From the NCBI GenBank assembly GCA_016214605.1, contig JACROD010000014.1, positions 41,074-105,073 of the forward strand: 64,000 bases of DNA. The letters are read 5' to 3'. The notes beneath the pieces are model-generated. The model did not search any database. It had not been told where the DNA came from and saw only the letters and a program-made list of their open reading frames with translations. The translations under genes were made by a program, and so were the position numbers. The number at the start of each line of letters is the position of its first letter. Positions within the stretch are counted from its first letter, which is position 1. Source of the stretch: Candidatus Kaiserbacteria bacterium. GTDB taxonomy: Bacteria; Patescibacteriota; Minisyncoccia; Phycocordibacterales; UBA2100. This document shows, in pieces, positions 1 to 64,000 of this stretch.

Positions 1-732
1 CTCGTACAACGTCTCACCAAATACACCAAGGGCACTTGGTCGGGATTCATGAATCGTCCGACCAATGTCGACATGAACAAAAAACTCGTCGTCTTCTCGG
101 TCCGAGACATGGAAGACGACCTTAAGCCTGCCGCCATGTACATCATCACCCACCACATCTGGAACACAGTGCGCAAAGAACTCCGTAAGCGCCTTCTCGT
201 GATCGACGAAGCGTGGTGGATGATGCGTTCCGAAGACACCGCGTCGTTCCTCTTCTCGATCGCCAAGCGCGGGCGCAAATACTACCTCGGTATCTCGACC
301 ATCACCCAGGACGTCTCCGACTTCTTGAACTCTCCCTACGGCATCCCGATGATCACTAACTCGTCGATCCAGCTCTTGTTGCGCCAATCGCCGACATCGG
401 TCGATCTCGTGCAAAGCACATTCAAACTTTCTGACGAAGAGAAATATCTCTTACTCGAATCGGACGTAGGGGAAGGGATCTTCTTCGCAGGGCTCAAGCA
501 TGTGGCACTCAAGGTGATCGCCTCATATACCGAGGACCAAATCATCACCTCAGATCCTTCTCAGATCCTTGCCATCAAAAAAGCAAAGCAGCAGCTTGCC
601 GCCGTGAACGAGGGTGGCCCAGAAGCCGAAGTGGCCGCTGCTAATGTGGTCGCAGAGCACGCCACTCCGGGCGCTGACACCGCAGGGGTCGGCGCAAGCA
701 CGATCAACAGTGGTGCCTTGAGAGAGGTATGA
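1..732 (+). CDS. VirB4/TrbE-like type IV secretion ATPase, C-terminal portion (5' end lies outside the window)
   Basis: reading frame is open from base 1 to the stop at 732; motifs LLVIDEAWWMM (Walker B-like DEAW) and KYYLGISTITQDVSDF typical of the VirB4/CagE C-terminal ATPase domain. Confidence 0.6.
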   Translation, partial: LVQRLTKYTKGTWSGFMNRPTNVDMNKKLVVFSVRDMEDDLKPAAMYIITHHIWNTVRKELRKRLLVIDEAWWMMRSEDTASFLFSIAKRGRKYYLGISTITQDVSDFLNSPYGIPMITNSSIQLLLRQSPTSVDLVQSTFKLSDEEKYLLLESDVGEGIFFAGLKHVALKVIASYTEDQIITSDPSQILAIKKAKQQLAAVNEGGPEAEVAAANVVAEHATPGADTAGVGASTINSGALREV

Positions 733-1079
733 CGAAAAGACGGATCAGTACATTGAGCGGTTTTCTGCTCTTTGCGTCCGCTCTCATTGTGGATGGGGTT
801 CAGGCATTGGTCGACCTCCTCGTCCTCATTCCCGGGATAGGTATCGTACTGGCTTTTGCTCTCGGCGTGGTCGTCGACGTATCTGCCTGTTTTCTCTTTG
901 GCTTCTGGTTCTCTCATTTGGGACTGCCCTTGCTGACGCGTTACCCACTTGGATTTCTCGGAACACTCGTCATTGAAAATATCCCCGGATTGAATTCACT
1001 CCCCACATGGACTCTTTTTGTGGCCAAGATCATTGCACAAGAGCGTATACGAGAGGGGACGTCTTCAGACGAGGTATAA
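729..1079 (+). CDS. small integral membrane protein (possible T4SS component)
   Basis: ATGA start/stop overlap with the upstream gene; 116 aa with about three hydrophobic helices. Confidence 0.35.
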   Translation: MTKRRISTLSGFLLFASALIVDGVQALVDLLVLIPGIGIVLAFALGVVVDVSACFLFGFWFSHLGLPLLTRYPLGFLGTLVIENIPGLNSLPTWTLFVAKIIAQERIREGTSSDEV

Positions 1080-1087
1080 TACTGTGT

Positions 1088-2143
1088 ATGGCAATAGTGC
1101 AAAAACATTTTCTTTTCACATTGTTTTTGTTGGCACTTCTACTCACCGCGCCCATGGCGTATGCGCAGTCCGGAGCCATCTTCGTTAGTCCCAACCCTGA
1201 GGCAGTGGCGACCATTATCATGATTCCAAAAAATCCATCGCCCGGAGACACCGTGCACCTTACCGTGACCGGCGGATCACTACTCGACCTCCAAAACAGC
1301 ACTATTACTTGGTTTCAAAATGGCAAGCTTATTTCTAAAGGAGTCGGGTATGCGAGTCTCGACATTACCACTGGCACTCTTGGATCAGAGGATGACGTGA
1401 ATGTACAAGTTGACTCTCCGGACGGCGCGACGGCCGCGAGCTCGATCTCGATCATCCCGACACACGTCGACCTGCTCCTCGATTCCGATTCGTATATTCC
1501 GCCCTTCTACCGGGGCAGAGCACTGCCCTCCGCCGGTACTCACATGCAAGCGCAAGCGTTGGTATATTTCAAACGGAGCGACGGATCATTCATACCACCA
1601 AATTCGATCATATATACGTGGAAGGTGAATGGGCAGGTCATCGGAAATGTCTCAGGGAAAGGGAGGCAAACGGCAGTTCTTCCTGCACCGGTATTATTCG
1701 GGACCAGCAACGTCTCTATCGAGGCCGTATCGACCGATAATCTTTTTACTGGATCGGCATCTACCAATATCTCGTCTGTCGAACCTATTCTCATGCTTTA
1801 CGAAGACCATCCACTTTTCGGCATACTCTTTCATCGTGCCATGGGGCAAACGACCACTATTCCAGATTCTGAAATGACGTTTGCCGCAGTGCCTTATTTT
1901 ACTCAAGTGAAAAATCCCAACGACCCACAACTGCGCTATCATTGGATGGTAAACGGAAACCTTATCGTTGCCGACACTAACCATCCGAGTGAGATCGTTA
2001 TCAACGCCGACAAATCCAATGGGGAAGCCGCTATCACGCTTGCACTCAACCATGCGAGTAATTTTTTAATGAACGCAAAAGGAAGTTGGGACGTTATATT
2101 CAAGGTATTTGATCAAACAAACGCTTTTTTCTCTAATTTTTAA
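1088..2143 (+). CDS. secreted hypothetical protein
   Basis: internal ATG of track ORF 1007..2143 that begins right after the 1079 stop; N-terminal signal peptide MAIVQKHFLFTLFLLALLLTAPMAYAQ. Confidence 0.5.
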   Translation: MAIVQKHFLFTLFLLALLLTAPMAYAQSGAIFVSPNPEAVATIIMIPKNPSPGDTVHLTVTGGSLLDLQNSTITWFQNGKLISKGVGYASLDITTGTLGSEDDVNVQVDSPDGATAASSISIIPTHVDLLLDSDSYIPPFYRGRALPSAGTHMQAQALVYFKRSDGSFIPPNSIIYTWKVNGQVIGNVSGKGRQTAVLPAPVLFGTSNVSIEAVSTDNLFTGSASTNISSVEPILMLYEDHPLFGILFHRAMGQTTTIPDSEMTFAAVPYFTQVKNPNDPQLRYHWMVNGNLIVADTNHPSEIVINADKSNGEAAITLALNHASNFLMNAKGSWDVIFKVFDQTNAFFSNF

Positions 2144-2149
2144 TCTCTT

Positions 2150-3397
2150 ATGCATGCCACACGACTTTTCCTACTCTATCTACTCGCTGTCGTTATCGTC
2201 ATAATCCTTGGCGGATTCGTTGGGTGGTACTTCTTTTTGCATATACCACAAACGAAAGAGGCTGTAGTCGACGCGGCACGAGGACTTAATTCTTCGATAA
2301 ACCCTTTCACGGGCGGAAGTACGCAGGACAATATTCGCGTAGAGGTCGCCGGCAACTCCACCAGCACGGCCGAAGTGCCGACATCTGCGCTATGGCAAGT
2401 AGATAAGACGCCCGTCGCTGGCATGAATTTTGTTAAACATGCGACTTCCACTTCTCTAGATTATATACAGCGCGCAAACGGATACGTCTTTCGGGCCGAT
2501 CCGAAAACAAAGACGGTCGTTCGCCTAACGGAAACCCTGACACCAAAGATTTATGAGGCCTTCGTGAGTTCCGACGGTGCCGTGATCGCCCGCTCTCTCG
2601 ATGATTCCGGGTCGATCACCACATTTATGGCGACCGTGGGAGCCACCACATCAAAAACAAGTACTTCTACCGAACAAAACACATTGAGAGGCTCTTATGT
2701 CGCCAAAAATATCTCTTCTGTGGTCCCAAGCCCTACGACACACTCCATCTTTTATACCATTCCCAATGACATTGGAGGGGTCGATGGATACACCGCCCTC
2801 TGGGACGGATCGAAACCAAAAAAGATCTTCATTTCGATCATTTCTCACTGGACACCTCTATGGCTTTCGGACGGACGCCTTATTATCACAGAAAACCCTG
2901 CCGATGATATGCCGGGCTATGCCTATAGTGTGAGTAACGATGGCACTATGACACTATTGGTCGGCAACGTCCCAGGACTCACATTCCTGCCACTCTCATC
3001 CTCAAAAGCGGTCATTTACGGAGCATCTGCAAACGGCGTACTTTCACTTTTTGCCCAAGGGGCTGCCAGCACTACCCCAAACACCCTCAATATTCAAACG
3101 GTCGCCGATAAATGCGTGTGGCTGGGAGGTAAAAGTCTCATCGCTTACTGCGCTGTTCCGACGACTCCTCCTACAGGAAAATTCCTTGATCAGTGGTACC
3201 GCGGAGTTATTCACACTTCTGATTCATGGTGGAAAGTAGACGTCCAAAACAGTGTTGCCCTAGAAATATATTCACCGAAGACGACGAATAACGTCGACCT
3301 CGACGTCGAACGCCCCACCATTGATCCGAGTGGAAATTATATTGCCTTTATCAACGCGTCCGACAAATCGCTTTGGATGCTTAATATACCCCAATAA
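2150..3397 (+). CDS. membrane-anchored extracellular hypothetical protein
   Basis: 415 aa ORF; one N-terminal TM helix (LFLLYLLAVVIVIILGGFVGWYFF) followed by a Ser/Thr-rich ectodomain. Confidence 0.5.
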   Translation: MHATRLFLLYLLAVVIVIILGGFVGWYFFLHIPQTKEAVVDAARGLNSSINPFTGGSTQDNIRVEVAGNSTSTAEVPTSALWQVDKTPVAGMNFVKHATSTSLDYIQRANGYVFRADPKTKTVVRLTETLTPKIYEAFVSSDGAVIARSLDDSGSITTFMATVGATTSKTSTSTEQNTLRGSYVAKNISSVVPSPTTHSIFYTIPNDIGGVDGYTALWDGSKPKKIFISIISHWTPLWLSDGRLIITENPADDMPGYAYSVSNDGTMTLLVGNVPGLTFLPLSSSKAVIYGASANGVLSLFAQGAASTTPNTLNIQTVADKCVWLGGKSLIAYCAVPTTPPTGKFLDQWYRGVIHTSDSWWKVDVQNSVALEIYSPKTTNNVDLDVERPTIDPSGNYIAFINASDKSLWMLNIPQ

Positions 3398-3400
3398 TCT

Positions 3401-3841
3401 ATGCGTTCAGTAATAAAAATAAAGTACTGTCTTCGTATTGGATTGTTCTTACTCAGTATTTTTGGGTTGTTTATTTTGACCGCCACACTGACCTTCGCAC
3501 AACAAACAACGGCCGGCACGTCAAACTTCGTACCCCTTGTCGATCTTCCATCGCAGTCGTCAAAGTTTGCTGGCTTTTATTCTGCGCAGAACCTCAGCGC
3601 ATTTCTCAACCGACTGTTCTTTTTTGCAATCTCGCTCGGTGGCATACTTGCGGTCGGACGACTGGTCTATGCAGGATGGCTTTACACGATGGGCGACATG
3701 GGGGGAAACATCAAAAAAGCGAAGGAGATCATCGGTAATGTTGTGATCGGCCTCCTTCTTCTTCTTTCAATCTGGCTGATCTTGAACCAAATAAATCCAG
3801 AGATCCTAAATCTGAGTATTTTACGTAATCTCGGCGGATGA
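3401..3841 (+). CDS. TrbC/VirB2-like pilin-like protein
   Basis: 146 aa; signal peptide plus two hydrophobic helices (FFFAISLGGILAVGRLVYAGWLY and VVIGLLLLLSIWLILNQI), the VirB2/TrbC architecture; follows the VirB4-like gene. Confidence 0.4.
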   Translation: MRSVIKIKYCLRIGLFLLSIFGLFILTATLTFAQQTTAGTSNFVPLVDLPSQSSKFAGFYSAQNLSAFLNRLFFFAISLGGILAVGRLVYAGWLYTMGDMGGNIKKAKEIIGNVVIGLLLLLSIWLILNQINPEILNLSILRNLGG

Positions 3842-3945
3842 GCTGGTACCGCCACCGGCGGCGGCGCATCAGGCAGCTTTTAGTAGATATTTGGAGCAGG
3901 CTGGGCCAGCATCCGGACCATAAGATTGATCGTTGTAATATTGTC

Positions 3946-4416
3946 TTATGCGGCGTATTTGATCACAACCCGTCTATTGCGCCCCTCACCTTGTGACTCG
4001 GTCTTTATGTTCGAGGCTTCGGCGAGTGTTGTGTGTACGATAAGGCGCTCATAGGCGCTCATAGGGGACAACTCGACATCATACTGGAACGAACGGGCCC
4101 GCTCGGCCATTATCAAAGCCTTCGACTGAAGGTCTTTGATCTGTTTGGTCCGGTGGTCATTGACATCAACCAGGAATAGGGGCTCGTTGCGCGTGGCGCC
4201 CTCCTGTGAACCAGCTTGTTTTTCGGCAATCTTTTTTACCAAAGAGTCGATCGCGTGGATCGTCTCGCTGTGAAATCCTATGAGAGATGCGCCGGAATCT
4301 TTCGTCACAATCGAATAGATCGTCTGTCCAGCAAGTTCGGTTTCAGTGACATCACGGTAATCAATACCGGCGGCATTAAGCAGATTCTTGACGATATCAA
4401 CGACATTGAGACTCAT
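3946..4416 (-). CDS. jag: Jag/KhpB R3H-domain RNA-binding protein
   Basis: 156 aa; position immediately downstream of yidC with overlapping stop/start; C-terminal R3H-like region (…RRVVIKYAA). Confidence 0.7.
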   Translation of the reverse strand: MSLNVVDIVKNLLNAAGIDYRDVTETELAGQTIYSIVTKDSGASLIGFHSETIHAIDSLVKKIAEKQAGSQEGATRNEPLFLVDVNDHRTKQIKDLQSKALIMAERARSFQYDVELSPMSAYERLIVHTTLAEASNIKTESQGEGRNRRVVIKYAA

Positions 4417-5183
4417 TGAGCCTTTTTATCATAAAAACGTCTCCCAGCCAAGTATTCTTGCGCGATCATAAAAAGATTACTCGTCACATAGTAGAGCGGA
4501 GCGGCGGCGGCGACCACATAGACCACAAAACCAATAACAAGAGGGAGCATGTAGCGCACCTGGAGGTCGAAGCTTTTAGCCATATCGTTTGAAAGAGACT
4601 CTTCTACAGCTGTTTTACCTGCCCGCGGCCCCATAGAGAGGCGAGAATATATCATTTGGGTCGCTACCGTGAGTATGGCAAGCACTATATTGTGTTTTGC
4701 GCCCACATCTATGACGCCCAAGAACATCATATTGACTGTTTCCGGACGCGGCACAAAACTATACAAAACGGCCTCATTGAGGTGCGGGAGCCCACCCATG
4801 GCAAATATCCAGTAGAGGGCGATCAAAATGGGTAACTGGACCAACATAAGCCCAAGGCCGGCAAAAGGGTGTATATCGTGCTCTTTATAGAAGGCAAAAA
4901 CAGCTTGGGTCTGTTCTGGGGAATTCTTTTTATATTTTTTCTTCAGCTCTTCCACTGCAGGAACGGCTTTTTTCATTGCGATCTGGGATTGGATAGCGCG
5001 TTTTGAAAGAGGGTAAACGACCAATCGTACCAAAATCGTCAATAAGACGATCGCGATACCTACATCATGGCTGGGGATATGGTCGACCAAAAAAATAAGC
5101 CCGTTGTAGAGAGGGTTATAGACCACTGCATGGAAGGTGCTCGATATCATAAGGGAATTGTAGCCTGGAAAGGTGTTTATCAA
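4413..5183 (-). CDS. yidC: membrane protein insertase YidC (short form)
   Basis: 256 aa multi-TM YidC/Oxa1-like sequence; conserved rnpA-yidC-jag order. Confidence 0.85.
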   Translation of the reverse strand: MINTFPGYNSLMISSTFHAVVYNPLYNGLIFLVDHIPSHDVGIAIVLLTILVRLVVYPLSKRAIQSQIAMKKAVPAVEELKKKYKKNSPEQTQAVFAFYKEHDIHPFAGLGLMLVQLPILIALYWIFAMGGLPHLNEAVLYSFVPRPETVNMMFLGVIDVGAKHNIVLAILTVATQMIYSRLSMGPRAGKTAVEESLSNDMAKSFDLQVRYMLPLVIGFVVYVVAAAAPLYYVTSNLFMIAQEYLAGRRFYDKKAQ

Positions 5184-5186
5184 AAG

Positions 5187-5528
5187 TTATTTTAAAATAC
5201 CATTTACCTTGAGTACCTGGGCCACATCTTCTGATAATTGCTCAAAAGTGGCTTTAGTACTCGATGAATTGGTATAAAAAGCCAGCGCCAGTGGTTGTTT
5301 GACCTGCGGCATGAGACCCTGCAAGACCGCTCGAAAACGACGCTTGATGAGATTGCGATCCACAGCCTTACGAGAGACTTTTTTGGAGACGATGCAGGCG
5401 GCTTTCGGGGGAGTGTCCACCGGAAGAGGAAAGATCGAAAGAGTAAAAAACACTCCGCGTACACGGCGTGTTTTTTGGCTTGAAAACAGCTTAAAATCGG
5501 CACGTGTGAGCCGAAATTTGGTAGGCAT
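5187..5528 (-). CDS. rnpA: ribonuclease P protein component
   Basis: internal ATG (MPTKFRLTRADF…) of track ORF 5187..5609; basic RnpA-like sequence; sits between rpmH and yidC. Confidence 0.75.
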   Translation of the reverse strand: MPTKFRLTRADFKLFSSQKTRRVRGVFFTLSIFPLPVDTPPKAACIVSKKVSRKAVDRNLIKRRFRAVLQGLMPQVKQPLALAFYTNSSSTKATFEQLSEDVAQVLKVNGILK

Positions 5529-5538
5529 TGGATGGCCG

Positions 5539-5673
5539 TTAGACAGTAAGTGCAGCGCGCCCCTTGCGGCGACGGCGAATAAGGACACGGGCGCCGGTCT
5601 TGGTAGCACTACGGACGAGAAATCCGTGTGTTTTGGCTCTTTTGCGCTTTTTTGGCTGGTATGTTCGCTTCAT
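5539..5673 (-). CDS. rpmH: 50S ribosomal protein L34
   Basis: not in the ORF track (44 aa); minus-strand translation [44 protein letters not shown]. Confidence 0.85.
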
Positions 5674-5708
5674 CGCGCCACTATAACCTTTCCACACCAA
5701 AACTCAAG

Positions 5709-5825
5709 GGCCACCAAATGAATTCGTTATTTTTTGTTCGAGGACCGAACCCGCAGGCTCGCGGAGCGGCCGTGAGGGCGCTCCGCGTTCCGCAGAACAA
5801 AAAATAACGAATTCATTTGGTGGCC
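5709..5825. repeat. 117-nt near-perfect palindrome (31-bp perfect arms, GC-rich 55-nt centre with inner 9-bp stem)
   Basis: ggccaccaaatgaattcgttattttttgttc at 5709-5739 is the exact reverse complement of 5795-5825; inner cgcggagcg/cgctccgcg. Confidence 0.85.
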
Positions 5826-5831
5826 TAACCA

Positions 5832-5902
5832 CTATCCACACCTTATCCACACCTTGTGAACATGTGGAGAAGAATACGTCTATCTTCTACTGTGTGAATA
5901 CG
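5832..5902 (+). promoter_or_regulatory. DnaA-box cluster and -10 element upstream of dnaA
   Basis: ctatccaca 5832-5840, ttatccaca 5843-5851 (perfect TTATCCACA), tgtggagaa 5863-5871; TATAAT at 5897-5902. Confidence 0.55.
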
Positions 5903-5935
5903 AGCGTATAATGAAGCCGTTAGTCGCGTGCACCT

Positions 5936-7288
5936 ATGATGGCAAACAGAGAACTCTGGCAGAACGCACTCGTACAGATCGAGCTTGGCACCTCTGAGAC
6001 GAGTTTCCGCACTTGGTTCCGCAACACCGACATCGCAAACAGGGAGGGGGGTGTCGTGCATGTGGCCGTCCCTTCCAAGATCGTCAAAGAGTGGTTGATG
6101 GACAAACACAACAAACTCATCCTCAAAGCGCTTCGCGGCCTTGATCCGACCATTCGGACGGTTGAATACACCATCCACAAATCCATCGCCCCCGTTGCCG
6201 ACCGAAAGGCTCCCCGTCCACAAGTCTCCGACAACGCCTCTCTGGACCTCAACAGCCTCTACATCGATAAACGAGACAATCTCAACCCACGGTACACCTT
6301 TGAGACCTTCGTTGTGGGACCCTTTAATCAACTCGCTCACGCAGCAGCCAAAGCTGTCCTTGACCGGCCCGGCCTTAGCTATAATCCGCTTTTTATTTAC
6401 GGATCGACCGGCCACGGAAAGACCCATTTGATCCAAGCGGTGGGTAATTATTTCAAAAAAGCCCACGCCAACAAAAAAGTCCTTTATGTGACTTCTGAGC
6501 GCTTTGCTATCGACTACATAAATGCGGTGCGTTCCGGCCACGCGAACAATTTTAAAGACCAATATCGGCAATACGATGTATTGATTATGGATGACGTCCA
6601 ATTCATTGCGAACACAGAAAAGACCCAAGAGGAACTTTTTCACCTTTTTAATGCGCTTCGCGACAACAATAAACAGATCGTCTTCTCGTCAGATAGGCAC
6701 CCCTCCTTACTTAACGGTTTTGAAGATCGTCTCAAGGGGCGTTTTGCCGGCGGTATGATCGCCGAGATCCCTGAACCGGACATAGAATCCCGTACTGCGA
6801 TCATTCGAGCAAAGATAGAACAGCATGGATTTTCGATCCCTGAGGATATTATTACCTACATAGCGGAAAATGTTCGCGGCAACATCAGAGAGTTGGAAGG
6901 TGTTCTTAATATGATCGTTTGTCGATCCCAACTGAAAGGAAAAGTGATCTCTCACGCGGATGTGCGCGCCCTCATTAAACACAACACGAAACCATCGAAG
7001 GGTGTTTCTGTGGAGGAAGTTGTTCGGCGTATCGCGCACTATTATGATATTGCCGAGAAAAGCATCTATGAAAAGACACGAAAAAAGGAGGTGGTGCGGC
7101 CCCGACAGGTGATTATGTATATTTTGCGTGAAGAATTTAACATCTCATACCCTTCGATAGGGGAGAAACTCGGGGGACGGGATCATACAACCGTGATTCA
7201 TTCGTGTGAGAAGATAAAAGAAGAGATGAAGACTAATAACTCCCTTGAGGCCGAAGTGGAGCATGTTCGATCCCTTATTCAGGTATAA
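5936..7288 (+). CDS. dnaA: chromosomal replication initiator DnaA
   Basis: 450 aa; Walker A GSTGHGKTHLIQA; AAA+ and C-terminal DNA-binding domain; followed by dnaN. Confidence 0.95.
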   Translation: MMANRELWQNALVQIELGTSETSFRTWFRNTDIANREGGVVHVAVPSKIVKEWLMDKHNKLILKALRGLDPTIRTVEYTIHKSIAPVADRKAPRPQVSDNASLDLNSLYIDKRDNLNPRYTFETFVVGPFNQLAHAAAKAVLDRPGLSYNPLFIYGSTGHGKTHLIQAVGNYFKKAHANKKVLYVTSERFAIDYINAVRSGHANNFKDQYRQYDVLIMDDVQFIANTEKTQEELFHLFNALRDNNKQIVFSSDRHPSLLNGFEDRLKGRFAGGMIAEIPEPDIESRTAIIRAKIEQHGFSIPEDIITYIAENVRGNIRELEGVLNMIVCRSQLKGKVISHADVRALIKHNTKPSKGVSVEEVVRRIAHYYDIAEKSIYEKTRKKEVVRPRQVIMYILREEFNISYPSIGEKLGGRDHTTVIHSCEKIKEEMKTNNSLEAEVEHVRSLIQV

Positions 7289-7525
7289 ATTGTGGATAAT
7301 CATGTGTATATGTGTATGAATAGTACGTTGAAAAGAGGTGCGGAGAGTAGAGGATATAGACAAGTGCTTACCCATACACTTCTTATACCCACATTAAATC
7401 ACCATTACGCACAAAGTTTTCAACAATCGGACATATGGAATAAATCCTTTCTTTTCAACAAAAAATTCAGTTTTCCCCATTATCCACACCACTAATAGAG
7501 TTAGTAAGTTTTTAAAAATTTTTCT
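7289..7525. promoter_or_regulatory. candidate oriC (dnaA-dnaN intergenic, AT-rich, DnaA boxes)
   Basis: perfect DnaA boxes tgtggataa 7291-7299 and ttatccaca 7480-7488 flanking an AT-rich stretch. Confidence 0.5.
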
Positions 7526-8629
7526 ATGAAGATCAGTACAAGAAAAGAATCGATTGTGCAGGCAGTACTTCTCTCTGAGAGAGTCACGGGGAAGAAGGAG
7601 TCTCTCCCTATTCTCTCCTGTATTCTGATCGATGCTCAAGAGAATGTGGTGGTGCGTGCGACCAATCTGGAGAGTGGTGTGGATGTGCGTGTACCGGCGG
7701 AGATCGAGGAGAAGGGCAGGGTGGCTGTCATGGCCTCAGTGCTCTCACAAACACTACGTTCTATAAATAGTGATACCGTTACTCTTAAGACCAATGACGA
7801 CGGTAATCTTGTTATTGAATCTCGCGGCACCAAGACGGTTATAAAAGCGATCCCTCATGATGAATTTCCGACACTTTCTCGCGATACTGGTGAAAAGAAA
7901 GGTGTAACGGTACTTCGTGACCGTTTTTTACGCGGTCTTCAGGCTGTTATCTATGCGGCCTCACCTTCCATGATCCGTCCGGAATTGGGGAGTGTGTATG
8001 TGTCTATAAAACAAGGAGTTATTGTGTGCGCAGCCACAGATTCATTTCGTTTGGCGGAAAAAACCATCCCTGGTGGGTCTAGGGAGGAGGTAGGGGACAT
8101 ACTAATACCACTCAAGCATGCACTCGAGCTCGTGCATATACTTGAGCGCCTCAATACAGAAAATATCGAGGTGCTCGTCGAAGAGACGGACCTCGATGTC
8201 CGGTCTGATAGTACACGATTTATTTCTCGTGTGGTTGATGGGACATTTCCCAACTACAAAGAGATTATTCCCAAAAAATTCACCACAGAAGCAACACTCC
8301 TCAAGAGTGACCTGTCGGAAATGCTCCGAAAGGCGCGTATATTTTCAGGCAACGACCAACATGTGGGACTCCATGTATATCCGGGGCGTAAGATATTTTC
8401 CGCCACAGCGCGCAGTAATGATGTGGGGGAAATGTCCGATTCTATAGATGCCGCTATCCAGGGAGAAGATATAGATATTAATTTTCACATCGGGTATCTC
8501 GGAGAGTGTCTCTCTTCAATCGAGTCGGACAGTATCACGCTTGGGTTTGGTGGTATCGGTAGGCCGATGGTGGTGCGCGGCGTGTCGGATGCCACATTCA
8601 CGTATTTGGTAATGCCGCTTAATCGCTAA
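7526..8629 (+). CDS. dnaN: DNA polymerase III beta sliding clamp
   Basis: 367 aa with beta-clamp three-domain pattern; directly after dnaA. Confidence 0.9.
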   Translation: MKISTRKESIVQAVLLSERVTGKKESLPILSCILIDAQENVVVRATNLESGVDVRVPAEIEEKGRVAVMASVLSQTLRSINSDTVTLKTNDDGNLVIESRGTKTVIKAIPHDEFPTLSRDTGEKKGVTVLRDRFLRGLQAVIYAASPSMIRPELGSVYVSIKQGVIVCAATDSFRLAEKTIPGGSREEVGDILIPLKHALELVHILERLNTENIEVLVEETDLDVRSDSTRFISRVVDGTFPNYKEIIPKKFTTEATLLKSDLSEMLRKARIFSGNDQHVGLHVYPGRKIFSATARSNDVGEMSDSIDAAIQGEDIDINFHIGYLGECLSSIESDSITLGFGGIGRPMVVRGVSDATFTYLVMPLNR

Positions 8630-8640
8630 TCTCTCCTGGT

Positions 8641-10860
8641 CTAGAACTGTGGAATGATTGTGTGTGATGAATCGGTATTTCCCGGAAGGGTGTTTATAGG
8701 GAATGTGGCAGTGGATGTGGCGTCTGTGGTGGAGGTACTTATAGTACCTCTGACCCAGAGTTGTACTGCATAATCCCAATAAGGAAACTGAGAATCACTG
8801 TAAGGATTTCCGGTTTGTGTATTGTGTGGGTTGTCTTTTTGTACCCAATATAAAATATCATGTACTCCTCGCGAGGGGTCGGTGTTCCAATTACCGCGCA
8901 AAACAGGCGGTAGGGAATCTTCGTCTGGATCGGGGGCCGGTGGGGTAAAACGATCACTCGGATACTTTTCGGCAGCATACACCATCACATCATGCCATGG
9001 TGGCGCTACGATGAATGCCGCTATCTTTTTTACCATAGGACTATTATCGTTGTTGCCGGCCCATGCGCCGATCGCAATAGACGGTGTGTAGCCGATGACC
9101 CAAGCGTCGCGAGAGTCGTTGGTTGTTCCCGTCTTATCGGCTACGTCCATACGATGGAAATTCAACGGACTATCAACGCCGAATTCGGGGGTGCGCGCCA
9201 CATTATCGGAAAGGACATCATTGATCTGTCGTGCGACCTGTGGATCAAGAACACGTGTCGAGTTGGCTGTGTATTTTTCGAGCACATGTCCGCGATTGTC
9301 CCGTACCTCAAGGATGCCTGTAGGTGGATTCTTCACCCCATCGTTGGCGAATACACCATATGCACTCGTCATATCAAGCAAGGTCACTTCGCCGCCGCCG
9401 AGCACCAAAGTGAGTCCGTATTGATTTGGGTCGCCAAGAGTCGTGATGCCGAGAGCTTCGGCGGTATCGATCGCGTTTTGTATCCCGACAAGATAAAGGG
9501 TTTTGATCGCGGGGATGTTTTGCGATTGGGCGAGTGCGTTACGTAGACTCATGGGCCCCTTGAAATTTCCATCGTAGTTTTGTGGCGAATAACAAGGTGG
9601 TTCACCGTTAGTCACATCTTCAACTTTACACGCGGTCGAGAATTGTGTTTGCAGGTCGAATACGACAGTGTTTGGGGTGTATCCTTTTGCGAAGGCTGCC
9701 GCGTACACAAATGGTTTAAACGATGACCCTGGTTGGCGATGGGCAACAGTAATATTTACTTGGCCGTCGATGTTGTCATTGAAGTACTCTTTGGAGCCGA
9801 CCATAGTGAGGATCTGTCCGGTCTTCGGATCGATCGCCACAAGGCCCATATTTGAGGCGTTGAAGTTGTTTTGCATGGCAGGTGCATATGATCGTATGAC
9901 CGATTCGGCCTTTTGTTGCAAATCATAATCAAGAGTGGTGATCACACGGAGTCCGTCGTTGTTTACCGCATCGACACCGTATTTTTTCTCAAGATACTCT
10001 CTCACAAAGAATACAAAATGCGGCGCTTTGATTCCGGCTTCTTTTTCACTCGTGAATTCGACCTTTTCACCTTTGGCGGCCCGGTATTCTTCTTCGGTTA
10101 TATAGCCTAAAACCTTCATTCTTTGGAGTACAAGATTTTTACGTATGTCGAGTGCGGCGCGGTTGTTGCCGTATGGTGAATAATAAGTGGGTGCCTGCGG
10201 GATCGCGGCTATATATGCTGCCTGTGCAAGATCGACATCTTTTGCGTCGAGACCGAAGAAGTATTGGGTCGCCTCCTGTACTCCATAGATTGTGCCGCCG
10301 TACGGGGATTCGTTGAGGTAGGCGCTGAGGATCTGTTCTTTTGAGTATGTGCGCGTGAGGCGTAGTGCAAGAATGATCTCTTGAAGTTTGCGAAGAATGG
10401 TTTTATTTTGGGACAAAAGGGCATTCTTGACGACCTGTTGAGTGATCGTCGAGCCGCCCTGCTCGTATGATCCACTGAACAAGTCCACCAGCATGGCGCG
10501 CGCAAACGAGAGGGGACGAAATCCGGCGTTGGTGTAAAAAGAGGAATCTTCGATCGACACAGTCGCTTTTTGAATATAAGGAGAAATATCTTCTATAGGG
10601 ACCGAGGTGCGGCGAACCGACCCGTGTACATCGTAGAGCACGATATTACCGGTACGATCGTATATTTTTGTCGATTCGGAGACCTGTCGCGCCTCGAAGT
10701 TGTCTATAGAGGGGATCGGCATGATAGCAGCCCACACAAGCATGACGCCGAAGAAAAAGAGAAATAACGCGAAACTTCCTATGATCGCGAGCTTGAGCCA
10801 CTGAAAAGCGTTATTTTGGGCCATTTTTTTAGCTGGTACAAATCGTCGTAATCTGTGCAT
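8641..10860 (-). CDS. class A penicillin-binding protein (glycosyltransferase + transpeptidase)
   Basis: 739 aa; N-terminal TM helix, GT51 motifs (EDSSFY, GGSTITQQ), transpeptidase SxxK (GSSFKPF). Confidence 0.85.
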   Translation of the reverse strand: MHRLRRFVPAKKMAQNNAFQWLKLAIIGSFALFLFFFGVMLVWAAIMPIPSIDNFEARQVSESTKIYDRTGNIVLYDVHGSVRRTSVPIEDISPYIQKATVSIEDSSFYTNAGFRPLSFARAMLVDLFSGSYEQGGSTITQQVVKNALLSQNKTILRKLQEIILALRLTRTYSKEQILSAYLNESPYGGTIYGVQEATQYFFGLDAKDVDLAQAAYIAAIPQAPTYYSPYGNNRAALDIRKNLVLQRMKVLGYITEEEYRAAKGEKVEFTSEKEAGIKAPHFVFFVREYLEKKYGVDAVNNDGLRVITTLDYDLQQKAESVIRSYAPAMQNNFNASNMGLVAIDPKTGQILTMVGSKEYFNDNIDGQVNITVAHRQPGSSFKPFVYAAAFAKGYTPNTVVFDLQTQFSTACKVEDVTNGEPPCYSPQNYDGNFKGPMSLRNALAQSQNIPAIKTLYLVGIQNAIDTAEALGITTLGDPNQYGLTLVLGGGEVTLLDMTSAYGVFANDGVKNPPTGILEVRDNRGHVLEKYTANSTRVLDPQVARQINDVLSDNVARTPEFGVDSPLNFHRMDVADKTGTTNDSRDAWVIGYTPSIAIGAWAGNNDNSPMVKKIAAFIVAPPWHDVMVYAAEKYPSDRFTPPAPDPDEDSLPPVLRGNWNTDPSRGVHDILYWVQKDNPHNTQTGNPYSDSQFPYWDYAVQLWVRGTISTSTTDATSTATFPINTLPGNTDSSHTIIPQF

Positions 10861-11115
10861 AACGTGTGGATATTGTACCGCTGATTTGGTGTTTTGGGCA
10901 ATGGGGCTTGTGAGTATGATCGGAAGTCTGCGGAGAATTTTGTTGCTGCGGAACTCGCTCTGGTGAGCTCAAACAGGTCGGTCACTCCTGTGCCCGACAC
11001 GGTAGTGAATGATTTGTATCTAATGTAGCATTACTTAACTCTAGTAAGAGTTGGACAAATTTGACTTGTCTTTATCACCAGTCCTCGCTGCCAAAATTCT
11101 CCGCGGACTTCCGAT

Positions 11116-11592
11116 CTACGTTGTTCGTGAGTGAGCTAAATGAGTCACTCCGACGGCGATCGCATCGTATTCATCATCATGTTTGATTTCTTTGTCTATT
11201 TTGAGCAATATTTTAAGCATTCGTGCCACTGTCGTTTTGTCGGCGCCCCCATATCCTGTTGATGCGTTCTTGATCTGTCCAGGGGTGTATTCAAAGACGG
11301 GGATATTGGCGAGTGCTGCAGTATTGAGTAGGGCACCGCGCACCTCAGCGACCTTCATGGCGGTCTTTTGGTTGTTTGTGAAGTAGAGTCGCTCCATCGC
11401 CACGTGGTCAGGGGTGTGCTCGCGCATGAGTCGCGCGCATCCGTCGGCGACTGCCGCGAGTCGGTCGGTAAACTCATCTTTGGGGGAGGTCTCGATACAG
11501 TCGGAATAGAGATATATCTCGCGACCATCCACCTTTTCCACAATAGCCACCCCGCAGCGGCCGTAGCCAGGATCAATTCCAAGGACTTTCAT
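11116..11592 (-). CDS. ruvC: Holliday junction resolvase RuvC
   Basis: 158 aa; MKVLGIDPGYGRCGVAI… RNase H-like fold with catalytic acidic residues. Confidence 0.9.
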   Translation of the reverse strand: MKVLGIDPGYGRCGVAIVEKVDGREIYLYSDCIETSPKDEFTDRLAAVADGCARLMREHTPDHVAMERLYFTNNQKTAMKVAEVRGALLNTAALANIPVFEYTPGQIKNASTGYGGADKTTVARMLKILLKIDKEIKHDDEYDAIAVGVTHLAHSRTT

Positions 11593-11661
11593 AGGGGAAT
11601 TGTAGCAGGGTATGGAATGTTAGGTCTCGCGGACGCAAACACCTTGTGATAATGTCAATTA

Positions 11662-13119
11662 ATGTTTGATCCAGTAAAATTACTCCAATTTGTTCTAGGT
11701 CTTCCAAAAGAGACTGAATATCTCGAATTTAAAGAGAATAATCTGAGTGAAAAGACATTGGGTGAACTGATTTCTGCGATATCGAACGCGGCGTGTTTGT
11801 GTGATGTTGAATATGGATATGTTGTGTACGGAATAGAAGATTCCACTCATACAGTAGTTGGTACAAAACTCAAACCAAGATCAATAAAGATAGGGGGTGA
11901 GGATATGGAGCTTTGGCTACAAAAAATGCTCGACCCGTCCATTAACTTTGAAATATTTGAACTTGATTTCAATGGGATGCCTGTGGTTATTTTTAAAATA
12001 CCAGCGGCAACAGAGCGGCCGTTACGATTTCAGAGCCAATCCTATATTCGAATAGGTAGTAATATGCGTAACCTAAAAGAATTTCCTGAAAAAGAAGCAA
12101 TTATTTGGAATAAAGCAAGAAATCGTTTTTTTGAAAAACTTGAAGCCATCCCAAATCTCTCGGAGGATGAGGTTTTAAAATTACTCGATTACCCAAGTTA
12201 TTTCAGACTTACAGACCAGTCATTACCAGGAAACCCAAGTGGGATATTAGATTTTCTAATTAAAGAAGGTTTTGTTAAGCAAGAAGACGGAACTGGATAT
12301 GCGGTTACAAATCTGGGGGCAATTTTATTTGCAAATGACCTGAGTCAATTTCCATCACTAAAAAGAAAGGCCGCTAGAGTTGTTGTTTATGAGGGGATGG
12401 ATAGGACGAAAACAGTAAAAGATCGTGAAGGTAAGCGTGGGTACGCGGTAGGGTTTGAAAATCTTATTGAGTTTATTAATGACCAACTTCCTTCTAATGA
12501 GGAGATTGAAAAAGCACTGCGTGTCCAAAGAAAGATGTATCCAGAAATAGCAATTCGCGAGCTCGTCGCGAACGCACTTATTCATCAGGATCTTACTGAG
12601 CGTGGTACAGGACCATCCTTCGAAATATTTAGTGATCGAATTGAAATTAGTAATCCCGGTAGGCCGCTCATTGAGGTGGATAGGTTCCTTGACCATAAGC
12701 CACAATCTCGTAATGAACAACTTGCAGCCTTTCTGCGGCGGATAGGTGTTTGCGAAGAGCGTGGGAGTGGGATTGATAAGGTCTTTAAATCTATCGAAGT
12801 GTTTCAGTTACCCGCACCTAAATTTGATGTCAATGATAAATACCTAAATGTGATACTTTTCGCTCCTCAAGATGTTAGAGAAATGAGCAAGGAAGATAGA
12901 ATTCGAGCATGTTTTCAGCATGCATGTCTTCGCCATGTCTCAAATGAAACCATGACAAATGCTTCATTAAGAGAAAGATTCAAACTCTCGGATAGTAAAA
13001 CTGATAGTGTCTTTGCATCCAATATTATATCTGAAGCGATTAAAGCTGGAAAAATTAAGTTATTAGGGGATGATCCAAACGCTAGAAAATCTGCAAAATA
13101 TGGCCCACCCTGGGCTTAA
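11662..13119 (+). CDS. Schlafen/AlbA_2-like divergent AAA ATPase with C-terminal HATPase_c_4-like domain (COG2865-type predicted regulator)
   Basis: 485 aa; clearly AT-rich compared with flanks; inserted on the opposite strand between ruvC and yebC. Confidence 0.55.
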   Translation: MFDPVKLLQFVLGLPKETEYLEFKENNLSEKTLGELISAISNAACLCDVEYGYVVYGIEDSTHTVVGTKLKPRSIKIGGEDMELWLQKMLDPSINFEIFELDFNGMPVVIFKIPAATERPLRFQSQSYIRIGSNMRNLKEFPEKEAIIWNKARNRFFEKLEAIPNLSEDEVLKLLDYPSYFRLTDQSLPGNPSGILDFLIKEGFVKQEDGTGYAVTNLGAILFANDLSQFPSLKRKAARVVVYEGMDRTKTVKDREGKRGYAVGFENLIEFINDQLPSNEEIEKALRVQRKMYPEIAIRELVANALIHQDLTERGTGPSFEIFSDRIEISNPGRPLIEVDRFLDHKPQSRNEQLAAFLRRIGVCEERGSGIDKVFKSIEVFQLPAPKFDVNDKYLNVILFAPQDVREMSKEDRIRACFQHACLRHVSNETMTNASLRERFKLSDSKTDSVFASNIISEAIKAGKIKLLGDDPNARKSAKYGPPWA

Positions 13120-13211
13120 TTTAAGTAATCTCTAAGGTAGAGTACTGGGCATTTTCCTTATTTATAGCCATATTTTATTTAATCTTAAAGTAGAGTGGTA
13201 TATCGGCGACA

Positions 13212-13751
13212 ATGTTCACTATGATCGAATACACCCATAAAATAAGCACTCGTGCGCGGGGGATGCGGATCTCTGTGGGGGTGGATGGGGGAGTAGTGGT
13301 CACTACGCCGCGGTTTGTGACCGTCGGCATGATCGATCGTTTTGTGACCAAACACACCGACTGGATATCGCGGCATGTGGCGCGGGCGCGGTTGCGCACG
13401 GTGATGCGGATACCACACAAGGATGTGGTAGTGATCAAGAAGCAGGCGCTCGAGCTCGCAGAAAGCCGCTGTGCGCATTTTGCAAGGCATTACGGCCTGG
13501 CATACAAAAGGATATCGATTCGTGCGCAGAAGTCACGGTGGGGGAGTTGTTCGGCGGCGGGGAACCTCAGCTTCAACTACAAGATCGCGATCATCCCGCG
13601 ACATTTGGCCGACTATGTCGTGGTGCATGAGATCTGCCACCTCGCGCACATGAACCATTCAAAAAAATTCTGGGATCTGGTCGCACAGACGATGCCGGAT
13701 CACCGCGAACTCCGCAAAGAGCTGCGCCGGATGCATGTGGTGGTCGACTGA
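13212..13751 (+). CDS. DUF45/YgjP-like zinc metallohydrolase (M48/WLM-like)
   Basis: 179 aa; HExxH motif HEICHLAHMNHSKKFW. Confidence 0.7.
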   Translation: MFTMIEYTHKISTRARGMRISVGVDGGVVVTTPRFVTVGMIDRFVTKHTDWISRHVARARLRTVMRIPHKDVVVIKKQALELAESRCAHFARHYGLAYKRISIRAQKSRWGSCSAAGNLSFNYKIAIIPRHLADYVVVHEICHLAHMNHSKKFWDLVAQTMPDHRELRKELRRMHVVVD

Positions 13752-13754
13752 TTG

Positions 13755-14288
13755 TTACTCCGCATTGGTGTACACTTCCTCGACATCATCATGATTGTCG
13801 AGCTCGTCCATTATTTTCATGAGCGCTTCGTTGTCGGTCTCAGAGAGGGGGACGGTGGTCTGTGCGTCATAAGTGCCGTCGGGTAGGCGCGCGAATGCCC
13901 ACGCGGCAGATCCCAGGCCAGCGAGTGCGAGGCCATTTTTTGTCAGAATATGCTTTACATCCTGTGCAGTGCGATTTCTATTATCAGTGAGTGCGCTGAT
14001 GATGATCGCGGCACCTCCCGGACCATAGGATTCGTAGACGACGGATTCCAAGGTGCCTGAGTCGGTCGATACGCCCTTGGCGACGGCGGCCATGATCTTG
14101 TCCTTAGGCATGTTGATCTGACGCGCCTTCTCGATGACACTGCGGAGACCTACCGCATTTACGTCACCCTTGGCGGCCTTGGATTCGACGATGATGCGGC
14201 GCGCGAGCTTGCCAAAAGCATTACTCTTGGCGGCATCCGCCGCACCCTTCTGCCTTTTTATCTGCGACCATTTGTTGTGCCCGGACAT
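13755..14288 (-). CDS. yebC: YebC/PmpR-family transcriptional regulator (short form)
   Basis: N-terminus MSGHNKWSQIKRQKGAADAAK typical of YebC; sits in ruv operon context. Confidence 0.75.
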   Translation of the reverse strand: MSGHNKWSQIKRQKGAADAAKSNAFGKLARRIIVESKAAKGDVNAVGLRSVIEKARQINMPKDKIMAAVAKGVSTDSGTLESVVYESYGPGGAAIIISALTDNRNRTAQDVKHILTKNGLALAGLGSAAWAFARLPDGTYDAQTTVPLSETDNEALMKIMDELDNHDDVEEVYTNAE

Positions 14289-14386
14289 AGGGATAGTAGT
14301 TAGCCACTAGGGTATAGGGATTAGTTGAGAAATGCAACTGTAAAAATTACACCACGTCTCAAAAATCCAAAACAATGCTTTTGATT

Positions 14387-15400
14387 TTAGATTAACGTTT
14401 TTTGCGAGCGTGGTGGCTCCACTCCGATATGCTCATAGCCCTTAGGGGTGACGATGCGGCCGCGCGGCGTTCTTTCTAAAAGTCCGGCTTGGATGAGGTA
14501 GGGTTCGTTGACCTCTTCGATCGTGGCCTCCTCCTCGGAGAGCGCGGCCGCTATGGTCTTGAGCCCGACCGGACCGCCGTTAAACTTCTCGGCGATCGTA
14601 CTGAGGATATCGCGGTCGGTTTGATTGAGTCCGATCTCGTCGATCTCAAGGAGCGCGAGCGCCTTTTTGATCGTCTTGATGTTGAGTGGCTCGCCCGAGA
14701 CCTCGGCAAAATCGCGTGCGCGCTTGAGGAGATAATTCGCCGTGCGCGGCGTCGCACGGCTGCGGCGCGCGATTTCCATTGAAGATTCTTCATCCACGGC
14801 GATATCAAGGATCTTTGCACTGCGGCGCAGTATCTCGGCGATCTCTTTGTCGCTGTAGTAGGCGAGGCGAAATGTCCCGCCGGAGAATCGACTGCGCAGT
14901 GGTGCGGAGAGGAGTGAGATGCGCGTGGTCGCTGCAATGAGGGTAAATGGTGGCAGCTCAAGCTGTACAGTGCGTGCGGCCGGCCCCTTACCGATCACAA
15001 TGTCGAGTACCCCGGCCTCCATGGCGGGATAGAGGACCTCCTCGATCATGCGATTGAGGCGGTGGATCTCATCGATAAAGAGTACGTCGCCGGGTGAAAG
15101 ATTGGTGAGGATCGATGCGAGGTCGCCGACACGCTCGATCGCGGGACCTGATGTGGAGCGGAGGGACGCACCGACTTCTTTGGATATGAGGTGGGCGAGC
15201 GTGGTCTTGCCGAGGCCCGGCGGACCATAGAGGAGGATATGCTCAGACTGTTGGGAGCGGCCTTTGGCGGCTTGCAGGAGGATGCGGAGGTTCTCTTTGA
15301 TGGTGGTTTGGCCGACGTACTCACCCCAGATCGAGGGCCGTAATGCTTGATCTAATGACCGTGGACTCTTGGAGGGTGGGGTATGGGGGGAGGGAACCAT
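14387..15400 (-). CDS. ruvB: Holliday junction branch-migration ATPase RuvB
   Basis: 337 aa; Walker A LLYGPPGLGKTTLA, RuvB-like AAA+. Confidence 0.95.
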   Translation of the reverse strand: MVPSPHTPPSKSPRSLDQALRPSIWGEYVGQTTIKENLRILLQAAKGRSQQSEHILLYGPPGLGKTTLAHLISKEVGASLRSTSGPAIERVGDLASILTNLSPGDVLFIDEIHRLNRMIEEVLYPAMEAGVLDIVIGKGPAARTVQLELPPFTLIAATTRISLLSAPLRSRFSGGTFRLAYYSDKEIAEILRRSAKILDIAVDEESSMEIARRSRATPRTANYLLKRARDFAEVSGEPLNIKTIKKALALLEIDEIGLNQTDRDILSTIAEKFNGGPVGLKTIAAALSEEEATIEEVNEPYLIQAGLLERTPRGRIVTPKGYEHIGVEPPRSQKTLI

Positions 15401-15488
15401 AAGAGAGAAAAAGGAGAAAAGCTATTGACTTTTCTATTTGGTATGATAAACTACTGCCTAGCTCACTAAAAACACAAAAAACGAAAAA

Positions 15489-15630
15489 ACAGGTGTGCGA
15501 TTCTCTCAACGATCGTGTCATCACCCAGGACGGCGGCAGTATGCCGCCCCGCGGAATTTTACTTCCCCTATCCTGAGGTCATGGCGCAGCTTTTCATGCA
15601 AAAGTGTCGTTGAGAGAATCGCGCACCTGT
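15489..15630. repeat. long-range inverted repeat (24-bp arms, one G-U-compatible mismatch, about 94-nt interior with inner hairpin)
   Basis: acaggtgtgcgattctctcaacga at 15489-15512 pairs with 15607-15630; flanked by A-run 5' and T-run 3'. Confidence 0.8.
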
Positions 15631-15696
15631 TTTAAAAAACAACTATCCACAAGATATCACCCAAGTGTGTGCGCTCAAAGTGATATTTATGGTGTG

Positions 15697-15864
15697 ATGG
15701 AGGAAGGGATGTTCTATATCTCGCTAGGGACAGCATTGTTGGGTGCCTATCTCGCAGGGATTTCTTACAGACAGAAAAAAGTGAATCCTTGGGTAGTGGG
15801 CATTGGACCCGTTTTGGTGTTTATCGGTAGTTTTGGAGCTAGTTTTTTTCGATACTCCTTCTAA
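15697..15864 (+). CDS. small membrane protein (55 aa)
   Basis: internal ATG of track ORF 15604..15864; two hydrophobic segments; followed by a strong terminator. Confidence 0.35.
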   Translation: MEEGMFYISLGTALLGAYLAGISYRQKKVNPWVVGIGPVLVFIGSFGASFFRYSF

Positions 15865-15869
15865 ATTGC

Positions 15870-15900
15870 AAGAGGACCCGTGTGGGTCCTCTTTTTTATT
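15870..15900 (+). terminator. rho-independent terminator
   Basis: aagaggaccc-gtgt-gggtcctctt followed by TTTTT. Confidence 0.65.
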
Positions 15901-16031
15901 TCGCTTCTACCCAAAGCGTATCATCACTGAGATCCACCATCCTATCTCAAACAAGTTTGCTGTTGATAGTGAGAGACGGGTCGGCTGCGCACATGATACA
16001 CTAGGACGACCTATCAATAGGAATCATATAT

Positions 16032-19000
16032 ATGCATACATATCTACGTGCCGGATTTTTTTTATCGATCCACACCCGGTTACTGCAAATAACCCTTTTA
16101 CTTCTCATATTTGCGGGCATGATACCGCAGCTCGCCTCGGCCGCTACGTTGCAGCCCGGTGTGGATTGTGCGACTGGCGCCGCTGCGCCCCAAGCGGAAT
16201 ACTCGCTCAATGTGTCAGCCTTGCCTCTCGGTGCGTATGCGGCAAATACGCTCTCGCCCGACTTCACCAATGCCGCCGGGTCGGTGCTCGCAAACTCCTT
16301 TTGGACAGCCTCATCGACCAAATATGCCGTGTCCGCCAATACGGCGCAGTCCATTCTCGCCTCGAAGTATTGCTCGCGCGATATGGAGGTCGAGACGTGG
16401 ATGCGCAAGGGATATGTGTTCCTGCGATTAACTCCCGAAGGAAAGGCAATCTACTTTAATATCGACTATGATAATAGTTATTTGGCGGTCGGTATTGCGA
16501 CGAGTACCAACGAAACTGCATACTACCCTGGTGCTACGCGCACGCTCTATTTAAACAGCAATCTCGTCGGCACGATTCCGGGTTTTAGTAAGACCGGCAC
16601 CGACAACCAACGCCTCACTTTCGGTGTCGAAGGGTTCGAAATCTATGCCAAGTTCAATGGGGTGGAATTCATGCGCATCAAGGATTTCCATCATATGGCA
16701 GCGGGACGCGTAGCCCTCAAGGCGCCAGCCAACTACGGGCTCCGCTCGACGACCGTGCGCAACTTTGCCGATAAGGCGATCTTGAGCGATCTTACGGCTG
16801 GCGTGTACGATCCGCGCGACTTCGGCTTCCGCTCCATTCAAACGACCGGTTCTATCAGTGCAGGCAGCAATACGCTCACACTCGCAGGCCCGACATCTTT
16901 TGCCGTCGGCGATTTTGTGATCGTCGAGATTGGCAAGGAGCCGGGTGCGGGCATGCGCGGCACCAAAGGAGTAGGCGGCACCTGGCCGGCAAAATCGTAC
17001 CCCAACCTCACCGCCATGCAGGCAGATACATCGCAGATCGACGGCCTGTATGCTTGGCGTGAAGATACCGGAGACGTCTATCGTTTTGCATCCGCAAACT
17101 CCTCGTGGGGAAGTGCGTATACGTGGTATACGGCGGGGACACCCGCATGGGGGCAAGACTATTATTCAAAAAAGTACTATCCCGCCAAAGCGGTACCGCG
17201 TGCACTACAGGCGCGTATCACGGCGGTGAGCAACAGCGGCGCTACACTCACTCTCGACAAGCCGGCTGTCGTGTCCGTCACGAGCGCGAGCGCATATCTT
17301 GATGTCGCCCCAATTCTTAATTTCCTGGTCGGTAGGGATATTTGGTACAAGTTTGGGGGAGTGGCCGGCGACTTGCGGTCCTTTACACCCCTCAATATGA
17401 AAGTGCCTATTCCCGCAGGATCCTATGCGGTTGGCGGAAGTATTCTCACGGGTAACGAACGTACGAACAACGTGCTTTATGGCCAAGGATCAACCACCTC
17501 CACGTTATTCAGCCCCAAGGGCGTGTCCTCCGCATCAATCTGGTTCAATGGTTCAAACAATATGCTGCGCGACCTACGTCTCGTCGGCAACTTCGGTGAC
17601 AATGGTTTTGGTCTTAATTGGGCGACAAGCATCATTCCATTTGGCTACGGCCCGTCCGGGCTCGAGGTGACGTATACAAGCACCGGTGCTGTCACAGAAA
17701 CGGTGATCACGCAGGGCTTTGGCTTTCCTATTGGCATCATGATGTCCGGGGGTAATCTCACAGTGCAGGATATCAAGGTAGACAATGTGTGGTGGGCGGC
17801 GGTAGGCGCCAACTACTGCAATACCTGCTGGGCGTATCGTGTCGACAGTACGGTAAAAGACCCGTTCCAGACCTACATTCAATGGCAATTCGAGTGGGGT
17901 GATTCGACTGGTGGTGGATGCGTCGATTGTACGGTCACGAGCCCTCAATGGATCATCCCCGGCTTTGCGATGGCAAAAAGCACTAATGTGCAGTTCATCA
18001 GGCCAAAAGGCATCAACGCTGTCTTTGACGCGAACTCTGTGGGCAACTTCCTCTTTCAAGATCCTGAGACGACCATCAAATCCATGAGTCAATTTTCCAC
18101 CAGTTCTTTCTCGGCTATGGGGTGGATCATGAACATCAACACGAATCTCGATAACGCGCTTCCGGTACAAGATCGCGACAAGCGTAGCGGTCCGGGCGGC
18201 AAGATCATCAATCCACGCTTCATTGTGCAGGGTCCGATCAATAGCAGCAACAACGGTCTCGGCGCGATCGTGATTAATAACTGGAATCCTAATGTAACAA
18301 TTGAGGGTGGCTACATCGAAGGCCCAAACTGGCAGTCGCCGAGCACTATCAATACGCCGGTGGGGGTCAATTCGCAAGGCACCAGCACGGTGATCAATGG
18401 TCTTCGTGTGGTAGGTACAGTGAACCCGGCGCTCGGTCCAAAAGGAAATGTGGCTTTGGGTAAGAACGGTATCATCCGAAACTGCATCGTCGACCTCATC
18501 TTCCTGAGTGGTACTGCCAGGAAAGAAAATTGCAAAACGAATGCCGAATACGGTGCGCTCGGTATTTCCACCGGCGCTGCGCTCTGGCCGCCGCGCACGA
18601 GCATTATCCTCCAGGGATCAATCACAAGTTCGGGCAGTACGTCGACCGTGCGAGGATTCGCGTATGGTACAACCACAAAATACATGGCGACGACCACAGA
18701 ATCGGGACTGTTCGGACCGGGATCGTTTAGCGTCACTGTGCCGAATATCGTATGTGCAACCACCTATCACGCTGCGGCCTATGCGCAAAACGCAGTCGGC
18801 ATGAATTATGGCAATGACATTACGTTCGCGAGTGATCCATGCACTCCTTCGGCAGCCGCCACGTCAAGCGGCCAGGTCCTCGGTGTCTCGATAACAGACA
18901 CATCACTGGTCGATACTTCTTGCAAGATTGATCGAATGCTTTCCCGGGGAACTCACGGACCGGCAGTGACATGCCTCCAAAAGACGCTTGTCGCGCAAAA

Positions 19001-19181
19001 ACTCCTCCTTGAGGATTCGGTGACGGGTTATTTTGGTCCCGGTACCGAGGAAGCGGTACGTCAGTTCCAAGCGTCGCGAGGAGTTGTCTCAAACGGTACA
19101 TCGGAAACCACCGGCTATGGGCGTGTGGGGCAACGTACACGCGCGCTTCTGGTGAGTCTGGGACAGATGCAGGTCCAATAG
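16032..19181 (+). CDS. large secreted protein (likely beta-helix) with C-terminal peptidoglycan-binding domain
   Basis: 1049 aa; signal peptide; C-terminal PG_binding_1-like segment (…YFGPGTEEAVRQFQASRGV…). Confidence 0.7.
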   Translation: MHTYLRAGFFLSIHTRLLQITLLLLIFAGMIPQLASAATLQPGVDCATGAAAPQAEYSLNVSALPLGAYAANTLSPDFTNAAGSVLANSFWTASSTKYAVSANTAQSILASKYCSRDMEVETWMRKGYVFLRLTPEGKAIYFNIDYDNSYLAVGIATSTNETAYYPGATRTLYLNSNLVGTIPGFSKTGTDNQRLTFGVEGFEIYAKFNGVEFMRIKDFHHMAAGRVALKAPANYGLRSTTVRNFADKAILSDLTAGVYDPRDFGFRSIQTTGSISAGSNTLTLAGPTSFAVGDFVIVEIGKEPGAGMRGTKGVGGTWPAKSYPNLTAMQADTSQIDGLYAWREDTGDVYRFASANSSWGSAYTWYTAGTPAWGQDYYSKKYYPAKAVPRALQARITAVSNSGATLTLDKPAVVSVTSASAYLDVAPILNFLVGRDIWYKFGGVAGDLRSFTPLNMKVPIPAGSYAVGGSILTGNERTNNVLYGQGSTTSTLFSPKGVSSASIWFNGSNNMLRDLRLVGNFGDNGFGLNWATSIIPFGYGPSGLEVTYTSTGAVTETVITQGFGFPIGIMMSGGNLTVQDIKVDNVWWAAVGANYCNTCWAYRVDSTVKDPFQTYIQWQFEWGDSTGGGCVDCTVTSPQWIIPGFAMAKSTNVQFIRPKGINAVFDANSVGNFLFQDPETTIKSMSQFSTSSFSAMGWIMNINTNLDNALPVQDRDKRSGPGGKIINPRFIVQGPINSSNNGLGAIVINNWNPNVTIEGGYIEGPNWQSPSTINTPVGVNSQGTSTVINGLRVVGTVNPALGPKGNVALGKNGIIRNCIVDLIFLSGTARKENCKTNAEYGALGISTGAALWPPRTSIILQGSITSSGSTSTVRGFAYGTTTKYMATTTESGLFGPGSFSVTVPNIVCATTYHAAAYAQNAVGMNYGNDITFASDPCTPSAAATSSGQVLGVSITDTSLVDTSCKIDRMLSRGTHGPAVTCLQKTLVAQKLLLEDSVTGYFGPGTEEAVRQFQASRGVVSNGTSETTGYGRVGQRTRALLVSLGQMQVQ

Positions 19182-19200
19182 TGAAGTATCTTACCGACGC

Positions 19201-19232
19201 AAACTGGCGCCTCTACAGGGCGCCAGTTTTTG
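19201..19232. terminator. terminator between convergent genes
   Basis: aaactggcgcc-tctacag-ggcgccagttt followed by TTTT. Confidence 0.5.
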
Positions 19233-19236
19233 CGCA

Positions 19237-20946
19237 TTATATAAACAGCGTGTCGTCATTGAGATCGACCATACGCCCGAGCTCGTCGAGCGAAGTAATC
19301 CCTTGCAATACTTTTACGATGCCGTCTTGCGCCATGCGGCGGATTTGTTGATGCTTGGCGGCGGCCCAGATGTCGCGATCAGAAGCGCCAGAGCGCACGG
19401 TCTCCTCGATCTGTTTGTCCATCAAGATCACCTCGACGACCGAGATGCGGCCCTTGTAGCCCAAGCCGCCACATTTTTCACAGCCTTTCGGGATCCACAT
19501 ATGTGTTTTGTTTTCAGGAAGTTCGTCCGCATGGGGGATATTGCTCAAAATCTTGTCGACGAGCTCTTTATTGGCACCCTCGATCGGCACTTCCTCATGA
19601 CAATATTTGCACAGGCGGCGCACGAGGCGCTGTGCCATCGCCACGGTGAGTGCGGCGCCGAGGATGTCGGGCGATACCCCCATGTCCATGAGGCGGGGGA
19701 AGGTGCCCGCAGCGTCGTTGGTGTGGAGTGTGGAGAAGACAAGGTGGCCGGTGAGTGAGGCATTGACTGCGGTCGACGCCACTTCGGCGTCACGGATCTC
19801 GCCGACCATGATGATGTCGGGGTCTTGGCGGAGGGTCGAGCGCAGACCCTGTGCAAAACTATAATCCTTGGACACTTGCGTCTGCACGATGCCGTTGAGG
19901 TGGTATTCGATCGGGTCTTCAATCGTGACGATCTTGATGCCAGCCTCATTAACCTTACTCAAAAATGCGTAGAGCGTCGTCGTCTTACCAGAGCCGGTTG
20001 GTCCGGTGTTGAGGATCATACCGTTGGGCTTCGCGATCTCATGATCGAAGATAGCCATGAGGTATTTGTCGAAGCCCAGCGCCTCAAGCGGCAGACCGAT
20101 CGTCGTCGGGTCCAAGATACGCATGACGATGGTCTCGGCATAGGCGCCGGGCAGTACCGAGAGGCGGATCTCGATCTCTTTTTCGTTGACCACGATCGAG
20201 AAGCGGCCGTCTTGCGCGGCATTTTTGATGTTGAGCTTGAGTCCCGAGAGGAGCTTGAGGCGGCTCGACACTAGTGCGTAGGTCGCGAAGTCGAACCGAG
20301 CCACGTCCATCAAGACGCCGTCGAGTCGGTAGCGCATGCGCACGTCGTCTTCTTGTGGCTCAAGGTGTACGTCGGACCCGCCGAGTGAGAGTGCGCCGGA
20401 CATAATGATCTCGAGGATGCGCGAGATGCGATGTGTGTCTTTGCTGTCGGAGCTCGTCTTGATCTCTACGCGCACGTCCTCCATTGTCTTGAGTTTTTGG
20501 AGCATTTGCTGGATGGTCTCGGTGGAGAGGGTAAGGACGCCGGCCTCGGTCTCGGTCGCGTAGGAGATGTCGTGATAGCGATCCCATGCGTGCTCAAGCG
20601 ACGCACGCGAAGCGATCAGACGCCGCACCGTGTAGCCGAGGCGCTCGACCTCGGCTATTTGCTGCAGCGAGTCGGTGCGCTCCGGGGCGCGCATGGCGAC
20701 GAAGATGTTTTTGTTGTTCTTTTGGAACGCCGCTATTTCGAGCTCCCGTGCGCGCGCTTCGGGGATGAGACGCAGAGCATCGGCGTTGATCGATTTGTTG
20801 GTGAGGTCGACATACTCGATGCCGTACTTGCCCGCGAGTATTTCGGCGAGCTGTTCTTCTTCGCGGCGGCGAAGCTCATCAAGGCGCTCCTCCTGTTTTT
20901 TTTCGTTAAACTCGGTGACCATGGGTCCTATTGTAACCCATTTCAT
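19237..20946 (-). CDS. pilB: type IV pilus assembly ATPase PilB/GspE family
   Basis: 569 aa; Walker A LNTGPTGSGKTTTL, GspE/PilB N- and C-domains with Zn-binding CxxC…CxxC. Confidence 0.85.
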   Translation of the reverse strand: MKWVTIGPMVTEFNEKKQEERLDELRRREEEQLAEILAGKYGIEYVDLTNKSINADALRLIPEARARELEIAAFQKNNKNIFVAMRAPERTDSLQQIAEVERLGYTVRRLIASRASLEHAWDRYHDISYATETEAGVLTLSTETIQQMLQKLKTMEDVRVEIKTSSDSKDTHRISRILEIIMSGALSLGGSDVHLEPQEDDVRMRYRLDGVLMDVARFDFATYALVSSRLKLLSGLKLNIKNAAQDGRFSIVVNEKEIEIRLSVLPGAYAETIVMRILDPTTIGLPLEALGFDKYLMAIFDHEIAKPNGMILNTGPTGSGKTTTLYAFLSKVNEAGIKIVTIEDPIEYHLNGIVQTQVSKDYSFAQGLRSTLRQDPDIIMVGEIRDAEVASTAVNASLTGHLVFSTLHTNDAAGTFPRLMDMGVSPDILGAALTVAMAQRLVRRLCKYCHEEVPIEGANKELVDKILSNIPHADELPENKTHMWIPKGCEKCGGLGYKGRISVVEVILMDKQIEETVRSGASDRDIWAAAKHQQIRRMAQDGIVKVLQGITSLDELGRMVDLNDDTLFI

Positions 20947-21009
20947 TCCCCAGTGTGCTATTCTGGATAGGTAATCGGATATTTTTATAATTTGTAAACA
21001 TCATTACCT

Positions 21010-21501
21010 ATGGAGGGCCCACATTTTTTTGGCAAAGGGAAGGGAAGGGTCGCTGACAATATTGCCAAAATAGTGGCGGCGGGAATAACGTTTGGCGCTG
21101 GTGGGGCGGAGGCAAAAAACATACAGCAGTATGCGAGCACCCCATCAACTTTTGAAGAAAACCTTATACGATCTACACAGGAGGAGATGAAACAAAATGA
21201 AGCCGCCGAAATAGAAGCGGTCAAGCTTCTCACTCGGATCTCTCAGAGGGAGGCCTTTGAAAGGGATTCAAATGGGGTTCCGTTACGACAAGGCGAACAT
21301 AATAAACAAGTATATGCTCGGATCAATGGCCAGATCAGAGTATACATTGAAAAATACCCGGCTTACTTGAACCCAACCCCCGCACAAAAACTATTGAATA
21401 CTATCTCTAATATAGATGGGTGGGTGGATGACGATGTACACGCTCACACGATCAATTTTATCAAGTTTATGGTCGTGGCGCATCCTTCTGTGGTCAAATG
21501 A
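21010..21501 (+). CDS. hypothetical protein
   Basis: 163 aa ORF; stop overlaps tsaE start (ATGA). Confidence 0.45.
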   Translation: MEGPHFFGKGKGRVADNIAKIVAAGITFGAGGAEAKNIQQYASTPSTFEENLIRSTQEEMKQNEAAEIEAVKLLTRISQREAFERDSNGVPLRQGEHNKQVYARINGQIRVYIEKYPAYLNPTPAQKLLNTISNIDGWVDDDVHAHTINFIKFMVVAHPSVVK

Positions 21502-22004
21502 AAACAAAGATCGCGGGTACGGATGCGATGGAGACCTTTGCGCGCGAATTCATCTCGCAGCTTTCTCCTGTTGCCGGCGGAGCGACGATCATCGCGCTCT
21601 CAGGCGACCTCGGTGCGGGCAAGACTACGCTCGCGCAGGGGATCGCGCGGGCGCTGGGGGTGGAGGAGGCGGTTACGAGTCCTACCTTTGTGCTGGAAAA
21701 GGTGTATGAGCTAGGTAATCCTAGTGCGGAGGCGGGAGCACTTTTTTCCGCTTCCGCCTATCGTTCGGGTCGGGAAAAAGTGCTCCCGCCTCCGCGCCCC
21801 TGGACACACCTCATCCACATCGATGCATACCGACTCGTAAGCGAACACGAGCTCGAAGTGCTCGGCTGGCACGAAATGGCGCAGAATCCCGGCAATCTGA
21901 TCGTGATCGAATGGCCAGAGATGGTCGCGGAACTTATTCCTGTGGATGCAATACGCATTACTTTCTCTGGTTCTGGAGAGGTGCGAGACATTTCCATCAA
22001 TTGA
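21498..22004 (+). CDS. tsaE: tRNA threonylcarbamoyladenosine biosynthesis protein TsaE
   Basis: P-loop ALSGDLGAGKTTLAQGIA and HIDAYRL motif typical of YjeE/TsaE. Confidence 0.8.
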   Translation: MKTKIAGTDAMETFAREFISQLSPVAGGATIIALSGDLGAGKTTLAQGIARALGVEEAVTSPTFVLEKVYELGNPSAEAGALFSASAYRSGREKVLPPPRPWTHLIHIDAYRLVSEHELEVLGWHEMAQNPGNLIVIEWPEMVAELIPVDAIRITFSGSGEVRDISIN

Positions 22005-22056
22005 CCTCTGTGTATGGTGTAGTTTCGTGATGAAAGACAAAAGCGGGAGATAGACC

Positions 22057-22635
22057 ATGTCCAGCACTATAACGTTTCCCGGAAAAAATCCCTTGGAGCA
22101 TGCGGGCGATGTAGACGTTCAGCCATATCCGGGGAAGTTTAGCGCATCAAATACATTTGCAATCGGTTCGATCATCGGGGGGATTCCGGTGGGTAATGTG
22201 AGTAGTGAATTTATGGCGCTGTTTTGTACTATTCCATTTGGAAAGCCGACGAAAAAACCGCTAGATTTTCCGGCGGCATCCATACCATATTGGAATCTCA
22301 CGCGCGCGACGCACGATTCCGACATCTTCCATATATGGATGGGTGGGAAAAATAGAGTGCATCACCTGGTGCGCGTCTTCCAAATCATGAGTCTGGGTAA
22401 AAAAGGTCCCTCGCTCATGAATGGACTTGCTAATATTGCGTTTGCCCCTCCGGTTTTCAGCGTAGAGCCGCGCACGATCTATTGGAGTGTATCCATGGGC
22501 ACATGGCATTTAGAAGCAATCCCTGGATCAGCCAGTAATCTGAGAACTACCAGACTACGATGTCGTCTACCGACCGGAGTACGTATATTTGGCGGTATTT
22601 GTGAAGAGACAGAACACGAACCATTAGCCTTCTGA
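22057..22635 (+). CDS. hypothetical protein
   Basis: 192 aa ORF fills the tsaE-polA gap; ends inside a rho-independent terminator. Confidence 0.35.
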   Translation: MSSTITFPGKNPLEHAGDVDVQPYPGKFSASNTFAIGSIIGGIPVGNVSSEFMALFCTIPFGKPTKKPLDFPAASIPYWNLTRATHDSDIFHIWMGGKNRVHHLVRVFQIMSLGKKGPSLMNGLANIAFAPPVFSVEPRTIYWSVSMGTWHLEAIPGSASNLRTTRLRCRLPTGVRIFGGICEETEHEPLAF

Positions 22636-22666
22636 TCCCCATGCGGGACCAGAAGGCTTTTTGTTT
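22626..22666 (+). terminator. rho-independent terminator
   Basis: agccttctg-15 nt loop-cagaaggct followed by TTTTGTTT. Confidence 0.5.
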
Positions 22667-22688
22667 ATTGTAGGAGTATACTGCACAC

Positions 22689-25121
22689 ATGACCAAGAAG
22701 GATAAAAAAGAGGGGGGAGAGCCGCGGCACCGTCTCGTACTCCTCGACACGCACGCGATCATTCATCGGGCGTATCATGCGATACCTGATCTCACGACCT
22801 CCAAGGGCGAGCCGTCGGGCGCGCTTTATGGGCTCGTCTCGATGCTTTTGCGGACAGTCAATGATCTCAAGCCGGATTACATCGTCGCGACGCGCGATCT
22901 GCCGGGCCCGACTCATCGGCACGAAAAGTTTGAAGCCTACAAAGGTACTCGCGCCAAGACCGAAGACGCACTGATCGCGCAGCTCGAGCGTGCGCCGATC
23001 GTGTTTGAGGCTTTTGGTATCCCTATGTATTCCGCCCCAGGTTATGAGGCAGATGATTGTATCGGCACTATAGTAGAGGACCTCAAGGCACATAATCATG
23101 TCGACACGATCATTGCATCGGGTGATATGGATACACTCCAGCTCGTCTCGCCGACGGTCGGCGTGTATACGATGCGCAAAGGGATCACTGATATCAAATT
23201 CTACGACAAAGATGAGGTGAAGGAGCGATATGGATTTGGGCCCGAGCATGTGGTGGATTACAAAGCATTGCGTGGCGACCCATCAGACAATATCCCCGGC
23301 GTCCCCGGTATCGGCGAGAAGACAGCGACCGATCTCATCAAGGCATTCGGCTCGCTCGAAGATATCTACAAAGCGATCGACAAGGACCCTGATCTACTCA
23401 TCAAAAAGGGTATCAAGCCGCGCATCGTACAGATGCTGATCGACGGCAAGGAAAGTGCGTACTTCTCCAAGGACCTGTCGACGATCCATACCGATGCACC
23501 AATCTCGTTCACACTGCCCGAGAAAAAGTGGGAGCTTGCGGATCATCTCGCGGGGATCGAGCGATTATGCGATGAACTCGAGTTTCGTTCGCTCAAGGAT
23601 CGTGTTCGTAAATTACTCAATGCCGACCACGCAGCTGAGGCGGGTGAAGCGGAGGCCGCAGCTCTACCGGATGTCGACAAGACCGCGCTTGCCGAAGTAT
23701 CGGTCGCGCTCTGGGTCTTGAATTCCGACATCGCGAACCCTTCGCTTGCAGACATTTTTGAATTCACGGGCGTGAATGATTTTGATGCGGCGCGCGAAAA
23801 AATATTTGCACTGCTCAAGGAGACTCCGGTGCTCGAAAAGGTATACAGCGAGATCGAAAAGCCGCTCATACCGATCGTGGAGCGGATGCATGTTGACGGG
23901 GTGATGATAGATGTGAAGTATCTCAAATCGCTCGCAAAGGAATACACGACCGGCCTCAAGGAGATCGAGAAGCGTATCTATGCGCACGCGGGACACGAAT
24001 TCAATATCAATTCACCCAAGCAACTCGGCGCCGTGCTCTATGACGAGCTCAATATTGGTGAAGGAGGCAAACAAAAGAAGACCGCAGGAGGTGCGCGCAC
24101 GACGCGCGAAGACGAGCTGGTGAAGCTCTCCGACCAGCATCCGATCATCGCTGATATCTTGGCACACCGCGAGCTCCAAAAACTCCTCTCTACCTATATA
24201 GACAAGATCCCCGACCTCGTCGAAAAGGATGGCCGTTTGCATGCCGAATTCTTGCAGGCGGGATCGGCGACCGGTCGTATGGCGAGCCAAAACCCCAATG
24301 TGCAAAATATCCCCATCAAGACCGAATACGGCCGCCGTATTCGCAGTGCCTTTGTCGCCGCGCCGGGATATGTACTCGCGGCGATCGACTACTCGCAGAT
24401 CGAATTGCGCATCGCGGCAGGGCTCTCGGGCGACGAAAAGCTTCTCAGGGTATTTAAAGAGGGGGGAGATATCCACACTGAGGTCGCGTCTTTTGTGTTT
24501 GGGGTGGAGAAAGATAAGGTAGATCGCGAAATGCGCCGCCGTGCCAAAGTGATCAACTTTGGCATTCTCTATGGTATGGGGGTCAATGCCTTGCGTGCGA
24601 ACCTGGGGCCTTCTGTGACGCGCGCAGAGGCGGCCGAGTACCTCGAAGATTATTTTAAGACCTTTTCCGGCGTCACCGCCTGGATCGAAAAGACCAAGGC
24701 ATTCGTCCACAAACACGGCTATGTCGAGACGCTCTACGGGCGCCGCCGCTATTTTCCCGGCATCAAATCAACCCTGCCCGGCATCGTCGCACAGGCCGAG
24801 CGTGCGGCGGTCAATGCACCGATGCAGGGGTCGCAAGCGGACATCATCAAGCTCGCTATGATTGAAGCCGACGCTATGATAGAGCGCGAGGGCTTGCGTG
24901 ACCGCGTGAAGTTATTGCTCCAGGTACACGACGAACTCATGTACGAAGTGGCCGAGAAAGATGTCGAGACCCTCGTCCCGCGCCTGCGCCAGGTAATGGA
25001 ATCGATCGTAGAGGGCGACATGCTTGCAGGTGTGCCGATCACCGCCGAGGCATCGATAGGGAAGAATTGGGGTGACATGCGAAAACTTGGAGCATCGCAA
25101 GGCCGGAACGCGGCGGCGTGA
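22689..25121 (+). CDS. polA: DNA polymerase I
   Basis: 810 aa; N-terminal 5'-3' exonuclease domain, C-terminal family A polymerase motifs (…DYSQIELR…, …VHDELMYE…). Confidence 0.95.
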   Translation: MTKKDKKEGGEPRHRLVLLDTHAIIHRAYHAIPDLTTSKGEPSGALYGLVSMLLRTVNDLKPDYIVATRDLPGPTHRHEKFEAYKGTRAKTEDALIAQLERAPIVFEAFGIPMYSAPGYEADDCIGTIVEDLKAHNHVDTIIASGDMDTLQLVSPTVGVYTMRKGITDIKFYDKDEVKERYGFGPEHVVDYKALRGDPSDNIPGVPGIGEKTATDLIKAFGSLEDIYKAIDKDPDLLIKKGIKPRIVQMLIDGKESAYFSKDLSTIHTDAPISFTLPEKKWELADHLAGIERLCDELEFRSLKDRVRKLLNADHAAEAGEAEAAALPDVDKTALAEVSVALWVLNSDIANPSLADIFEFTGVNDFDAAREKIFALLKETPVLEKVYSEIEKPLIPIVERMHVDGVMIDVKYLKSLAKEYTTGLKEIEKRIYAHAGHEFNINSPKQLGAVLYDELNIGEGGKQKKTAGGARTTREDELVKLSDQHPIIADILAHRELQKLLSTYIDKIPDLVEKDGRLHAEFLQAGSATGRMASQNPNVQNIPIKTEYGRRIRSAFVAAPGYVLAAIDYSQIELRIAAGLSGDEKLLRVFKEGGDIHTEVASFVFGVEKDKVDREMRRRAKVINFGILYGMGVNALRANLGPSVTRAEAAEYLEDYFKTFSGVTAWIEKTKAFVHKHGYVETLYGRRRYFPGIKSTLPGIVAQAERAAVNAPMQGSQADIIKLAMIEADAMIEREGLRDRVKLLLQVHDELMYEVAEKDVETLVPRLRQVMESIVEGDMLAGVPITAEASIGKNWGDMRKLGASQGRNAAA

Positions 25122-25244
25122 GTGGGCGTAGGTTTTTTTATAAGCAAAGCGAATTAGAAAACCAAGTGCAAAGCTTCGCGCAATTTTTCAGCAGAAAAAT
25201 ATGCGTGACAGATGAGGAAGGTGGGGAGGTAGCGGCACGCCGCC

Positions 25245-26738
25245 GTGATACTATATTTTCTAATGATTGAGATTATTGCGATAGTGATTGCGTATCCATC
25301 AGCCTTGTACACACTTCGATATGTACGGCGGTTTTATACGAATGGCCTAGGGGCTTTTCTCGGAGGCGCAGCTATTTTCTTAATCATCGAGACATCGTTC
25401 ACTTTTGTTCTTGGTTTTTTGTTGCCATTGATATTCAGTTCTCTGTTATCCGGACAGGAAAGTGATGTAATCGGTATCCTTACGGAAGTTTTTCTGCGAA
25501 TATTTGGGACTGCCATAATGACAGTGCCTACCATTCTTGCATTAGCGGTTGGTTATAAACATATGCAGGGTTGGGCAATATCGACCGTTGATGTTTCATC
25601 CGTACGGACACCACTAGACTCAACTCACCGTGTTAGCAATACAATATCGTTACCGATAATAAGTGGAATTATCTTGGTGTTTCTCACCATCTTACCGTGG
25701 TGGACGACTATAACCTTCACCACTGCTCCGTTATTGGCCTCGAGATTTCATCAGCCGCAATGGTGCCTATGGATGCCGGAAGTCGCTTTTGATTCGGGGC
25801 GGTGGCAAAATCTCGCACCCGGGGTAGCCTGTCTCAAGAGGGCTCAAACAGATGAAGAATACTACGCACGTTGCGATTTGATGCCGGAAGCTGTTCGCGA
25901 ACCCATCGCCAATATCGATGATGCAAACAGTCCCTACCAAGATTGCATAATGCACAATGTCCAAGTAACCACACGAAACGCGACATCTTCGATGTTGGGA
26001 GCCGTGTCGAGTGCCGCTGATACATGCGGCCAAATCAAAGACTTGGAACGTAGAGCCACTTGCCTCCTTCCGTACACAAATACTTCCGCCCAGGGCGTCA
26101 TGTGTGCTGCTGTTTTTAATTCACTCGATCAAGGTTTTTTTGATGGTATTGACGCGGTAATAATCGGCCGATGTCTCGACAAACAAACAGTGAACGAGAA
26201 AATGTTTGAAGGTCGTCCGATATGGTTCAACTTCCACGTGGCTTCGGGATACAAACTTGGTAATCACGTTTCCGTCAAGCGAGATGATATATTGCAATGG
26301 CTAAAGTCAATCAATGTAAATCCCAATGCACGAACAGCAACATCGGCGCGCGGTTCGGCAGACAAGAGTGTGGCAGGGCAAACATTTCTTCTGTATTTGC
26401 TTGATGCGGGTTTACAGAGTCAGATATGGCTTTTCGTAACTGCGGATGACATCAAAGCACTTATTTCTTTTGGTGTTGATCCTCGTATCAAAGATATATC
26501 CGGTTGGTCCGCGATGGATTATGCGATCAAGTGGGGCAATATTGATGCGGTAGAGGTACTCTTGCCGTACTTCAAGGGATATGCCCCAAGACAAGAAGCA
26601 GCAGATTTTTTTCTCAAAGAGATTTGTGATTATCAAGCTGACACCGGAAAATGTTTTTCGATTTGGGATACTGAACAAGCGGCTGCCGAACGTGCTCGTG
26701 TTGGTTTTCAAAAACTAGGATTTATCCAATTCAAATAA
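25245..26738 (+). CDS. multi-TM membrane protein with C-terminal ankyrin-like repeats
   Basis: 497 aa; relatively AT-rich; N-terminal 5-6 TM helices; C-terminal ankyrin-like segments. Confidence 0.45.
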   Translation: MILYFLMIEIIAIVIAYPSALYTLRYVRRFYTNGLGAFLGGAAIFLIIETSFTFVLGFLLPLIFSSLLSGQESDVIGILTEVFLRIFGTAIMTVPTILALAVGYKHMQGWAISTVDVSSVRTPLDSTHRVSNTISLPIISGIILVFLTILPWWTTITFTTAPLLASRFHQPQWCLWMPEVAFDSGRWQNLAPGVACLKRAQTDEEYYARCDLMPEAVREPIANIDDANSPYQDCIMHNVQVTTRNATSSMLGAVSSAADTCGQIKDLERRATCLLPYTNTSAQGVMCAAVFNSLDQGFFDGIDAVIIGRCLDKQTVNEKMFEGRPIWFNFHVASGYKLGNHVSVKRDDILQWLKSINVNPNARTATSARGSADKSVAGQTFLLYLLDAGLQSQIWLFVTADDIKALISFGVDPRIKDISGWSAMDYAIKWGNIDAVEVLLPYFKGYAPRQEAADFFLKEICDYQADTGKCFSIWDTEQAAAERARVGFQKLGFIQFK

Positions 26739-26775
26739 TGGATTGATCCTAGTCAGGGGTCTATAATGTCCGCAC

Positions 26776-27414
26776 ATGAAGACTTTTGCTTTTATTGATG
26801 CGTCCAATCTCTTTTATGGCGGCAGAAAATCGCTCGGGTGGAGTATTGATTATGAAAAATTACTCGCATACCTGAAGAAAAAATATGAGGTAGAAACTAT
26901 CTATTTTTTCGGCGGCGTAGAGATACATCGGTTTCCATTCGATTACCTTGCGCACGAGACGGTACCTGTACGACAGCTCGAGGAGTATTTGGCAGGGTTG
27001 ATCAAGGAAAAAGGCGATTACATGAGCGATGCGCAGATTATACTTCTGGAGCGGCATTTGCGGCGTGTTCGCTTTTACCGCAAACTCGAACAATTCGGCT
27101 ACATGCTCGTATTGAAACCGGTCAAAACCTACGATGAGGAGGGTAATCCGCGCCGCAAGGCCAACTGCGATGTGGACATGGCATACTGCCTTATGAGGGA
27201 ACTGAACAATTTCAATCGCGCGTTGGTGCTTTCCGGCGACGGCGATTTCTTGCCGGTGTTGAAATTTTTGCGAGCGAACGAGAAAGAGGTGCTGGTGATG
27301 GCGCGCGGGCACCGGACGGCAAAGGAAATCAAAAGATTTGCCGGGGATAGATTCATGGACTTCACACGCTTGCAACATAAACTGCAGCGCGATGAAGAAG
27401 AGGAACTATATTAA
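26776..27414 (+). CDS. NYN/LabA-like domain nuclease
   Basis: FAFIDASNLFYGG…, CDVDMA…, SGDGDF motifs of the NYN/PIN-like fold; preceded by TATAAT at about 26763. Confidence 0.65.
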   Translation: MKTFAFIDASNLFYGGRKSLGWSIDYEKLLAYLKKKYEVETIYFFGGVEIHRFPFDYLAHETVPVRQLEEYLAGLIKEKGDYMSDAQIILLERHLRRVRFYRKLEQFGYMLVLKPVKTYDEEGNPRRKANCDVDMAYCLMRELNNFNRALVLSGDGDFLPVLKFLRANEKEVLVMARGHRTAKEIKRFAGDRFMDFTRLQHKLQRDEEEELY

Positions 27415-27506
27415 ATTACAGCGGGCGGCACCTGCGAAAGATGCCGCCCAAGTCTGGTACGGTCATAGTAGACGATTAACAAAAAAAGTCAAGCACCATT
27501 ATACAC

Positions 27507-28157
27507 ATGCTCTATCTCTACACAGGTACCGACAGGATGAAGGCGCGTGCGGCGCTGGGTGCTGGGCGCGCCAAGCTCGCCCCTGGCGTGCCGGTTATCC
27601 ACATCACCGATATTCACACCACAGAGGACCTGGATGCCGCGCTTGCCGGGGGAGGGATGTTTGCAGGTGTGCGTGCAGTGGTGCTCGACGAGCTCTTTGA
27701 TCGCGAAGAAATGCGCGAGCGGATAGTAGGGCAGCTCGAGCGTATCGCATCGGCGAGTGATCACTTTTTTATATATGTGGAAAAGCTCGATGCGGCTACG
27801 CGCCGACAGATCGAAAAGCATACGACCAAGTCAGAGCAGTTCGATCTGCCAAAAAAGGCCGATAGATCAAGCTCAATATTTAACCTCGGTAATGCATTGC
27901 GCGCCCGCAACAAAAAAGATCTCTGGGTGAGCTATCAGCGCGAGCTCGCGAATGACGCGGCTCCTGAGGCGATCCATGGCGTGCTCTTTTGGGCGGCAAA
28001 GCAGATGCTCATGTCGGCACGATCTGAAGCGGAGGCAGTGCGCGGCAAGAAACTCATCGCTACACTCGCGGCACTGCCGCACGAGGCGCGACGGCAGGGA
28101 GTGGACCTGGAATATGCACTGGAGCGATTTGTGCTCTCCGGTGACGTGGTATCATGA
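27507..28157 (+). CDS. holA: DNA polymerase III delta subunit (short form)
   Basis: 216 aa; N-terminus MLYLYTGTD and overall HolA-like pattern. Confidence 0.5.
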   Translation: MLYLYTGTDRMKARAALGAGRAKLAPGVPVIHITDIHTTEDLDAALAGGGMFAGVRAVVLDELFDREEMRERIVGQLERIASASDHFFIYVEKLDAATRRQIEKHTTKSEQFDLPKKADRSSSIFNLGNALRARNKKDLWVSYQRELANDAAPEAIHGVLFWAAKQMLMSARSEAEAVRGKKLIATLAALPHEARRQGVDLEYALERFVLSGDVVS

Positions 28158-29698
28158 GAGGCATGAGACAAACGCAAGATAGCGTTTTCGCGTCCGCATC
28201 AACTGTCGGTATTTTTGTGCTCGTTTTTATTTTTGGGTTTCTTTTGTTGTCTAACCAAGCCTATGCGGCAAACAAGGAAGGTAATCAGCAATGTATGGGG
28301 GAGTGGGATGAGATGTGTATGTGTGGCACAAAAATGGATCCCATGACTGGTTCGTGTGTGCCTAGTGGCAACAAAAAAATGTGCCCCTGCAAAGACACAA
28401 CGAGCGGACAAACGACGAGTGGCGTATGTGTGCAACAAGGAAAATGCGAAGCCAAATCATCCGGCGGTCAGGGCGTCGACAGTATGCTCAGTCAGCTCGG
28501 GCAGATGCTCGGCAAGGCAATGGAAGCCCTCAAGGGAGGTGGTGGAGGGGGAGGAGGTGGCGGACAGCCGCCGCAAATGCCGCAGAGCGGAAGTGGTGGT
28601 GGCACGGGGACCGGTTCTCAGGCGTGTACTTCGTACTACCAAGTATCTACCCCCTCAAGCGACCCGTGTGCTTATTATGTCCCCAACATCGCCAACGACC
28701 TAAACAACACGGCCAGCGATCTTTCAGGCGCACTCAATGGCAACGGCACACTCCCACCCCCCGCTACTACCAATGGTGGTAATACAAACAACACTACAGG
28801 CGGGAGTACCTCAGGAGGAGGCACTACAAACAACACATCCACCGAGGACGCCGCTTCGCAAGCTGTCGTTGCACAGAAGGCGAACTCTATCCTTGGTTTC
28901 ATACTGAATCCGGCAAGTGTGTTTTTGGGCAGTACGACGCAACAGCAGACTGTAGTGAATGCGGATGGAACCGTGTCTACCAACACATCGTATTCGTTCT
29001 TCGGTCAGGGTGTTTCGCCGTCGGCCATCCCTGGATTAGGAGATTTTGCCTCTTTTGCGAACATTGCCAATATTATTTCCGGCGAAAACCAAGGAGGTCT
29101 GCAACTCGGCAATAACGGCGTGACCATCACGTCATCGAGTCGAGATGCGAATTCCAATACTGCCGTATCAGGTTTCTATGGTGCCGATACGATAGGTGGA
29201 GTAGGTGTGCAGGGTCTCGCCGCGTGGCTGTGCCGTACTCGGCCATGGGCAAGCAGTATTTTCTCAAAGATTGTATCGGTGTCCTATTTCGATAATCTTT
29301 GTACAAAAAATGGCTATCAAGTAGGTGGTGCGGCTCCGGTGCGGACGACTGCGCCGGTACTAACACAGACTGTTGTCCCTGCGAAAAAAAATACACCCGC
29401 GACAACGACTCAGAGTAATCCATCTACGAATCCGGCGGCGACTACTGTGCCACCGCATGTGCAGGTCTGGGCCGTTCCTGCGATCGTTTCGATCGGTTCG
29501 CGCACCTCGGTCTTTTGGAGTGCGCGTGGGGTGGAGAGCTGCATTGTGACAAGTCCTGACGGCAGCTTCCACCAATCATCGCTTTCGGGAGGGGCGTCGA
29601 CGGTGCCGCTCACCTCTGCGACGACCTACTCTATATCATGTCTCACCGCAGGCGGAACACCGGCCACCGACTACTTCACAGTCAAGATGGCGATATAG
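28154..29698 (+). CDS. secreted Cys-rich/Gly-rich surface protein with C-terminal Ig-like domain
   Basis: 514 aa; signal/TM anchor, Cys-rich N-region, poly-Gly tract; C-terminal domain shared with 35682..37859. Confidence 0.6.
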   Translation: MRGMRQTQDSVFASASTVGIFVLVFIFGFLLLSNQAYAANKEGNQQCMGEWDEMCMCGTKMDPMTGSCVPSGNKKMCPCKDTTSGQTTSGVCVQQGKCEAKSSGGQGVDSMLSQLGQMLGKAMEALKGGGGGGGGGGQPPQMPQSGSGGGTGTGSQACTSYYQVSTPSSDPCAYYVPNIANDLNNTASDLSGALNGNGTLPPPATTNGGNTNNTTGGSTSGGGTTNNTSTEDAASQAVVAQKANSILGFILNPASVFLGSTTQQQTVVNADGTVSTNTSYSFFGQGVSPSAIPGLGDFASFANIANIISGENQGGLQLGNNGVTITSSSRDANSNTAVSGFYGADTIGGVGVQGLAAWLCRTRPWASSIFSKIVSVSYFDNLCTKNGYQVGGAAPVRTTAPVLTQTVVPAKKNTPATTTQSNPSTNPAATTVPPHVQVWAVPAIVSIGSRTSVFWSARGVESCIVTSPDGSFHQSSLSGGASTVPLTSATTYSISCLTAGGTPATDYFTVKMAI

Positions 29699-29715
29699 TG
29701 GGTAAACTGGTTGCT

Positions 29716-30032
29716 CTTGTGGTCAGGGATAATTCGATCGCCGTCGCGATCGAATTTCCCCGACCCGGCCTCGCGGCTCGGCCTACTGGCCTCGCATCGC
29801 TCCGGCTCGCACTCGTAGACAAAAACAGCCCGCAAGTAGGTGTTTCCTTGTGGTCACAGATAATTCGTTTGCCGTCGCAAACGAATTTCCGCGAAGCTTT
29901 GCACTTGGTTTTCTAATTCGCTTCGCTCATAACAAAACCTACGCCCGCCTCGCGGTCTCGCCTACTGGCTCGACAACGCTCTGTCTCGCACATGTACACA
30001 AAAACAGTGCGCAGGCACTGTTTTTGGTCATG
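29716..30032. repeat. two tandem copies (A 29716-29846, B 29847-30032) of a hairpin-bearing repeat family located 3' of tRNA genes
   Basis: each copy begins cttgtggtcaNNgataa + 10-bp hairpin with loop ccgtcg, then conserved GC-rich core, then hairpin 2 plus T-run; third copy at 35384-35522. Confidence 0.8.
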
Positions 30033-30105
30033 TGCGCCCAGTTGGATTCGAACCAACGACCCACTCCTTAAAAGGGAGATGCTCTACCAACTGAGCTATG
30101 GGCGC
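30033..30105 (-). tRNA. tRNA-Lys (anticodon TTT)
   Basis: 73-nt cloverleaf; anticodon loop cttttaa; T-loop ttcgaat; CCA not encoded. Confidence 0.9.
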
Positions 30106-30168
30106 AATAGAGGACTGATACCCAACTATCTAGTTGGATTACACAGAATATAACAGTACAATACGAAA

Positions 30169-30696
30169 ATGTCACTCGATGATATGGAATGGCGCAAAAA
30201 GAATGAAGGGTTGAGTGGTTTCGAGCCGATCAATAGAATAGTGGCCGATGAAAAGAGGCGTCGCCTTTTTGAGCGTTTTTTAAACCTCAACAGCAAAGAC
30301 GATGGAATCGTCCAAAGCATCTACGGGCGGTATCAAGATAAAATACCGTTCACCGAAATACAAAATGCGTTCCTCAAAGATAAATATCCGGAGTTCCAGG
30401 AGCGCATGGACCTGATGAGAGAGGCAGAAAGGGAGCTGACCGAAGAAAATGTGAGAGATATGGGGGATATGATGCAGCATAATCTCTTCGGGGCGACACC
30501 AGAGCAGTTACAGGATTATCTAGAACATATGGCGATCGTGCGTCCTGATGCGCTACGTAAAGTGCTTGAGATCAAGCAGCAGATCAAAGAAGAAAACAAA
30601 GGGATCGTGCCGGTCGTAGGTGAGATCGCGATGGGTCTTGTGGCAGACCAGGCCAGTCTTTGGAAGGGTAGCGGGTGGGCGCACCTCAGAGCGTAA
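30169..30696 (+). CDS. hypothetical charged/helical protein
   Basis: 175 aa ORF starting downstream of tRNA-Lys. Confidence 0.4.
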   Translation: MSLDDMEWRKKNEGLSGFEPINRIVADEKRRRLFERFLNLNSKDDGIVQSIYGRYQDKIPFTEIQNAFLKDKYPEFQERMDLMREAERELTEENVRDMGDMMQHNLFGATPEQLQDYLEHMAIVRPDALRKVLEIKQQIKEENKGIVPVVGEIAMGLVADQASLWKGSGWAHLRA

Positions 30697-31063
30697 AAAG
30701 CCGAAGGAGAAAAAAGAACCGTCCAGTTTTGATCTTGGCGGCCGGCACACCGAGTATACCGACGTCGAGGCGGAACGATACAAAGACCCAAGAGATTTTT
30801 ACGATGAGGTCGAACGCCAACTTGAGAAATATAACGATAAAACGGAAGCATGGAGACTGATTGAAAATTTCCTTCCGCTGCATATCGAGCGTCAACGAGA
30901 CCGTGGACCAGCGCGTGCGCGGCTCCACGATCTCATCATCAAACAAGAAAACAAGGAAGAGGCGCTCAAGTTTTTGAAAGAAAAACTTGGTCTATCGGAT
31001 TCCACCGAAGAGGCGGACGCAGAGACAGGACAAAAAGAGAATGAAGATGAGGCCGCAGAGTAA
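30620..31063 (+). CDS. hypothetical acidic protein (possibly a frameshifted continuation of 30169..30696)
   Basis: +1 frame overlapping 77 nt with the upstream ORF; no ATG, track start is GTG. Confidence 0.3.
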   Translation: MRSRWVLWQTRPVFGRVAGGRTSERKKPKEKKEPSSFDLGGRHTEYTDVEAERYKDPRDFYDEVERQLEKYNDKTEAWRLIENFLPLHIERQRDRGPARARLHDLIIKQENKEEALKFLKEKLGLSDSTEEADAETGQKENEDEAAE

Positions 31064-31076
31064 AACAAAGGAGATC

Positions 31077-31490
31077 TTAGAGCGGCAGATCGAAAGCGAA
31101 GGTACCTGCACCGGAGATAATGAGTGATATGCAGATGACGAAGAGGAGTGTATAGGTGCCGCGCGAGAGGGGAATGATGGCAGTATAGCGATGGATTCCG
31201 ACGTAATGCTTCACAGCAAGCAGGGCACCGAAGATCGCGGCGACTTGGGTATAGAGCCCGACCGCAAGCAGGGCACCGATGAGTCCGGTAGCGAAGACGG
31301 AGATCCATACGAGCCACAGGGGCATGCGACCGATCATGGGAACATCACGTAATTCAGCGATCTTATGTCGATCGCGGGCGATAGAGTTGGCCATGTAGAG
31401 GAATGCGTAGCCAGCCGCTACACGTATGAGCGCGGTTGCAAACGGCGAGAGATATAAAAGGCCGGGGAATACGGAAAATACTTGGAACAT
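31077..31490 (-). CDS. DoxX-like small membrane protein
   Basis: 137 aa, four hydrophobic helices. Confidence 0.4.
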   Translation of the reverse strand: MFQVFSVFPGLLYLSPFATALIRVAAGYAFLYMANSIARDRHKIAELRDVPMIGRMPLWLVWISVFATGLIGALLAVGLYTQVAAIFGALLAVKHYVGIHRYTAIIPLSRGTYTLLFVICISLIISGAGTFAFDLPL

Positions 31491-31522
31491 GATGGTTAGT
31501 ATAGCACCTTTTATGGTAGTGT

Positions 31523-31996
31523 TTGTCCATGCAGACGGCGCTTTTGCTCCACAATATCCGCAGTGCCCACAATGTGGGTTCGATATTTCGTACAGCCGAT
31601 GCGGCGGGAGTATCGAGGATATATCTCAGCGGTTACACGCCGACGCCGGTAGACCGCTTCGGGCGCGCACAAAAAGAGATCGTAAAGACTGCGCTCGGTG
31701 CCGAGAAGGATGTCTCGTGGGAATATGCGGCGACCCCCGCGCCTTTTATAAGGCGTATGAAGAAGGAGGGGTGGCGGATCGTGGGGGTGGAGCAAGATGC
31801 GCGGGCGACCGATTATCGCGCACTCACGCTCGATCGTCCGACACTCTTCATTCTCGGCAACGAGGTGCGCGGCATCTCGCCCTCACTGCGCGGCCAGTGC
31901 GATGTTCTCACTGAAATACCGATGCATGGAAAAAAAGAATCTCTCAACGTCGCCGTAGCGGCGGGCATCGTGCTGTTTGCATCGGCGGGTTTTTAG
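31523..31996 (+). CDS. SpoU/TrmH-family RNA 2'-O-methyltransferase
   Basis: motifs LLLHNIRSAHNVGSIFRTADAAG, LFILGNEVRGIS, ESLNVAVAAGIVLF (SPOUT knot). Confidence 0.8.
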   Translation: MSMQTALLLHNIRSAHNVGSIFRTADAAGVSRIYLSGYTPTPVDRFGRAQKEIVKTALGAEKDVSWEYAATPAPFIRRMKKEGWRIVGVEQDARATDYRALTLDRPTLFILGNEVRGISPSLRGQCDVLTEIPMHGKKESLNVAVAAGIVLFASAGF

Positions 31997-32970
31997 TATG
32001 TCACCGCATCCACGGTGCGGCCTTTGGCGTCGAGAAGTCGGATGATGTCGTGTCGATCATCCCAGATGCTACGCTGAGCATTGATAAAGAGACGCCACGA
32101 ATTATGCAGAAAAGATGATTCGTTTTGATGGAGATGCACGCAGCCGTTGTAGGAGAACGTATTGGTCACATACGAGCGGCATGCGGGGGAAAGAGAGGTG
32201 GGCAGATCTTGAGGAAACTCGCATGAAGAAAGGTTGCGCACATAGTCGAGACAACTTGATCCGTAGGTGCGAAGGTTTTCTGGGGTCTCGGGAAACACTT
32301 TTGATGGGTCCGGACACACGGAAAAATCTAGGCTCGGATAAAATGCCTGCAGCTTGCCGAGGTAGCCGCTGCATATATTTTCATGGAATGACACGCCGAC
32401 TGGCGAGACGCCGGAAGTGATAATAGCAGTCGCTCCTGGTTCGAGGGTGACCGACCCAGTGCTATTGACCGCTCCTCCGATAAAGGCCGAAGCGGCTGGT
32501 GGCAGGTAGTAGCGTTCTCCTGAGACGGCGCTCTGCACTGACCATCCGGTGATGTCCACTGCACCTTCGTTGTCGCGAGATGCGGTGACGGCCACGTATT
32601 CTTTCGAAGGGTTGTTTTCTGTGGCACGACCTTCTTGAAGCGTTACTTGTGAGCGGTACGGCGACGGCATGCCGAAGTTTCGTGCTTGGTCGATCTGCTC
32701 TTGCGAGTATCCGGTGCCTCCCACCCCGCCGGAATTGTCGCTCGTGTATTGTGAAATATCTGCAGCTCCAGGAATGGAGACAGAGTCTTGCCATGGCAGC
32801 TTGATGCTGAAGAGTTTGGGTATGAGCGAGCCGTTGAGAAGGGAGGAGATGATGTCCGGTTGAGATTTTGCTGCACTGATAACCTTGGCCGGCCCGCCGC
32901 TGATCACCCAAAAGATGATCATGAGGAAGATGGCGGTGGCTACGAGGGCCGCGATGATCTTTCCAATCAT
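31993..32970 (-). CDS. membrane-anchored extracellular hypothetical protein
   Basis: 325 aa; N-terminal TM helix then Cys-containing ectodomain. Confidence 0.5.
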   Translation of the reverse strand: MIGKIIAALVATAIFLMIIFWVISGGPAKVISAAKSQPDIISSLLNGSLIPKLFSIKLPWQDSVSIPGAADISQYTSDNSGGVGGTGYSQEQIDQARNFGMPSPYRSQVTLQEGRATENNPSKEYVAVTASRDNEGAVDITGWSVQSAVSGERYYLPPAASAFIGGAVNSTGSVTLEPGATAIITSGVSPVGVSFHENICSGYLGKLQAFYPSLDFSVCPDPSKVFPETPENLRTYGSSCLDYVRNLSSCEFPQDLPTSLSPACRSYVTNTFSYNGCVHLHQNESSFLHNSWRLFINAQRSIWDDRHDIIRLLDAKGRTVDAVTY

Positions 32971-32978
32971 GAATCGTA

Positions 32979-34268
32979 TTATACCTTGTCGGTGGAAGAT
33001 GGCGACCTTTTTGCAAGGATCTTTTGTAGTTCTTCGCGCGCTACCGCCGCGTCGCTCCAGGGAATCTTAGAACCTTGCGGGCCGCAGATGCATGGGTCGG
33101 TTCCTTTGCCGGAAATAAGCACCGCGTCCCCTGTGCGGGCGAGTCGCAGCGCTGCTGCGATCGCCTCGCGTCGGTCCATAATAATCTCTGGCGTGCGTTT
33201 CATGCCGCGCGCGAGCTCATCGACGATCGATCGCGGATCCTCATCATACGGGTCTTCGTTGGTGAGGATCACTTGGTCGCATCGCTCGTCGGCGATTCTT
33301 CCCATGACAGGGCGTTTCCATAGGTCGCGGCCGCCGCCCGTCGACCCCAAGACGCAGATTTTTCGGTCAGGACCATATGCATCATAGAGGGCGGTGAGCG
33401 AATCCGGTGTGTGAGCATAGTCGACGACAACTATAAAATCTTGCCCTTCGTCGATTCGTTCGGCACGGCCGGGGATGGTGTGTAGGTTGTCGAGGGCGCG
33501 TGCGATCACAAGTGGTTTGACGCCCATTGCCTGTGCGAGTGTTGCAGCGGCGAGCGCATTTTTCAGAGAAAAGTCGCCGGGCAAGTGTATGTGGATGCCC
33601 ACATCAAAGAATCGGAACGATCCGCCGTTCTCGTCCGATGAGTGTACAGGGGTGGCAGAGAGCGAGAAGGGGAGGCGTGTCTCGACGGAGAGCATGAGGT
33701 AGCGAGACCCCTGTGCATCGTCGCTGTTGGCGACGACGATGCGCGGACGCTTGCTTGAGCGTGCGAGTTGGCGGCCGATCTCGAATTTTGCATCTGCGTA
33801 CGCATCGAATGATCCATGCGATTCGATGTGCTCGGGAGCGAGGTTGGTGAAAATGAGACCGTCGATTTCGATCGCGCGATGGCGGTATTGCCGCGCGCCT
33901 TCGGATGTCATTTCGATAATAGCAGCGGTGCATCCGCGCTGGACCGCATGCGCGAGAAACCGTTGGATGAAGAATCTTCCCGGCATGGACATGCGCATGA
34001 GGTTGGGCTTCGACGTGTCCGCGATCTTGATGCGTATCGAATTGAGTACGGCGGTCGTGTACCCGGCTTCTTCCAGGATGGCGTTGAGCATTTCGGTCGT
34101 ACTCGACTTGCCTTTGGTGCCGGTCACGGCGAATACGAGCAGTTTGCGCGAAGGATATCCGTATATAAAAGCGCCGATAGAGGGGGTCACAAAATGATAC
34201 ACGCGCTGCAATGGATCGAGTATGGAGGGCGGAATGATATTCACGATGGCGTGTTTAAGACGGTACAT
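32979..34268 (-). CDS. murE: UDP-N-acetylmuramoyl-tripeptide synthetase (Mur ligase, MurE-like)
   Basis: internal ATG (MYRLKHAIV…) of track ORF 32979..34400; Mur ligase P-loop VTGTKGKSSTTEM. Confidence 0.75.
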   Translation of the reverse strand: MYRLKHAIVNIIPPSILDPLQRVYHFVTPSIGAFIYGYPSRKLLVFAVTGTKGKSSTTEMLNAILEEAGYTTAVLNSIRIKIADTSKPNLMRMSMPGRFFIQRFLAHAVQRGCTAAIIEMTSEGARQYRHRAIEIDGLIFTNLAPEHIESHGSFDAYADAKFEIGRQLARSSKRPRIVVANSDDAQGSRYLMLSVETRLPFSLSATPVHSSDENGGSFRFFDVGIHIHLPGDFSLKNALAAATLAQAMGVKPLVIARALDNLHTIPGRAERIDEGQDFIVVVDYAHTPDSLTALYDAYGPDRKICVLGSTGGGRDLWKRPVMGRIADERCDQVILTNEDPYDEDPRSIVDELARGMKRTPEIIMDRREAIAAALRLARTGDAVLISGKGTDPCICGPQGSKIPWSDAAVAREELQKILAKRSPSSTDKV

Positions 34269-34275
34269 ATGGTAT

Positions 34276-34848
34276 TTATCGAGTACCCAAAAGTTTGAGC
34301 GCTTCGCGCAGGCGTTCGTTGCTGTTGGCGATATCGGCGGGGACTTTGCGCAGCGCTTCGCGCGCCTCTTGTGCGGAATATCCGAGCGCGCGCAGGGCAT
34401 CCAATGTATCGATGTCTCCCGAAAGTGCCTCCCCTGATCCGTCGATTCCGAGCCCGACCTTGTCGCGCAGTTCGAGCACGATCTTCTCGGCGGTCTTTTT
34501 GCCGATACCGGAGACCGAGGTGAGGTACCCGGCGTTGCCGCCTGAGATCGCGCTACGCAGCGTTTCGACTGATGCGATGTCGAGAATACTCAGGGCAGAC
34601 CGAGGGCCGATACCCGATACGGAGAGAAGGAGATTGAAAAAACGAAGCTCCTCTTCAAGGATGAAACCATACAGATCGAGGATATCTTCGCGCACCGCAA
34701 GGTGGGTCCAAAATGCGATCGAAGTGTCTGTCTTGAGGCTGGCGAGGGCTTCCTTGGTGGCAAAAACCTTATATCCGACCCCGCCCGCAAGAAGGATGCA
34801 GTAAGTGGGGCGTATGGCCCGAACGGTGCCCTCAATGTAGCCAATCAT
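34276..34848 (-). CDS. ruvA: Holliday junction DNA helicase RuvA
   Basis: internal ATG giving MIGYIEGTVRAI… (canonical RuvA N-terminus); C-terminal RuvB-interaction domain. Confidence 0.85.
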   Translation of the reverse strand: MIGYIEGTVRAIRPTYCILLAGGVGYKVFATKEALASLKTDTSIAFWTHLAVREDILDLYGFILEEELRFFNLLLSVSGIGPRSALSILDIASVETLRSAISGGNAGYLTSVSGIGKKTAEKIVLELRDKVGLGIDGSGEALSGDIDTLDALRALGYSAQEAREALRKVPADIANSNERLREALKLLGTR

Positions 34849-34893
34849 GAATACATCATACATCAATACGAGTGATTTTCTCGCCAGCACGTC

Positions 34894-34931
34894 ATACATG
34901 CATCCTATGCTATAGCATCGGATGCATGTAT
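34894..34931. promoter_or_regulatory. 38-bp palindrome in the ruvA / rpsT divergent promoter region (candidate operator)
   Basis: atacatgcatcc-tatgctatagca-tcggatgcatgtat; arms acatgcatcc/ggatgcatgt and atgcta/tagcat. Confidence 0.45.
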
Positions 34932-34999
34932 ATGTACTTCCTTTTGGTTTGTTTTGTGTCACTTGCAAAATACTTCGAAAGCCTGTACTATCCCACCCA

Positions 35000-35266
35000 A
35001 TGGCATACACAAAGAACGCCAAGAAAGCAAATCGCGTCAACAAGCGCCGACACGTCTTCAACACGCGCCACAAAAAGGCCGTAAAGGATGCGGTCAAGGA
35101 GACCGCTAAGCTCATGGTGGGCAAGAAGCCTGCTGATGCGGCGAAGTCGCTCCCAGGCCTCTACAAGGCGATTGATAAGGCGGCCAAACACGGCACCATC
35201 AAGAAAAATACGGCTGCGCGCATGAAGTCGCGTATCACCAAGCGACTTGTGGCAGCGACGAAATAA
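35000..35266 (+). CDS. rpsT: 30S ribosomal protein S20
   Basis: internal ATG giving MAYTKNAKKANRVNKRRHVFNTRHK…; Lys/Ala-rich S20 pattern. Confidence 0.8.
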   Translation: MAYTKNAKKANRVNKRRHVFNTRHKKAVKDAVKETAKLMVGKKPADAAKSLPGLYKAIDKAAKHGTIKKNTAARMKSRITKRLVAATK

Positions 35267-35287
35267 CCTTTTATCTAACAAAGAAAA

Positions 35288-35312
35288 GCCTCCCTTTCGG
35301 GAGTTTTTTTCT
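35288..35312 (+). terminator. rho-independent terminator after rpsT
   Basis: gcctccc-tttc-gggag followed by TTTTTTT. Confidence 0.6.
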
Positions 35313-35383
35313 TTGTAATCAGTAGGCGTATTTCCATGGGGTCGCGCGTACTCGCGCGACATCGCTCCGGCCGGTATATGTCT

Positions 35384-35522
35384 TTCATGTGGTCACGGAT
35401 AAATGAGTCGTCGTCACGACTCATTTTCCGCGACCCCGGCTCGCGGCTCGGCCTGCCGGCCTCGCAGCGCTGCGCCCGGCACATGCACCGAAAAACAGCA
35501 CGCAGGTGCTGTTTTTCTGTCA
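35384..35522. repeat. copy C of the tRNA-flank repeat family
   Basis: catgtggtcacggataa + hairpin aaatgagtcgt/acgactcattt, conserved ggctcgcggctcggcctgccggcctcgca core, hairpin aaaaacagcac-gcag-gtgctgttttt. Confidence 0.8.
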
Positions 35523-35594
35523 TGTGCCCCCGGCAGGAATCGAACCTGCATTACGAGCTCCGCAAGCTCGCGTTCTATCCATTAAACTACGGGA
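35523..35594 (-). tRNA. tRNA-Arg (anticodon GCG, unusual)
   Basis: 72-nt cloverleaf; anticodon arm cgagc-ttgcgga-gctcg; T-loop ttcgatt. Confidence 0.7.
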
Positions 35595-35681
35595 GCAATA
35601 CCCGACCATCCTTTAGAGGAAGGGATAGGGGACAATGTAGCACAGAATGATCGCTTTTCCACACTTTGTTCTAAAATAGCA

Positions 35682-37859
35682 TTGCGCTGTGTGCGTGCAG
35701 GGCACATCATAAAGGGCATGTCCTACCTCTTTGGGTCCGGTTCACGTCGCGGTCTTTCTACACAGACGGGATCGACCATTCTCGCAGCACTTCTCTTGGT
35801 CGCTGTCGCAGGTATCTTTTCTATGGTGCTCCACTACGGCAGTTCTCTCAATGATCGTTTAGCATACCAAACCCAAGGACTGACCGCGGCAGCGGACTAC
35901 TCTTCGCCGATTGCCCCTGCTCCCGCGCCGCTCAACCTCAGTTCATCCCAAGCCTCCGATCAGCCTACCAAGACGGAGACGACCCCGCCAAAAAAATGCA
36001 AAGATAACAAAGTAGATAGTGGCCAAATTAAAGGAGGATCAACCGGCGCCAATAGGGGGGCGATCCAATTTACCGCAGAGTGTCTCCCCGGATGTAAATA
36101 TAAAGTTTCTGTCAGTGGCGACTCATCTTCCGCTGAGGGCGAGTACCAAGCCACAAATCCAGAAGACGTTTCGGACTCGTCCAAACCTTGTACAGTGTGC
36201 GACTCAAACGGGTGTTACAGCCAAAAGATCGGCGCCGACGGCAAACCAGTCCCCGGAAGCACCATGCAGTGCGATTCAAGCGGCAATAACTGCAAACCGG
36301 TCGATCAGTCGACAGTGGGCAAATCGACAGCGACGGATCCTGCCGCTGCGCAACAGGCTTTGCAGGCTGCCGCGAAAGAGGTCGCAGCTCAAGCAAGTCT
36401 CGGTACGACAGCAGGTACTGCACAGGCGCAGGCAACAGCAGACGATTTCCTCACTAAGAATCCGGGGTTGGCAAAGGATTTTGGTGCCGCACTGGAACAA
36501 CAGAAAGCAAATATCCCAATCAACAGCGAAGAATCTGCATATCCCACGATCGATAACATACAACAAAAGATCGCGAGCCTTGCCGGGCCAGATGCGGGCG
36601 GAAGTACGCCAGCACCGAGCGGAGATTTTAAGGGTCAGCTCGTACCCATTGGCGCTGCTGCGGATGTTTGCCAAGGCGATACGAACTGCCTTTCAATGTT
36701 TACGCCCCAAGCAGCTCCTGGTGGTACACCGGCTCCGGCTCCGGGTACAACTCCTGCTCCAGGAGGTAATCAGCCACCCTGTCCATATGGCTACTGGATA
36801 GCGAGTACTGACCCCATCGACGTTAGGTGTAATACACAACCGAACACGAGTTTTGGCGACGGGCCCGGCGGTGGTGGTATGACCAGTGGCGTTATGTCAT
36901 TCTTGGGCGGTATGATGCGTGGTATGGGCTACGGAGGGATGGGTGGATACGGAGGTTATGGTGGCTATGGTGGAATGGGTGGGTATGGTGCCGGAGGATA
37001 CGGCGTCCCGCCGGGCAATACGATCCCGCAGGGAGCCGGGGCATGCAATACCCAATACATGTGCCAAGGTCAAACGCTCTTGTATCGCAACAATCAATGC
37101 GTCGATCAACCGATGCAGCAGTGCCCCTACGGATGCAATGGTAATCAATGCGCCCAACAAAACGGCCAACAACAGCAGCAGGGACAGTACGGGTATGGCA
37201 CCAACAACCAGCCGTGTATGCAGCCGCCGATGCGGCCGGATGCATCTACCTGCACTACTGGCACATGGAAAGCCACCTCTGCCACCAACAACGGCTGTAC
37301 TACGGGCTGGCAGTGTGTAGCAGACGGTGGTAGTACCAACACTGCCTCGCCGATTGCATCACTCTCATGCCAATCACAGGTTGCTGATGTGGGCTCTACC
37401 TTTGCGATCTCATACAGTTGCCAGCGTGCGGTCACTTCGCTCGGCGGAGGTTTCGATACGCAAGGACAGCTCACTGGTGGTGCTACGGTCACTATCGGGG
37501 ATCCTCCGGCCGGTACCAATACCGCCACCTATACGCTCGGTTGTCGCAATAGCGCGGGGCTCACCGTCGGCGCGCAATGCAGTGTGCAGATCAATAAGCC
37601 CTTGATCGCTCTTACAGTTAATCCTTCTTCGGTAGCGGTTGGCGCCACATCAACCGTTGGTTGGGTCACGAGTGGCATGCAGTCATGTGTTGTCTCGAGT
37701 CCCGATAACGCCATCTTCACTGCCCAAAATGCAAGCAGCACCAACGTCAACGGTGTGGCGGTGACCCCACACTTGACCGCAACGACCCATATTCAGCTCA
37801 ATTGTAGGACCTTTGGAGGCGGAATTCGTGCGACATCGACGACGATCTCGGTGCAATAA
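35682..37859 (+). CDS. large secreted Cys-rich protein with Gly/Tyr-rich low-complexity region and two C-terminal Ig-like domains
   Basis: 725 aa; TM/signal anchor; GYGGMGGYGGYGGYGGMGGYG tract; C-terminal domains similar to the 28154..29698 C-terminus. Confidence 0.65.
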   Translation: MRCVRAGHIIKGMSYLFGSGSRRGLSTQTGSTILAALLLVAVAGIFSMVLHYGSSLNDRLAYQTQGLTAAADYSSPIAPAPAPLNLSSSQASDQPTKTETTPPKKCKDNKVDSGQIKGGSTGANRGAIQFTAECLPGCKYKVSVSGDSSSAEGEYQATNPEDVSDSSKPCTVCDSNGCYSQKIGADGKPVPGSTMQCDSSGNNCKPVDQSTVGKSTATDPAAAQQALQAAAKEVAAQASLGTTAGTAQAQATADDFLTKNPGLAKDFGAALEQQKANIPINSEESAYPTIDNIQQKIASLAGPDAGGSTPAPSGDFKGQLVPIGAAADVCQGDTNCLSMFTPQAAPGGTPAPAPGTTPAPGGNQPPCPYGYWIASTDPIDVRCNTQPNTSFGDGPGGGGMTSGVMSFLGGMMRGMGYGGMGGYGGYGGYGGMGGYGAGGYGVPPGNTIPQGAGACNTQYMCQGQTLLYRNNQCVDQPMQQCPYGCNGNQCAQQNGQQQQQGQYGYGTNNQPCMQPPMRPDASTCTTGTWKATSATNNGCTTGWQCVADGGSTNTASPIASLSCQSQVADVGSTFAISYSCQRAVTSLGGGFDTQGQLTGGATVTIGDPPAGTNTATYTLGCRNSAGLTVGAQCSVQINKPLIALTVNPSSVAVGATSTVGWVTSGMQSCVVSSPDNAIFTAQNASSTNVNGVAVTPHLTATTHIQLNCRTFGGGIRATSTTISVQ

Positions 37860-37870
37860 ATAATAGTTGT

Positions 37871-37935
37871 TAGCCAATAGGGATTAGCCACTAGAGCAAC
37901 ACCTGTTTTCCCTAATGGCTACACCCTAGTCGCTA
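37871..37935. promoter_or_regulatory. four copies of TAGCCAMTAGGG-like motif in palindromic arrangement between convergent genes
   Basis: tagccaataggg 37871-37882, tagccactagag 37885-37896, ccctaatggcta 37910-37921, ccctagtcgcta 37924-37935. Confidence 0.5.
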
Positions 37936-37945
37936 CTAGCTATTT

Positions 37946-38416
37946 TCAGAATCCGATGAATTCGAGGATGCGGTGTGACCACGGCTCAAGCATATGTTTT
38001 TCGGTCGTACGTTCTTGTAGATATGCACGCACAAGCGCGGGATCGATGTGCTCGATCGGGATGATGAGATTAGGTGCAAACCACTTTGTCGTATCGACGA
38101 GCAGTATTGGTCGTCCGCTTGTCTCATCTTCCACCCAGAAGGAGAGTATCTCGTTGTATCGATGGAATATGTGTCCGGTGCGAATGCCGCGATCCGATAT
38201 CTCAAAAGAGACACTTTGCGGAGGAATGCGGGAGAGGAGCAGTGTCGTGAGTGTCGCCAAGATCATGATGATAGCGAAAAGTATATTATGCAAAAGCACG
38301 CTGATCACCACGACCGAGAGGGTGACGATGCCGAGCGCCCAATACCAATCGGCGGCGCGCTCGATGTGTTCGTGTTCGTATGCGGTCCAGCGAAGTACGA
38401 CAGATGTGTCGGTCAT
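37946..38416 (-). CDS. membrane hypothetical protein
   Basis: 156 aa, two central TM helices. Confidence 0.5.
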   Translation of the reverse strand: MTDTSVVLRWTAYEHEHIERAADWYWALGIVTLSVVVISVLLHNILFAIIMILATLTTLLLSRIPPQSVSFEISDRGIRTGHIFHRYNEILSFWVEDETSGRPILLVDTTKWFAPNLIIPIEHIDPALVRAYLQERTTEKHMLEPWSHRILEFIGF

Positions 38417-38481
38417 AAGTACATATATTGTAACATCGTAATTGCGAGTCTACGCAATAAACCGTGTGGTATAGTGGATGA

Positions 38482-38967
38482 ATGGGTGAGCGATATAAAA
38501 GAACGCCAAACACAAGCTGTCTCGTGTGTCAGGCGCCGATTTATCGGCGCCCCATTGAGCTTCGCAGAAAACAGAGAGTATTTTGCGGTTCGCGCTGCTA
38601 CGGACTTGCCTCAAGGAAGGAGACGCCGTGTGTTGTTTGTGGTGTTTTGATCCTCGCTCATAAGCGCGCCAAGACTTGCAGTAGAGTCTGCGCCAATACT
38701 CATAGGGCAGGTATTAAATATAAACTAAGTTTACCGAGAAAAGATAAAGTAAAAGACCAGAGAGCCTTGAAATTACGACTCATGGATCAGCGCGGGACAA
38801 AATGTGAGCGATGTGGTTACTCAAAGAAAGAGATCCTGCACGTGCATCATCGAGACCGAAACAGAAACAACAATGACCTGAGCAATCTTGCACTTATCTG
38901 CCCAAACTGCCATTATGAAGAGCATTATTTAGAAAATAGCTGGCTTAGTGGTAAGGTGGGGTTCTAG
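38482..38967 (+). CDS. HNH endonuclease with Zn-ribbon motifs
   Basis: HVHHRDRNRNNNDLSNLALICPNCH HNH motif; several CxxC pairs; stop 2 nt before tRNA-Ser. Confidence 0.7.
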   Translation: MGERYKRTPNTSCLVCQAPIYRRPIELRRKQRVFCGSRCYGLASRKETPCVVCGVLILAHKRAKTCSRVCANTHRAGIKYKLSLPRKDKVKDQRALKLRLMDQRGTKCERCGYSKKEILHVHHRDRNRNNNDLSNLALICPNCHYEEHYLENSWLSGKVGF

Positions 38968-38969
38968 AA

Positions 38970-39054
38970 GGAGGGGTCGGATAGTGGTTCATTCCAGCGC
39001 ACTTGAAATGCGCCATACCGCAAGGTATCGTGGGTTCGAATCCCACCCCCTCCG
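38970..39054 (+). tRNA. tRNA-Ser (anticodon TGA)
   Basis: 85 nt; anticodon arm gcgca-cttgaaa-tgcgc; long variable arm atacc-gca-ggtat; T-loop ttcgaat. Confidence 0.85.
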
Positions 39055-39073
39055 CAGAAAGGATTAGGAAGGT

Positions 39074-39553
39074 CTATTTTACTCGCGTGAGCCAAGTCCC
39101 GCAGATCAAAAGCAGTGTGGTGCAGAGGGCCGACAGTGCGCAGTACAGACAGATCGCGCCGATCAAGAATGCTTGGATCGACATAAACATGACCGACATG
39201 AGAAAGCCGACCAGTGTGAGCGCAAAGAGTGCGAGGATTTGTGTGCGCGAGACCGCGGCTTCAGTGTAGAGGTAGAGTGCGAAGAACATCACGACGAGAT
39301 AATACAGGACGCCAAAAAAAGCGAGCGGTATCGGCCCCACCATCGCATAGGGAGACGTGAGCACTGCTTCACAGCCATGGGTGATCGAGCAGGGGAGCGG
39401 GAGCTTGAAGTAGTGATCGGCGAGAAGGTACGCAGAATCGACGAAGCCGACGAAGCTCACGCCGGTGATCGCCGTGAGCAGCCTCAGGAGCGTTTTATTG
39501 CGCGCTGGTGCTTGAGGCGAGAGCGGCGTCGATGAGGGATTTGAATTCGTCAT
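39074..39553 (-). CDS. vitamin K epoxide reductase (VKOR)-family membrane protein
   Basis: CxxC in TM helix (ICLYCALSAL) and loop Cys pair (CSITHGC); 5' 58 nt overlap the dsbA-like gene, so the true start may be the internal GTG. Confidence 0.65.
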   Translation of the reverse strand: MTNSNPSSTPLSPQAPARNKTLLRLLTAITGVSFVGFVDSAYLLADHYFKLPLPCSITHGCEAVLTSPYAMVGPIPLAFFGVLYYLVVMFFALYLYTEAAVSRTQILALFALTLVGFLMSVMFMSIQAFLIGAICLYCALSALCTTLLLICGTWLTRVK

Positions 39554-40196
39554 ATCCTTTGGGGTTTTGGATCTGTGTGAGGTTGATAAAGAATGTCGGC
39601 GTGTGATCGACCTGTGCGGCGTTGGCCCCGGTCACGTCTTTTTGGATCTTGGCCTTTACAGTGTCCGACTTGAGGTCCGCATCGAATTTCTTTACATCCA
39701 AGCCGAGCGATGCTGCGTATTTGTCGAAGTACTCGGCGACCACCGAGCCGGTGGATACCTCGCTCCATTCGGCTTGTTTCTGGTACAAGAGATCGTGCAT
39801 CTCCCAATACTTGCTCTGCATCCCGGCAGCTTCTGCGGCCATAGATGCGGTCTCGGCATTTTTGTGTACTTGATAGAGGGGAAAGTTGCGGAAAACGAAC
39901 TGTACCCTACCGGCGTATTCGCTTTCGAGTCTCTCGACGATTGGCTCATACGCGCCGCATGCGGGGCACTGGAAGTCGCCGTACTCGATCACTGAGACGG
40001 TGGCTCCGAGGGGGCCTTTGGTATGATCGTCGGCGGTGATCGCAGAGGTCTGCGTGCCGGTAAATGGCCTGGCTTGCTGGGCGCTTTTGCCCGATGAGGC
40101 GACGCCTGCAAAGATCATAAGGGCGACAATAATAACCACAAAACCCGCACCGATAAATAATTCCTTGCGTCGAGAAGTGTCCATGGGGACCATCAT
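39495..40196 (-). CDS. DsbA-like thioredoxin-fold thiol:disulfide oxidoreductase
   Basis: TM anchor + CPAC active site (EYGDFQCPACGAY). Confidence 0.75.
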   Translation of the reverse strand: MMVPMDTSRRKELFIGAGFVVIIVALMIFAGVASSGKSAQQARPFTGTQTSAITADDHTKGPLGATVSVIEYGDFQCPACGAYEPIVERLESEYAGRVQFVFRNFPLYQVHKNAETASMAAEAAGMQSKYWEMHDLLYQKQAEWSEVSTGSVVAEYFDKYAASLGLDVKKFDADLKSDTVKAKIQKDVTGANAAQVDHTPTFFINLTQIQNPKGYDEFKSLIDAALASSTSAQ

Positions 40197-40214
40197 ACTG
40201 CCGACAGTAGGGAT

Positions 40215-40288
40215 TTGACAAATATTTTGCTTGTGATATTACTTCGATAGTCACGCGGTTTGACAGAAACAGATCTCGATATATTATG
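40215..40288 (+). promoter_or_regulatory. tandem sigma70-like promoters upstream of TA operon
   Basis: TTGACA(40215-40220)-16 nt-tgaTATTAC; and TTGACA(40260-40265)-16 nt-TATTAT(40282-40287), 6 nt before the ATG (leaderless). Confidence 0.4.
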
Positions 40289-40293
40289 GTGTT

Positions 40294-40518
40294 ATGAATA
40301 CGGTCACCCTACCGAAATATGAATATGAGACGCTTGCGTTTCAGGCAAAGGCATATCGCGCCATCGCGAGTGTCATAGCGGGGGCACAGGCGGAGCGGCC
40401 TATTGCGGAAGTGGTGGCGCGCTTCGCCAAGACAAAGAAATACTCAAAAGCCTTCTTGGCTGATCTGGAGGATGGGCTCGCTGATTTGCGAAAATCAAAA
40501 GCATGGAAATCAAAATAG
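40294..40518 (+). CDS. putative type II antitoxin
   Basis: 74 aa; 16-nt overlap with downstream toxin-like ORF. Confidence 0.4.
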   Translation: MNTVTLPKYEYETLAFQAKAYRAIASVIAGAQAERPIAEVVARFAKTKKYSKAFLADLEDGLADLRKSKAWKSK

Positions 40519-40748
40519 TCACGCCGAAAGTGTCGGCTTATATCCGCACTCACGAACTCGGAGACAAATGGGAAAAAGCGCGCGTCCTCTTTGAGGGGGA
40601 TATCCGTCATCCGTCTTTGCATACGGAGCTCATGGAGCCGAAAGACGAGATGATCTATTCATTTCGTGTAGACAAAAAGTACCGGGCGCTTTTTGTGATA
40701 AAAGATACCATTGCGCTTGTTTTCAGGATCACCAATCATTACCGGTAA
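40503..40748 (+). CDS. RelE/ParE/YoeB-superfamily toxin
   Basis: 81 aa; C-terminal …YRALFVIKDTIALVFRITNHY resembles YoeB/RelE C-terminus. Confidence 0.5.
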   Translation: MEIKIVTPKVSAYIRTHELGDKWEKARVLFEGDIRHPSLHTELMEPKDEMIYSFRVDKKYRALFVIKDTIALVFRITNHYR

Positions 40749-40768
40749 ATGTATCTCTGAGTTAGGGT

Positions 40769-41350
40769 ATGTCAGATTTATCGGAAAAAACAGATGAAGA
40801 GATCGCTTTGCGCGTGCAGGCGGGGGAAGAGGACGTTTATGGCGACCTCATCAGCCGCTATGAGGCCAAGCTCATGCGCTATGCGCGCAAATTCCTTTCC
40901 GACAAGGAGGATGCGACCGATATTGTACAGGATATTTTCATTAAGGCGTACGAAAATATCCAAAGCTTCGATGCGACGCGGCGGTTTTCCCCGTGGATCT
41001 ATCGCATCGCACACAACGAATTCGTGAACGCCCTGAAAAAGAAAGCGACGCGCCGCATCGTCTTTACGATCGACATGGACACGCTCTTTCCGCACCTTGC
41101 CTCGACCGAGACGGCCGACAGTGCGGCCCTGGAGCGGGACATGCGCGAGACTCTGGAAAAACACCTCAAACAGGTCTCAGTGAAATATAGGGAGCCGCTG
41201 GTCTTGTATTACCTAGAGAGCTTGGATTATAAGGAAATATCCGAGATCCTCCAGATCCCTGTCTCGACCGTCGGCGTGCGTCTGGCTCGCGGGCGGGCAA
41301 GTCTGCAAAAGATCGCGGCAGCACAGCCGGACAAACCACTCTATGAATAA
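40769..41350 (+). CDS. ECF-family RNA polymerase sigma factor
   Basis: sigma70 region 2 (…DIVQDIFIKAYENI…WIYRIAHNEFV…) and region 4 HTH (…YKEISEILQIPVSTVGVRLARGR…). Confidence 0.85.
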   Translation: MSDLSEKTDEEIALRVQAGEEDVYGDLISRYEAKLMRYARKFLSDKEDATDIVQDIFIKAYENIQSFDATRRFSPWIYRIAHNEFVNALKKKATRRIVFTIDMDTLFPHLASTETADSAALERDMRETLEKHLKQVSVKYREPLVLYYLESLDYKEISEILQIPVSTVGVRLARGRASLQKIAAAQPDKPLYE

Positions 41351-42305
41351 TACCCACACGCCACACACCCCAGATCCGGTACGCGATCGTGTCATGAGTA
41401 CGATCAAAATGGGCGAAGCCCGAATGAGGCCGCGCTGGCATTTTGTCCTGATATCGTCGATTTTTGCCGTTGTGGCATTTATACTCGTTCTCCTTCTTGT
41501 ATTTGCCATAAGTCTGTCGATATTTCTTCTGCGCGAAAGCGGGGTATGGTTTGCGACGAGTTTTGGCGTGCGTGGATGGTTTGCTCTGGTGAGCTCGATC
41601 CCTATATTCTATATCGTATTTGTCCTCTTTTTCATAGTGCTCCTCGAACTCGTGATACGCAGATACCCCCTGGTATATCGTTGGCCGCTCGCGGGATCGT
41701 TTCTTTTCGTTGCGGGTTTCATCGTACTCGGCGGCGCACTGCTCGCGCAAACCCCCTTACATCAGAGTCTTGCTTCGTATGCGCGGACGCATACATTGCC
41801 AGCTCCGCTTGATCTTCCGTATGGCCCGTCGGCACGCATCGCACTTCCTGCCTCTCTGTACGAGGGAGTCGTCGTCTCGAATAAAGATGGTGTGCTGGTG
41901 ATAGAACGCCAAGATGATGGCTTGACTAACAGCAGTGCGGCCGATCGTGCGACAGGCACCGCGATGGTCGCGACCTCGACACGGAAGTCTGCGGCGGATA
42001 ATTATGTAGATAAAGGTACGTCAGATACTGGTACGACGGTTCGCGCGGCACTTGACACCGTGATCCCTCAAAAGAAAGAAAGTGACACCGATCAAATGGA
42101 TAAGAAGCAGGGCGAAGATAAGCGGGAAGACGCACACGGAGAAGATCAGGGTCGCGGCAAGAAGCAGACGAGGGTCGTGGTTGATCCGCGAACGCGTTTG
42201 CCACAAGGAAAAAGCTTTAAAATCGGAACGAGGATTTTGGTCGAGGGGGATCGGGTTGGCACGGATACTGTAAAAGCTTTCGGTGTGCGCGACATCGATG
42301 ACTGA
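41343..42305 (+). CDS. anti-sigma-factor-like membrane protein
   Basis: ATGA overlap with the sigma gene; cytoplasmic N-region then four TM helices and an acidic C-terminal domain. Confidence 0.45.
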   Translation: MNNTHTPHTPDPVRDRVMSTIKMGEARMRPRWHFVLISSIFAVVAFILVLLLVFAISLSIFLLRESGVWFATSFGVRGWFALVSSIPIFYIVFVLFFIVLLELVIRRYPLVYRWPLAGSFLFVAGFIVLGGALLAQTPLHQSLASYARTHTLPAPLDLPYGPSARIALPASLYEGVVVSNKDGVLVIERQDDGLTNSSAADRATGTAMVATSTRKSAADNYVDKGTSDTGTTVRAALDTVIPQKKESDTDQMDKKQGEDKREDAHGEDQGRGKKQTRVVVDPRTRLPQGKSFKIGTRILVEGDRVGTDTVKAFGVRDIDD

Positions 42306-42366
42306 TCCGGAATGCCTGCGTACAGGTGCAAGTGAAATATATCCGAGCGAGAAGTGTATAATAGTA

Positions 42367-42410
42367 TGACAAACTCGCTTCCGACCCCGAAGCGAGTTTG
42401 TCATTTTTAG
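42367..42410 (+). terminator. rho-independent terminator
   Basis: perfect 15-bp stem tgacaaactcgcttc / gaagcgagtttgtca, loop cgacccc, then TTTTT. Confidence 0.65.
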
Positions 42411-42425
42411 TTTATACTTTCTCTC

Positions 42426-42839
42426 ATGAAGTATCTCGGGATTGATTATGGCGCGCGCAATATCGGTATTGCCATTTCCGACGCGGAGGGAATGCTCGCA
42501 TTTCCGCACCGCATCGTCCCCAACGATAAGAAGGCGCTCGCATACATCGTCGACCTCATAACAAAAGAGCAGATCGGGCGGATCATTATGGGTAACACGC
42601 GCGCCGACAATGGCGCCACTAATACGGTAACACCCGAGGCGGAACGGTTTGCGGATACGCTCTCGCGCAAGACCGACCTGCCGGTCGATCTTGCATCGGA
42701 AAGCTGGAGCTCGTACGAAGCAGCGCGTTATGCGCCGGGGGATACTCATGATGACTCTGTAGCAGCAGCGGTCATTCTGCAGCGGTTTATCGATATGAAT
42801 GCGCAAGATACCGAAATATCTCTGGATGAGTTAGAATAA
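42426..42839 (+). CDS. ruvX: RuvX/YqgF Holliday-junction-resolvase-like pre-16S rRNA nuclease
   Basis: MKYLGIDYGARNIGIAISD… RNase H-like YqgF pattern. Confidence 0.85.
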   Translation: MKYLGIDYGARNIGIAISDAEGMLAFPHRIVPNDKKALAYIVDLITKEQIGRIIMGNTRADNGATNTVTPEAERFADTLSRKTDLPVDLASESWSSYEAARYAPGDTHDDSVAAAVILQRFIDMNAQDTEISLDELE

Positions 42840-42844
42840 CGGCC

Positions 42845-43216
42845 ATGGAAGACATTACCTCGTCACAAGAACATAATCATGCGACTAACGCGATGATCTC
42901 ATACGAAGATTTTGCGAAACTCGATATCAGGATCGGTACGATCAAGGCTGTCGAGCGCGTGCCCGACACCGACAAACTGCTCAAGTGCACGATCGATTTT
43001 GGCGAGCTGGGGGAGCGGACGATCGTCTCGGGTATTGCAGAGTGGAAGACGCCTGAAGATATGGTCGGAAAACAGTGTCCGTATATCGTGAATCTCGCCC
43101 CGCGCATACTGCGCGGAGTAGAGAGTAGCGGCATGCTGCTCGCTCTTTCCGATGACGCGGGAATCGCTTTCTTGCATCCAGAGCGAGAGGTTTCTCCGGG
43201 GACACCGTTGAGCTGA
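42845..43216 (+). CDS. tRNA-binding protein (CsaA/Trbp111/EMAP-like OB fold)
   Basis: LDIRIGTIKAVERVPDTDKLLKCTIDFG…IVSGIAEW…GMLLA pattern. Confidence 0.7.
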   Translation: MEDITSSQEHNHATNAMISYEDFAKLDIRIGTIKAVERVPDTDKLLKCTIDFGELGERTIVSGIAEWKTPEDMVGKQCPYIVNLAPRILRGVESSGMLLALSDDAGIAFLHPEREVSPGTPLS

Positions 43217-43271
43217 TATATACACATAAAGGGGCCCGTCCGCATCTTCTTACGGGGTATACTGATAGAGT

Positions 43272-44399
43272 ATGAAGCTCTCCGATACGGCGGTGCCGCC
43301 AAAAAAGAAACATCCATTCGCTTCGATGATCGAGCGCGCCTTTCCACCGCCGGCCTCGCTTGACATGCAAGCGGTCGGGGTCGATATCTCGGACGCATCT
43401 ATACGTTGGGTTGTCCTTGAAGGAGAGCGTAGACATGCACGCGTAAGGCATTTTGGCGAACTTCCTCTCGATCCCGGGATCGTCGAGCAGGGGATGGTGC
43501 GCGATGTGCCTGCTTTGGCAAAGATCTTGCGAGAAATAAAAGGCCGACTCGGAGGTGTCGCGGCCGCGCATGCGGCACTTCCCGAGGAGAATGCCTATGT
43601 CTTTAGTATGCATGTGCCCGAAAAGCAGTCACGCGAAGAGGTGTTGCGGATGATCGAGTTTGAGTTTGCCGATCGTGTGCCAATCCTGCCCGCGTCCGCC
43701 GTTTATGATTTTGATGTGGTTACGGAACATGATGGTGACGAAGGGAGCGAGATTGCGATCTCGGTCTTTCCAAAAGAGGCTGCTGAAAAGTACGTTGCGG
43801 CCTTTTCCCAAGCGGGATTCGTGCTGCTTTCTCTTGAAGTCGAGGCGTGTTCGATCGCACGAGTGATCACGACGGATACTAAAGACGATTTCGTGACGTT
43901 GCTCGTGGACTTTGGGCGTACACGTACGGGTTTTGCGGTATTAAAACATGGGGTTCCCATATTTACGTCTACGGTAGAGATCGGAGGAGAAGGGGCGACT
44001 CAGGCGCTTGCAAAAGAACTCGGACTTTCTGCACAAGAGTTGGAGAAGTTTAAAGACGAAGAGGGTTTGCGCGCTAAGCCCGGTAGTCTCGGTCTTCAGG
44101 CCCTCTCGGGGACAGCCTCTGCTTTTGCCGATGAGGTCGCAAGACACTATCATTATTGGGATACTCGCCGCGACAAACAGACCGACCGCGCTACTCACGT
44201 GAGCCGTGTCGTCTTGGTGGGTGGCGGCGCCAATCTAAAAGGTCTCACTGACTACATTGCACGTCGTGTCCATGCGCGGACCGACCGCGGTGAGATATGG
44301 GGTAATGTGTGTCAATTCGAAGAATACATCCCGCCGATCGACTATCGCACCGCCCTGCAGTATGCGACTGCCGTCGGGCTTGCTCTTCGCGCCATTTGA
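43272..44399 (+). CDS. pilM: type IV pilus assembly protein PilM (actin-like ATPase)
   Basis: 375 aa; PilM/FtsA-like fold signatures (GVDISDASIRW…, …VVLVGGGANLKGL…). Confidence 0.7.
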   Translation: MKLSDTAVPPKKKHPFASMIERAFPPPASLDMQAVGVDISDASIRWVVLEGERRHARVRHFGELPLDPGIVEQGMVRDVPALAKILREIKGRLGGVAAAHAALPEENAYVFSMHVPEKQSREEVLRMIEFEFADRVPILPASAVYDFDVVTEHDGDEGSEIAISVFPKEAAEKYVAAFSQAGFVLLSLEVEACSIARVITTDTKDDFVTLLVDFGRTRTGFAVLKHGVPIFTSTVEIGGEGATQALAKELGLSAQELEKFKDEEGLRAKPGSLGLQALSGTASAFADEVARHYHYWDTRRDKQTDRATHVSRVVLVGGGANLKGLTDYIARRVHARTDRGEIWGNVCQFEEYIPPIDYRTALQYATAVGLALRAI

Positions 44400-44404
44400 T
44401 TATT

Positions 44405-44929
44405 ATGTCTAATCTTCTTCCAATACCAGCAATGCGAGAAATCGCACGCGCGCGCCGAGCGCATTTTCTGCTCGCGGCGTCGTTGTTCCTTTTAGGGGCG
44501 GGTATCGTGGCCGGGGTCATGCTCTTGCCGAGTTATTTGATCGTAGATAGATATCAATCTTCTCTTGAGGAAAGGATTGCGATATTGAGTGCGCCTGCAG
44601 CCGACAGTGCCGACAAAGAACTCATCAAACATATTCAGGAGCGGGTCGATCAGCTCAGGCCATTGATCGCTGCCACCTCCTCTCCGAGCGAGGCGATTGC
44701 GGCGGCACTCGCGTTGCGCCCCGCGGGGATCTCCATCGATCATATTAATTACACCATTGGCAAGACTGGCACTCTGCTGCTTTCGGGTTCTTCAGGTGCG
44801 GGAGATCAGGTAAGTCTGTATCAGCACGCCCTTGCCTCAAGCGACGACTTCGCGGGTGTATCGGTACCGGTGGGAGCACTCGCAGGAGTGGGTGACGGGC
44901 GTTTCAATATCACGATCGTCACAAAATAA
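44405..44929 (+). CDS. pilN: PilN-like pilus assembly protein
   Basis: internal ATG of track ORF 44309..44929, starting 6 nt after pilM stop; short cytoplasmic N-terminus, one TM helix, periplasmic domain. Confidence 0.5.
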   Translation: MSNLLPIPAMREIARARRAHFLLAASLFLLGAGIVAGVMLLPSYLIVDRYQSSLEERIAILSAPAADSADKELIKHIQERVDQLRPLIAATSSPSEAIAAALALRPAGISIDHINYTIGKTGTLLLSGSSGAGDQVSLYQHALASSDDFAGVSVPVGALAGVGDGRFNITIVTK

Positions 44930-44930
44930 T

Positions 44931-45488
44931 ATGAGCAAATCTACTTCGACATATGTTGCTTATGGAGCGTTTGTGGCGACGGTGTGCGTGTGGGCCGGAG
45001 TAGGATTCTTTGTGAATCATATCCAAGACAAGCGCATCGCCTATACTGCTCGAATGGCGGAAGCCGCACAGCAAGCCAATGTCGCGGCCGACGCGGCAAA
45101 GCTACGCATCCTTGCGAATAATAATAGCGAGCGCGCCGCGAAGCTCGATACGATCATGTCGTCCGACGTCCCGATGATCGTCGAAATGATCAAGTCAGTC
45201 GGTACGGTGGCTGGAGTGCCGGTGAAGATCAGTGGTGCCTTGCCGACCTCGGTACCCAAAAATCAAAAAGGCGTACAAGCGGTCGCTTTCATACTTGAAA
45301 GCACTGGCAGCTTCAGTGCGATGATGCGCGTGCTCGCTCTCTTTGAATCGCTCCCCCTCCCGTCGTCGATAGAGATCGTTGATTTGTCGCGGGAGGGTCA
45401 GGGGGCTGGGGTATCCTCGCACGTGTCTCAGTCGTGGCATTTAAACCTCAAGCTACGTGTCATCACGACCGCGACCGTGTCATCATAA
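44931..45488 (+). CDS. pilO: PilO-like pilus assembly protein
   Basis: internal ATG starting 2 nt after pilN stop; one TM helix + coiled-coil + C-terminal domain. Confidence 0.45.
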   Translation: MSKSTSTYVAYGAFVATVCVWAGVGFFVNHIQDKRIAYTARMAEAAQQANVAADAAKLRILANNNSERAAKLDTIMSSDVPMIVEMIKSVGTVAGVPVKISGALPTSVPKNQKGVQAVAFILESTGSFSAMMRVLALFESLPLPSSIEIVDLSREGQGAGVSSHVSQSWHLNLKLRVITTATVSS

Positions 45489-45496
45489 TACCTACT

Positions 45497-45820
45497 ATGA
45501 ACATCTTTCATCACATCAAACATCTACGCACCTATTCTTCCGAGCCGGAATATGCCCGCACGCTTTTTGTCTGGTACTGGCAGGTGCTCGTAGTGAGCAT
45601 GTTTGGCTTAGTGGTGTGTGTGTTTGTTTATGGGGGATGGCAGCTTTTTACCGTTATGAACGATGCCTCATCCGAACAGTCGAATACAACGATCGGCACA
45701 AAAAGCACTCCCATAAACTCTCTGCAGGTAGACATGGTCCTTCAGGGATTTGCAGAGCGACAGGCTCAGTTTGAAACCTACAAAGCGACCACGACCCGCA
45801 TCATCGACCCGAGTCTATAA
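45497..45820 (+). CDS. small membrane protein (pilus-cluster associated)
   Basis: 107 aa from internal ATG; one TM helix. Confidence 0.35.
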   Translation: MNIFHHIKHLRTYSSEPEYARTLFVWYWQVLVVSMFGLVVCVFVYGGWQLFTVMNDASSEQSNTTIGTKSTPINSLQVDMVLQGFAERQAQFETYKATTTRIIDPSL

Positions 45821-45869
45821 GGTAAGGTCGCGTTGACCGCAGCCCTCGGTGCGCATACGATAGGCAGAC

Positions 45870-45941
45870 GCCCTTGTAGTTCAATGGATAGAACACCGGA
45901 CTTCTAAGCCGGCTATGGAGGTTCGATTCCTCCCGAGGGCA
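45870..45941 (+). tRNA. tRNA-Arg (anticodon TCT)
   Basis: 72 nt; anticodon loop cttctaa; T arm ggagg-ttcgatt-cctcc. Confidence 0.85.
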
Positions 45942-46085
45942 CTACTTCGCTCCGAAGCTTCGCAACGGAGCTTCGAAGTGCACGGCACTACAAATACCCA
46001 TATTACGTTGTTACCCTACAAGCGAAGTAGCCCTTCGTAGCTCAGTAGAGCGAAGGAGGGCATATTTGTGGCACGTACAACCGTG

Positions 46086-46333
46086 TTTGACAAATAGGTA
46101 TCAAGTATGCTACACTATCCAGTAGTTAGAACCTTGAAACAGAGCCAAGAAAAAGGCCGAACTACATAGGTGTAACCTATGTAGTGAATGTGCCACAGCA
46201 GAAAGCGACTCTCAAGGAGCTACGGCTCCGAGGTGCCGAATTCAGCAGAATTCGGCCAAAACATGGGTACTTTTCTGCTGTGGCAAGCCTTGGATGGTCC
46301 AAGGAACCGGCAGTACAACAAAAGGAGCTGACC
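46086..46333 (+). promoter_or_regulatory. promoter (TTGACA-17-CTACACT) and about 210-nt highly structured 5' leader of the DGR target gene
   Basis: hairpins ctacatagg/cctatgtag (46162-46184), 12-bp ccacagcagaaa/tttctgctgtgg (46193-46204 with 46272-46283), gccgaattc/gaattcggc (46235-46256), ggagc/gctcc, ccttgg/ccaagg; SD AGGAG at 46323-46327. Confidence 0.45.
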
Positions 46334-46906
46334 ATGTCACAGGACATGCTCGGTGGCTCAGGTGAAGACCTCGGCCTCATTATCGACTTCACGCAGAAGT
46401 TGCGTCATGGGGGGAGTGATTTTCGCGAAGCGGCGAAAAAGTTTCTCCGCAAGACACTTGTTACTTTGACGCTCGGCGACGGGCAAACAAAGACGCAGTT
46501 GCTTGCCGCCTACAACTGGGTCAGTGATGTCGCCCGCGCGTTTGTCATGTCGGAGCAGTTCCGCATGGCCTTTGTGCGCGAAGACGCCGACCTCGAGTTC
46601 GTCGAAGGCAGTGATTTCGATCACGATCCGTCCTCGGAAGAAGTACTCACCGAGCTCAAAAGGCGCGGCCTCGAAGAGCCGACCGAGGAAGATGCTCTGC
46701 GTTACGGTGCCACTTGCCCCGAAGGCAAGGACAAGCGCGCAGTGGTCTTCTTGCACAAGGCGAATCTATGGCGTGACCCGGGCGGCCACCTGGGCGTGTT
46801 GGTCTTCGACTGGGGTGGTTCGAAGCGCTACCTGGGCTGCTACCGGTTCGACGACCCGTGGTATCGGCAGCGCTCTCGGTTCGCCGGGCGCCGTCCCCGC
46901 AAGTAG
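46334..46906 (+). CDS. DGR target protein with C-terminal variable repeat (C-type-lectin/FGE-like fold expected)
   Basis: ATG with AGGAG SD inside track ORF 46184..46906 (track start is GTG inside leader hairpins); C-terminal 45 aa encoded by VR. Confidence 0.7.
   Translation: MSQDMLGGSGEDLGLIIDFTQKLRHGGSDFREAAKKFLRKTLVTLTLGDGQTKTQLLAAYNWVSDVARAFVMSEQFRMAFVREDADLEFVEGSDFDHDPSSEEVLTELKRRGLEEPTEEDALRYGATCPEGKDKRAVVFLHKANLWRDPGGHLGVLVFDWGGSKRYLGCYRFDDPWYRQRSRFAGRRPRK
46768..46902 (+). repeat. DGR variable repeat (VR)
   Basis: 135 nt matching TR 47243-47377 with about 17 mismatches, every one at a position that is A in TR. Confidence 0.85.
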
Positions 46907-46990
46907 CGCTTGGCCCTCGCACCTGTGCACTTGCACTCGGGCTTTTGCTCTTTGTCCTCGCGTCAGAAATGATGCGAGGGCTTTTGTTTG
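46904..46990 (+). other. GC-rich hairpin/terminator immediately 3' of VR
   Basis: gccctcgca (46912-46920) pairs with tgcgagggc (46970-46978), then TTTTGTTT; inner gtgca-ct-tgcac hairpin. Confidence 0.5.
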
Positions 46991-47242
46991 GTATAGTGAG
47001 AACGGTAGTAGGCGAATCTGCCGCAGATCACGGTTTGTGGCGGCTGAATCCAGTATCCTTCAGTCCGGAGCCGCAGAGATTACGGTCGATGCGGGAGCGA
47101 CTGTCGATATTCAAAAAACGAAGATACTTGGCGTGCGATGTCAGGGCATTACGATGCCGAATACGATACAGCCCGGAGAGTATTCGATGGGTGGTGGTAT
47201 CCGAGAATATCGGATGACAGGCATGGACGCCATTGCACGCAA

Positions 47243-47377
47243 ATGGCGTGACCCGAACGGCAACCTGAACGTGTTGGTCTTCGACTGGGATGGTTCGAAG
47301 CGCAACCTGAACTACAACCGGTTCGACAACCCGTGGAATCGGCAGAACTATCGGTTCGCCGGGCGCCGTCCCCGCAA
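47243..47377 (+). repeat. DGR template repeat (TR), adenine-rich (AAC codons)
   Basis: frame encodes N-rich peptide NGNLNVLVFDWDGSKRNLNYNRFDNPWNRQNY…; identical 3' end ggttcgccgggcgccgtccccgcaa shared with VR (IMH-like). Confidence 0.85.
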
Positions 47378-47407
47378 CTCTCTTCATTTCCCGACATATT
47401 CTCAAAC

Positions 47408-47758
47408 TCAAGAATGTGTCGGGTTTTGTTTTGTCAGTTGCCCCTGCCAGCCTCCGAGCATTTTGCCGATTTCGTCGCATTGCAGAGAAAGCGCGGCATA
47501 TTTTTTGTTGTCGAGAGACTTGCTTTCCCAGAGGATGAGGAGCAGGAGCTTTATGGTATCGAATTTGCGTATTGCGGTGCGCAGGTACGGCAATTTCTCT
47601 TGTTTGGCCAAGAATGCGGCAGCCGAAACCATCTCCATCACTTCGACGAACAGCATATCTACTTTTGATCCGACAGTGTACTGATGCAGTTTGGGCAAGG
47701 TAGAATGATACTCATGCCACAACAAATAAGCCTGTTTGATCCGCTCCAGAAGGGGCAA
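47408..47758 (-). CDS. avd: accessory variability determinant (Avd, four-helix-bundle family)
   Basis: 116 aa; C-terminal CDEIGKMLGGWQGQLTKQN parallels Bordetella bAvd AEVGRILGSWIARVNRKGQ; track start is TTG. Confidence 0.65.
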   Translation of the reverse strand: MPLLERIKQAYLLWHEYHSTLPKLHQYTVGSKVDMLFVEVMEMVSAAAFLAKQEKLPYLRTAIRKFDTIKLLLLILWESKSLDNKKYAALSLQCDEIGKMLGGWQGQLTKQNPTHS

Positions 47759-47763
47759 GAGTC

Positions 47764-48837
47764 GTGCGGGGGGGGGGGTACGCCTCTAGGATTGTTTTCA
47801 CTCATACCTACGAGGATATCATCTCTGTAGAAAATCTCCTTGCCGCGTGGCAAGAGTTCGTCCGCGGCAAGCGCCAGAAGCGAGATGTGCAGGATTTCCA
47901 ACATCGCCTGATGGACAACATCCTCGCGCTCCATCGCGATTTGAAAAACAAAACGTACCGTCATGGCGCATACGAAGCCTTCAAGATCAATGACCCGAAG
48001 CCGCGCGACATACACAAGGCGACCGTGCGCGATCGGCTCCTGCACCATGCGCTCTATCGCCAGCTCTACCCCTTTTTCGACCGCACCTTTATCGCGGATT
48101 CGTATTCATGCAGAAAAGGTAAGGGGACGCACAAGGCGATGGATCGGTTTCGGTCATTTGCATACCAAGCGAGCAAGAATCATACGCGTACTGTCTGGGT
48201 GCTCAAATGCGACATCAGGAAGTTCTTCGCATCAATAGATCAAGCAATACTACTCAACATCGTCGAGAAATACATTCCCGACAAAGACATCAACTGGCTC
48301 ATCAGTGAGATCGTCGTGAGTTTCCAGACCCACACAACTATGCCTATAGGACGATCTGTGTGTATGGGGAGAAAAGGCCTGCCTGACCAGCAGGCAGGTT
48401 TGCCGCTCGGCAATCTCACCTCGCAACTGCTCGTGAACATCTATATGAACGAATTCGACCAGTTCGTGAAGCACAAGCTCAAAGTGAAACATTACGTGCG
48501 CTATGCCGATGATTTTGTGGTCCTTTCGCATGATCGCGCAGAGCTCGATCGGCTCCTTTCCAAGATCGAATCTTTTTTGCAAGATAAACTCAAATTACAA
48601 TTACATCCCGACAAGGTTTCGATCTCAACATTCGCCTCAGGAGTGGACTTCCTTGGATGGGTGCATTTTCCCGATCATCGCGTATTGCGGACGAGTACGA
48701 AACGACGGATGATGCGAGGTATTGTCGGACTGGAAAAAGATGATATGCGCGTACGGTCGTACCTCGGACTGCTTTTGCACGGAAATGCAGGAAGGCTTGC
48801 AGTATGTGTTGATTCTCTATGCACACCGCTTGCATAG
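47764..48837 (+). CDS. DGR reverse transcriptase
   Basis: 357 aa; RT motifs including YADDFVV (YxDD) and GLPLGNLTSQLL; N-terminal ENLLAAWQEFVRGKRQKRD typical of DGR RTs; track start GTG. Confidence 0.85.
   Translation: MRGGGYASRIVFTHTYEDIISVENLLAAWQEFVRGKRQKRDVQDFQHRLMDNILALHRDLKNKTYRHGAYEAFKINDPKPRDIHKATVRDRLLHHALYRQLYPFFDRTFIADSYSCRKGKGTHKAMDRFRSFAYQASKNHTRTVWVLKCDIRKFFASIDQAILLNIVEKYIPDKDINWLISEIVVSFQTHTTMPIGRSVCMGRKGLPDQQAGLPLGNLTSQLLVNIYMNEFDQFVKHKLKVKHYVRYADDFVVLSHDRAELDRLLSKIESFLQDKLKLQLHPDKVSISTFASGVDFLGWVHFPDHRVLRTSTKRRMMRGIVGLEKDDMRVRSYLGLLLHGNAGRLAVCVDSLCTPLA
47768..47778 (+). repeat. G11 homopolymer tract within codons 2-5 of the RT ORF
   Basis: gtg cgg ggg ggg ggg tac. Confidence 0.8.
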
Positions 48838-48867
48838 AGTGCGGGGAAACAATGCTATGCTTTCGTT

Positions 48868-49020
48868 ATGAAATTCATGCAATCCGGTATTTTGCCACTC
48901 ATCGGCGCGATGATCGTTTTTGGCGTATCGCTCTGGGATTCCGCAATGACACTCGAAGCCGCGCTCGGTGTCCTGATCTTCCTATCGCTTTATCTGTTCC
49001 TTTTCAACAAGACCGGATAG
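48868..49020 (+). CDS. small membrane protein (50 aa)
   Basis: MKFMQSGILPLIGAMIVFGVSLWDSAMTLEAALGVLIFLSLYLFLFNKTG, not in track. Confidence 0.25.
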   Translation: MKFMQSGILPLIGAMIVFGVSLWDSAMTLEAALGVLIFLSLYLFLFNKTG

Positions 49021-49216
49021 AGTTTTTTACTATTCCCCAAAACGGTGGGATCTGTGTGCATCCGGAAGAGGTCGCGCAACCAAAAAGCCTCTGGCGATAC
49101 GCAAAACCAATTGTCCACAAATTCTTGCGATTTTCATCTTAGAAGTGTATTATGATCGTGTGTCCGTGGGCGCAAGCCTATTTCGGATAAGGAATTCCAA
49201 AGCCGAGGCGGACACA

Positions 49217-49663
49217 TCAGGTACCCTCTACATCTGTTGTTGTAGGGGGTTTTTGATTTTCGCCCAATTTCATCACGCTCCAAAACTGGATTTGACCCTT
49301 GCCTACGCGTCGCAGGACAATGCGCAGTTTGGTGTTTTGTTTCCCGACAACGGCAACCAGAGTCCAATATTCAATCTCTGCGAATACCTTTTTCCTGCTA
49401 CCTCCTATGGGGGAATAACGGCGTTCATAATTGTCTACCTTTTTAGCGTTGTAGATCACGGGGCGTATCAAGGGCACAAGGCCAAGTTTATACATCGCCT
49501 CTTTTGGATTTCTTGGGGTATTGTCTACCTTGAAACGTAGGTGGTTAAATCCTGCCATTGTGAAAATCACATATTCCCTCAGTGCGGGGCAATACATGGG
49601 AGTAAAGGTCTTAAACATGGCCTTACGTTCAAGAAGAAGTATTACGAATGGACTTGCCGACAT
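49217..49663 (-). CDS. hypothetical protein (AT-rich locus)
   Basis: 148 aa ORF in an AT-rich segment between the DGR and the giant surface-protein gene. Confidence 0.3.
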   Translation of the reverse strand: MSASPFVILLLERKAMFKTFTPMYCPALREYVIFTMAGFNHLRFKVDNTPRNPKEAMYKLGLVPLIRPVIYNAKKVDNYERRYSPIGGSRKKVFAEIEYWTLVAVVGKQNTKLRIVLRRVGKGQIQFWSVMKLGENQKPPTTTDVEGT

Positions 49664-49702
49664 TCACCGATGTTATCACATGCCAAGTGCTGTTCATAAA
49701 TC

Positions 49703-52700
49703 ATGAGCGGTACGATTACTATTGCTATACTGATACTTGTTATTTTACTCGCCAACGATCTTACTATGAATCATTTCCGTATTGTGCGCTCCGCGGGGGC
49801 TTTTGTGACTGCTATTACTTTTATCTTCGCGCCAATTTCTCCCGCCCTCGCGCTTGGTGAACTGCCGACCGATGTCACGCCACCGATTATCTCTCTGGGT
49901 ACGGTCACTTCGATCGCCACGTCGTCTGCGACTATCACCTGGACGACGAACACGAATGCGGATACGCAAGTCCATTATGGGACGACATCGAGCTACGGTT
50001 CGAGCTCGTCGCTCGATTCGACCCTCGGCCTGACGCACTCGGTGACGCTTGCAAGCCTCTTGCCCAACATGACCTATCACTATCAGATAGCATCGCGCGA
50101 CGCATCTGGAAATCTGACTACTTCTTCCGATGCGACATTCACTACGAACTCATTGCCGGTCGTGGTCATTTCCGACACCACGCCGCCGTTGGTTTCAAAT
50201 ATCGTTGCTGCGACCGTTTCCTCCGTCGCCGAATCAATCGTGTGGACGACCAACGAATTCGCCACCTCGACTATCCGTTGGAGTACTGACACAAGCTACT
50301 CTTCGACGTTTCTCGTATCCGAAACGGCAGGCCCCACTCATGCCGGTGCCTTGGTCGGACTTTCGCCTTCGACCACATACCATTACTGCATCGACGCGAC
50401 CGACCTCGCGGGCAATACCACAAGCTCGTGCGGGCATACGTTTACTACCGCCGAGGCACCTCTCATTCCCGACACGATCGCGCCGGCCATTGTGGATGTC
50501 GCTTCTATGTCGCTTGAGCCGCATACTGCTACCGTGACGTGGACGACGGATGAGCTTGCGGTCTCGACGCTCGAATATGGCACGACGATGAGTTACGGCA
50601 CTTTGGCTACGCTTTCGGCAAGCGCGCTCCTTTCGCACGCGGCCGAGCTCACCGGCCTTACAGCAAACACCACGTATCACTATTGTCTCCACGCGACGGA
50701 TCTCGCGGGGAATATCACGAATTCTTGCGGCCACTCGTTTACCACGGCCGTTGTGGAGGTGATGCTCGACACGAACCCGCCGACCGTCTCGTCAGTTACT
50801 GTCGCGCCTATCACCACGACTTCGGCAACAATAGGGTGGACGACGGACGAGATCTCGGGTGGCTATGTGGAGTACGGCACGACCATCGGCTATGGCTCGG
50901 AGACCGTATTCGATACCAACCTCGCACTTACGCATGAAGCGACTCTTGCAGGACTAACACCCGACACCATCTATCACTACCGTGTCCACTCGCGCGACGA
51001 GGCGGGCAATACCGTGATAACTCCCGATGAGACATTTACGACCCCGCAAAGCGCCTCCGTTACCGCGGGGCAGGCCGCTTCGATACCGATTATCTCGACG
51101 CCTTCCGATACGACCCCGCCTTCGATACGCGAAGTGACTACGAGCTCCATCGGTTCGACCATTACGACGATAAACTGGACGACCAACGAGCTTGCCGTCT
51201 CGACCTTTGACTATGGCACGACACAAAGCCTCGGCTCCCACGCCGAGCTGTCCGGCAGTGGCTTGCTCACGCACGATGCGACCCTCGTGGGGCTTTCTCC
51301 GAGTACGACATACTACTATTGCATCCACGCGACCGATCTTGCGGGCAACGTCGCTGATTCCTGTGGCCATTCATTTGTCACCGGCGCACCTCCGCTCGTC
51401 CCCGACACGACCGCTCCGTCGGCTACCTCCGTCGTCGTTTCGTCGATTATCGCTGACTCCGCGTCGATTCATTGGACGAGCAGCGAGACGGCGGATTCGC
51501 AAGTGCAATACGGCACGACGATCAATTATGGAATGGAGACCCCCATAGAAGCGGAATCAAATTTTTCCGGTACTGCCTCACTGGCTAACCTTGCACTCAA
51601 TACGACGTATCATTTCCGCATCCGCTCATATGATTCGTCGGGGAATGTCGGGCTTTCGAGCGATTATACATTCACGACCGCCGCATCGTCGGGTTCATCT
51701 GGCACGTCCGCAAATGCGGCCCCCATTATCTCAGGGGTTGGCGCGGGTACGATCGGGGAAACGAGCGCGACGATCAATTGGACGACCGATGTGCCAGCCG
51801 ATTCGCTGCTCGAATATGGCAATAGCGAAAACCTCGGTTCCGGTGCGTCGTCCGCCACACTGACGACTTCGCATGCCATAACGCTCACGGGACTTTCGTC
51901 CGACACCAACTATCAATTCCGCGTCATTTCAAAACCGGCCGGCGGCGCTGCATTCCAGACGACCTCGCCAATGCATGAATTCACAACGCTTGCCGTACCC
52001 ATCATCGTCGATCCGGCAGCCAATATCACGTCTGTCTTGGCTCGAGTGGTCGGAAGCGACGCATCCGTATCATTCACTACTGATGAAATGACGACGGGAC
52101 AAATCGAATACGGACTGGATACTTCGTATGGTTCTGCCGTTGCTTGGAGCGAAGGGCGGGAAGCGGGCACGCTCTCGATCCCAGGATTGCAACCGGGGAC
52201 GTACCACTTCCGCGTGAAAGCGATCGATGTGGGCGACAACATTACGTATTCGGAAGACCACACGTTCATGATTGCCGGAAGCTCTTTCGCGACTTCCACA
52301 CAAGCGCAAACTCAAACTTCAGATGGCAGTTCTTCAAGTGTTGCGGCGCCCGCCTCCGCTGTGTCAAGTGCGGCTCTGGCGGGCAATGGCGGAGGCGGCA
52401 GTTTCGCACTCGCCGTCTCGACGCCGGTACCCAACGTCGTCACGGCGGAAGGTGTCGACTCGCAGATCGTGTTCGCGTGGAGGAATCCGGAGACTTCTAA
52501 TTTTGCCGGTACGGTCGTGCTTCGCAAAGCAGGCGGCTACCCAAGCGGTCCACATGACGGGACTGTGATCTACAATGGCTCGGCACAAACATTCACTGAT
52601 ACGTCTCTTACGAACGGGACGACCTACTATTACTCCCTGTATTCATACAATTCAACGAATCAGTATTCCAATCCGATACACGTATCGACTGCGCCGAAAG

Positions 52701-53245
52701 CGGGAGTGACTGAAGTGAAGATTGATAGAAACGTCGTCCTGGAAAACGCGCTTCCGGCGGAACACTTCATGGAGAATTTGAAACTCGGCGACCAGAATCT
52801 CGAAGTGGAACACTTGCAGCAAGTCTTGAACACTGTGAGTCTGCACCAGAGTCGCCTCACAACCGGTTATTTCGGTCCGCTCACACAGGCGGCACTCAAG
52901 AAATTCCAAGCCACGTATAATCTGCCCCAGACGGGAGTGACGGATCCGGCCACGCGTACAGTATTGGATTCGATCTCTCAAGGATGGATGGTTGAAGGCG
53001 CACCCACCGACATAGCGCTCTTGCAAAAAGATCTCAAGCGGGGCGATAGCGGCGATGATGTCGGCAATCTGCAGGAATTTCTGGCCTTCGAAGGAAGTTA
53101 TGACGAGGCGATCATCTCAAGTTATTTTGGCCTGCTTACTCATGGTGGCGTCAAAGACTTCCAGACAAGGTATGGCGTGACCCCCGTTTCCGGTATCGTC
53201 GGACCCAAGACGCGACACACGATACAGACAGTACTGGGACTCTAA
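49703..53245 (+). CDS. giant surface protein with about 9 fibronectin-III-like repeats and two C-terminal peptidoglycan-binding domains
   Basis: 1180 aa; signal peptide; repeated TPP…TWTT…YGTT…Y…THSVTL.GL.P.TTYHY…D.AGN modules; two PG_binding_1-like segments at the C-terminus. Confidence 0.75.
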   Translation: MSGTITIAILILVILLANDLTMNHFRIVRSAGAFVTAITFIFAPISPALALGELPTDVTPPIISLGTVTSIATSSATITWTTNTNADTQVHYGTTSSYGSSSSLDSTLGLTHSVTLASLLPNMTYHYQIASRDASGNLTTSSDATFTTNSLPVVVISDTTPPLVSNIVAATVSSVAESIVWTTNEFATSTIRWSTDTSYSSTFLVSETAGPTHAGALVGLSPSTTYHYCIDATDLAGNTTSSCGHTFTTAEAPLIPDTIAPAIVDVASMSLEPHTATVTWTTDELAVSTLEYGTTMSYGTLATLSASALLSHAAELTGLTANTTYHYCLHATDLAGNITNSCGHSFTTAVVEVMLDTNPPTVSSVTVAPITTTSATIGWTTDEISGGYVEYGTTIGYGSETVFDTNLALTHEATLAGLTPDTIYHYRVHSRDEAGNTVITPDETFTTPQSASVTAGQAASIPIISTPSDTTPPSIREVTTSSIGSTITTINWTTNELAVSTFDYGTTQSLGSHAELSGSGLLTHDATLVGLSPSTTYYYCIHATDLAGNVADSCGHSFVTGAPPLVPDTTAPSATSVVVSSIIADSASIHWTSSETADSQVQYGTTINYGMETPIEAESNFSGTASLANLALNTTYHFRIRSYDSSGNVGLSSDYTFTTAASSGSSGTSANAAPIISGVGAGTIGETSATINWTTDVPADSLLEYGNSENLGSGASSATLTTSHAITLTGLSSDTNYQFRVISKPAGGAAFQTTSPMHEFTTLAVPIIVDPAANITSVLARVVGSDASVSFTTDEMTTGQIEYGLDTSYGSAVAWSEGREAGTLSIPGLQPGTYHFRVKAIDVGDNITYSEDHTFMIAGSSFATSTQAQTQTSDGSSSSVAAPASAVSSAALAGNGGGGSFALAVSTPVPNVVTAEGVDSQIVFAWRNPETSNFAGTVVLRKAGGYPSGPHDGTVIYNGSAQTFTDTSLTNGTTYYYSLYSYNSTNQYSNPIHVSTAPKAGVTEVKIDRNVVLENALPAEHFMENLKLGDQNLEVEHLQQVLNTVSLHQSRLTTGYFGPLTQAALKKFQATYNLPQTGVTDPATRTVLDSISQGWMVEGAPTDIALLQKDLKRGDSGDDVGNLQEFLAFEGSYDEAIISSYFGLLTHGGVKDFQTRYGVTPVSGIVGPKTRHTIQTVLGL

Positions 53246-53298
53246 GGCTTTGATTCGCACCAACCTAACGAAATAAATGGTGGATCGTTGGGAGAATG

Positions 53299-53372
53299 TG
53301 CGCGGTGAGGGATTTGAACCCCCGACCATCGACGTGTAAAGTCGCCGCTCTACCGGCCTGAGCTAACCGCGC
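53299..53372 (-). tRNA. tRNA-Val (anticodon TAC)
   Basis: 74 nt; anticodon arm gcgac-tttacac-gtcga; T-loop ttcaaat. Confidence 0.85.
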
Positions 53373-53467
53373 GTCACTGCACTTTACCGCAGATCAAGGG
53401 AGATAACAAACAGCACCTGTGAATAATATCTCTTGCACATACCAGTCATGGGTTCTAAAATAGTTCA

Positions 53468-54172
53468 ATGCGCAAGCTTGAAAAGATTGAGGCGAGGAGA
53501 CTAAGAAAACAAGGAAAATCAATAAAAGAGATCGAACGACTTATTGGGGTCAGACGATCGAGTGTCAGTGTGTGGGTGAGGGACATCTCTCTCACTGCAG
53601 CACAAAAAAAGAGACTCGCGGGGCGCGGACACTCACTTGAGGTCTCTGAAAAGAGACGGCAAAGTCGTTTGTCGAATGAAACTAAAGTGCGGATGGAGTT
53701 TTTGCATGAGGGGCTCCGAGATATTGAAGTAATGCGAGAGATCGACCTTTTCGCGCTTGGTATGGGGCTCTATTGGGGCGAAGGATCAAAAACGAATCGA
53801 GGGGCCATCGAACTATCAAACACTGACCCACGAATCATTCAGATATATGTGATGTTTCTCACCAAAGTGTGCGGATTTTCAATGGAAAAGCTCCATGCGC
53901 ATATTGGACTGCACTCGCATCTCTCAATTACGAAAGCTGAACACTATTGGTCACGAATATCCGGTATCCCCCTCAGTCAATTTCAAAAGACCTCAATCCA
54001 ACACAGTATCAGTGGCAGGGGCGAAAGAGACCATCTTCCATTCGGGACATTTTCTGTCGGAGTTTACGATACGGCGGCAAGGCTTCGACTGGAGGGGTGG
54101 ACGCAAGGTATCTATAAAAAACTTTTTCCAAGCCAGAGCGCCCTCCATGACCTAACCAAATTGCGCGTATAA
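53468..54172 (+). CDS. LAGLIDADG-type homing-endonuclease-like protein with N-terminal HTH
   Basis: AT-rich; LFALGMGLYWGEGSK LAGLIDADG-like motif; N-terminal KSIKEIERLIGVRRSSVSVWVR HTH. Confidence 0.45.
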   Translation: MRKLEKIEARRLRKQGKSIKEIERLIGVRRSSVSVWVRDISLTAAQKKRLAGRGHSLEVSEKRRQSRLSNETKVRMEFLHEGLRDIEVMREIDLFALGMGLYWGEGSKTNRGAIELSNTDPRIIQIYVMFLTKVCGFSMEKLHAHIGLHSHLSITKAEHYWSRISGIPLSQFQKTSIQHSISGRGERDHLPFGTFSVGVYDTAARLRLEGWTQGIYKKLFPSQSALHDLTKLRV

Positions 54173-54219
54173 GGATATTTGTCTTTTGAAAGGCTTAATG
54201 CTATAGTGTCCGTCACTGT

Positions 54220-54678
54220 ATGGAAAACGTGATCAAGGTATCAGGAGTCGACATGGAGGCGCGCAAGGCGCTTGGTATTCGCGCAGGCGATACCGTCCGT
54301 GTATGGCAAAAGATCGAGGAAAAGGGCAAAATCCGCCTCCAGGCTTTTGAGGGCCTTGTCCTTGCGGTCAAGCATGGTTCTGAGGCTGGCGGCACCTTTA
54401 CGGTGCGTCGCGTGGCTTCCGGCGTCGGCGTCGAGAAGATCTTCCCGCTTTATTCTCCTATGATCGACAAGATCCAGATCATCAAGCGTGCGACCGTCCG
54501 TAGCTCCAAGCTCTACTACATCCGTGAAAAGGTTTCGCGCGAAGCCCGCCGTCTCTTGCGTCGTACGCGCATGATGGGACAGACCACATCCGACCTTGAA
54601 AAAGGGGAGGAGGTCCCTGTTGATGAATCCACCACCGAAGTCGAAGCAGGGTCGGTGGCCGAAGTCGCTGCTGAGTAA
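54220..54678 (+). CDS. rplS: 50S ribosomal protein L19 with acidic C-terminal extension
   Basis: …RAGDTVRVWQKIEEKGKIRLQAFEGLVLAVKH… L19 pattern. Confidence 0.8.
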   Translation: MENVIKVSGVDMEARKALGIRAGDTVRVWQKIEEKGKIRLQAFEGLVLAVKHGSEAGGTFTVRRVASGVGVEKIFPLYSPMIDKIQIIKRATVRSSKLYYIREKVSREARRLLRRTRMMGQTTSDLEKGEEVPVDESTTEVEAGSVAEVAAE

Positions 54679-54694
54679 GCAGAATAAAAATGGT

Positions 54695-55327
54695 TTAGGT
54701 TTTAGGTTTGTCAAGATCGTTAAGATCAAAACCAAGCGTGGGGAAAATAAGATTTCTTAGATGGATTCCTCCGACAAGAAACACTGTATCTAGATCAGCG
54801 CCAGCTTTAAACGCCCCTCTCTTTAATTCCTCCATTACCTCGGGGCAATGTGTAGGTATTTCCGCTACGGTATCCAAGACGGCTTTCTCGGCATCGTAAG
54901 GATTTGCAACGCCCTTTTTTCGAACAACTTCAAGTAACGTTTCCTTTTTGCTTTCAACAATCTCTTTAATGCCGCTGATATCAAGAATAGTCCTGCCACG
55001 ATCATTTAGTTGGCGCGGAGAGTGTGAGGGAGCAAACTTGTCCTTCCACAGAGTCTCTACGCGGTCTTCGACAACCATAAACCGTTCTCGAACATCTTTC
55101 AGGTCGGGGCTGATATTTTCGGTCAGCACCCTACTCACATTTTTTAAAGAATTTCTCAGTGTGCCCCAGGCGATGCCTGCACCGATTAGAATGACGGCAA
55201 GACCAAATAGGGCTTGCACGGTATCAATCTGGATTGTTGGCGGAATACCTTGTTGGGGCGTAGGAGCTAGTTGTACGGCGGAGGTTGTTTGTAAGATTTC
55301 CTGAGAATTTGTGAGTGAAGTAGCCAT
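54695..55327 (-). CDS. membrane-anchored hypothetical protein
   Basis: 210 aa; single TM helix (LFGLAVILIGAGIAW). Confidence 0.5.
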   Translation of the reverse strand: MATSLTNSQEILQTTSAVQLAPTPQQGIPPTIQIDTVQALFGLAVILIGAGIAWGTLRNSLKNVSRVLTENISPDLKDVRERFMVVEDRVETLWKDKFAPSHSPRQLNDRGRTILDISGIKEIVESKKETLLEVVRKKGVANPYDAEKAVLDTVAEIPTHCPEVMEELKRGAFKAGADLDTVFLVGGIHLRNLIFPTLGFDLNDLDKPKT

Positions 55328-55480
55328 ACGAGTATGTTTACATTTTATAACGGGATGGTCGTGAAGTATATGCGAAGATACTTACAACCGCAATCTGTAA
55401 AAGATTGAAAATAGAGGAATCCTTGCGTATACTAGGCGAACGTCTTTAGTATAGGTTTTTAGGACTATTGACAATAAACT

Positions 55481-55562
55481 GCCCGGGTGCTGAAATTGGT
55501 ATACAGGCATGCTTGAGGTGCATGTGTCGCAAGACGTGGAGGTTCAAGTCCTCTCCCGGGCA
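55481..55562 (+). tRNA. tRNA-Leu (anticodon GAG)
   Basis: 82 nt; anticodon arm catgc-ttgaggt-gcatg; long variable arm; followed by terminator-like hairpin and T-run. Confidence 0.85.
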
Positions 55563-55606
55563 CAAAACAAAAATCGTCGGATGCATCGCGTCCGGCGGTT
55601 TTTGTC
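55563..55606 (+). terminator. terminator after tRNA-Leu
   Basis: cgtcgga…tccggcg imperfect hairpin followed by GTTTTT. Confidence 0.4.
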
Positions 55607-55657
55607 TTTGTAGCCAATAGTGCGCTGGTGGGTAAGTGCCCTTGAAGAGAAAAATTA

Positions 55658-57169
55658 TTGGTATTCTGGAATGAATACCCTATGGATTTTATACCCACCG
55701 CATGGCTGGAGCGTCTGTCTGTTCGGGGCAAGCTCTCGATCATTATTGGCCTCATCGTGTTCTTGTTGTTGTTCGGTTTTGCCGAGTTCACTTTCGGCAT
55801 GAAGGTCATGTCCGGTATTCGCGCCTATGTAGGCGGCGAAGGGTTGTGGTCAAAGGCACAAAAAGCGGCGGTCAACGATCTCACCCGATACTCCGAATCG
55901 TTCGATGAGGCGGATTACCAGTCCTTCCTGGTGCTGTTGCACGTGCCCTTGGGAGATAAGCAAGCGCGTCTCGAATTGGATAAAGATCGCTGCGATATTA
56001 ATGTCGTGCACGAAGGGTTTTTGGCGGGCGGCAACAACAAGGAGGATCTGGATGATATGGTCTTTTTGTACCGACGATTTCGTTTCGTGAGCTATATGGA
56101 CAGTGCGATCCGTACGTGGACAGAGGGGGATGCGGAGATCGAGAGACTCCTCACGGTCGCGGCTCGAATGCATGCCGTCGTCTCGGCCTCCCATGGCCCC
56201 TTAGACCAGATCGCGCTCCAGCCGCAGATCGTGCCGCTCATGGAGCAAATACATACGATTGACCAAAAACTGACGGTCCTCGAAAATCGTTTTTCGGCGA
56301 CTTTGGGAGAAGGGTCGCGGTTCATACGGGATCTTTTGTTTTGGGTCACACTAGTGGGCACTTTGGTGTTCGGTACGCTTGCTCTCCTCATCGTGCTCTT
56401 CATCAGAAAGATGATCATCCAAGTGGATGCCGCAAAAAGCGAGTTTGTGTCACTGGCGTCGCATCAACTTCGGACTCCGGCTACCAACATGAAATGGTTT
56501 TTGGAGATGATCATCGGAGGAGATGCCGGACCACTCAATGCGAAGCAAAAAGAATATTTTGAGGAAGTTTCAGAAAACAACCAAAGGATGATCAGTCTGG
56601 TGAATATGCTCCTCAATATCGCGCGTATTGAGCTCGGTACCTTTAAACAATCGACGGAACAGATCCAGATCACCGAACTGATCAAGGAAGCGCTCAAAGA
56701 ATATCGTACGTTGATAGGGTTCAAGAGTCTCACTATACATGAAGTGTATGCTCCGGATCTCCCCGTGTCGCAGATCGATCCGAGACTCTGGTCGGTCGTC
56801 TTGCAAAATGTCATTTCAAACGCCGTCAAATATACCCCGTCGGGCGGTACGGTCACGATCGGTGTTTCGTTCAAAGAGAAGAACGAGACCTTTGGCGGGC
56901 GGATCATGCGCGACGATAGCATCATCGTCGTCATAACCGACACGGGCTACGGCATTCCGAAGGACCAACAGGACAAAGTCTTCACTCGGTTGTTTCGTGG
57001 AGACAACGTGAAGGAGAAGGACACGGACGGTACCGGGCTCGGGCTTTATCTCGTCAAACTGATCTTGGACCATCTGCGGGGCGATGTGTGGTTTGAATCG
57101 GAGGAAAATCACGGGTCGACATTTTACCTTGTGGTTCCTGTCAGTGGATCGATACGAAAAAAGAAATGA
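55658..57169 (+). CDS. sensor histidine kinase
   Basis: two TM helices; HisKA H-box SLASHQLRTPATNM; HATPase_c G-boxes (DTGYGIP, GTGLGLYLVK); TTG start in track. Confidence 0.85.
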   Translation: MVFWNEYPMDFIPTAWLERLSVRGKLSIIIGLIVFLLLFGFAEFTFGMKVMSGIRAYVGGEGLWSKAQKAAVNDLTRYSESFDEADYQSFLVLLHVPLGDKQARLELDKDRCDINVVHEGFLAGGNNKEDLDDMVFLYRRFRFVSYMDSAIRTWTEGDAEIERLLTVAARMHAVVSASHGPLDQIALQPQIVPLMEQIHTIDQKLTVLENRFSATLGEGSRFIRDLLFWVTLVGTLVFGTLALLIVLFIRKMIIQVDAAKSEFVSLASHQLRTPATNMKWFLEMIIGGDAGPLNAKQKEYFEEVSENNQRMISLVNMLLNIARIELGTFKQSTEQIQITELIKEALKEYRTLIGFKSLTIHEVYAPDLPVSQIDPRLWSVVLQNVISNAVKYTPSGGTVTIGVSFKEKNETFGGRIMRDDSIIVVITDTGYGIPKDQQDKVFTRLFRGDNVKEKDTDGTGLGLYLVKLILDHLRGDVWFESEENHGSTFYLVVPVSGSIRKKK

Positions 57170-57239
57170 TAGTTGGCTCCCGGGTTTAGTGCGTGGTACG
57201 GATATAGACGATTTTATTTTTAGTGCTACATTTGAACGT

Positions 57240-57656
57240 ATGGAAAACACCAAAAAGCCAAAGATTCTTATCATTGAGGTTATTGAGGATGAGACATCAC
57301 AGCGCAAGGCGCTTGCGGAAAAATTCACTCGCGAGGGATACCATGTACTGGAAGCCAAAGATGGAGAGGAGGGGCTGAAGATCGCCCTTGCCGAACATCC
57401 GGACATCATCCTCCTCGATCTCATGATGACGCAGATGGATGGTATGACGATGCTTAAAAAATTACGGCAGCAAAACTCTTGGGGCGAGTCCGTGCCGGTC
57501 ATTTTACTCACCAACTTGAGTGCCGACAACGACAAACTGATCCAAGGTGTAGCCGACACTTCGCCGGCCTATTACCTCATGAAGGCCGACTGGACGATCA
57601 ACGATGTAGTGGAGAAGGTGCGAGAGCGTTTGTCTCGGGAGGTACCGACCGCGTAG
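57240..57656 (+). CDS. single-domain response regulator (CheY-like receiver)
   Basis: internal ATG of track ORF 57084..57656; KILIIEVIEDE…DIILLDLMM…receiver motifs. Confidence 0.75.
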   Translation: MENTKKPKILIIEVIEDETSQRKALAEKFTREGYHVLEAKDGEEGLKIALAEHPDIILLDLMMTQMDGMTMLKKLRQQNSWGESVPVILLTNLSADNDKLIQGVADTSPAYYLMKADWTINDVVEKVRERLSREVPTA

Positions 57657-57713
57657 TACGGGGTAGGCTAGATGCAGGGCGCCGTATGGTGATTTGCTAC
57701 ACTATAAAAACAT

Positions 57714-58271
57714 ATGTCTTTTTTCACCGGCAAAGGAGATGGGGGGACGACGAAGCTTTTTGACTCGCCACAAGGGGTGAGAGTCTCCAAATCCTCACCG
57801 ATCTTCGAGTGTTTGGGTCAGCTCGACGAGCTCAATAGTATTACCGGGTGGTGTAAGGTCGCTTGTCCCGACGATCTCTCGATCGACGGACGCTTGGGCA
57901 AAGATATTCTTCGCGAAGTACAGAACCATCTTTTTACCATTCAGGCTGAGGTCGCTGGTGCGCCCAAGAGCGTGCCGCCCGAGAGTGTCGAAGAGGTGAG
58001 TGCACTCATCAAAAGCATCGAATCACAATTACCCGAGGTGAAGAGTTTTCTCGTGCCGGGTGGGACGGAATTCTCCGCGCGCCTCGATATCGCCCGGGCG
58101 ATATCGAGGCGCGCGGAGCGCCGACTCGTAATGCTTCACGAGTCGGGGGAGCGCGCCGTATCCGAGTCGAGCCGCGCGTATGCCAACAGACTCTCGTCAC
58201 TTTTTTATGCGTTCACACGATTTACAAATCATCATTTCAGCGTGATAGAATATCCGCCGGAGTATAAGTGA
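57714..58271 (+). CDS. PduO-type ATP:cob(I)alamin adenosyltransferase-family protein
   Basis: N-terminus MSFFTGKGDGGTTKLF characteristic of PduO/MMAB family. Confidence 0.7.
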   Translation: MSFFTGKGDGGTTKLFDSPQGVRVSKSSPIFECLGQLDELNSITGWCKVACPDDLSIDGRLGKDILREVQNHLFTIQAEVAGAPKSVPPESVEEVSALIKSIESQLPEVKSFLVPGGTEFSARLDIARAISRRAERRLVMLHESGERAVSESSRAYANRLSSLFYAFTRFTNHHFSVIEYPPEYK

Positions 58272-58315
58272 CGAGCAAGAAGCAGAGATAGTAGTACAAT
58301 GGATACAAGGCACTT

Positions 58316-59431
58316 TTGCCGCGTTCTATGGCATCGCGTTATTTTCCAAAAAGTATGCAAGAGCTCATGCTGTGGTATGAGCGGTATGTCTCGCCGGTCG
58401 CGCTCGTAACCGGCTTTTTGGCCGACAACTACATTTTACTCAAACGAGTCGACCTCTTGCAGACAAACCTCCTCCTTATTTTCTATCTTGTCGTGGCTGC
58501 ACTCGGCATCATCGTGATCCATTTCGTCGAATCAGGTCGCATGCGCGATCGTCGTGTCGTCAAGGCGCTCCCGCTCGTCCTTATCGCGATGCAGTTTGCG
58601 TTCGGCGGTCTCTTCAGCGGATACCTCTCGCTCTATGGACGCAGCGCGGCACTCCCCTTGAACTGGATATTCGTATTCATTCTCGCTGCGCTCGTGCTCG
58701 GTAATGAGCGTTTCATGCGGCTGTACTCCCGGTTTCTTTTCCAGATCGGCCTCTACTTCACGGTCTTATTCTCGTTCCTTATTTTCTTTTTACCCATTGT
58801 GACGCATCGTATCGGGCCGTTGATGTTCATGCTCAGTGGAGCCTTGAGCCTGTTCATGATCTCACTCTTTTTATGGATCCTCCGCCGTTTCGTGCCGGAA
58901 GTCGTGGATACAAACCTCCGTCGCACGACCGCGATCATTGTGGTGATTTATAGTCTGTTCAACATCCTATATTTCTTGAATCTGATCCCACCCTTGCCGC
59001 TTGCACTCAAAGACGCCGGCGTGTATCACGGCGTGGTGCGAACGCAGGCCGGCCAATACGAGTTGTCCGGGGAGCCGGTGCGATGGTATGAGCCATTCTT
59101 GCGCTACAATACGATCTACCATGCCGCTTCTGGAGAAGGGGTTTACGTGTTCAGTTCGATCTTTGCTCCCGCAGGGCTTTCGACGGTCATTCTGCATGAA
59201 TGGCAAAAGTATGATGACATATCGCAGCAGTGGATCTCGGCAGGTACGGTGCGTTTTCCTATCGTTGGTGGACGCGATGGCGGGTATCGCGGATATTCAT
59301 TCAAGTCGTCGCTGCTCCCCGGTAAATGGCGAGTGAATGTGATTACCGAATATGGCCAGTTGATTGGCAGGATCGCCTTTGAAATTGTGCCTACGACGGA
59401 CCCGGTCTCACTGGTCTCTGTGGCAAAGTGA
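58316..59431 (+). CDS. multi-TM membrane protein with C-terminal extracytoplasmic domain
   Basis: 371 aa; about 7 TM helices. Confidence 0.5.
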   Translation: MPRSMASRYFPKSMQELMLWYERYVSPVALVTGFLADNYILLKRVDLLQTNLLLIFYLVVAALGIIVIHFVESGRMRDRRVVKALPLVLIAMQFAFGGLFSGYLSLYGRSAALPLNWIFVFILAALVLGNERFMRLYSRFLFQIGLYFTVLFSFLIFFLPIVTHRIGPLMFMLSGALSLFMISLFLWILRRFVPEVVDTNLRRTTAIIVVIYSLFNILYFLNLIPPLPLALKDAGVYHGVVRTQAGQYELSGEPVRWYEPFLRYNTIYHAASGEGVYVFSSIFAPAGLSTVILHEWQKYDDISQQWISAGTVRFPIVGGRDGGYRGYSFKSSLLPGKWRVNVITEYGQLIGRIAFEIVPTTDPVSLVSVAK

Positions 59432-59550
59432 TTATCGGCGGATCTCATAAACACTCGCATTAAAGCCGTTTATTTGCTATAAAGACGAGTGACCTCATAA
59501 GTAAGTAGGTGATCCGGGGCCCTGTAGGGCTGCCGCAGAGGTATGAGAAT

Positions 59551-59624
59551 GGTGGTCGTAGCTCAATCGGTAGAGCTCCGGTTTGTGGTACCGGCGGTTG
59601 TGGGTTCGAGTCCCATCGACCACC
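59551..59624 (+). tRNA. tRNA-His (anticodon GTG) with encoded G-1
   Basis: extra 5' G pairing with discriminator C73; anticodon arm ccggt-ttgtggt-accgg. Confidence 0.85.
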
Positions 59625-59686
59625 CCGATGTGTTTTTGATCGAGATAGTGAGACGAGCAGTGTGGTGTCACTTGCGATGCTTTGAA

Positions 59687-60493
59687 CTAGGTACGAATGT
59701 CCGTGTTTTTGTAGTTAACCGGTTTGCCCTTATAGGTGGCGGAGAGAAAATTGACCATATAACGCCATGCGGTCCACACGATACCTTCCTCGCGTAGTCG
59801 GCGTCCACTTGTGTACATGGGGAGTCCAAATGTCCATTTTACGATGCCAACTTTGCTCATGCGGCGCGCGGTATCGGTGTCTTCGCCGAAGAATGCGATC
59901 GAGGTATCGAATCCACCGATCCGCTCAAGGGCCTCGCTGCGCAACACGAAATTGCCGCCTTGAAGCATTGCGCCCGTGTGTAATATGTATTGGTTGAGAA
60001 GATGCAAGAGATAACCCGAAACATAAAATATATGCACGAGTGCGCGTATGAAGATCGGCAAGTCTCGGTAGATATACGGACCGCTTACCGCGACGATCCG
60101 TTCGTCGCTTGCGAATAATGCAAATACGGTATCAATCCAGCCGGGCGGGAGAGAAGTATCCGCATCAATGTTGGCGATAAAGTCGCCGTTTGATGACACA
60201 AATCCTGCTTGCCGCGCAAAGGTCAGACCTTTGCGCGGCTCGTCGACCACGCGCACGCCGGGGTATCTCAGTGCGATGTCGCGCGTGCGATCAGTCGACG
60301 CATTGTTGACCACGATCACCTCGGCATCCTTTTCGGATCGTTTGATCTCCCTCAGTACAGATGCAAGGCATGCGCCGAGAAGTGCTTCTTCATTGTATGC
60401 CGGTATGACAAAACTGATCTTCACTTGGTCAGTATACGGCCAAAAGGTTCTGCTACAATGATGACATGCATATATTTGCCTATATCGCGGCAT
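59687..60493 (-). CDS. family 2 glycosyltransferase
   Basis: ISFVIPAYNEE…VIVVNNASTD…DADT motifs (GT-A DxD). Confidence 0.8.
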   Translation of the reverse strand: MPRYRQIYACHHCSRTFWPYTDQVKISFVIPAYNEEALLGACLASVLREIKRSEKDAEVIVVNNASTDRTRDIALRYPGVRVVDEPRKGLTFARQAGFVSSNGDFIANIDADTSLPPGWIDTVFALFASDERIVAVSGPYIYRDLPIFIRALVHIFYVSGYLLHLLNQYILHTGAMLQGGNFVLRSEALERIGGFDTSIAFFGEDTDTARRMSKVGIVKWTFGLPMYTSGRRLREEGIVWTAWRYMVNFLSATYKGKPVNYKNTDIRT

Positions 60494-60930
60494 TGCTATG
60501 GGTAGGTTTCTGTTTTGCCAAGGTCGAGATCGCGATCGAGGGTGGGCACGGGTGGGCGGAAAATCTTCCGACTTGGCGGTTGCCGGCCAAGAATTGGGCG
60601 TCGCTGCTTTTCTTCAGCGGCAGGCCGATGACGGGATATCACGTATGGATGGAAGTGTTTATTCTTTCGATCATGCACCTGACCTACCTCTTTGAGGTGC
60701 CGACATGGGGCATCGAGCTCCAAATACTCGCATTCTTTTGTTTTTTCTCGGTGCTCGAAGACTTCTTGTGGTTTGTGCTCAATCCGGCATTCGGATTGAG
60801 CAATTTTAGACCGGAAAAGATCTGGTGGCATCGCGAGCATTGGTGGGGAATCATGCCGCGGGATTACTACATCTTGACGACGATCGGTCTGATACTCTTC
60901 GCCTTGTCATATCACCCGCTCGCATTATAA
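60466..60930 (+). CDS. membrane hypothetical protein
   Basis: 154 aa, four hydrophobic helices, Trp-rich. Confidence 0.45.
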   Translation: MHIFAYIAALLWVGFCFAKVEIAIEGGHGWAENLPTWRLPAKNWASLLFFSGRPMTGYHVWMEVFILSIMHLTYLFEVPTWGIELQILAFFCFFSVLEDFLWFVLNPAFGLSNFRPEKIWWHREHWWGIMPRDYYILTTIGLILFALSYHPLAL

Positions 60931-60942
60931 AAAAGCACACGG

Positions 60943-61662
60943 CTATCGCACCGGGGTCCAGTCGTCGGCGAGGGGTTTGCGCAGGAAGGCGAGAGCGATG
61001 ACGTTGGTCGCCCAAATCCACCAGAGCTTGCGCCAGCCTATCGCGTGGGCGCGTCGTGCGCTGTGGTAGATCATGAGGTGCGGATCAAAATGCGTCTTGC
61101 CGATTCGCGAGAGACGAAGGAAAAAATCACCGTCCTCGCGCGTGATGAGGTCCTCACGCAAGCCGTTGACCCGATCAAAGGCGCTTCGACGGACGATCAT
61201 GATCTTGCCGCTCGCTTCGCCTTTATGCAGGAGGTTGTTTCGGATACGGAGAATGAAATTGAGTATTCCGAAGGAAGTACGGTCGCCCCAGGTCTCTATG
61301 GTCGGGTCGGCGCGCTGTGGTCCGGTGAGCGCCACAAGACGCGGTTCGTGTGCGAACCGCGCAAGTGCGTGTTCGAAAAAAGCGTTGGGGTGGGGGATAG
61401 CGACGGTTGCGTCGATAAAGACGAGAATGTCTCCCTGGGAGACGCGCGCGCCCGCATTGCGGGCGCGCGCCGGTGACTGCCTCGCATCGTTATCCGCAGT
61501 AATAGTGATATTGGCACACGTACGCGCTACCTCGACCGTTCGGTCGAGACTACGGTCGTCCGACACGATCACTTCGTGCGGTAAGCGCAGGCCGCGAAAT
61601 TGACATACGGTCGCCTCGATCGCGTGTTCTTCTTCGCGTGTGGGAATGATGATCGTGATCAT
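60943..61662 (-). CDS. family 2 glycosyltransferase
   Basis: MITIIIPTREEE…VIVSDDRSLD…FIDAT motifs. Confidence 0.8.
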   Translation of the reverse strand: MITIIIPTREEEHAIEATVCQFRGLRLPHEVIVSDDRSLDRTVEVARTCANITITADNDARQSPARARNAGARVSQGDILVFIDATVAIPHPNAFFEHALARFAHEPRLVALTGPQRADPTIETWGDRTSFGILNFILRIRNNLLHKGEASGKIMIVRRSAFDRVNGLREDLITREDGDFFLRLSRIGKTHFDPHLMIYHSARRAHAIGWRKLWWIWATNVIALAFLRKPLADDWTPVR

Positions 61663-61666
61663 AGAA

Positions 61667-62263
61667 TCACCAGTCGGATTCAGCGAGTCGTTGTGTCAGT
61701 AAGCGGAGTCCGAAGATGGACAGGATAAGTATGGCGATCACTGATGCCAGCTGCAGTTTGGGCGGGATGAGCTCGAGGACATTGCCGAAATAGAACCCGA
61801 TCCCGCACAAAAGGAACACCCACACGATACCACCGAAAAAGTTGATCGCCGCATATCGCGCGACCGGCACCCGCAGCATGCCGGCCGTCATGAGCGTGCC
61901 GACCGCGAGTCCAAGCCCCATGGTGAGTTTGGATATCACGAGTATCCAGGTGTGGTAGGTATGGAAACGTCGTTCGATCTTGGGCAATATCTCGGGTGAG
62001 ACGCCTACGAGCCAGCCCCAACGTACCATCATCGGTCGTGCGCCGAAGTAGCCGATGTAATACCATGTCATATCGGCAAAAAAGTCGGCGGAGAGAAGGA
62101 CGAAGTATGTGGGCCAAAAGTCGAGCTGATGCAGCTGGACGAGTACGCCGCCGGTCAGCATGACGATCGTCCCCTCGAAGTAACACCCCAACCAAAGCAG
62201 AACGTATTTGGAAGCGTCGATGAACGCGAGCACCTGCATCGCGATTTGAGAAACGGTATCCAT
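61667..62263 (-). CDS. DedA/TVP38-family membrane protein
   Basis: 198 aa; DedA-like motif region (…GYFGARPMMVRWG…) and multiple TM helices. Confidence 0.65.
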   Translation of the reverse strand: MDTVSQIAMQVLAFIDASKYVLLWLGCYFEGTIVMLTGGVLVQLHQLDFWPTYFVLLSADFFADMTWYYIGYFGARPMMVRWGWLVGVSPEILPKIERRFHTYHTWILVISKLTMGLGLAVGTLMTAGMLRVPVARYAAINFFGGIVWVFLLCGIGFYFGNVLELIPPKLQLASVIAILILSIFGLRLLTQRLAESDW

Positions 62264-62404
62264 CCTTCATAGTATACTGATAGATACCGATTACGCACCA
62301 TGAAGGCATACGACCAAACCATAGTTTCTTTGTCGTTTCCGCGGTGGCATACGATCATACGCCGCTATCGTACGTCTTTGGATCAAAAGGGATGTGCCAA
62401 GTCA

Positions 62405-62998
62405 ATGATGGGTTCGATCGCTGCGTTTATCGCAAGTGTCGCGATAATGGAAGTGGCGGTCGATTTTGCTACCGACCACGCGAGCAACGGAGTGTCTGAT
62501 ATCATCCTGTCCAACACCCCCATATTCGATGTCGGATACATCTACGTCTATGGATTCTGCTTCTTCCTGGCGTGTATTGCATTCATTTGTTTGACAAACC
62601 CGAAGCGCTTACCGTTCCTCCTATACTCAAGCGCACTTTTTATGGCTGTACGGGGAGTGTTTGTAATGATGACGCATCTCGGTCCTTTTACGCCGTATTT
62701 ACCGATCGATTTTGGGACGACCATCACGAGTATCTTTTATGGCAACGACTATTTCTTCTCAGGCCATACCGGAGCACCATTCTTGATAGCACTTATTTAC
62801 TGGAAGGAGAAGGCGGCGCGTTGGATCTTTCTTGCCTGGTCGGTGTTCTTCGGGGTGGTCGTACTGCTCGGACATTTACACTATACGATTGACGTGGCCT
62901 CGGCCTACTTCATCGCTTATGGTGTCTACCATATCGCATTGCACTGGTTTCCTCGCGAAAAAGCCTTTTTCGATATGTCGCACGCAGATGTACTATGA
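62405..62998 (+). CDS. PAP2-superfamily membrane phosphatase/phosphotransferase-like protein
   Basis: internal ATG of track ORF 62300..62998; PAP2 motifs SGHT and HYTIDV. Confidence 0.55.
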   Translation: MMGSIAAFIASVAIMEVAVDFATDHASNGVSDIILSNTPIFDVGYIYVYGFCFFLACIAFICLTNPKRLPFLLYSSALFMAVRGVFVMMTHLGPFTPYLPIDFGTTITSIFYGNDYFFSGHTGAPFLIALIYWKEKAARWIFLAWSVFFGVVVLLGHLHYTIDVASAYFIAYGVYHIALHWFPREKAFFDMSHADVL

Positions 62999-63510
62999 AT
63001 AGAATGATCAAACAAGAGATCAAAAAGACCGACGCACTTATCGAGCGAGACCTACATCTCGCGTTCATGATCGGTATTTTACTCAAGGGTCTCAATGCGG
63101 CCGTAGAGGTCTTACTCGGTCTTTTGCTTCTCTACACACATGTCGTGACCAATGTCATTCTCTCGCTCATGGATAAGGCGCTGGTAGAAGACCCGGACAA
63201 TTTCTTCGCTACACATCTCTACCAATACGCCGATCCGTCGCCGCAGGCGCAGTTCTATGGCGGCCTCTACCTCTTGAGTCACGGAGTCGTCAAAGTCTTG
63301 CTTGTCGGCGGCCTCTTGCGAAAGAAAATATGGGCGTATCCCGCGTCGATTGCAGTGCTCGCACTGTTCATGGTGTATCAATTGATTCGTTTCATCGAGA
63401 CACATTCGATCGCGATGCTTCTCCTCACACTGTTCGATGGTGCGCTCGTGTACCTTATTTGGCATGAGTATCGACGTGTCCGCGATAAGCACATCCGCAC
63501 CAAGGCCTGA
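62995..63510 (+). CDS. DUF2127-like membrane protein
   Basis: 171 aa, four TM helices; ATGA overlap with upstream gene. Confidence 0.45.
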   Translation: MNRMIKQEIKKTDALIERDLHLAFMIGILLKGLNAAVEVLLGLLLLYTHVVTNVILSLMDKALVEDPDNFFATHLYQYADPSPQAQFYGGLYLLSHGVVKVLLVGGLLRKKIWAYPASIAVLALFMVYQLIRFIETHSIAMLLLTLFDGALVYLIWHEYRRVRDKHIRTKA

Positions 63511-63536
63511 GCGCGTACCATGATATAATTCATCAT

Positions 63537-63743
63537 ATGGAGGACCAAGGATTCAATCGCCGGATGGACGAAATGGAGAAGAAGCTTGACGCGGTCTACG
63601 AATCTTCCGAAAAAATGCGCAAGTTTTTCCTCTGGACGGTGATCGCGGGAGTCGTGGCTTTCGTCTTGCCGCTCATCGGAATCTTCTTTGCGATCCCGTC
63701 GTTCATTTCCACTTACAGCAACATCTCAAATATCGGTATGTAG
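63537..63743 (+). CDS. small membrane protein
   Basis: 68 aa; C-terminal TM helix. Confidence 0.3.
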   Translation: MEDQGFNRRMDEMEKKLDAVYESSEKMRKFFLWTVIAGVVAFVLPLIGIFFAIPSFISTYSNISNIGM

Positions 63744-63788
63744 GACACACAGTTGCTTATCATTTTATAAACCATAATTTTCTATCAT

Positions 63789-64000
63789 ATGGACACAGAA
63801 AAAAAGGAAATACACATCATGCCGCCGGAGCTGATCGTGAAGGCCGTCGCACTCGCGCTCGGCATGCTCGCGTTGTTCCTTCTCGTAGTTACAGTGAGCG
63901 AATTACGCAGCTTCAAGTACATTGGTGCGGGTATTAGCCCGACCAACACCATTGTCGTTTCCGGACAAGGCGAGGTCTTTGCGGTTCCGGATACCGGCGA
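63789..64000 (+). CDS. SIMPL/DUF541 (YggE-like) protein, N-terminal part (3' end outside window)
   Basis: not in track; MDTEKKEIHIMPPELIVKAVALALGMLALFLLVV… then …ISPTNTIVVSGQGEVFAVPD typical of SIMPL domain start. Confidence 0.5.
   Translation, partial: MDTEKKEIHIMPPELIVKAVALALGMLALFLLVVTVSELRSFKYIGAGISPTNTIVVSGQGEVFAVPDTG

Follow-up and report, generated by a model that had tools for sequence, protein, structure and literature searches.

What occupies the DNA between a tRNA-Arg(TCT) gene and the target gene of a DGR in Candidatus Kaiserbacteria? The interval, 45943-46334 of the window (the whole stretch of 64,000 nucleotides analysed here), is unusually rich in hairpins. The preliminary description, made from the letters alone, read it as either an integration scar marked by a tRNA fragment or a cis-regulatory RNA controlling the target gene. 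The density of structure is real: all of the repeats and hairpins that it named are present, and the MFE of the interval is -157.4, compared with -104.8 +/- 5.6 for shuffled sequences (z = -9.3; 0 of 100 shuffles equalled it). We think it probable, with some reservation, that two unrelated pieces make up the interval: the promoter and leader of the DGR gene and a spacer of non-conserved junction DNA. The two alternatives each hold in part, because the regulatory RNA and the border of a lineage-specific block fall in different halves of the interval. Our verdict is an ordinary junction next to an undescribed but conventional cis-regulatory leader.

The comparison with related genomes breaks at the tRNA gene. 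In five close relatives (L035, L036, L039, L040 and L041), blastn homology stops at 45942, the 3' end of tRNA-Arg(TCT) and the exact left boundary of the block, and restarts at 54175-54179; this places 45943-46334 at the border of an 8.2-kb block. The features of the locus are as follows.

45870-45942, + strand: tRNA-Arg(TCT) (ARAGORN; Rfam, 67.7 bits)
45943-54178, no strand assigned: lineage-specific 8.2-kb block (boundaries from blastn, gene content annotated)
45943-46086, + strand: orphan spacer at the left edge of the block
46334-46906, + strand: DGR target gene, 190 aa, no Pfam domain
46768-46902, inside the target gene: DGR variable repeat (VR)
47243-47377: DGR template repeat (TR)
47408-47758, - strand: bAvd (Pfam/NCBIfam)
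47764-48837: DGR RT with an RVT_1 domain
within the block, - strand: ORF of 148 aa
within the block: FN3/PG-binding protein of 1180 aa (FN3/PG_binding domains)
53298-53372, - strand, within the block: divergent tRNA-Val(TAC)
within the block: ORF of 234 aa with an HTH match only

All differences between VR and TR lie at TR adenines. In three of the relatives (L035, L040 and L041), just 22 nt and a tRNA-Val on the + strand separate tRNA-Arg from rplS. The window, in which ARAGORN finds 7 tRNAs, has no such tRNA-Val after tRNA-Arg; instead, a very different tRNA-Val lies on the opposite strand, 7.3 kb off. In this genome, the block has taken the place of the ancestral tRNA-Val and brought a divergent, inverted tRNA-Val of its own. 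In L036 the same locus is rearranged, and 3' fragments of tRNA-Val, direct and inverted, lie beside an inverted tRNA-Val. The GC content of the block is not distinctive. By this comparison, the DGR lies between two tRNA genes, in a hot spot of rearrangement.

The left part of the interval, the spacer, folds better than shuffled sequence when taken alone, with z = -5.1 on the + strand versus -2.65 on the - strand. Three structures cover most of it, the last reaching into the promoter that follows.

45943-46030, + strand: spacer domain 1 (-31.4 kcal/mol, z = -5.8)
46030-46061, + strand: tRNA-like hairpin, sequence GCCCTTCGTAGCTCAGTAGAGCGAAGGAGGGC (-18.7 kcal/mol, z = -5.3)
46063-46096, + strand: hairpin with the -35 box in its 3' arm (MFE structure)

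Domain 1 is closed by a long-range inverted repeat that had been given as 9 bp and proves to be 10 nt long: CTACTTCGCT at 45942-45951 pairs with AGCGAAGTAG at 46021-46030. Within the closing stem lie palindromic 13-mers, folded into a 10-bp hairpin, and a small hairpin of the GUGCA/UGCAC type. The 13-mers (CTTCGCnnCGrAG) stand in tandem at 45945-45983, and the previously reported palindromes AAGCTT and TTCGAA lie within them. Over the whole spacer, the CTTCG/CGAAG motif occurs 8 times. None of the spacer hairpins has a U-tract, and the terminator scan is empty over 45943-46334, its sites being 46954-46981 and 47390-47423. Because no terminator follows tRNA-Arg, read-through from the tRNA promoter may occur, and the predicted hairpin at 46063-46096 would be relevant only to such transcripts.

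Is this sequence found anywhere else? By blastn, the spacer is matched neither in 41 related loci nor elsewhere in the window, and PLSDB plasmids and INPHARED phages contain no counterpart. A self-comparison of 45943-46334 against the 64-kb window returns only self and palindrome matches. Dispersed repeats of the REP/BIME or MITE type, considered as a source of the inserted hairpins, were rejected: multiple similar copies are absent from the 64-kb window. The window does contain another, tRNA-linked repeat family, unrelated in sequence to the spacer. Judged by its sequence, then, the spacer appears to be unconserved junction DNA upstream of the target-gene promoter.

The hairpin at 46030-46061 had been described as a truncated 5' half of a tRNA. 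That likeness survives in part. GCCCTTCGTAGCTCAGTAGAGCGAAGGAGGGC folds on two levels, with a 7-bp outer stem around an inner GCUC-AGUA-GAGC stem-loop, and the inner element is a tRNA D-arm minus four loop bases, G18-G19 among the missing. The pattern TAGCTCA-N0-8-TAGAGC occurs four times in the window, in three true tRNAs and in this hairpin, against 0.01 expected, a p-value that is optimistic because the motif was picked after the sequence had been seen. The D-arm consensus is common to many tRNAs. ARAGORN calls no tRNA here, and cmscan with E up to 10 finds no Rfam tRNA in 45700-46500 or in 46030-46075 alone with truncated matches allowed. We rejected identity with the tRNA family (RF00005): the D-arm consensus is there, the cloverleaf or a truncated match is not. 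Likeness to the relatives' tRNA-Val does not rise above shuffles: local alignment of the spacer to the ancestral tRNA-Arg-to-tRNA-Val interval scores 18, compared with a shuffle mean of 14 and a maximum of 25-31. Its acceptor-like arm is closer to tRNA-Arg than to tRNA-Val.

The right part of the interval is of a different kind. It holds the following elements, which lead into the target gene.

46087-46116, + strand: sigma-70-type promoter of the DGR target gene (TTGACA, 18 nt, TG-n-TACACT)
46128-46157, + strand: diverged copy of the 5' element, carried by relatives as (C)CUUUGUUCUUUGAGAAAAGG
46161-46185, + strand: perfect 11-bp hairpin between the 5' element and P1
46191-46285, + strand: long hairpin P1/P2, with P1 formed by 46191-46204 and 46272-46285
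46288-46304, + strand: P3 hairpin of 7 bp, CCUUGGA-UGG-UCCAAGG
46322-46327, + strand: Shine-Dalgarno (SD) sequence AAGGAG
46327-46354, + strand: start-codon hairpin, GCUGA-C-CAUGUC-ACAG-GACAUG-C-UCGGU, with the AUG (46334-46336) in its stem

The promoter is a strong one, the top match in the 3.6 kb from 45400 to 49000, agreeing at 10 of 12 positions and adding an extended -10 (TG). The pattern TTG..TAnnnT is conserved in position at five homologous loci (L005, L006, L030, L033 and L034), with whose TTGACA/TATAAT boxes the promoter aligns. Transcription is predicted to start near 46123, which would make the 5' UTR about 210 nt long.

The leader alone folds with z = -7.8. All of the hairpins reported for it are present, including the two perfect ones inside the long stem, although that stem, P1, has 14-15 bp and not 12. 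Above it, P2 pairs ACUC (46208-46211) with GGGU (46265-46268). An insertion of ~46-49 nt (~46212-46260) occupies the apical loop of P2 in the window and holds the two inner hairpins: GGAGC/GCUCC at 46216-46229 and the 9-bp GCCGAATTC at 46235-46256. The AUG hairpin has 11 bp and about -12 kcal/mol in four loci; the probability that the AUG is unpaired ranges from 0.00 to 0.64 and is at most 0.33 in five of six leaders. The string AAGGAG(C/G)UGAC(C/U)AUG is kept even in homologues that are 39-50% identical.

Which of these structures are conserved? The order of promoter, 5' element, P1/P2, P3, SD and AUG hairpin is identical in six loci. By RNAalifold and pair counts, 94.7% of the cells in the P1/P2 helix are paired, four pairs have changed on both sides, and there are invariant G-U pairs. 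For the whole P1-P3 structure the figure is 93.6%, compared with 32-54% for partners slid out of register; five pairs show changes in both partners, and the covariation score was reached by none of 500 shuffles. There are only six distinct leaders of the P1/P2 type and three of them (L006, L030 and L034) are close to one another, so these compensatory changes may amount to some three independent events. All six sequences share two unchanging G-U pairs; as these would become C-A mismatches if read from the opposite strand, they indicate an RNA read from the + strand. A covariance model, R1, built on the five relatives only, with the window left out, matches the window at 46176-46336 (63.7 bits, E = 5.6e-11), accommodating a loop insertion of 49 nt. 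P3 itself is kept in L006, L030 and L034, and other small hairpins stand in its place in L033 and L005.

The start-codon hairpin can be followed further, into 11 homologues whose protein identity falls as low as 39%. Here 94.2% of cells are paired, versus 21-40% when slid, and three pairs have changed on both sides; pairs 13/34 and 20/27 covary, the latter appearing as GC, UG, UA and CG. The 3' arm encodes a conserved Met-Leu-Gly, so this conservation may be partly protein-driven.

From leader to RT, the cassette keeps 75-79% nucleotide identity across loci with differing upstream genes (RF-1, YafQ, a response regulator, pterin-4a and HisRS). The core of P1/P2, P3, SD and AUG hairpin, together with the CU-rich 5' element and an A-rich linker containing AAGGAG, is common to homologous cassettes of other Patescibacteria and travels with the cassette whatever its location. 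We conclude that 46087-46354 is the expression signal of the DGR variable-protein gene, comprising promoter, 5' UTR and AUG hairpin; its regulatory effect is predicted from sequence and folding. The proposal of a cis-regulatory RNA is supported for 46117-46354, which recurs upstream of homologous DGR target genes with the compensatory changes that the preliminary description had suggested looking for. It fails for the showiest hairpins. The 11-bp hairpin at 46161-46185 is missing from all five relatives used above, and this hairpin and the two inner ones, being absent from every relative, are lineage-specific insertions and not a conserved element. They are recent local palindromic insertions, placed between the 5' element and P1 (46161-46185) and in the apical loop of P2 (the double hairpin 46216-46256), where they leave the core intact. 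Replication template switching or local duplication probably made them.

One further pairing is of interest. The 5' element of the relatives, CUUUGUUCUUUGAGAAAAGG, is CU-rich and complementary to the SD sequence, and RNAalifold predicts an anti-SD helix of GUUCUUU with AAGGAGC that is invariant among them. Model R1 does not reproduce this pairing in the window, and in single-sequence folds it is rivalled by a local 5' hairpin. When the coding sequence is left out, the MFE structure of the window pairs GUUAG-AA-CCUU with AAGG-AG-CUGAC. We keep the anti-SD helix as a hypothesis only. In L013, the 5' element appears inside the promoter spacer.

Searches of known families and elements add little. 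With Rfam 15 at the gathering threshold, tRNAs alone pass in the whole window; at E up to 10, 45700-46500 gives chance matches only, mir-2253 and CPEB3 (- strand, 11.5 bits), so the covariance search proposed earlier turned up no relevant family. On viral contigs, a protein-pattern scan finds no relatives, and the leader DNA pattern has five chance matches, all without the hairpin. A small ORF or leader peptide was also considered and rejected: no ORF of at least 20 aa in the interval is conserved, because window-specific insertions create or disrupt ORFs.

Could the spacer be more than a junction? As an integration scar, it would be the att junction, with a recombinase binding or crossover site, of an integrative island whose point of entry was the 3' end of tRNA-Arg or the neighbouring tRNA-Val. 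The block does begin at the 3' end of tRNA-Arg to the base, it has its own divergent tRNA-Val(TAC), and the rearranged locus in L036 carries direct and inverted tRNA-Val 3' fragments; moreover, DGRs are known to travel on elements acquired horizontally, among them islands excised with the help of an integrase (PMC5758913). The position at a block border therefore stands, but the marks of integration are missing. In the 64-kb window of the 158-kb contig, searched with up to 3 mismatches, the tRNA-Arg 3' end, a partial copy of which had been suggested as a boundary marker to look for, is not repeated; nor is there another copy of the tRNA-Val 3' or 5' end, the relatives' tRNA-Val 3' end or the remnant. 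The left junction shares no k-mer of at least 11 nt with 48800-49750 or 53200-54260, the larger block ORFs have no integrase or recombinase domain in Pfam or NCBIfam, and the block does not stand out in GC content. Furthermore, the remnant resembles the 5' part of a tRNA, whereas att duplications consist of the 3' part. Taken together, these observations make a scar decidedly unlikely. A decayed gene is also unlikely, if less so: 46030-46061 would be a relic of the ancestral tRNA-Val's 5' half, its flanks remodelled into a hairpin by palindrome-forming mutations, the gene having become dispensable because the block supplied another tRNA-Val(TAC). Relatives have a tRNA-Val(+) 22 nt after tRNA-Arg; the window lacks it and has a very different one on the other strand, 7.3 kb away. 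The remnant also has the exact ancestral D-stem/D-loop edges, TAGCTCAG..TAGAGC minus TTGG, a motif otherwise restricted in the window to true tRNAs. Beyond the 14 D-arm bases, however, there is no likeness to the relatives' tRNA-Val or to their 22-nt spacer; the consensus is widespread, the acceptor-like arm is nearer tRNA-Arg, and the post hoc choice of motif flatters the p-value. Finally, 45943-46086 could be a tRNA trailer, co-transcribed with tRNA-Arg as a terminator, insulator or processing platform, whose D-arm/acceptor mimic might recruit a tRNA-processing enzyme and so separate tRNA transcription from the DGR gene. Read-through is likely on this account because no canonical terminator follows tRNA-Arg; the + strand folds much better than the - strand, and other tRNAs here and in relatives precede structured repeats that start with a terminator hairpin. 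Yet the spacer is conserved in none of the 41 related loci, none of its hairpins has a U-tract, its sequence is unrelated to that tRNA-linked repeat family, and we know of no tRNA-processing enzyme that uses an acceptor plus D-arm mimic. We consider a trailer very unlikely. Most likely, the spacer is a by-product of rearrangement, neither a working RNA nor an att site. The folding bias of the + strand and the improbable D-arm motif leave room for a spacer function or a tRNA origin.

The leader has its own rival, in which the signal lies in the DNA: the P1 inverted repeat and the TTCTTTGAGAA element would be operators, or form a cruciform, for a regulator or for DGR proteins. Symmetric changes in an inverted repeat mimic covariation. 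The 5' element lies at about +1 to +20, the classic position for a repressor, and is partly palindromic (TTCT-TTG-AGAA). DGRs, too, use a DNA hairpin or cruciform near VR, but that known cruciform lies just 3' of VR, ~430 nt or more downstream of the leader (PMC3240598). The invariant G-U pairs and a change from U-A to U-G are tolerated only in + strand RNA. The P1 arms, moreover, are separated by 25 nt in relatives and by 67 nt in the window, a range that is hard to square with a protein operator. This is the least probable of the explanations given here.

How does such a leader compare with known systems? With its AUG and the last base of the SD in a stem of about -12 kcal/mol, it resembles RNA thermometers (ROSE/fourU) and the translational operators of ribosomal-protein and phage genes. 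Like other leaders that sequester the SD or start codon, it has a CU-rich upstream element complementary to AAGGAG and a structure that covaries among homologues. Unlike ROSE/fourU and the translational operators, it matches no Rfam sequence or model and has an extra 14-bp upstream hairpin. Stable hairpins within the first 20-100 nt of the predicted transcript, conserved in position relative to the promoter, recall the stabiliser stem-loops of ompA and aprE, a likeness drawn from predicted folds; in the window, however, the 5'-most element has diverged and been displaced by insertion. As a whole, the locus is like a tRNA-gene-associated island in that a lineage-specific 8.2-kb block starts at a tRNA 3' end and a relative's locus has tRNA-Val 3' fragments; it differs in having no flanking tRNA 3' direct repeat, no integrase in the scanned ORFs and a tRNA-like piece that is a 5' part.

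Two further comparisons bear on the DGR and on the inserted hairpins. The leader is inherited with the cassette and contains a stem-loop with GC pairs, as do DGR cis-elements (the IMH, the hairpin/cruciform and the RNA flanking TR; Guo et al. 2011, PMC3240598). Unlike the IMH and the 3' hairpin, it lies in the 5' UTR, ~430 nt upstream of VR (46768-46902), and a separate hairpin, 46954-46981, fills the canonical DGR position 3' of VR. Replication template switching creates perfect hairpins (Monttinen and Loytynoja 2022, PMC8794818). Like these, the perfect stems of the window occur in one lineage, are absent from relatives and sit in loops or linkers; neighbouring sequence is partly reused, with CAGCAGAA and AAGGAGCT each present twice, 8-mers that individually are not significant.

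How might the leader work? The ribosome would have to open the AUG hairpin, and translation initiation would thereby be gated. The upstream element and hairpins could stabilise the 5' end of the mRNA or compete for pairing with the initiation region. With gated initiation, the output of the diversified protein would be set, or conditionally switched, after transcription. A bolder proposal, and a long shot in our estimation, is that the leader serves this DGR family of Patescibacteria as a dedicated riboregulator, opened by a trans factor such as a ligand, Avd or the RT. Since TR has no separate detected promoter, read-through past the hairpin at 46954-46981 could also feed TR RNA. If that were true, one and the same switch would make synthesis of the variable protein, and perhaps mutagenic homing as well, depend on a signal.

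DGRs are very common in the Candidate Phyla Radiation (CPR). To our knowledge, next to nothing has been learned about the expression of DGR target genes, particularly in these uncultivated bacteria. The comparison of loci shows that the cassette takes its own promoter and leader along as it moves between genomic contexts. It also holds a lesson for scanning genomes: the conspicuous perfect hairpins are the youngest and least conserved, and it is the imperfect stems that carry the conserved signal. A cassette-inherited leader with an AUG hairpin, found across Kaiserbacteria, Saccharibacteria and Berkelbacteria, offers a concrete, testable handle on the post-transcriptional control of DGR variable proteins.

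All of the elements that the preliminary description listed between tRNA-Arg(TCT) and the DGR target gene are present in the sequence, although two lengths required correction: the long-range inverted repeat spans 10 nt rather than 9, and the large stem 14-15 bp rather than 12. The interval folds with a minimum free energy of -157.4 kcal/mol, whereas its dinucleotide shuffles average -104.8 +/- 5.6 (z = -9.3). It is divided by a promoter at 46087-46116 (TTGACA, 18 nt, TG-n-TACACT), the top sigma-70-type match within 45400-49000, into a 144-nt spacer after the tRNA and then a leader of ~210 nt. Each part is significant separately (spacer, z = -5.1; leader, z = -7.8). Perfect hairpins of at least 9 bp are rare, with ~20 sites in 64 kb; two of them lie within the leader. 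The contig comes from Candidatus Kaiserbacteria (CPR/Patescibacteria), and the genes concerned are these:

45870-45942, tRNA-Arg(TCT), preceded by pilM-like and small membrane-protein genes
46334-46906, DGR target gene, encoding a 190-aa protein identical to HZC00_01990; variable repeat (VR) at 46768-46902
47243-47377, template repeat (TR); VR mismatches are confined to TR adenines
47408-47758, minus strand, bAvd gene
47764-48837, reverse transcriptase (RT) gene

The layout of this DGR is unusual (46907-47764): the TR is flanked by two terminator-like hairpins with T-runs (46954-46981 and 47390-47423), and avd lies on the opposite strand, its start 5 nt from that of the RT. The same layout is found in the related loci L002-L004 and L030. 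The target proteins (homologue clusters P0001-P0021) form a small family of ~190 aa. They share the conserved core RGLEEPTEEDALRYG, and their VR, at the C-terminus, is very short and finishes with RFAGRRPRK; neither Pfam nor NCBIfam gave a domain for the family.

Is the leader a property of this locus or of the cassette? Homologues of the target protein, which fall into 21 clusters, were traced to contigs. From the leader onward, the cassette (target, TR, minus-strand avd and RT) shares 75-79% DNA identity with the window at every locus, and the gene upstream of it varies: RF-1, YafQ, a response regulator, pterin-4a dehydratase or HisRS. Five distinct loci (L005, L006, L030, L033 and L034) carry the leader elements in the same order as the window:

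promoter, at an equivalent location in all
5' element, (C)CUUUGUUCUUUGAGAAAAGG
long hairpin, UGCCAyrGCwGAAA ... UUUCwGCyrUGGCA, with a small inner stem
second small hairpin, then an A-rich linker
AAAGGAGCUGACCAUG

We assessed the stems with RNAalifold and explicit pair counts. Paired bases fill 93.6% of cells, compared with 32-54% when the partners are slid; in five pairs both partners have been replaced (A-U to G-C, A-U to U-A and A-U/G-C/C-G among them), and none of 500 shuffles reached the covariation score. Because two G-U pairs are invariant, one U-A has become U-G and the distance between the arms varies, the sequences favour a helix of RNA on the plus strand rather than a DNA operator. 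A covariance model (R1) built from the five relatives only, with the window left out, matches the window at 46176-46336 with 63.7 bits (E = 5.6e-11). The alignment covers both parts of the long hairpin (P1 and P2), the second hairpin (P3) and the Shine-Dalgarno sequence (SD), with an insertion of 49 nt assigned to the apical loop.

A further hairpin, GCUGA-C-CAUGNn...nNCAUG-C-UCGGU, emerged when the leaders were folded with their first codons included; it holds the AUG within its stem (46327-46354 in the window). It is retained in 11 homologues, among them, at only 39-50% protein identity, loci that carry the labels Saccharibacteria, Berkelbacteria and Patescibacteria. Its cells are 94.2% paired, against 21-40% for slid partners, and the four loci tested give a free energy of about -12 kcal/mol. 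One pair appears as G-C, U-G, U-A and C-G and another changes from G-C to A-U. The encoded Met-x-x-x-Met-Leu-Gly motif may explain part of this conservation, but the compensating changes lie at a wobble position whose pairing partner is base 1 of codon 2. In more distant target homologues (L001, L009, L011, L019, L022, L023 and L032) the leader is of a second type: some 70-130 nt ahead of the target gene, it begins with (G)GCUGAUGG or GGCUGGCG right after the -10 box, and it forms hairpins of its own. The string from SD to AUG and the start-codon hairpin were confirmed, as in the window, in L001, L011 and L032.

One more helix is predicted. In relatives RNAalifold pairs the CU-rich 5' element with AAGGAG(C), and in the window's own fold GUUAG-AA-CCUU is paired with AAGG-AG-CUGAC. 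We treat this helix as hypothetical because it is invariant and is competed by a local 5' hairpin, and because a DNA operator would account for it equally well.

No relative has an equivalent of three of the window's hairpins: the perfect inner hairpins at 46216-46229 and 46235-46256 and a perfect 11-bp hairpin at 46161-46185. They occupy the P2 apical loop and the linker that joins the 5' element to P1, and so leave the conserved helices intact. They are not a dispersed repeat, since blastn found no second copy in the window. They partly reuse neighbouring strings, CAGCAGAA of the P1 arm and AAGGAGCU of the SD region. We infer that they arose by local palindrome-forming mutation, of which template switching is an example (PMC8794818).

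The spacer is another matter. It has no match in 41 loci, the remaining window, plasmids or phages, and contains no plausible ORF or terminator; it is made of the palindromic motif CTTCG/CGAAG (n = 8), with tandem 13-mers among the copies. It is unremarkable, unconserved junction DNA. Within it, at 46030-46061, lies the hairpin previously likened to a truncated tRNA. Its inner stem-loop, GCUC-AGUA-GAGC, taken with the adjacent UA and G, reproduces the D-arm consensus exactly apart from four missing loop bases. Elsewhere in the window TAGCTCA-N0-8-TAGAGC occurs only in three true tRNAs, with 0.01 expected, for a pattern defined after the sequence was seen. No tRNA model recognises the hairpin, however, and its flanks show no significant similarity either to the ancestral tRNA-Val or to the spacer beside that gene. 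It is unlikely to be the decayed 5' half of that tRNA.

Does the junction mark an integration scar, as had also been suggested? Five close relatives were reached through homologues of the small protein encoded directly upstream of the tRNA. Their alignments all run up to 45942, where tRNA-Arg ends, and restart at 54175-54179, before rplS. Between these edges L035, L040 and L041 have only 22 nt, tRNA-Val(TAC) on the plus strand and a short spacer (119 nt from tRNA-Arg to rplS; L035:4603-4721). The window instead has an 8.2-kb block (45943-54178), containing:

the spacer, the DGR and a 148-aa ORF
a 1180-aa FN3/peptidoglycan-binding protein
tRNA-Val(TAC), minus strand, with stems strongly unlike those of the relatives' gene
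a 234-aa HTH ORF, 53468-54172

The inverted, strongly divergent tRNA-Val looks, from its sequence, like a replacement copy. The 234-aa ORF, between this tRNA and the rplS promoter, is missing in relatives; its sole match is an N-terminal HTH like those of transposases (IS21, IS3, IS630; E = 4e-5 to 2e-3), and no catalytic domain was detected in it.

Its boundary and its absence from relatives liken the block to a tRNA-linked genomic island, and horizontally moving elements are well-known carriers of DGRs (PMC5758913). It differs in that no repeat of 11 nt or more links its junctions and no recombinase or integrase was found among its scanned ORFs. The 64-kb window holds no duplicated tRNA fragment, and the block has no compositional (GC) signal. 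Evidence for an att site in the window is thus missing, and the preliminary interpretation, integration scar or cis-regulatory RNA, is supported in part. Another of the five relatives, L036, shows an intermediate rearrangement: its interval of ~800 nt (4025-4828) has an intact, inverted tRNA-Val and, at 4547-4754, adjoining tRNA-Val 3'-end fragments in direct (4558-4571) and inverted (4667-4691) orientation. These are att-like or inversion footprints, and the tRNA-Arg(TCT)-rplS interval is therefore a rearrangement hot spot.

Other palindromes were seen. A structured repeat family of ~130-140 nt, with no Rfam match, directly follows the 3' ends of tRNA genes. Two copies in tandem follow tRNA-Lys, at least one follows tRNA-Arg(GCG) and, in relatives, copies follow tRNA-Arg(TCT):

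29712-30031, minus strand
35346-35523, minus strand
L036:4025-4165
L039:1014-1056

In each copy a terminator hairpin is followed by a GC-rich segment and then by a perfect hairpin of 9-11 bp. The stem of this last hairpin varies from copy to copy, but its loop, either GCGACGGC or GTGACGAC, and its flanks, GGAA...ATCCnTGACCACA, are retained. At 58073-58118 a 46-nt perfect palindrome with a 21-bp stem (CTCCGCGCGCCTCGATATCGCC-CGGG-...) adjoins a 9-bp hairpin (58121-58146) and recurs at L036:6043-6088 with 93% identity. A perfect 16-bp hairpin, ATGACAAACTCGCTTC...GAAGCGAGTTTGTCAT, lies at 42366-42404, within the short gap that precedes the RuvX-like gene.

The leader matches no Rfam family and belongs to no curated RNA family. 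Nor does it correspond to any known cis-element of DGRs, since these sit at the VR or just 3' of it (PMC3240598); here a terminator-like hairpin (46954-46981) occupies that position. Together with the start-codon hairpin, it makes up a structured leader of a small Patescibacterial DGR target family, one that had not been described before but is of a conventional kind. By analogy, its mode of working may be likened to that of 5' stabiliser hairpins and of translational control regions that sequester the SD or AUG. For the TR, no promoter of its own was predicted; its RNA may therefore rely on transcription that reads through from the promoter of the target gene. P1/P2, close to the 5' end, could also serve as an mRNA stabiliser. 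To gain the AUG, the ribosome would have to unfold a hairpin of about -12 kcal/mol, so that translation of the variable protein would be damped or conditionally released.

Follow-up and report, generated by a model that had tools for sequence, protein, structure and literature searches.

Introduction

A 135-nt segment at the end of one gene in a Candidatus Kaiserbacteria genome recurs, with substitutions, ahead of a reverse transcriptase (RT) gene, which raises the question of whether these parts make up a diversity-generating retroelement (DGR) and, if so, of what kind. We analyzed a stretch of 64,000 nt, referred to here in its entirety as the window. With a probability of about 0.9, the cassette at 46086-48837 is an intact chromosomal DGR of the CPR type, with Architecture B3. 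The first-pass annotation of this DNA had interpreted the cassette as a DGR, and our analysis supports that interpretation: a template repeat/variable repeat (TR/VR) pair with adenine-only mismatches, an accessory variability determinant (Avd), an RT and a target gene with a C-terminal VR were all found (Table 1).

The target gene lies upstream, followed by TR, by avd on the reverse strand and by the RT gene, which is the order of Architecture B3; the frames of RT, avd and VR are all open. Wu et al. 2018 (NAR 46:11) reported this architecture, TR-(avd)-RT, in 90% of their CPR DGR set. The layout had been described as uncommon, a view that has to be reversed, since it is the norm in the CPR host group. 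The element is therefore of a known kind, the standard type for CPR bacteria, of which thousands have been catalogued. In the public record, the parts of this cassette carry only generic labels.

Table 1. Features of the cassette and its surroundings, in window coordinates
Feature	Position	Strand	Remarks
tRNA-Arg(TCT)	45870-45942		
Sigma-70-type promoter of target gene	46087..46116	+	TTGACA-18-TACACT, TG before the -10 box; promoter scan 10/12
Structured 5' leader of target gene	46118..46333	+	fold of 46118-46340
Long hairpin of leader core	arms 46192-46205 and 46271-46284	+	GCCACAGCAGAAAG and its complement
DGR target gene	46334..46906	+	190-aa protein, C-type-lectin-like fold
Variable repeat (VR)	46768..46902	+	encodes target residues 146-190
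IMH-like GC-rich 3' end of VR	46876..46902	+	27 nt after the last mismatch, identical to the TR 3' end (IMH*-like)
Two hairpins after VR	46905..46981	+	fold z = -2.9
Extended -10 promoter of template RNA gene	46989..46997	+	TGgTATAGT
Structured 5' domain of template RNA	47004..47240	+	237 nt, 10 helices
Template repeat (TR)	47243..47377	+	30 adenines; 8 AAC codons and 1 AAT codon
TR 3' flank	47378..47433	+	conserved linker CTCTCTTCATTTC, 13-bp stem-loop 47390-47423, U-run; z = -5.9
avd (accessory variability determinant)	47408..47758	-	116 aa, TTG start
DGR reverse transcriptase	47764..48837	+	357 aa, GTG start; RVT_1 E = 5e-26
G11 homopolymer at the divergent avd/RT junction	47768..47778	+	immediately after the RT GTG start

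Differences between the repeats are confined to template adenines

An ungapped comparison of VR and TR at an offset of 475 gave 16 mismatches over 135 nt. When tabulated by TR base, 16 of 16 fell on adenines, where VR carries G at ten sites, C at three and T at three. The hypergeometric probability that all of them land on the 30 adenines of TR is 6.3e-13. Roughly 17 differences had been counted before, all at TR adenines; the confinement to adenine stands, while pairwise alignment corrects the count to 16. The TR reading frame, WRDPNGNLNVLVFDWDGSKRNLNYNRFDNPWNRQNYRFAGRRPRN, encodes the Asn-rich peptide described earlier. Seventeen codons are variable, corresponding to about 10^16 possible peptides, and a stop is reachable by mutation from only one of them, the AAG codon at residue 164.

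Both repeats end in the same GC-rich block, CGGTTCGCCGGGCGCCGTCCCCGCAA, as had been seen at first reading. Across the 64-kb window the block has exactly two copies, against zero expected by chance; it would function as IMH in VR and IMH* in TR; identical IMH and IMH* are known in some DGRs (Wu et al. 2018). Homology stops at 46903/47378, with G in VR and C in TR, and it does likewise in every related locus. No second copy of VR or TR was found in the 64-kb window. Cassettes with adenine-biased VR/TR pairs are also present in L004, L008, L010, L014, L017, L021, L023, L026 and L031 (L numbers denote related loci), and both the layout and the bias are common to ten distinct related loci.

Protein components

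The RT with a YADDF motif proposed at first pass is present. It carries YADD within VRYADDFVV, and its motif-4 sequence, LPLGNLTSQ, fits [I/L]GxxxSQ, so the motifs are of the DGR type. Its closest solved relative is bRT (8ub7_A, E = 2.8e-46), with the next RT at 3e-19. By alignment, equivalents of bRT K29, F66, R74, I76, G182 and Q187 are retained and I181 is replaced by Leu; the conserved residues contact template and dNTP in bRT. Residues 172-202 include an insertion of roughly 22 aa relative to bRT. The family is very large, as 7,988 of 8,000 candidates scored at E <= 1e-60.

The same parts could in principle arise without a DGR, from a partial gene duplication that happens to adjoin an RT of group II intron or retron origin. 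Such an origin is what the NCBI name of the protein ([quoted passage not shown]) and its match to NCBIfam TIGR04416 (E = 6e-44) would suggest. However, TIGR04416, with a cut-off of 300, is matched at only 150 bits, and the scores for retron St85 (62 against 235), Drt3a (72 against 200) and Drt2 (55 against 390) also fall short; Rfam found no intron or retron RNA, and among solved structures bRT leads the next RT by 27 orders of magnitude. In a drifting duplicate, moreover, the differences would not all, 16 of 16, fall on a single base in one of the copies; the pattern also recurs in nine other loci. Given the adenine bias across ten loci, we regard a non-DGR origin as effectively refuted and leave it next to no probability.

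The Avd scores count among the points against the DGR assignment. The minus-strand ORF of 116 aa that had been likened to bAvd exists, and it matches the Pfam bAvd profile with E = 5e-10 and 40.3 bits, just at the cut-off of 40; against NCBIfam DivGenRetAVD it reaches 53 bits, below the cut-off of 80. PF22296 was found in 120 of 120 Avd homologues among the matches listed. A sequence search of the PDB with Avd gave no match.

Target gene and genomic neighborhood

The tRNA-Arg gene reported ahead of the target is present. Promoter-like sequences equally strong to that of the target gene occur, as judged by eye, at the same place upstream of the target homologues in L001, L007, L008, L010 and L016. 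The leader had been called strongly structured, and the 223-nt stretch 46118-46340 indeed folds at -88.6 kcal/mol (z = -6.67); a Shine-Dalgarno sequence, AAAGGAGCTGACC, precedes the target ATG. The arm motif of the leader core is kept in L007, L010/L021 and L013-15. Most changes in the arms fail to compensate, and those in L007 and L010 break pairs, so for this hairpin only sequence conservation can be claimed, its structure being unproven by covariation.

The target protein has a C-type-lectin-like fold with VR at its C-terminus, in keeping with the fold that had been anticipated. We saw no hydrophobic N-terminal segment in its sequence and found no Pfam domain, and Foldseek searches of PDB and BFVD returned no significant match. 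At E <= 0.001, a profile of the family recovered 2,282 cluster representatives. Of ten members tested, nine were without any Pfam match and the tenth had only an unrelated methyltransferase domain. The target belongs to a large unnamed protein family of about 2,300 clusters. Downstream of VR, the second of two hairpins (46954-46981) is followed by a T-run and resembles a terminator for the target gene, which agrees with the GC hairpin and T-run first noted there. Hairpins of different sequence occupy the same position in related loci, as judged by eye.

Two statements about the flanking genes held in part. PilM is encoded upstream, whereas the neighboring ORFs that had been called pilN and pilO have no Pfam match, and the giant surface-protein gene placed beside the cassette stands as a large downstream gene for a 1180-aa FN3/PG-binding protein. 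The role of the target at the surface or in host interactions that was suggested at first reading is conjectural; the lack of a hydrophobic N-terminal segment and of a Pfam domain agrees with what Roux et al. 2021 found for CPR targets.

A folded 5' domain in a putative free-standing template RNA

The template RNA looks like a gene of its own, roughly 430 nt long, with its own promoter and terminator. Transcription from the extended -10 promoter would start at about 47003 and run first through the folded 5' domain of 237 nt and then through TR, with its 135 nt; a short linker that is conserved would come next, and the transcript would end at a stem-loop followed by a U-run. TATAnT lies at the same distance from the 5' domain in 8 of 10 related loci, and TG stands one base upstream in 6 of those 8.

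The fold of the 5' domain is supported by covariation. In an alignment of 10 loci, 95.6% of cells are paired and 36 of 56 pairs show compensatory changes; none of 500 shuffles reached this, and slid controls were 32-48% paired. One covarying helix of 12 bp (47131-47142 with 47229-47240), both strands of which lie upstream of TR, ends 2 nt before the TR 5' end. The domain also holds invariant blocks, AGTAGGYGAAT in 30 fetched loci and GAAGNNACTTGGYG in 25, and these consensus blocks are present in the window. Rfam, at both gathering and permissive thresholds, reported only tRNAs; leader, 5' domain and TR flank were all without a match.

On the other side of TR, a stem-loop of roughly 10-12 bp followed by a U-run is found at the same place in 8 of 8 other distinct loci that were folded. 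These stems differ in sequence, and a bulged base and a loop of 4 nt are seen in several of them. Handa et al. described Avd-binding stem-loops just downstream of TR; by analogy, the stem-loop at 47390-47423 is a candidate Avd-binding element that may double as an intrinsic terminator.

[quoted passage not shown] One candidate, formed by the linker UCUUCAUUU and an A-rich block of the 5' domain, AAAUGAAGA, was rejected for central mismatches that are uncompensated, as judged by eye in the window, L004, L010, L023 and L026. Pairing of the G-run with CCCCGC at the TR 3' end, also assessed by eye, fits the window and L008, fails in L004, L010, L023 and L031, and was likewise discarded. Between the 5' block AGUAGGCG and CGCAACU at the TR 3' end, a proposed pairing involves invariant sequence and shows no covariation. 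As a working guess, the 5' domain would supply the RT-binding, priming and stop functions that Bordetella keeps in the spacer 3' of TR, and the 12-bp helix abutting TR would be the stop element.

A length-variable G-run at the start of the RT gene

At the junction between avd and RT, G7-G13 runs occupy the same position in 10 distinct related lineages, and in three independent lineages run length is the sole indel between contigs that come from different samples and are 99.8-99.97% identical. Every Gly codon within the run is GGG in 7 of 7 run-bearing loci examined, which suggests that the homopolymer, and not the peptide, is under selection. The sole nearby start codon in the window, L004 and L010 lies directly 5' of the run, so that a change in length shifts the RT frame. 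The RT start codon adjoining the run is out of frame in L006 and L021; in the window, the frame set by the GTG continues through G11 into the RT ORF. A GTG start that precedes a slippage-prone G11 counts against an intact DGR, since some members of the population might not express the RT.

On balance, we lean towards a plainer account, in which the run is an ordinary Shine-Dalgarno-like or 5'-UTR element and the length differences are sequencing or assembly errors, with no genetic switch. In five loci, L046-L050, the called ORF excludes a G11 that stands 13 nt ahead of a canonical ATG and is identical in length in five samples. By our reading, the called start lies beyond the run position in roughly half of the 120 closest RT homologues. 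The assembly of L051, which we left out as an artefact, breaks at the junction, where it shows runs of N and C. Less easily accommodated are the restriction of indels between near-identical contigs to the run in three independent lineages, the effect of a length change on the RT frame in the window, L004 and L010, and the exclusive use of GGG in seven loci.

Homopolymeric tracts act as contingency loci in other bacteria, as exemplified by the poly-G tracts of Campylobacter and Neisseria. Like those, the run is a G8-13 tract that varies in length among otherwise identical sequences and is located 5' in an ORF or between divergent genes. In some DGR relatives the tract lies outside the ORF, and any switching here would be hypothetical. 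Our search for literature linking DGRs with homopolymeric tracts or phase variation found none and gave only general phase-variation papers. The combined proposal, a free-standing, permuted template RNA with its functions in the 5' domain plus poly-G slippage that gates activity as a switch, is tentative, and we doubt that it holds as a whole. In the papers covered, we found no description of the 237-nt 5' RNA domain, the separate template RNA unit or the avd/RT G-run.

Diversification and present activity

Natural VR diversification is evident in one related lineage. In this relative, with 50% identity, P0013, P0015 and P0018 share a scaffold and differ at adenine-codon positions. Between P0013 and P0015, the scaffold is identical at 141 of 141 positions, and within VR the two match at 3 of 16 adenine-codon positions and 26 of 28 others.

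The cassette in the window could nevertheless be a fossil, with a VR that was once diversified and is now frozen or inactive, for example through an RT frameshift at the G-run in most cells. Decay of this kind has parallels among the relatives: in L016, TR, avd and RT are gone and only the target and half of the 5' RNA domain remain, L001 has a target homologue without a DGR nearby, and L006 and L021 have the out-of-frame start codons mentioned above. This organism, in addition, is represented by one consensus sequence only. Yet every part in the window is intact, with RT in frame through G11 and retaining YADD, avd open and the AAC-rich frame of TR kept, and its 5' RNA domain still carries the invariant blocks. 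We therefore consider a fossil improbable and retain the reading of an intact DGR. Ongoing mutagenic retrohoming in this population, seen here as a single consensus sequence, is presumed rather than shown.

Comparison with known systems

The closest system is DGR clade 2 of Roux et al. 2021 (Nat Commun 12:3076), together with Architecture B3 of Wu et al. 2018. The cassette shares with these CPR-type DGRs a Patescibacteria/CPR host, gene order, orientation, chromosomal location, and a short target without a transmembrane segment or known domain, as Roux et al. described for CPR DGR targets; there is no essential difference.

The DGR of Bordetella phage BPP-1 (mtd-avd-TR-brt), for which Handa et al. 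provide bRT-Avd-RNA structures (8ub7 and related entries), resembles the cassette in its adenine-specific TR-to-VR transfer, its homologous RT (as scored above), the presence of Avd, a C-type-lectin fold that carries VR at its C-terminus, an IMH-like end rich in GC, and a stem-loop just 3' of TR, which here resembles the Avd-binding element Sp3-33. In contrast to BPP-1, the Kaiserbacteria avd lies on the opposite strand between TR and RT, IMH and IMH* are identical, the RT contains the insertion noted above, and the element is cellular rather than phage-borne, with a target that is no tail fibre. The flanking RNA is also arranged differently: about 55 nt separate TR from the terminator, compared with an essential spacer of 140 nt in Bordetella, and a 237-nt structured domain precedes TR, where Bordetella needs about 20 nt of avd. 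Relative to Mtd, Treponema TvpA (2y3c) and archaeal variable proteins (Handa et al. 2016), the target is far smaller, its core spanning about 145 aa, and it differs from C-type-lectin-fold variable proteins in having no sequence match to FGE-sulfatase, DUF1566 or other Pfam families.

Proposed mechanism and implications

By homology to the Bordetella bRT-Avd complex, the RT and a pentameric Avd, encoded divergently just 3' of the template RNA gene, would bind the template RNA and copy TR into cDNA, with misincorporation opposite the 30 template adenines. By retrohoming, this cDNA would then take the place of the VR in which the gene for the 190-aa target ends, with the identical GC-rich 3' block serving as IMH/IMH*. 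The seventeen codons randomized in this way would lie on a compact C-type-lectin-like domain, allowing the variants calculated above.

Together, these findings provide, for the dominant CPR architecture, a model of the complete template RNA that is backed by covariation, and hence a defined RNA for reconstitution with RT-Avd. The model allows a test of whether the Bordetella priming and stop mechanism generalizes to differently arranged flanking RNA. If the switch is real, the G-run at the RT start, conserved yet variable in length, would illustrate how a hypermutator is kept in check by its cell. The compact C-type-lectin-like target family, with its roughly 2,300 clusters, merits a family definition and a search for its ligands.

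A complete DGR of known layout

The first-pass annotation had called a complete diversity-generating retroelement (DGR) at 46086–48837, correctly so: the repeat pair, Avd, reverse transcriptase (RT) and target are all present and intact. An ungapped comparison of the variable repeat (VR) with the template repeat (TR) over 135 nt (offset 475 nt) gave 16 mismatches, each of them, as had been claimed, at an A of the downstream copy. That copy holds 30 A's, and the chance of 16 random mismatches all landing on them is P = 6e-13. Homology ends at 46903/47378, one base short of the target stop codon. The GC-rich end common to both repeats occurs twice in the 64-kb window, so the TR has one VR here. 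In the target frame, the TR reads as the Asn-rich peptide previously noted (eight AAC codons and one AAT). The 17 variable codons allow ~10^16 possible peptides, and a stop can be reached by mutation from only one of them, AAG at residue 164.

The assignment of the YADD-containing ORF as a DGR RT is borne out by its best solved relative, chain 8ub7_A (E = 2.8e-46), followed by a group II intron-type RT (E = 3e-19). The numbering of 8ub7_A fits the residues that Handa et al. named in the Bordetella phage BPP-1 RT, bRT (K29, F66, R74, I76, I181, G182 and Q187), which identifies the chain as the phage enzyme. In the alignment with it, the window RT keeps the equivalents of these contact residues except I181, which is Leu. 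Publicly, the protein is annotated as a [quoted passage not shown], a name that is only generic, since in a profile search every model for group II introns, retrons or Drt scored far under its cut-off; a group II intron identity was rejected on that score. Relative to bRT, the window RT carries an insertion of ~22 aa (residues 172–202; 48277–48369) between palm segments. A GC-rich inverted repeat, CCTGCCTG..CAGGCAGG, lies just 3′ of the corresponding DNA at 48378–48398. The RT family is huge, with at least 7,988 members at E ≤ 1e-60 among 8,000 candidates scored.

The minus-strand ORF proposed as Avd stands at the Pfam bAvd threshold (40.3 bits versus 40, E = 5e-10) and below the NCBIfam Avd cut-off; among the matches listed, 120/120 homologues carry PF22296. 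The reverse complement of its first codons (TTG CCC CTT) is AAGGGGCAA on the RT strand (47752–47760), which places a Shine–Dalgarno-like AAGGGG 8 nt 5′ of the RT GTG; the AAGGGG-bearing sequence is kept in relatives. Directly 3′ of the RT is a hydrophobic 50-aa ORF (48868–49020) that is not kept there in relatives, whose RT is followed by genes for an MFS transporter or NDK.

The order target(+), TR(+), avd(−), RT(+) was recovered at ten distinct loci through look-ups of exact proteins and scans of collections. VR/TR mismatches were adenine-biased at each (e.g., 19/21, 18/19, 17/18 and 23/26 at A). The layout had been thought uncommon, a view that does not hold: it is Architecture B3 of Wu et al. 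2018, which made up 90% of their CPR DGR set, and is thus ordinary for this host group. Of the flanks described, PilM lies upstream and an 1180-aa FN3/peptidoglycan-binding protein downstream. Cassettes in relatives adjoin unrelated genes (RF-1, response regulator, YafQ, RuvX), so the tRNA-Arg and pilus genes of the window are incidental neighbors. Between the tRNA-Arg and the target promoter (45943–46086), two hairpins and a tRNA D-arm-like stretch, GTAGCTCAGTAGAGCG, can be seen; ARAGORN and Rfam called no tRNA there, and the stretch may be a tRNA remnant.

Features of the DGR, with G-runs of related loci in the coordinates of each locus
Feature	Position	Strand	Remark
Target promoter	46087–46116	+	strong; promoter scan
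Target gene	46334–46906	+	100% identical to HZC00_01990, Candidatus Kaiserbacteria MAG
VR	46768–46902	+	3′ end of target gene
Terminator-like hairpin of target	46954–46981	+	
Extended −10 box of template RNA	46989–46997	+	TGgTATAGT; after target terminator; conserved among relatives
5′ RNA domain	47004–47240	+	237 nt, conserved; invariant blocks AGTAGGYGAAT and GAAGNNACTTGGYG
12-bp helix	47131–47142 with 47229–47240	+	9/12 pairs compensatory; ends 2 nt 5′ of TR
TR	47243–47377	+	
Conserved linker CTCTCTTCATTTC	just 3′ of TR	+	
Stem-loop and U-run	47390–47433	+	3′ of linker; fold z = −5.9
avd ORF	47408–47758	−	116 aa
RT ORF	47764–48837	+	357 aa; RVT_1 match
G11 run	47768–47778	+	between avd start (47758) and RT body; right after RT GTG
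G-run, L004	3918–3926		
G-run, L006	2823–2829		
G-run, L035/L036	~1470–1485	−	
G-run, L042/L043	~1475–1485		

Target family and activity

Pfam and NCBIfam gave no match to the target protein, and Foldseek found no significant match to its confident alignment-based AlphaFold2 model (pLDDT 86.8). By inspection, its sequence has no evident hydrophobic N-terminal segment. Its core of ~145 aa defines a very extensive small-protein family (including the related proteins P0022–P0169), whose profile matched 2,282 cluster representatives at E ≤ 0.001, with 716 of these reaching E ≤ 1e-10. Two or three tandem copies are present in some members. Among ten members searched with Pfam, nine had no match and the tenth only an unrelated methyltransferase domain. 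CPR DGRs form their own clade and have targets without recognizable domains (Roux et al. 2021). Judged by eye, a few members seem to have a signal-like N-terminus or a methyltransferase fusion. In seven of eight sequences read, the C-terminus or its vicinity bears an RFAA(V/R)(R/P)-like motif that resembles a VR.

As the first-pass annotation had stated, the target is preceded by a strongly structured leader: 46118–46340 (223 nt) has a much more stable predicted fold than its shuffled versions (z = −6.7). The arms of its long hairpin (GCCRYAGCWGAAAG and complement; 46192–46284) are conserved in four related lineages, occurring in the target leaders of L007, L010/L021 and L013–15; changes in them are not compensatory and thus show sequence conservation alone. 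Inside this hairpin, the window carries additional hairpins. The more distant relatives L001, L004, L008 and L016 seemingly have another leader motif, GGCTGRYGG ... GGCTCTTT, recognized by eye.

In a related lineage, the target proteins P0013 and P0015 are identical at 141/141 scaffold positions and match at 26/28 other VR positions and at 3/16 TR-adenine-codon positions; P0018 shows the same pattern. Over the eleven closest homologues, columns at adenine codons average 5.1 distinct residues and scaffold columns 2.1. The parts of the window element are all intact, and it is presumed to be functional still or to have been so until recently. Decay also occurs in the family: a Saccharibacteria MAG contig (L016; CAZDPP010000016.1, 3501–4700) retains the target along with the initial half of the RNA 5′ domain (AGTAGGCGCAT at 4176, GAAGATACTTGGCG at 4290), followed by Glu-tRNA amidotransferase-like ORFs (gatC/gatA by our reading). 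No TR, avd or RT was found in that region.

A folded 5′ domain in the template RNA

The VR–TR interval of ~340 nt is more than a spacer: the template RNA appears to be encoded by a gene of its own, with an extended −10 promoter and a sizeable folded 5′ domain. RNAalifold predicted ten helices from the ten loci, with 95.6% of cells paired and compensatory changes in 36/56 pairs. None of 500 shuffles did as well, and sliding the 3′ partners by 1–3 columns lowered pairing to 32–48%. The invariant blocks (AGTAGGYGAAT first) recur in 30 and 25 fetched loci, respectively, including loci reached through Avd alone. On the 3′ side, a stem-loop of ~10–12 bp occurs at the same place in each of the eight other distinct loci that were folded; its stem varies in sequence, and in several loci it includes a bulged base and a 4-nt loop. 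Rfam matched neither the 5′ domain, the TR flank nor the stem-loop.

According to Handa et al., bRT–Avd depends on ~20 nt 5′ of the TR and on a spacer of 140 nt 3′ of it. The spacer provides a stem-loop to which Avd binds and another, long one to which bRT binds, together with the adenosine used for priming, a single-stranded "thumb ring" and one of the two strands of a stop duplex. For many DGRs, those of CPR among them, they likewise described putative stop duplexes and putative stem-loops for Avd binding. In the window, the TR is separated by only ~55 nt from a terminator, past which comes avd on the opposite strand. We propose that the 3′ stem-loop (47390–47423 region) may be the Avd-binding element, that the 5′ domain would supply the remaining functions of the Bordetella spacer, and that the TR-abutting helix could act as the stop element. 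Both RNAalifold and the single-sequence fold pair AGU..GCG of the AGUAGGCG block (47007–47014) with CGC.ACU of the TR end, which would place the 5′ domain at the site of Bordetella priming. Both strands are invariant and hence do not covary, so we treat this pairing as a lead only.

A G-run at the avd/RT junction

Ten distinct related lineages have a run of G7–G13 at the corresponding position; their RTs are 59–77% identical to the window RT where measured. Depending on the locus, the run lies inside or just 5′ of the RT ORF. Its Gly codons are all GGG in 7/7 run-bearing loci examined, and among the closest 120 RT homologues, ~47 by our count show GGG near the N-terminus. In three cases, the run is the sole indel between near-identical contigs (≥99.8%) of different samples: L004 versus L006 (G9, G7; 99.92% identity), L042 versus L043–45 (G8, G9; 0 mismatches in 3.3 kb) and L035 versus L036 (G10, G13; 99.8% identity). 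Sequence comparison points to selection on the homopolymer itself.

Run length would bear on the RT reading frame: a start codon abuts the run in the window (GTG-C-G11), L004 (ATG-G9) and L010 (TTG-G9), and the corresponding codon is out of frame in L006 and L021. Evidence against a plain frameshift switch comes from L046–50, where a G11 stands 13 nt 5′ of a canonical ATG and has one length in all five samples, and from about half of the 120 closest RT homologues, which are annotated with a start past the run position. Furthermore, a public assembly (L051, ~640–800) is broken exactly at the junction by stretches of N and a long poly-C, which marks the homopolymer as difficult to assemble. The run may help to initiate translation, separate the divergent genes as a tunable spacer or be a true on/off tract. 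A literature search found no link between DGRs and homopolymeric tracts.

The window DGR belongs to a well-known kind and is not surprising in itself. We found no description of the RNA 5′ domain or the G-run in the literature searched, Paul et al. 2017 being outside its reach. Both are concrete, testable additions to the known picture of DGRs.

Follow-up and report, generated by a model that had tools for sequence, protein, structure and literature searches.

What does a run of 11 guanines do at the junction of two divergent genes, avd and the reverse transcriptase (RT) gene of a diversity-generating retroelement (DGR)? No other homopolymer in the window, i.e., the whole 64 kb stretch of DNA analyzed here, exceeds 8 nt, and the second-longest G run has 6 nucleotides; arithmetic on the composition of the window (G fraction 0.269) gives a chance expectation of about 0.03 G11 runs. 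The length of 11, counted in the window letters, is the assembly value, and the exact length is uncertain in any one assembly.

An earlier note on this DNA located the run inside the first codons of the RT open reading frame (ORF), as we also see: the frame reads GTG (47764) CGG GGG GGG GGG TAC, with the tract as Gly-Gly-Gly. It also gave non-ATG starts for both genes, which is true of the ORFs as listed, the GTG of the RT and the TTG of avd (47758) being separated by 5 nt. Its main claim was that the run is a slipped-strand switch of the RT. Comparison with related loci keeps the switch, since the tract is conserved, uninterrupted, replaced elsewhere by non-triplet repeats and variable in length between identical flanks, but does not keep the RT as its target. 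We consider it fairly probable that the G/C tract is a heritable slipped-strand switch on Avd and hence on diversification; tract length would most likely govern the production of Avd more than that of the RT.

The retroelement and the conservation of its repeat tract

The locus is confirmed as a DGR by an RVT_1 RT, a bAvd protein and a template repeat/variable repeat (TR/VR) pair with adenine-restricted differences (Table 1). All 16 TR/VR mismatches lie at TR adenines and fall on codon positions 1–2 of the target ORF. The TR lies 390 nt upstream of the RT, and no further TR copy or second VR target was found in the window by blastn. The avd product scores 40.3 bits against Pfam bAvd, with a cut-off of 40. 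The RT is 100% identical to a Candidatus Kaiserbacteria protein of the same length at NCBI, and its nearest homologs are RTs in CPR genomes, in loci with the identical avd–RT layout. No Pfam family matched the target gene. A known RNA family at the locus was also considered and rejected, since Rfam covariance models gave no match at E ≤ 1 on either strand of positions 46000–49500. Of the two hairpins followed by T-runs, the one behind the VR is a candidate terminator-like element, or the GC-rich inverted repeat that often follows a VR, and the one behind the TR may end the TR transcript.

Table 1. Coordinates of the DGR and of the features at the avd/RT junction in the window.
Feature	Position	Strand	Basis or remark
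DGR target gene, 240 aa, VR at C-terminus (last ~45 codons)	46184..46906	+	ORF list
Variable repeat (VR)	46768..46902	+	135-nt direct repeat of TR; 16 mismatches
Hairpin then T-run 3′ of VR	46954..46981	+	Consensus scan: 12 pairs, then TTTTGTTT
Template repeat (TR)	47243..47377	+	30 A's, 16 of them changed in VR
Strong hairpin and T-run immediately 3′ of TR, overlapping avd 3′ end	47390..47423	+	13 pairs, then TTTTGTTTTG
avd body, 116 codons from local TTG 47758	47408..47758	-	Pfam bAvd, E = 5e-10
Alternative upstream RT starts	47684..47763	+	ATG 47684 (and ATG 47713) at G9/G12; TTG 47736 at G10/G13
DGR reverse transcriptase as annotated, 357 aa	47764..48837	+	RVT_1, E = 5e-26; GTG 4 nt before tract
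G11/C11 simple-sequence repeat, proposed switch	47768..47778	.	G6–G14 at homologous site in 139 loci; length polymorphism with identical flanks
Leader of long avd ORF, MSENNPRGV into poly-C	47779..47805	-	ATG 47805–47803, antisense to RT His codon 14
Candidate extended −10 element TGnTATCCT	47813..47821	-	7 nt upstream of ATG, within RT codons E-D-I-I

Of about 152 loci that could be assessed, drawn from independent genomes and metagenomes, 139 have an uninterrupted run of G6–G14 (mode 9–10) at the avd/RT junction. It is kept across RT identities of 59–78%, and the Avd homolog is divergent from the RT in every related locus. In 741 kb of related loci, 128 G/C runs of at least 8 nt lie at the junction and nine elsewhere, and six of these nine are themselves junction tracts (five beside the RT at contig or locus starts, one beside avd in L141).

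Loci without poly-G carry (GT)n, (TGGC)n, (TGAC)n, (ATTGCTG)n or (TGGCGGC)n at the same spot. The repeat units at the junction are thus 1, 2, 4, 4, 7 and 7 nt long, never a multiple of 3, and the arrays reach 40–70 nt, as in (TGGC)10–11, (TGAC)13 and (ATTGCTG)10. The repeats other than poly-G contain no stop in any minus-strand frame.

Repeat number also differs between loci with identical or nearly identical flanks. Among the homopolymers, where miscalling may account for some of the length differences (nanopore-based MAGs, L002 among them, are an example), L004 has G9 with Avd joined, i.e., in frame with an upstream start, whereas L161–L163 and 12 similar contigs have G10 with Avd unjoined and 400-nt flanks that are 100% identical; L134 with G10 and L138 with G8 likewise differ within near-identical flanks. 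Such errors are less of a concern for the (GT)n and (TGGC)n repeats and for alleles shared by several independent assemblies: L113 carries (GT)8 and is joined, whereas L028 carries (GT)9 and is unjoined, with flanks 99.7–100% identical. In clusters of RTs at 90% identity, a single RT body is attached to differing upstream frames and N-termini.

The avd reading frame through the repeat

The effective start of avd is probably not the local TTG but a minus-strand ATG at 47805–47803, which the earlier note overlooked. This ATG is antisense to a conserved His codon of the RT and opens a leader ORF that runs into the tract, which is read there as PPP or PPPP. The leader ORF is open in 109 of 109 loci, without a stop in 1152 codons, while the other two minus-strand frames contain 149 stops in 1131 codons and 152 in 1058 (13–14%). 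From the tract to the Avd N-terminus, 137 of 138 loci have no in-frame stop. Computed length variants of the window place the leader in frame with avd at G9 or G12 and out of frame at G11, so that the window as assembled is in the unjoined phase.

The RT codons opposite the leader start are strongly biased. The conserved His is CAT in 109 cases and CAC in 2, whereas CAT makes up 52% at other sites of these RT genes (p ~ 1e-27), an Asp is GAT in 85 cases versus GAC in 2, and an Ile is ATC in 116 cases versus 19 with other Ile codons. Together, these biases spell TGnTATCCT-N7-ATG on the minus strand. From position-specific base frequencies and the synonymous-codon bias in the RT, we infer that TGnTATCCT could be an extended −10 promoter giving a leaderless avd mRNA. 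A Shine–Dalgarno sequence precedes the ATG in none of the 109 loci, which fits a leaderless mRNA and would otherwise count against use of this ATG. The strong synonymous-site constraints in the RT codons agree with the earlier suggestion that each gene's promoter lies inside the opposite gene.

An upstream start is joined in frame to Avd in 54 of 138 loci (39% if any start codon is counted, about 23–30% if only ATG is), a fraction close to the one-third expected for a freely switching tract and not enriched over chance. Among unjoined loci, all 79 that could be assessed have kept an intact Avd body. For full-length Avd, 34 of 138 loci have no canonical start at all in the assembled phase, and in loci without such a start gene callers give an avd shortened to 80 aa.

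The local start position, 7–9 nt past the tract, carries a canonical start codon in 60 of 107 loci, and this is TTG in 56 of the 107; TTG makes up 60% of the Leu codons there versus 17% elsewhere. Phage-like relatives from IMG/VR begin avd exactly at this position. Both the enrichment of TTG and the start position in these relatives suggest that Avd may be made at every tract length in about half of the loci, including the window, in which case the switch would be high/low rather than on/off. A role of poly-C in starting avd at the local TTG, by binding ribosomes or as a −10 element, was also considered and rejected, as no supporting motif was found and the position has a non-start codon in 44% of loci. 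The VR of the window bears 16 A-to-N changes despite the unjoined avd, which indicates that diversification happened in this lineage at some time.

On this basis, we propose the following scheme. The G/C run would be a hypermutable repeat within the overlapping 5′ ends of avd and the RT gene. Avd would be expressed from the ATG antisense to the conserved RT His, probably on a leaderless mRNA transcribed from the extended −10 element hidden in the RT codons E-D-I-I, and its long ORF would run through 8–13 codons and then poly-Pro across the repeat into the four-helix Avd protein, if in frame. Replication slippage would alter repeat length heritably and reversibly, so that cells within a population would alternate between full-length Avd from a strong start and little or no Avd, with the weak local TTG as a possible start in about half of the loci, the window among them. 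In the model DGR, cDNA synthesis is reported to need bRT, Avd and the DGR RNA, and these three together are sufficient for it (PMC6182149). Given that the RT–Avd complex is required there, the switch would gate mutagenic retrohoming, with the level of Avd presumably limiting diversification. In loci without a downstream RT start, such as the window, the RT would also begin at another codon, and with another leader peptide, after such a change in length; many of the remaining loci have a −10-like box next to the tract and 7 nt ahead of the RT ATG, and there the tract may also tune RT transcription.

The RT side of the tract and competing explanations

The earlier note had proposed to compare orthologous RT 5′ ends. 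The comparison finds the tract at the same junction, but 87 of 138 loci start the RT downstream of it, 69 of them with ATG and at a modal spacing of 13 nt, and some have an in-frame stop between the tract and this start. The claim that gain or loss of one G would frameshift and toggle the RT fails on these loci and also in the window, where each of the three phases gives the RT body a canonical start (GTG 47764, TTG 47736 and ATG 47684); the alternative starts at 47684, 47713 and 47736 sit antisense to the avd N-terminus. A translational switch of an RT that starts just upstream of the tract and is turned off by a one-G change is improbable for these reasons, although several observations speak for it. 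In 51 of 138 loci, including the window, there is no ATG, GTG or TTG between the tract and the conserved RT N-terminus, which places any canonical RT start upstream of the tract, and in 24 of these 51 window-type loci the assembled phase offers no upstream start in the RT frame. Between the tract and the conserved N-terminus, the RT frame is stop-free in every class A locus among the first 72 analyzed, and gene callers shorten the RT in some cluster members. Against it, besides the downstream starts and the three canonical phases of the window, stand the (TGAC)n and (ATTGCTG)n repeats, which have stops in all plus-strand frames, and the plus-strand frame upstream of the tract, which is open in only 79 of 138 loci. 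The last count also led us to reject a conserved coding N-terminal extension of the RT through the avd antisense (“MPQQISLFD...GGG”, “MRSSTGKIRRGGG”), these two N-termini being alternative phases of the same DNA.

A non-canonical RT start at a conserved ATT/ATC codon is possible; the codon is ATG in L107, L007 and L109. A general role of the poly-G as Shine–Dalgarno sequence of the RT was set aside, since in many loci an AGGAG-like motif or the TAnnnT-N7-ATG geometry follows the tract ahead of the RT start; in window-type loci the poly-G may still have this role.

Repeat tracts are known to act as promoter spacers, as with the poly-G of porA and the poly-C of opc in N. meningitidis and the poly-C of the Bordetella fim genes, and a (TA)n repeat lies between the divergent hifA and hifB genes of H. 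influenzae. The DGR tract resembles them in lying between divergent genes, between or next to their promoters, and in some of the loci a −10-like box of the RT directly follows the poly-G: TAnnnT follows the tract directly in 37 of the 87 loci with a downstream RT start and lies exactly 7 nt before the RT start codon in 23 of the 87, versus about 1 expected; in a candidate RT promoter of this kind, the poly-G would span about −13 to −22. Even so, a non-coding spacer of the porA/opc type, whose length would tune transcription of the RT, avd or both, is unlikely to be the main function. Repeats of 40–70 nt at the same site cannot serve as a 17-nt spacer, a consistent −35 element was not found at the loci, and the window has TACGCC rather than TAnnnT after the tract. 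Such a spacer would also leave the always-open minus-strand frame, the CAT bias and the non-triplet units unexplained, and, unlike in the known spacers, the signal here is stronger in translation and on the avd strand. On the RT side, a spacer role can coexist with the Avd switch. The only generic sigma-70 promoter match by the tract (47795–47822, plus strand) is within chance expectation, and an intramolecular G-quadruplex was rejected because a length of 7–10 nt, as in most tracts, is insufficient and non-G repeats can take their place.

We regard as very unlikely that the tract acts by recoding, i.e., by RNA polymerase slippage or by ribosome frameshifting or stalling on CCC-CCC-CCC (poly-Pro). 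Variants of this idea would yield a fixed fraction of Avd at any tract length, or a stalled leader peptide that controls the local TTG. It draws on the reading of the tract as PPP or PPPP in a conserved ORF, on the intact avd of the mostly out-of-frame loci and on the TTG enrichment behind the tract; however, di-, tetra- and heptanucleotide repeats at the same site would not support homopolymer slippage or poly-Pro stalling, and length differences between identical flanks are observed directly in the DNA. A technical artefact, either poly-G from two-colour chemistry or a chimeric join at a low-complexity site, which the earlier note had kept as its alternative, is refuted by the synteny of avd, tract and RT in more than 130 independent assemblies and has a negligible probability. 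Contigs do often break at the tract, and artificial extensions occur at contig starts (C49 in L006, G16 in L082, C12 in L113), but 139 independent loci, obtained in many projects and with many assemblers, show the same order, both flanks are homologous to the corresponding genes elsewhere, and alleles recur in several assemblies. The Avd switch remains our preferred reading.

Known repeat switches and consequences for Patescibacteria

Intragenic poly-G/C contingency loci underlie simple-sequence-repeat phase variation in Campylobacter jejuni, Neisseria and Haemophilus (PMC4965091, PMC8355987, PMC5084427). As in those loci, we find a slippable, uninterrupted G/C run of 7–14 nt near the 5′ end of an ORF, with a non-triplet unit whose frame sets the joined or unjoined state, repeat-number polymorphism between otherwise identical sequences, and other non-triplet repeats in homologous loci. 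Unlike them, the DGR tract would gate the accessory protein of a targeted hypermutation machine instead of a surface or restriction–modification gene, and two divergent genes of uncultured Patescibacteria, overlapping in antisense, share the stretch in which it lies. No cultured host was found among the related loci. One homolog, P0098, is assigned to Methylocystis hirsuta.

The DGR of Bordetella phage BPP-1 (avd-TR-brt; PMC6182149) shares with the window an RT, Avd, an adenine-specific TR/VR pair and a target with a C-terminal VR. It differs in that the window has avd divergent from the RT and placed between TR and RT, with overlapping 5′ ends and a repeat in the avd leader; in the papers examined, a comparable switch is not described for BPP-1. 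Gene order and orientation in the window correspond exactly to the “B3” TR-(avd)-RT architecture typical of DGRs of Patescibacteria (CPR), reported for 90% of a CPR DGR set by Wu et al. 2018 (PMC5758913); term searches of that paper gave no sign of a repeat tract, of an avd start farther upstream or of overlapping avd and RT genes. We found no published repeat switch on a DGR or Avd and no published phase variation in CPR, in a search that did not include Paul et al. 2017 on CPR DGRs.

The IMG/VR relatives (L167–L173) provide a natural control without a switch. Their RT (47–62% identity) and Avd are homologous and head-to-head like those of the window; in contrast to it, both genes begin at a plain ATG, the two starts adjoin or share a few nucleotides, and there is no repeat. 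This indicates that the repeat is an add-on and not core DGR machinery.

To our knowledge, little has been established on how DGR activity is regulated, and adenine mutagenesis without restraint should carry a cost. We give about even chances to the broader proposition that a large clade of Patescibacteria DGRs carries a dedicated repeat switch in the avd/RT overlap, stochastic, heritable and reversible, of the on/off or high/low kind, with both avd and the RT gene probably expressed from leaderless mRNAs. If this is true, the avd start would have to be re-annotated to the upstream ATG opposite the RT, with overlapping avd and RT 5′ ends, and avd and RT genes annotated in CPR genomes as “truncated” or “frameshifted” would represent states of the switch and not pseudogenes. 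Tract phase should then correlate with VR microdiversity in metagenome time series. The arrangement is also suggestive as a compact blueprint for in vivo mutagenesis tools with adjustable activity. For the organisms themselves, the repeat would be a second-order mutator governing a first-order, targeted mutator, and the Avd switch would be an answer at the level of the population, in which most cells keep their receptor- or ligand-binding variant while a minority diversify; this would explain how DGR activity can be rare yet always available.

G tract at the avd–RT junction and its conservation

The run of 11 G residues at the divergent 5′ ends of avd and the reverse transcriptase (RT) gene, reported in the earlier note, was confirmed by direct reading; no other homopolymer in the 64 kb exceeds 8 nt, and the second-longest G run has 6 nt. 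The RT gene opens with GTG CGG GGG GGG GGG TAC, and the TTG start of avd lies 5 nt to the left of the listed RT start. The cassette is a textbook diversity-generating retroelement (DGR). All 16 mismatches between the template repeat (TR) and the variable repeat (VR) are at TR adenines and at codon positions 1–2 (16/16 in both cases), and these A-to-N differences show that the element was active in the lineage in the past. NCBI has a Candidatus Kaiserbacteria protein identical to the window RT. No Rfam family match was found in the junction and DGR region, and a generic promoter scan around the tract was uninformative.

Features of the DGR cassette, with RT starts computed for different tract lengths
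Feature	Position	Strand	Remarks
G tract	47768-47778		11 G's; direct reading of the window
RT ORF as listed	47764-48837	+	GTG start; Pfam RVT_1
avd ORF as listed	47408-47758	-	TTG start; Pfam bAvd
DGR target ORF	46184-46906		Contains VR
VR	46768-46902
TR	47243-47377
Hairpin and T-run	46954-46981	+	About 50 nt after VR
Hairpin and T-run	47390-47423	+	Directly after TR, overlapping the avd stop region
RT start at G8/G11	47764		GTG
RT start at G9/G12	47684		ATG
RT start at G10/G13	47736		TTG

Both hairpins are strong. The post-TR hairpin could terminate the TR transcript, making the TR RNA and the RT mRNA separate. An inverted repeat after VR is known from other DGRs, and the post-VR hairpin could be its equivalent. 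Immediately downstream of the DGR, an ORF of 1180 aa (49703-53245, +) with six purple-acid-phosphatase-N/FN3-like repeats and two C-terminal peptidoglycan-binding domains (Pfam) is probably a large surface protein; no VR copy was found in it. A PilM-type pilus gene, three small membrane-protein-like ORFs without a Pfam match and a tRNA-Arg gene lie directly upstream of the target gene (43272-45820, +, and 45870-45942), Rifle relatives carry a T2SSE/PilB-like ATPase 3′ of the RT gene, and this DGR clade seems to be located among pilus genes.

The comparison covered 160 related loci with RT identity of 59–76%, half of them (80) from GTDB species genomes and half (80) from metagenomes. A G run of at least 6 nt occupies the same junction in 139 of about 152 assessable loci, with lengths of 6 (3 loci), 7 (7), 8 (18), 9 (43), 10 (43), 11 (16), 12 (4), 13 (3) and 14 nt (2). 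The opposite strand carries a divergent Avd homolog whose first aligned codon is 7–11 nt from the tract, and in a subset of loci with a five-codon avd insertion the spacing from the tract to their own TTG is about unchanged. Conservation of the flanks is limited to the avd start region and the T-A after the tract. In 741 kb of these loci, G/C runs of at least 8 nt occur 128 times at the junction and nine times elsewhere, and six of the nine are really junction tracts, five at contig or locus starts beside RT and one (L141) beside avd. The G9 of L141 adjoins avd but is 240 nt away from RT, so the tract travels with avd.

The earlier note had offered a poly-G artefact as an alternative. Contigs do frequently break at the tract, some with artificial extensions: many end at or within it (L006 at 1-49, L082 at 14-29, L113 at 9-20, and the contig starts of L090, L100 and L139), with implausibly long homopolymers at contig starts (C49 in L006, G16 in L082, C12 in L113). 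These ends look like assembly breaks with technical extension at a truly repetitive site. Recurrence at the same site across the compared loci shows that the tract exists biologically and is no artefact, its length in any single assembly being less certain.

Two cassettes occur in one MAG in L004 and L005 (MFLL01) and in L010 and L011 (JBBTXY01), and on the contig of L164 (tracts at 365-373 and 642-651); each has its own tract, of different length or phase (G9 and G10), so the copies would switch independently. CPR-type cassettes in non-CPR bins (L045, L047 and L133, 'Gammaproteobacteria'; L023, 'Bacteroidetes'; L036, Azotimanducaceae) could reflect mis-binning or horizontal transfer; in L047 and L133 avd abuts RT directly with no repeat. 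An RT homolog from the protein search (P0098, 66% identical) is attributed to Methylocystis hirsuta, a cultured alphaproteobacterium (3.78-Mb contig); its locus, if it truly has the same junction, would provide an experimental handle.

Reading frames on the two strands of the junction

In 87 of 138 loci the conserved RT N-terminus (I-Q-F-T-H-x-Y-E-D-I-I-S) is preceded, downstream of the tract, by a canonical RT start, which is ATG in 69 of the 87; its distance from the tract is most often 13 nt, and in some loci an in-frame stop separates it from the tract. Upstream of the tract, the plus-strand frame is open in only 79/138. RT is thus not the gene whose frame consistently runs across the tract. 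The other 51 loci, the window included, have no canonical start downstream of the tract, so that their RT must start upstream of it or use a non-canonical start codon; 24 of them lack an in-frame upstream RT start in the assembled phase. In computed length variants the window RT body has a canonical start at every tract length, in all three phases; a one-G change would therefore not close the RT ORF, contrary to the earlier proposal that ±1 G frameshifts RT.

On the minus strand, a conserved ORF runs through the tract. The codon of the conserved RT His (47803-47805) reads ATG on that strand, and from this ATG to the tract the frame is open in 109/109 loci with CAT, with 0 stops in 1152 codons versus 149/1131 and 152/1058 in the other frames (Fisher p ~4e-59). 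This His is encoded by CAT in 109 loci and by CAC in 2, whereas CAT makes up 52% of the His codons elsewhere in the same RT genes (p ~1e-27); the Asp of E-D-I-I is GAT in 85 and GAC in 2 (p ~4e-22), and its first Ile is ATC in 116 versus 19 other Ile codons, with 36% ATC elsewhere (p ~7e-32). Read on the minus strand, these measured codon biases give TGnTATCCT, then 7 nt, then ATG, from which we infer a promoter with the geometry of an extended −10 element starting transcription at the ATG of a leaderless mRNA. The lack of a Shine-Dalgarno sequence before this ATG (0/109 loci) fits the leaderless reading. The near-fixed GAT and ATC (47813-47823; also in 139 related loci) form a palindromic GATATC with −10-like hexamers on both strands, TGnTATCCT on the minus and TATCAT on the plus strand, the latter being part of a promoter-scan match at 47795-47822.

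Of the 87 loci with a downstream RT start, 37 have a TAnnnT hexamer immediately after the tract, and 23 have a TAnnnT exactly 7 nt upstream of the RT start, versus about 1 expected. RT may be leaderless in these loci too, with poly-G filling the spacer of a candidate promoter, and an effect of tract length on RT transcription is possible there; the window hexamer is TACGCC, not TAnnnT.

On the avd side, no in-frame stop separates the tract from the conserved Avd N-terminus in 137/138 loci. The ATG frame and the avd frame coincide (offset 0) in 25 loci and are shifted by +1 in 44 and by +2 in 39. If every canonical upstream start is counted, Avd is in frame with one in 54/138 (joined) and with none in 84/138 (unjoined), and 34 of the 84 have no canonical start at all for full-length Avd. 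The codon at the window's TTG-start position is TTG, GTG or ATG in only 60/107 loci, and TTG makes up 60% of the Leu codons at the local avd start versus 17% elsewhere in avd; about half of the loci probably use this TTG as a weak alternative start. Decay of unjoined avd into a pseudogene is ruled out by an intact Avd body (110–131 codons) in 79/79 assessable unjoined loci. In the window at G11, the minus-strand ATG ORF reads MSENNPRGVPPPPHDSCPFW..., out of frame with Avd; at a computed G9 or G12 it reads MSENNPRGVPPP(P)ARLLPLLERIKQAYLLWHEYH..., joined to Avd, and at G10 or G13 Avd is joined to a GTG at 47801. G11 is thus the sole window phase without an upstream Avd start.

Length polymorphism and substitute repeats

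The repeat length changes much faster than the neighbouring sequence, as length differences between loci with identical or nearly identical flanks demonstrate. L004 (GenBank MFLL01000032) has G9 and a joined Avd, and L161, L162 and L163, from three other assemblies (with 12 further similar contigs), have G10 and are unjoined, the 400-nt flanks being 100% identical to those of L004 on both sides. Lengths also differ between L134 (G10) and L138 (G8), with identical 300-nt flanks, and between L113 ((GT)8, joined) and L028 ((GT)9, unjoined), with flanks of 99.7–100% identity. In the G10 loci L161 and L163 and the related L164–L166, gene callers recover only an 80-aa fragment of avd. In 7 of 10 RT clusters (90% identity), one RT body has two or three different upstream peptides, which are the same DNA read in alternative frames, or is called truncated. 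About 30 nt upstream of the tract, L165 (MFLR01000012) reads AATGCGAAAGCAC in the avd N-terminal region versus AATGCGCTCAAGCAC in otherwise identical loci, a second frame-changing difference, 2 nt shorter, next to the tract; it may be an assembly problem, since L164 has a run of N at this position.

Of the 16 assessable loci lacking a G run of at least 6 nt, most hold a different simple repeat at this site: (GT)n in L028, L048, L113, L119 and L140, (TGGC)n in L030 and L129, (TGAC)n in L144, (ATTGCTG)n in L040 and (TGGCGGC)n in L055; in L012 and L095 the G run has decayed. The junction unit lengths (1, 2, 4, 4, 7, 7) include no multiple of 3. The substitute repeats have 0 stops in all minus-strand frames, and (TGAC)n and (ATTGCTG)n have stops in every plus-strand frame. 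ATG, repeat and Avd are in frame in L144, L040, L119 and L113 and not in L030, L129, L055, L048, L140 and L028. These loci follow the design of the G-tract loci (minus-strand ATG, repeat, Avd), and the swapping of one slippery repeat for another argues that the selected property is repetitiveness, that is, length mutability, and not G-specific chemistry.

Seven IMG/VR contigs have homologous, divergent avd–RT pairs but no tract: no repeat was found at their junctions, and the genes begin at ordinary ATG codons that adjoin each other or overlap by a few nt. The basic machinery therefore does not need the repeat.

A putative switch on Avd

The earlier note's slipped-strand switch is supported in part, with a change of target: the tract is very probably a switch acting on avd first and on RT only secondarily. 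We consider it fairly likely that slippage of the repeat would work as a heritable contingency switch whose primary target across the clade is Avd translation; in loci of the window type the same event would also change the RT start and leader.

Phase variation by simple sequence repeats is well known, for example at the poly-G loci of C. jejuni (PMC4965091, PMC8355987), and the mechanism proposed here is of this kind. The TR-(avd)-RT order of the window is likewise that of the known 'B3' architecture, reported for 90% of the CPR DGR set of Wu et al. (PMC5758913). In a search covering the CPR-DGR literature incompletely, we found no paper that connects a repeat-tract switch with DGRs, with avd or with CPR bacteria, and such a switch on a DGR avd is apparently new.

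At G11 the window RT is open from its GTG and Avd would rely on the weak local TTG, and we read this copy as being in a 'low/off' state. cDNA synthesis by the Bordetella phage DGR required bRT, Avd and the DGR RNA, and the three together sufficed for it (PMC6182149); since Avd is needed there, gating Avd would gate diversification.
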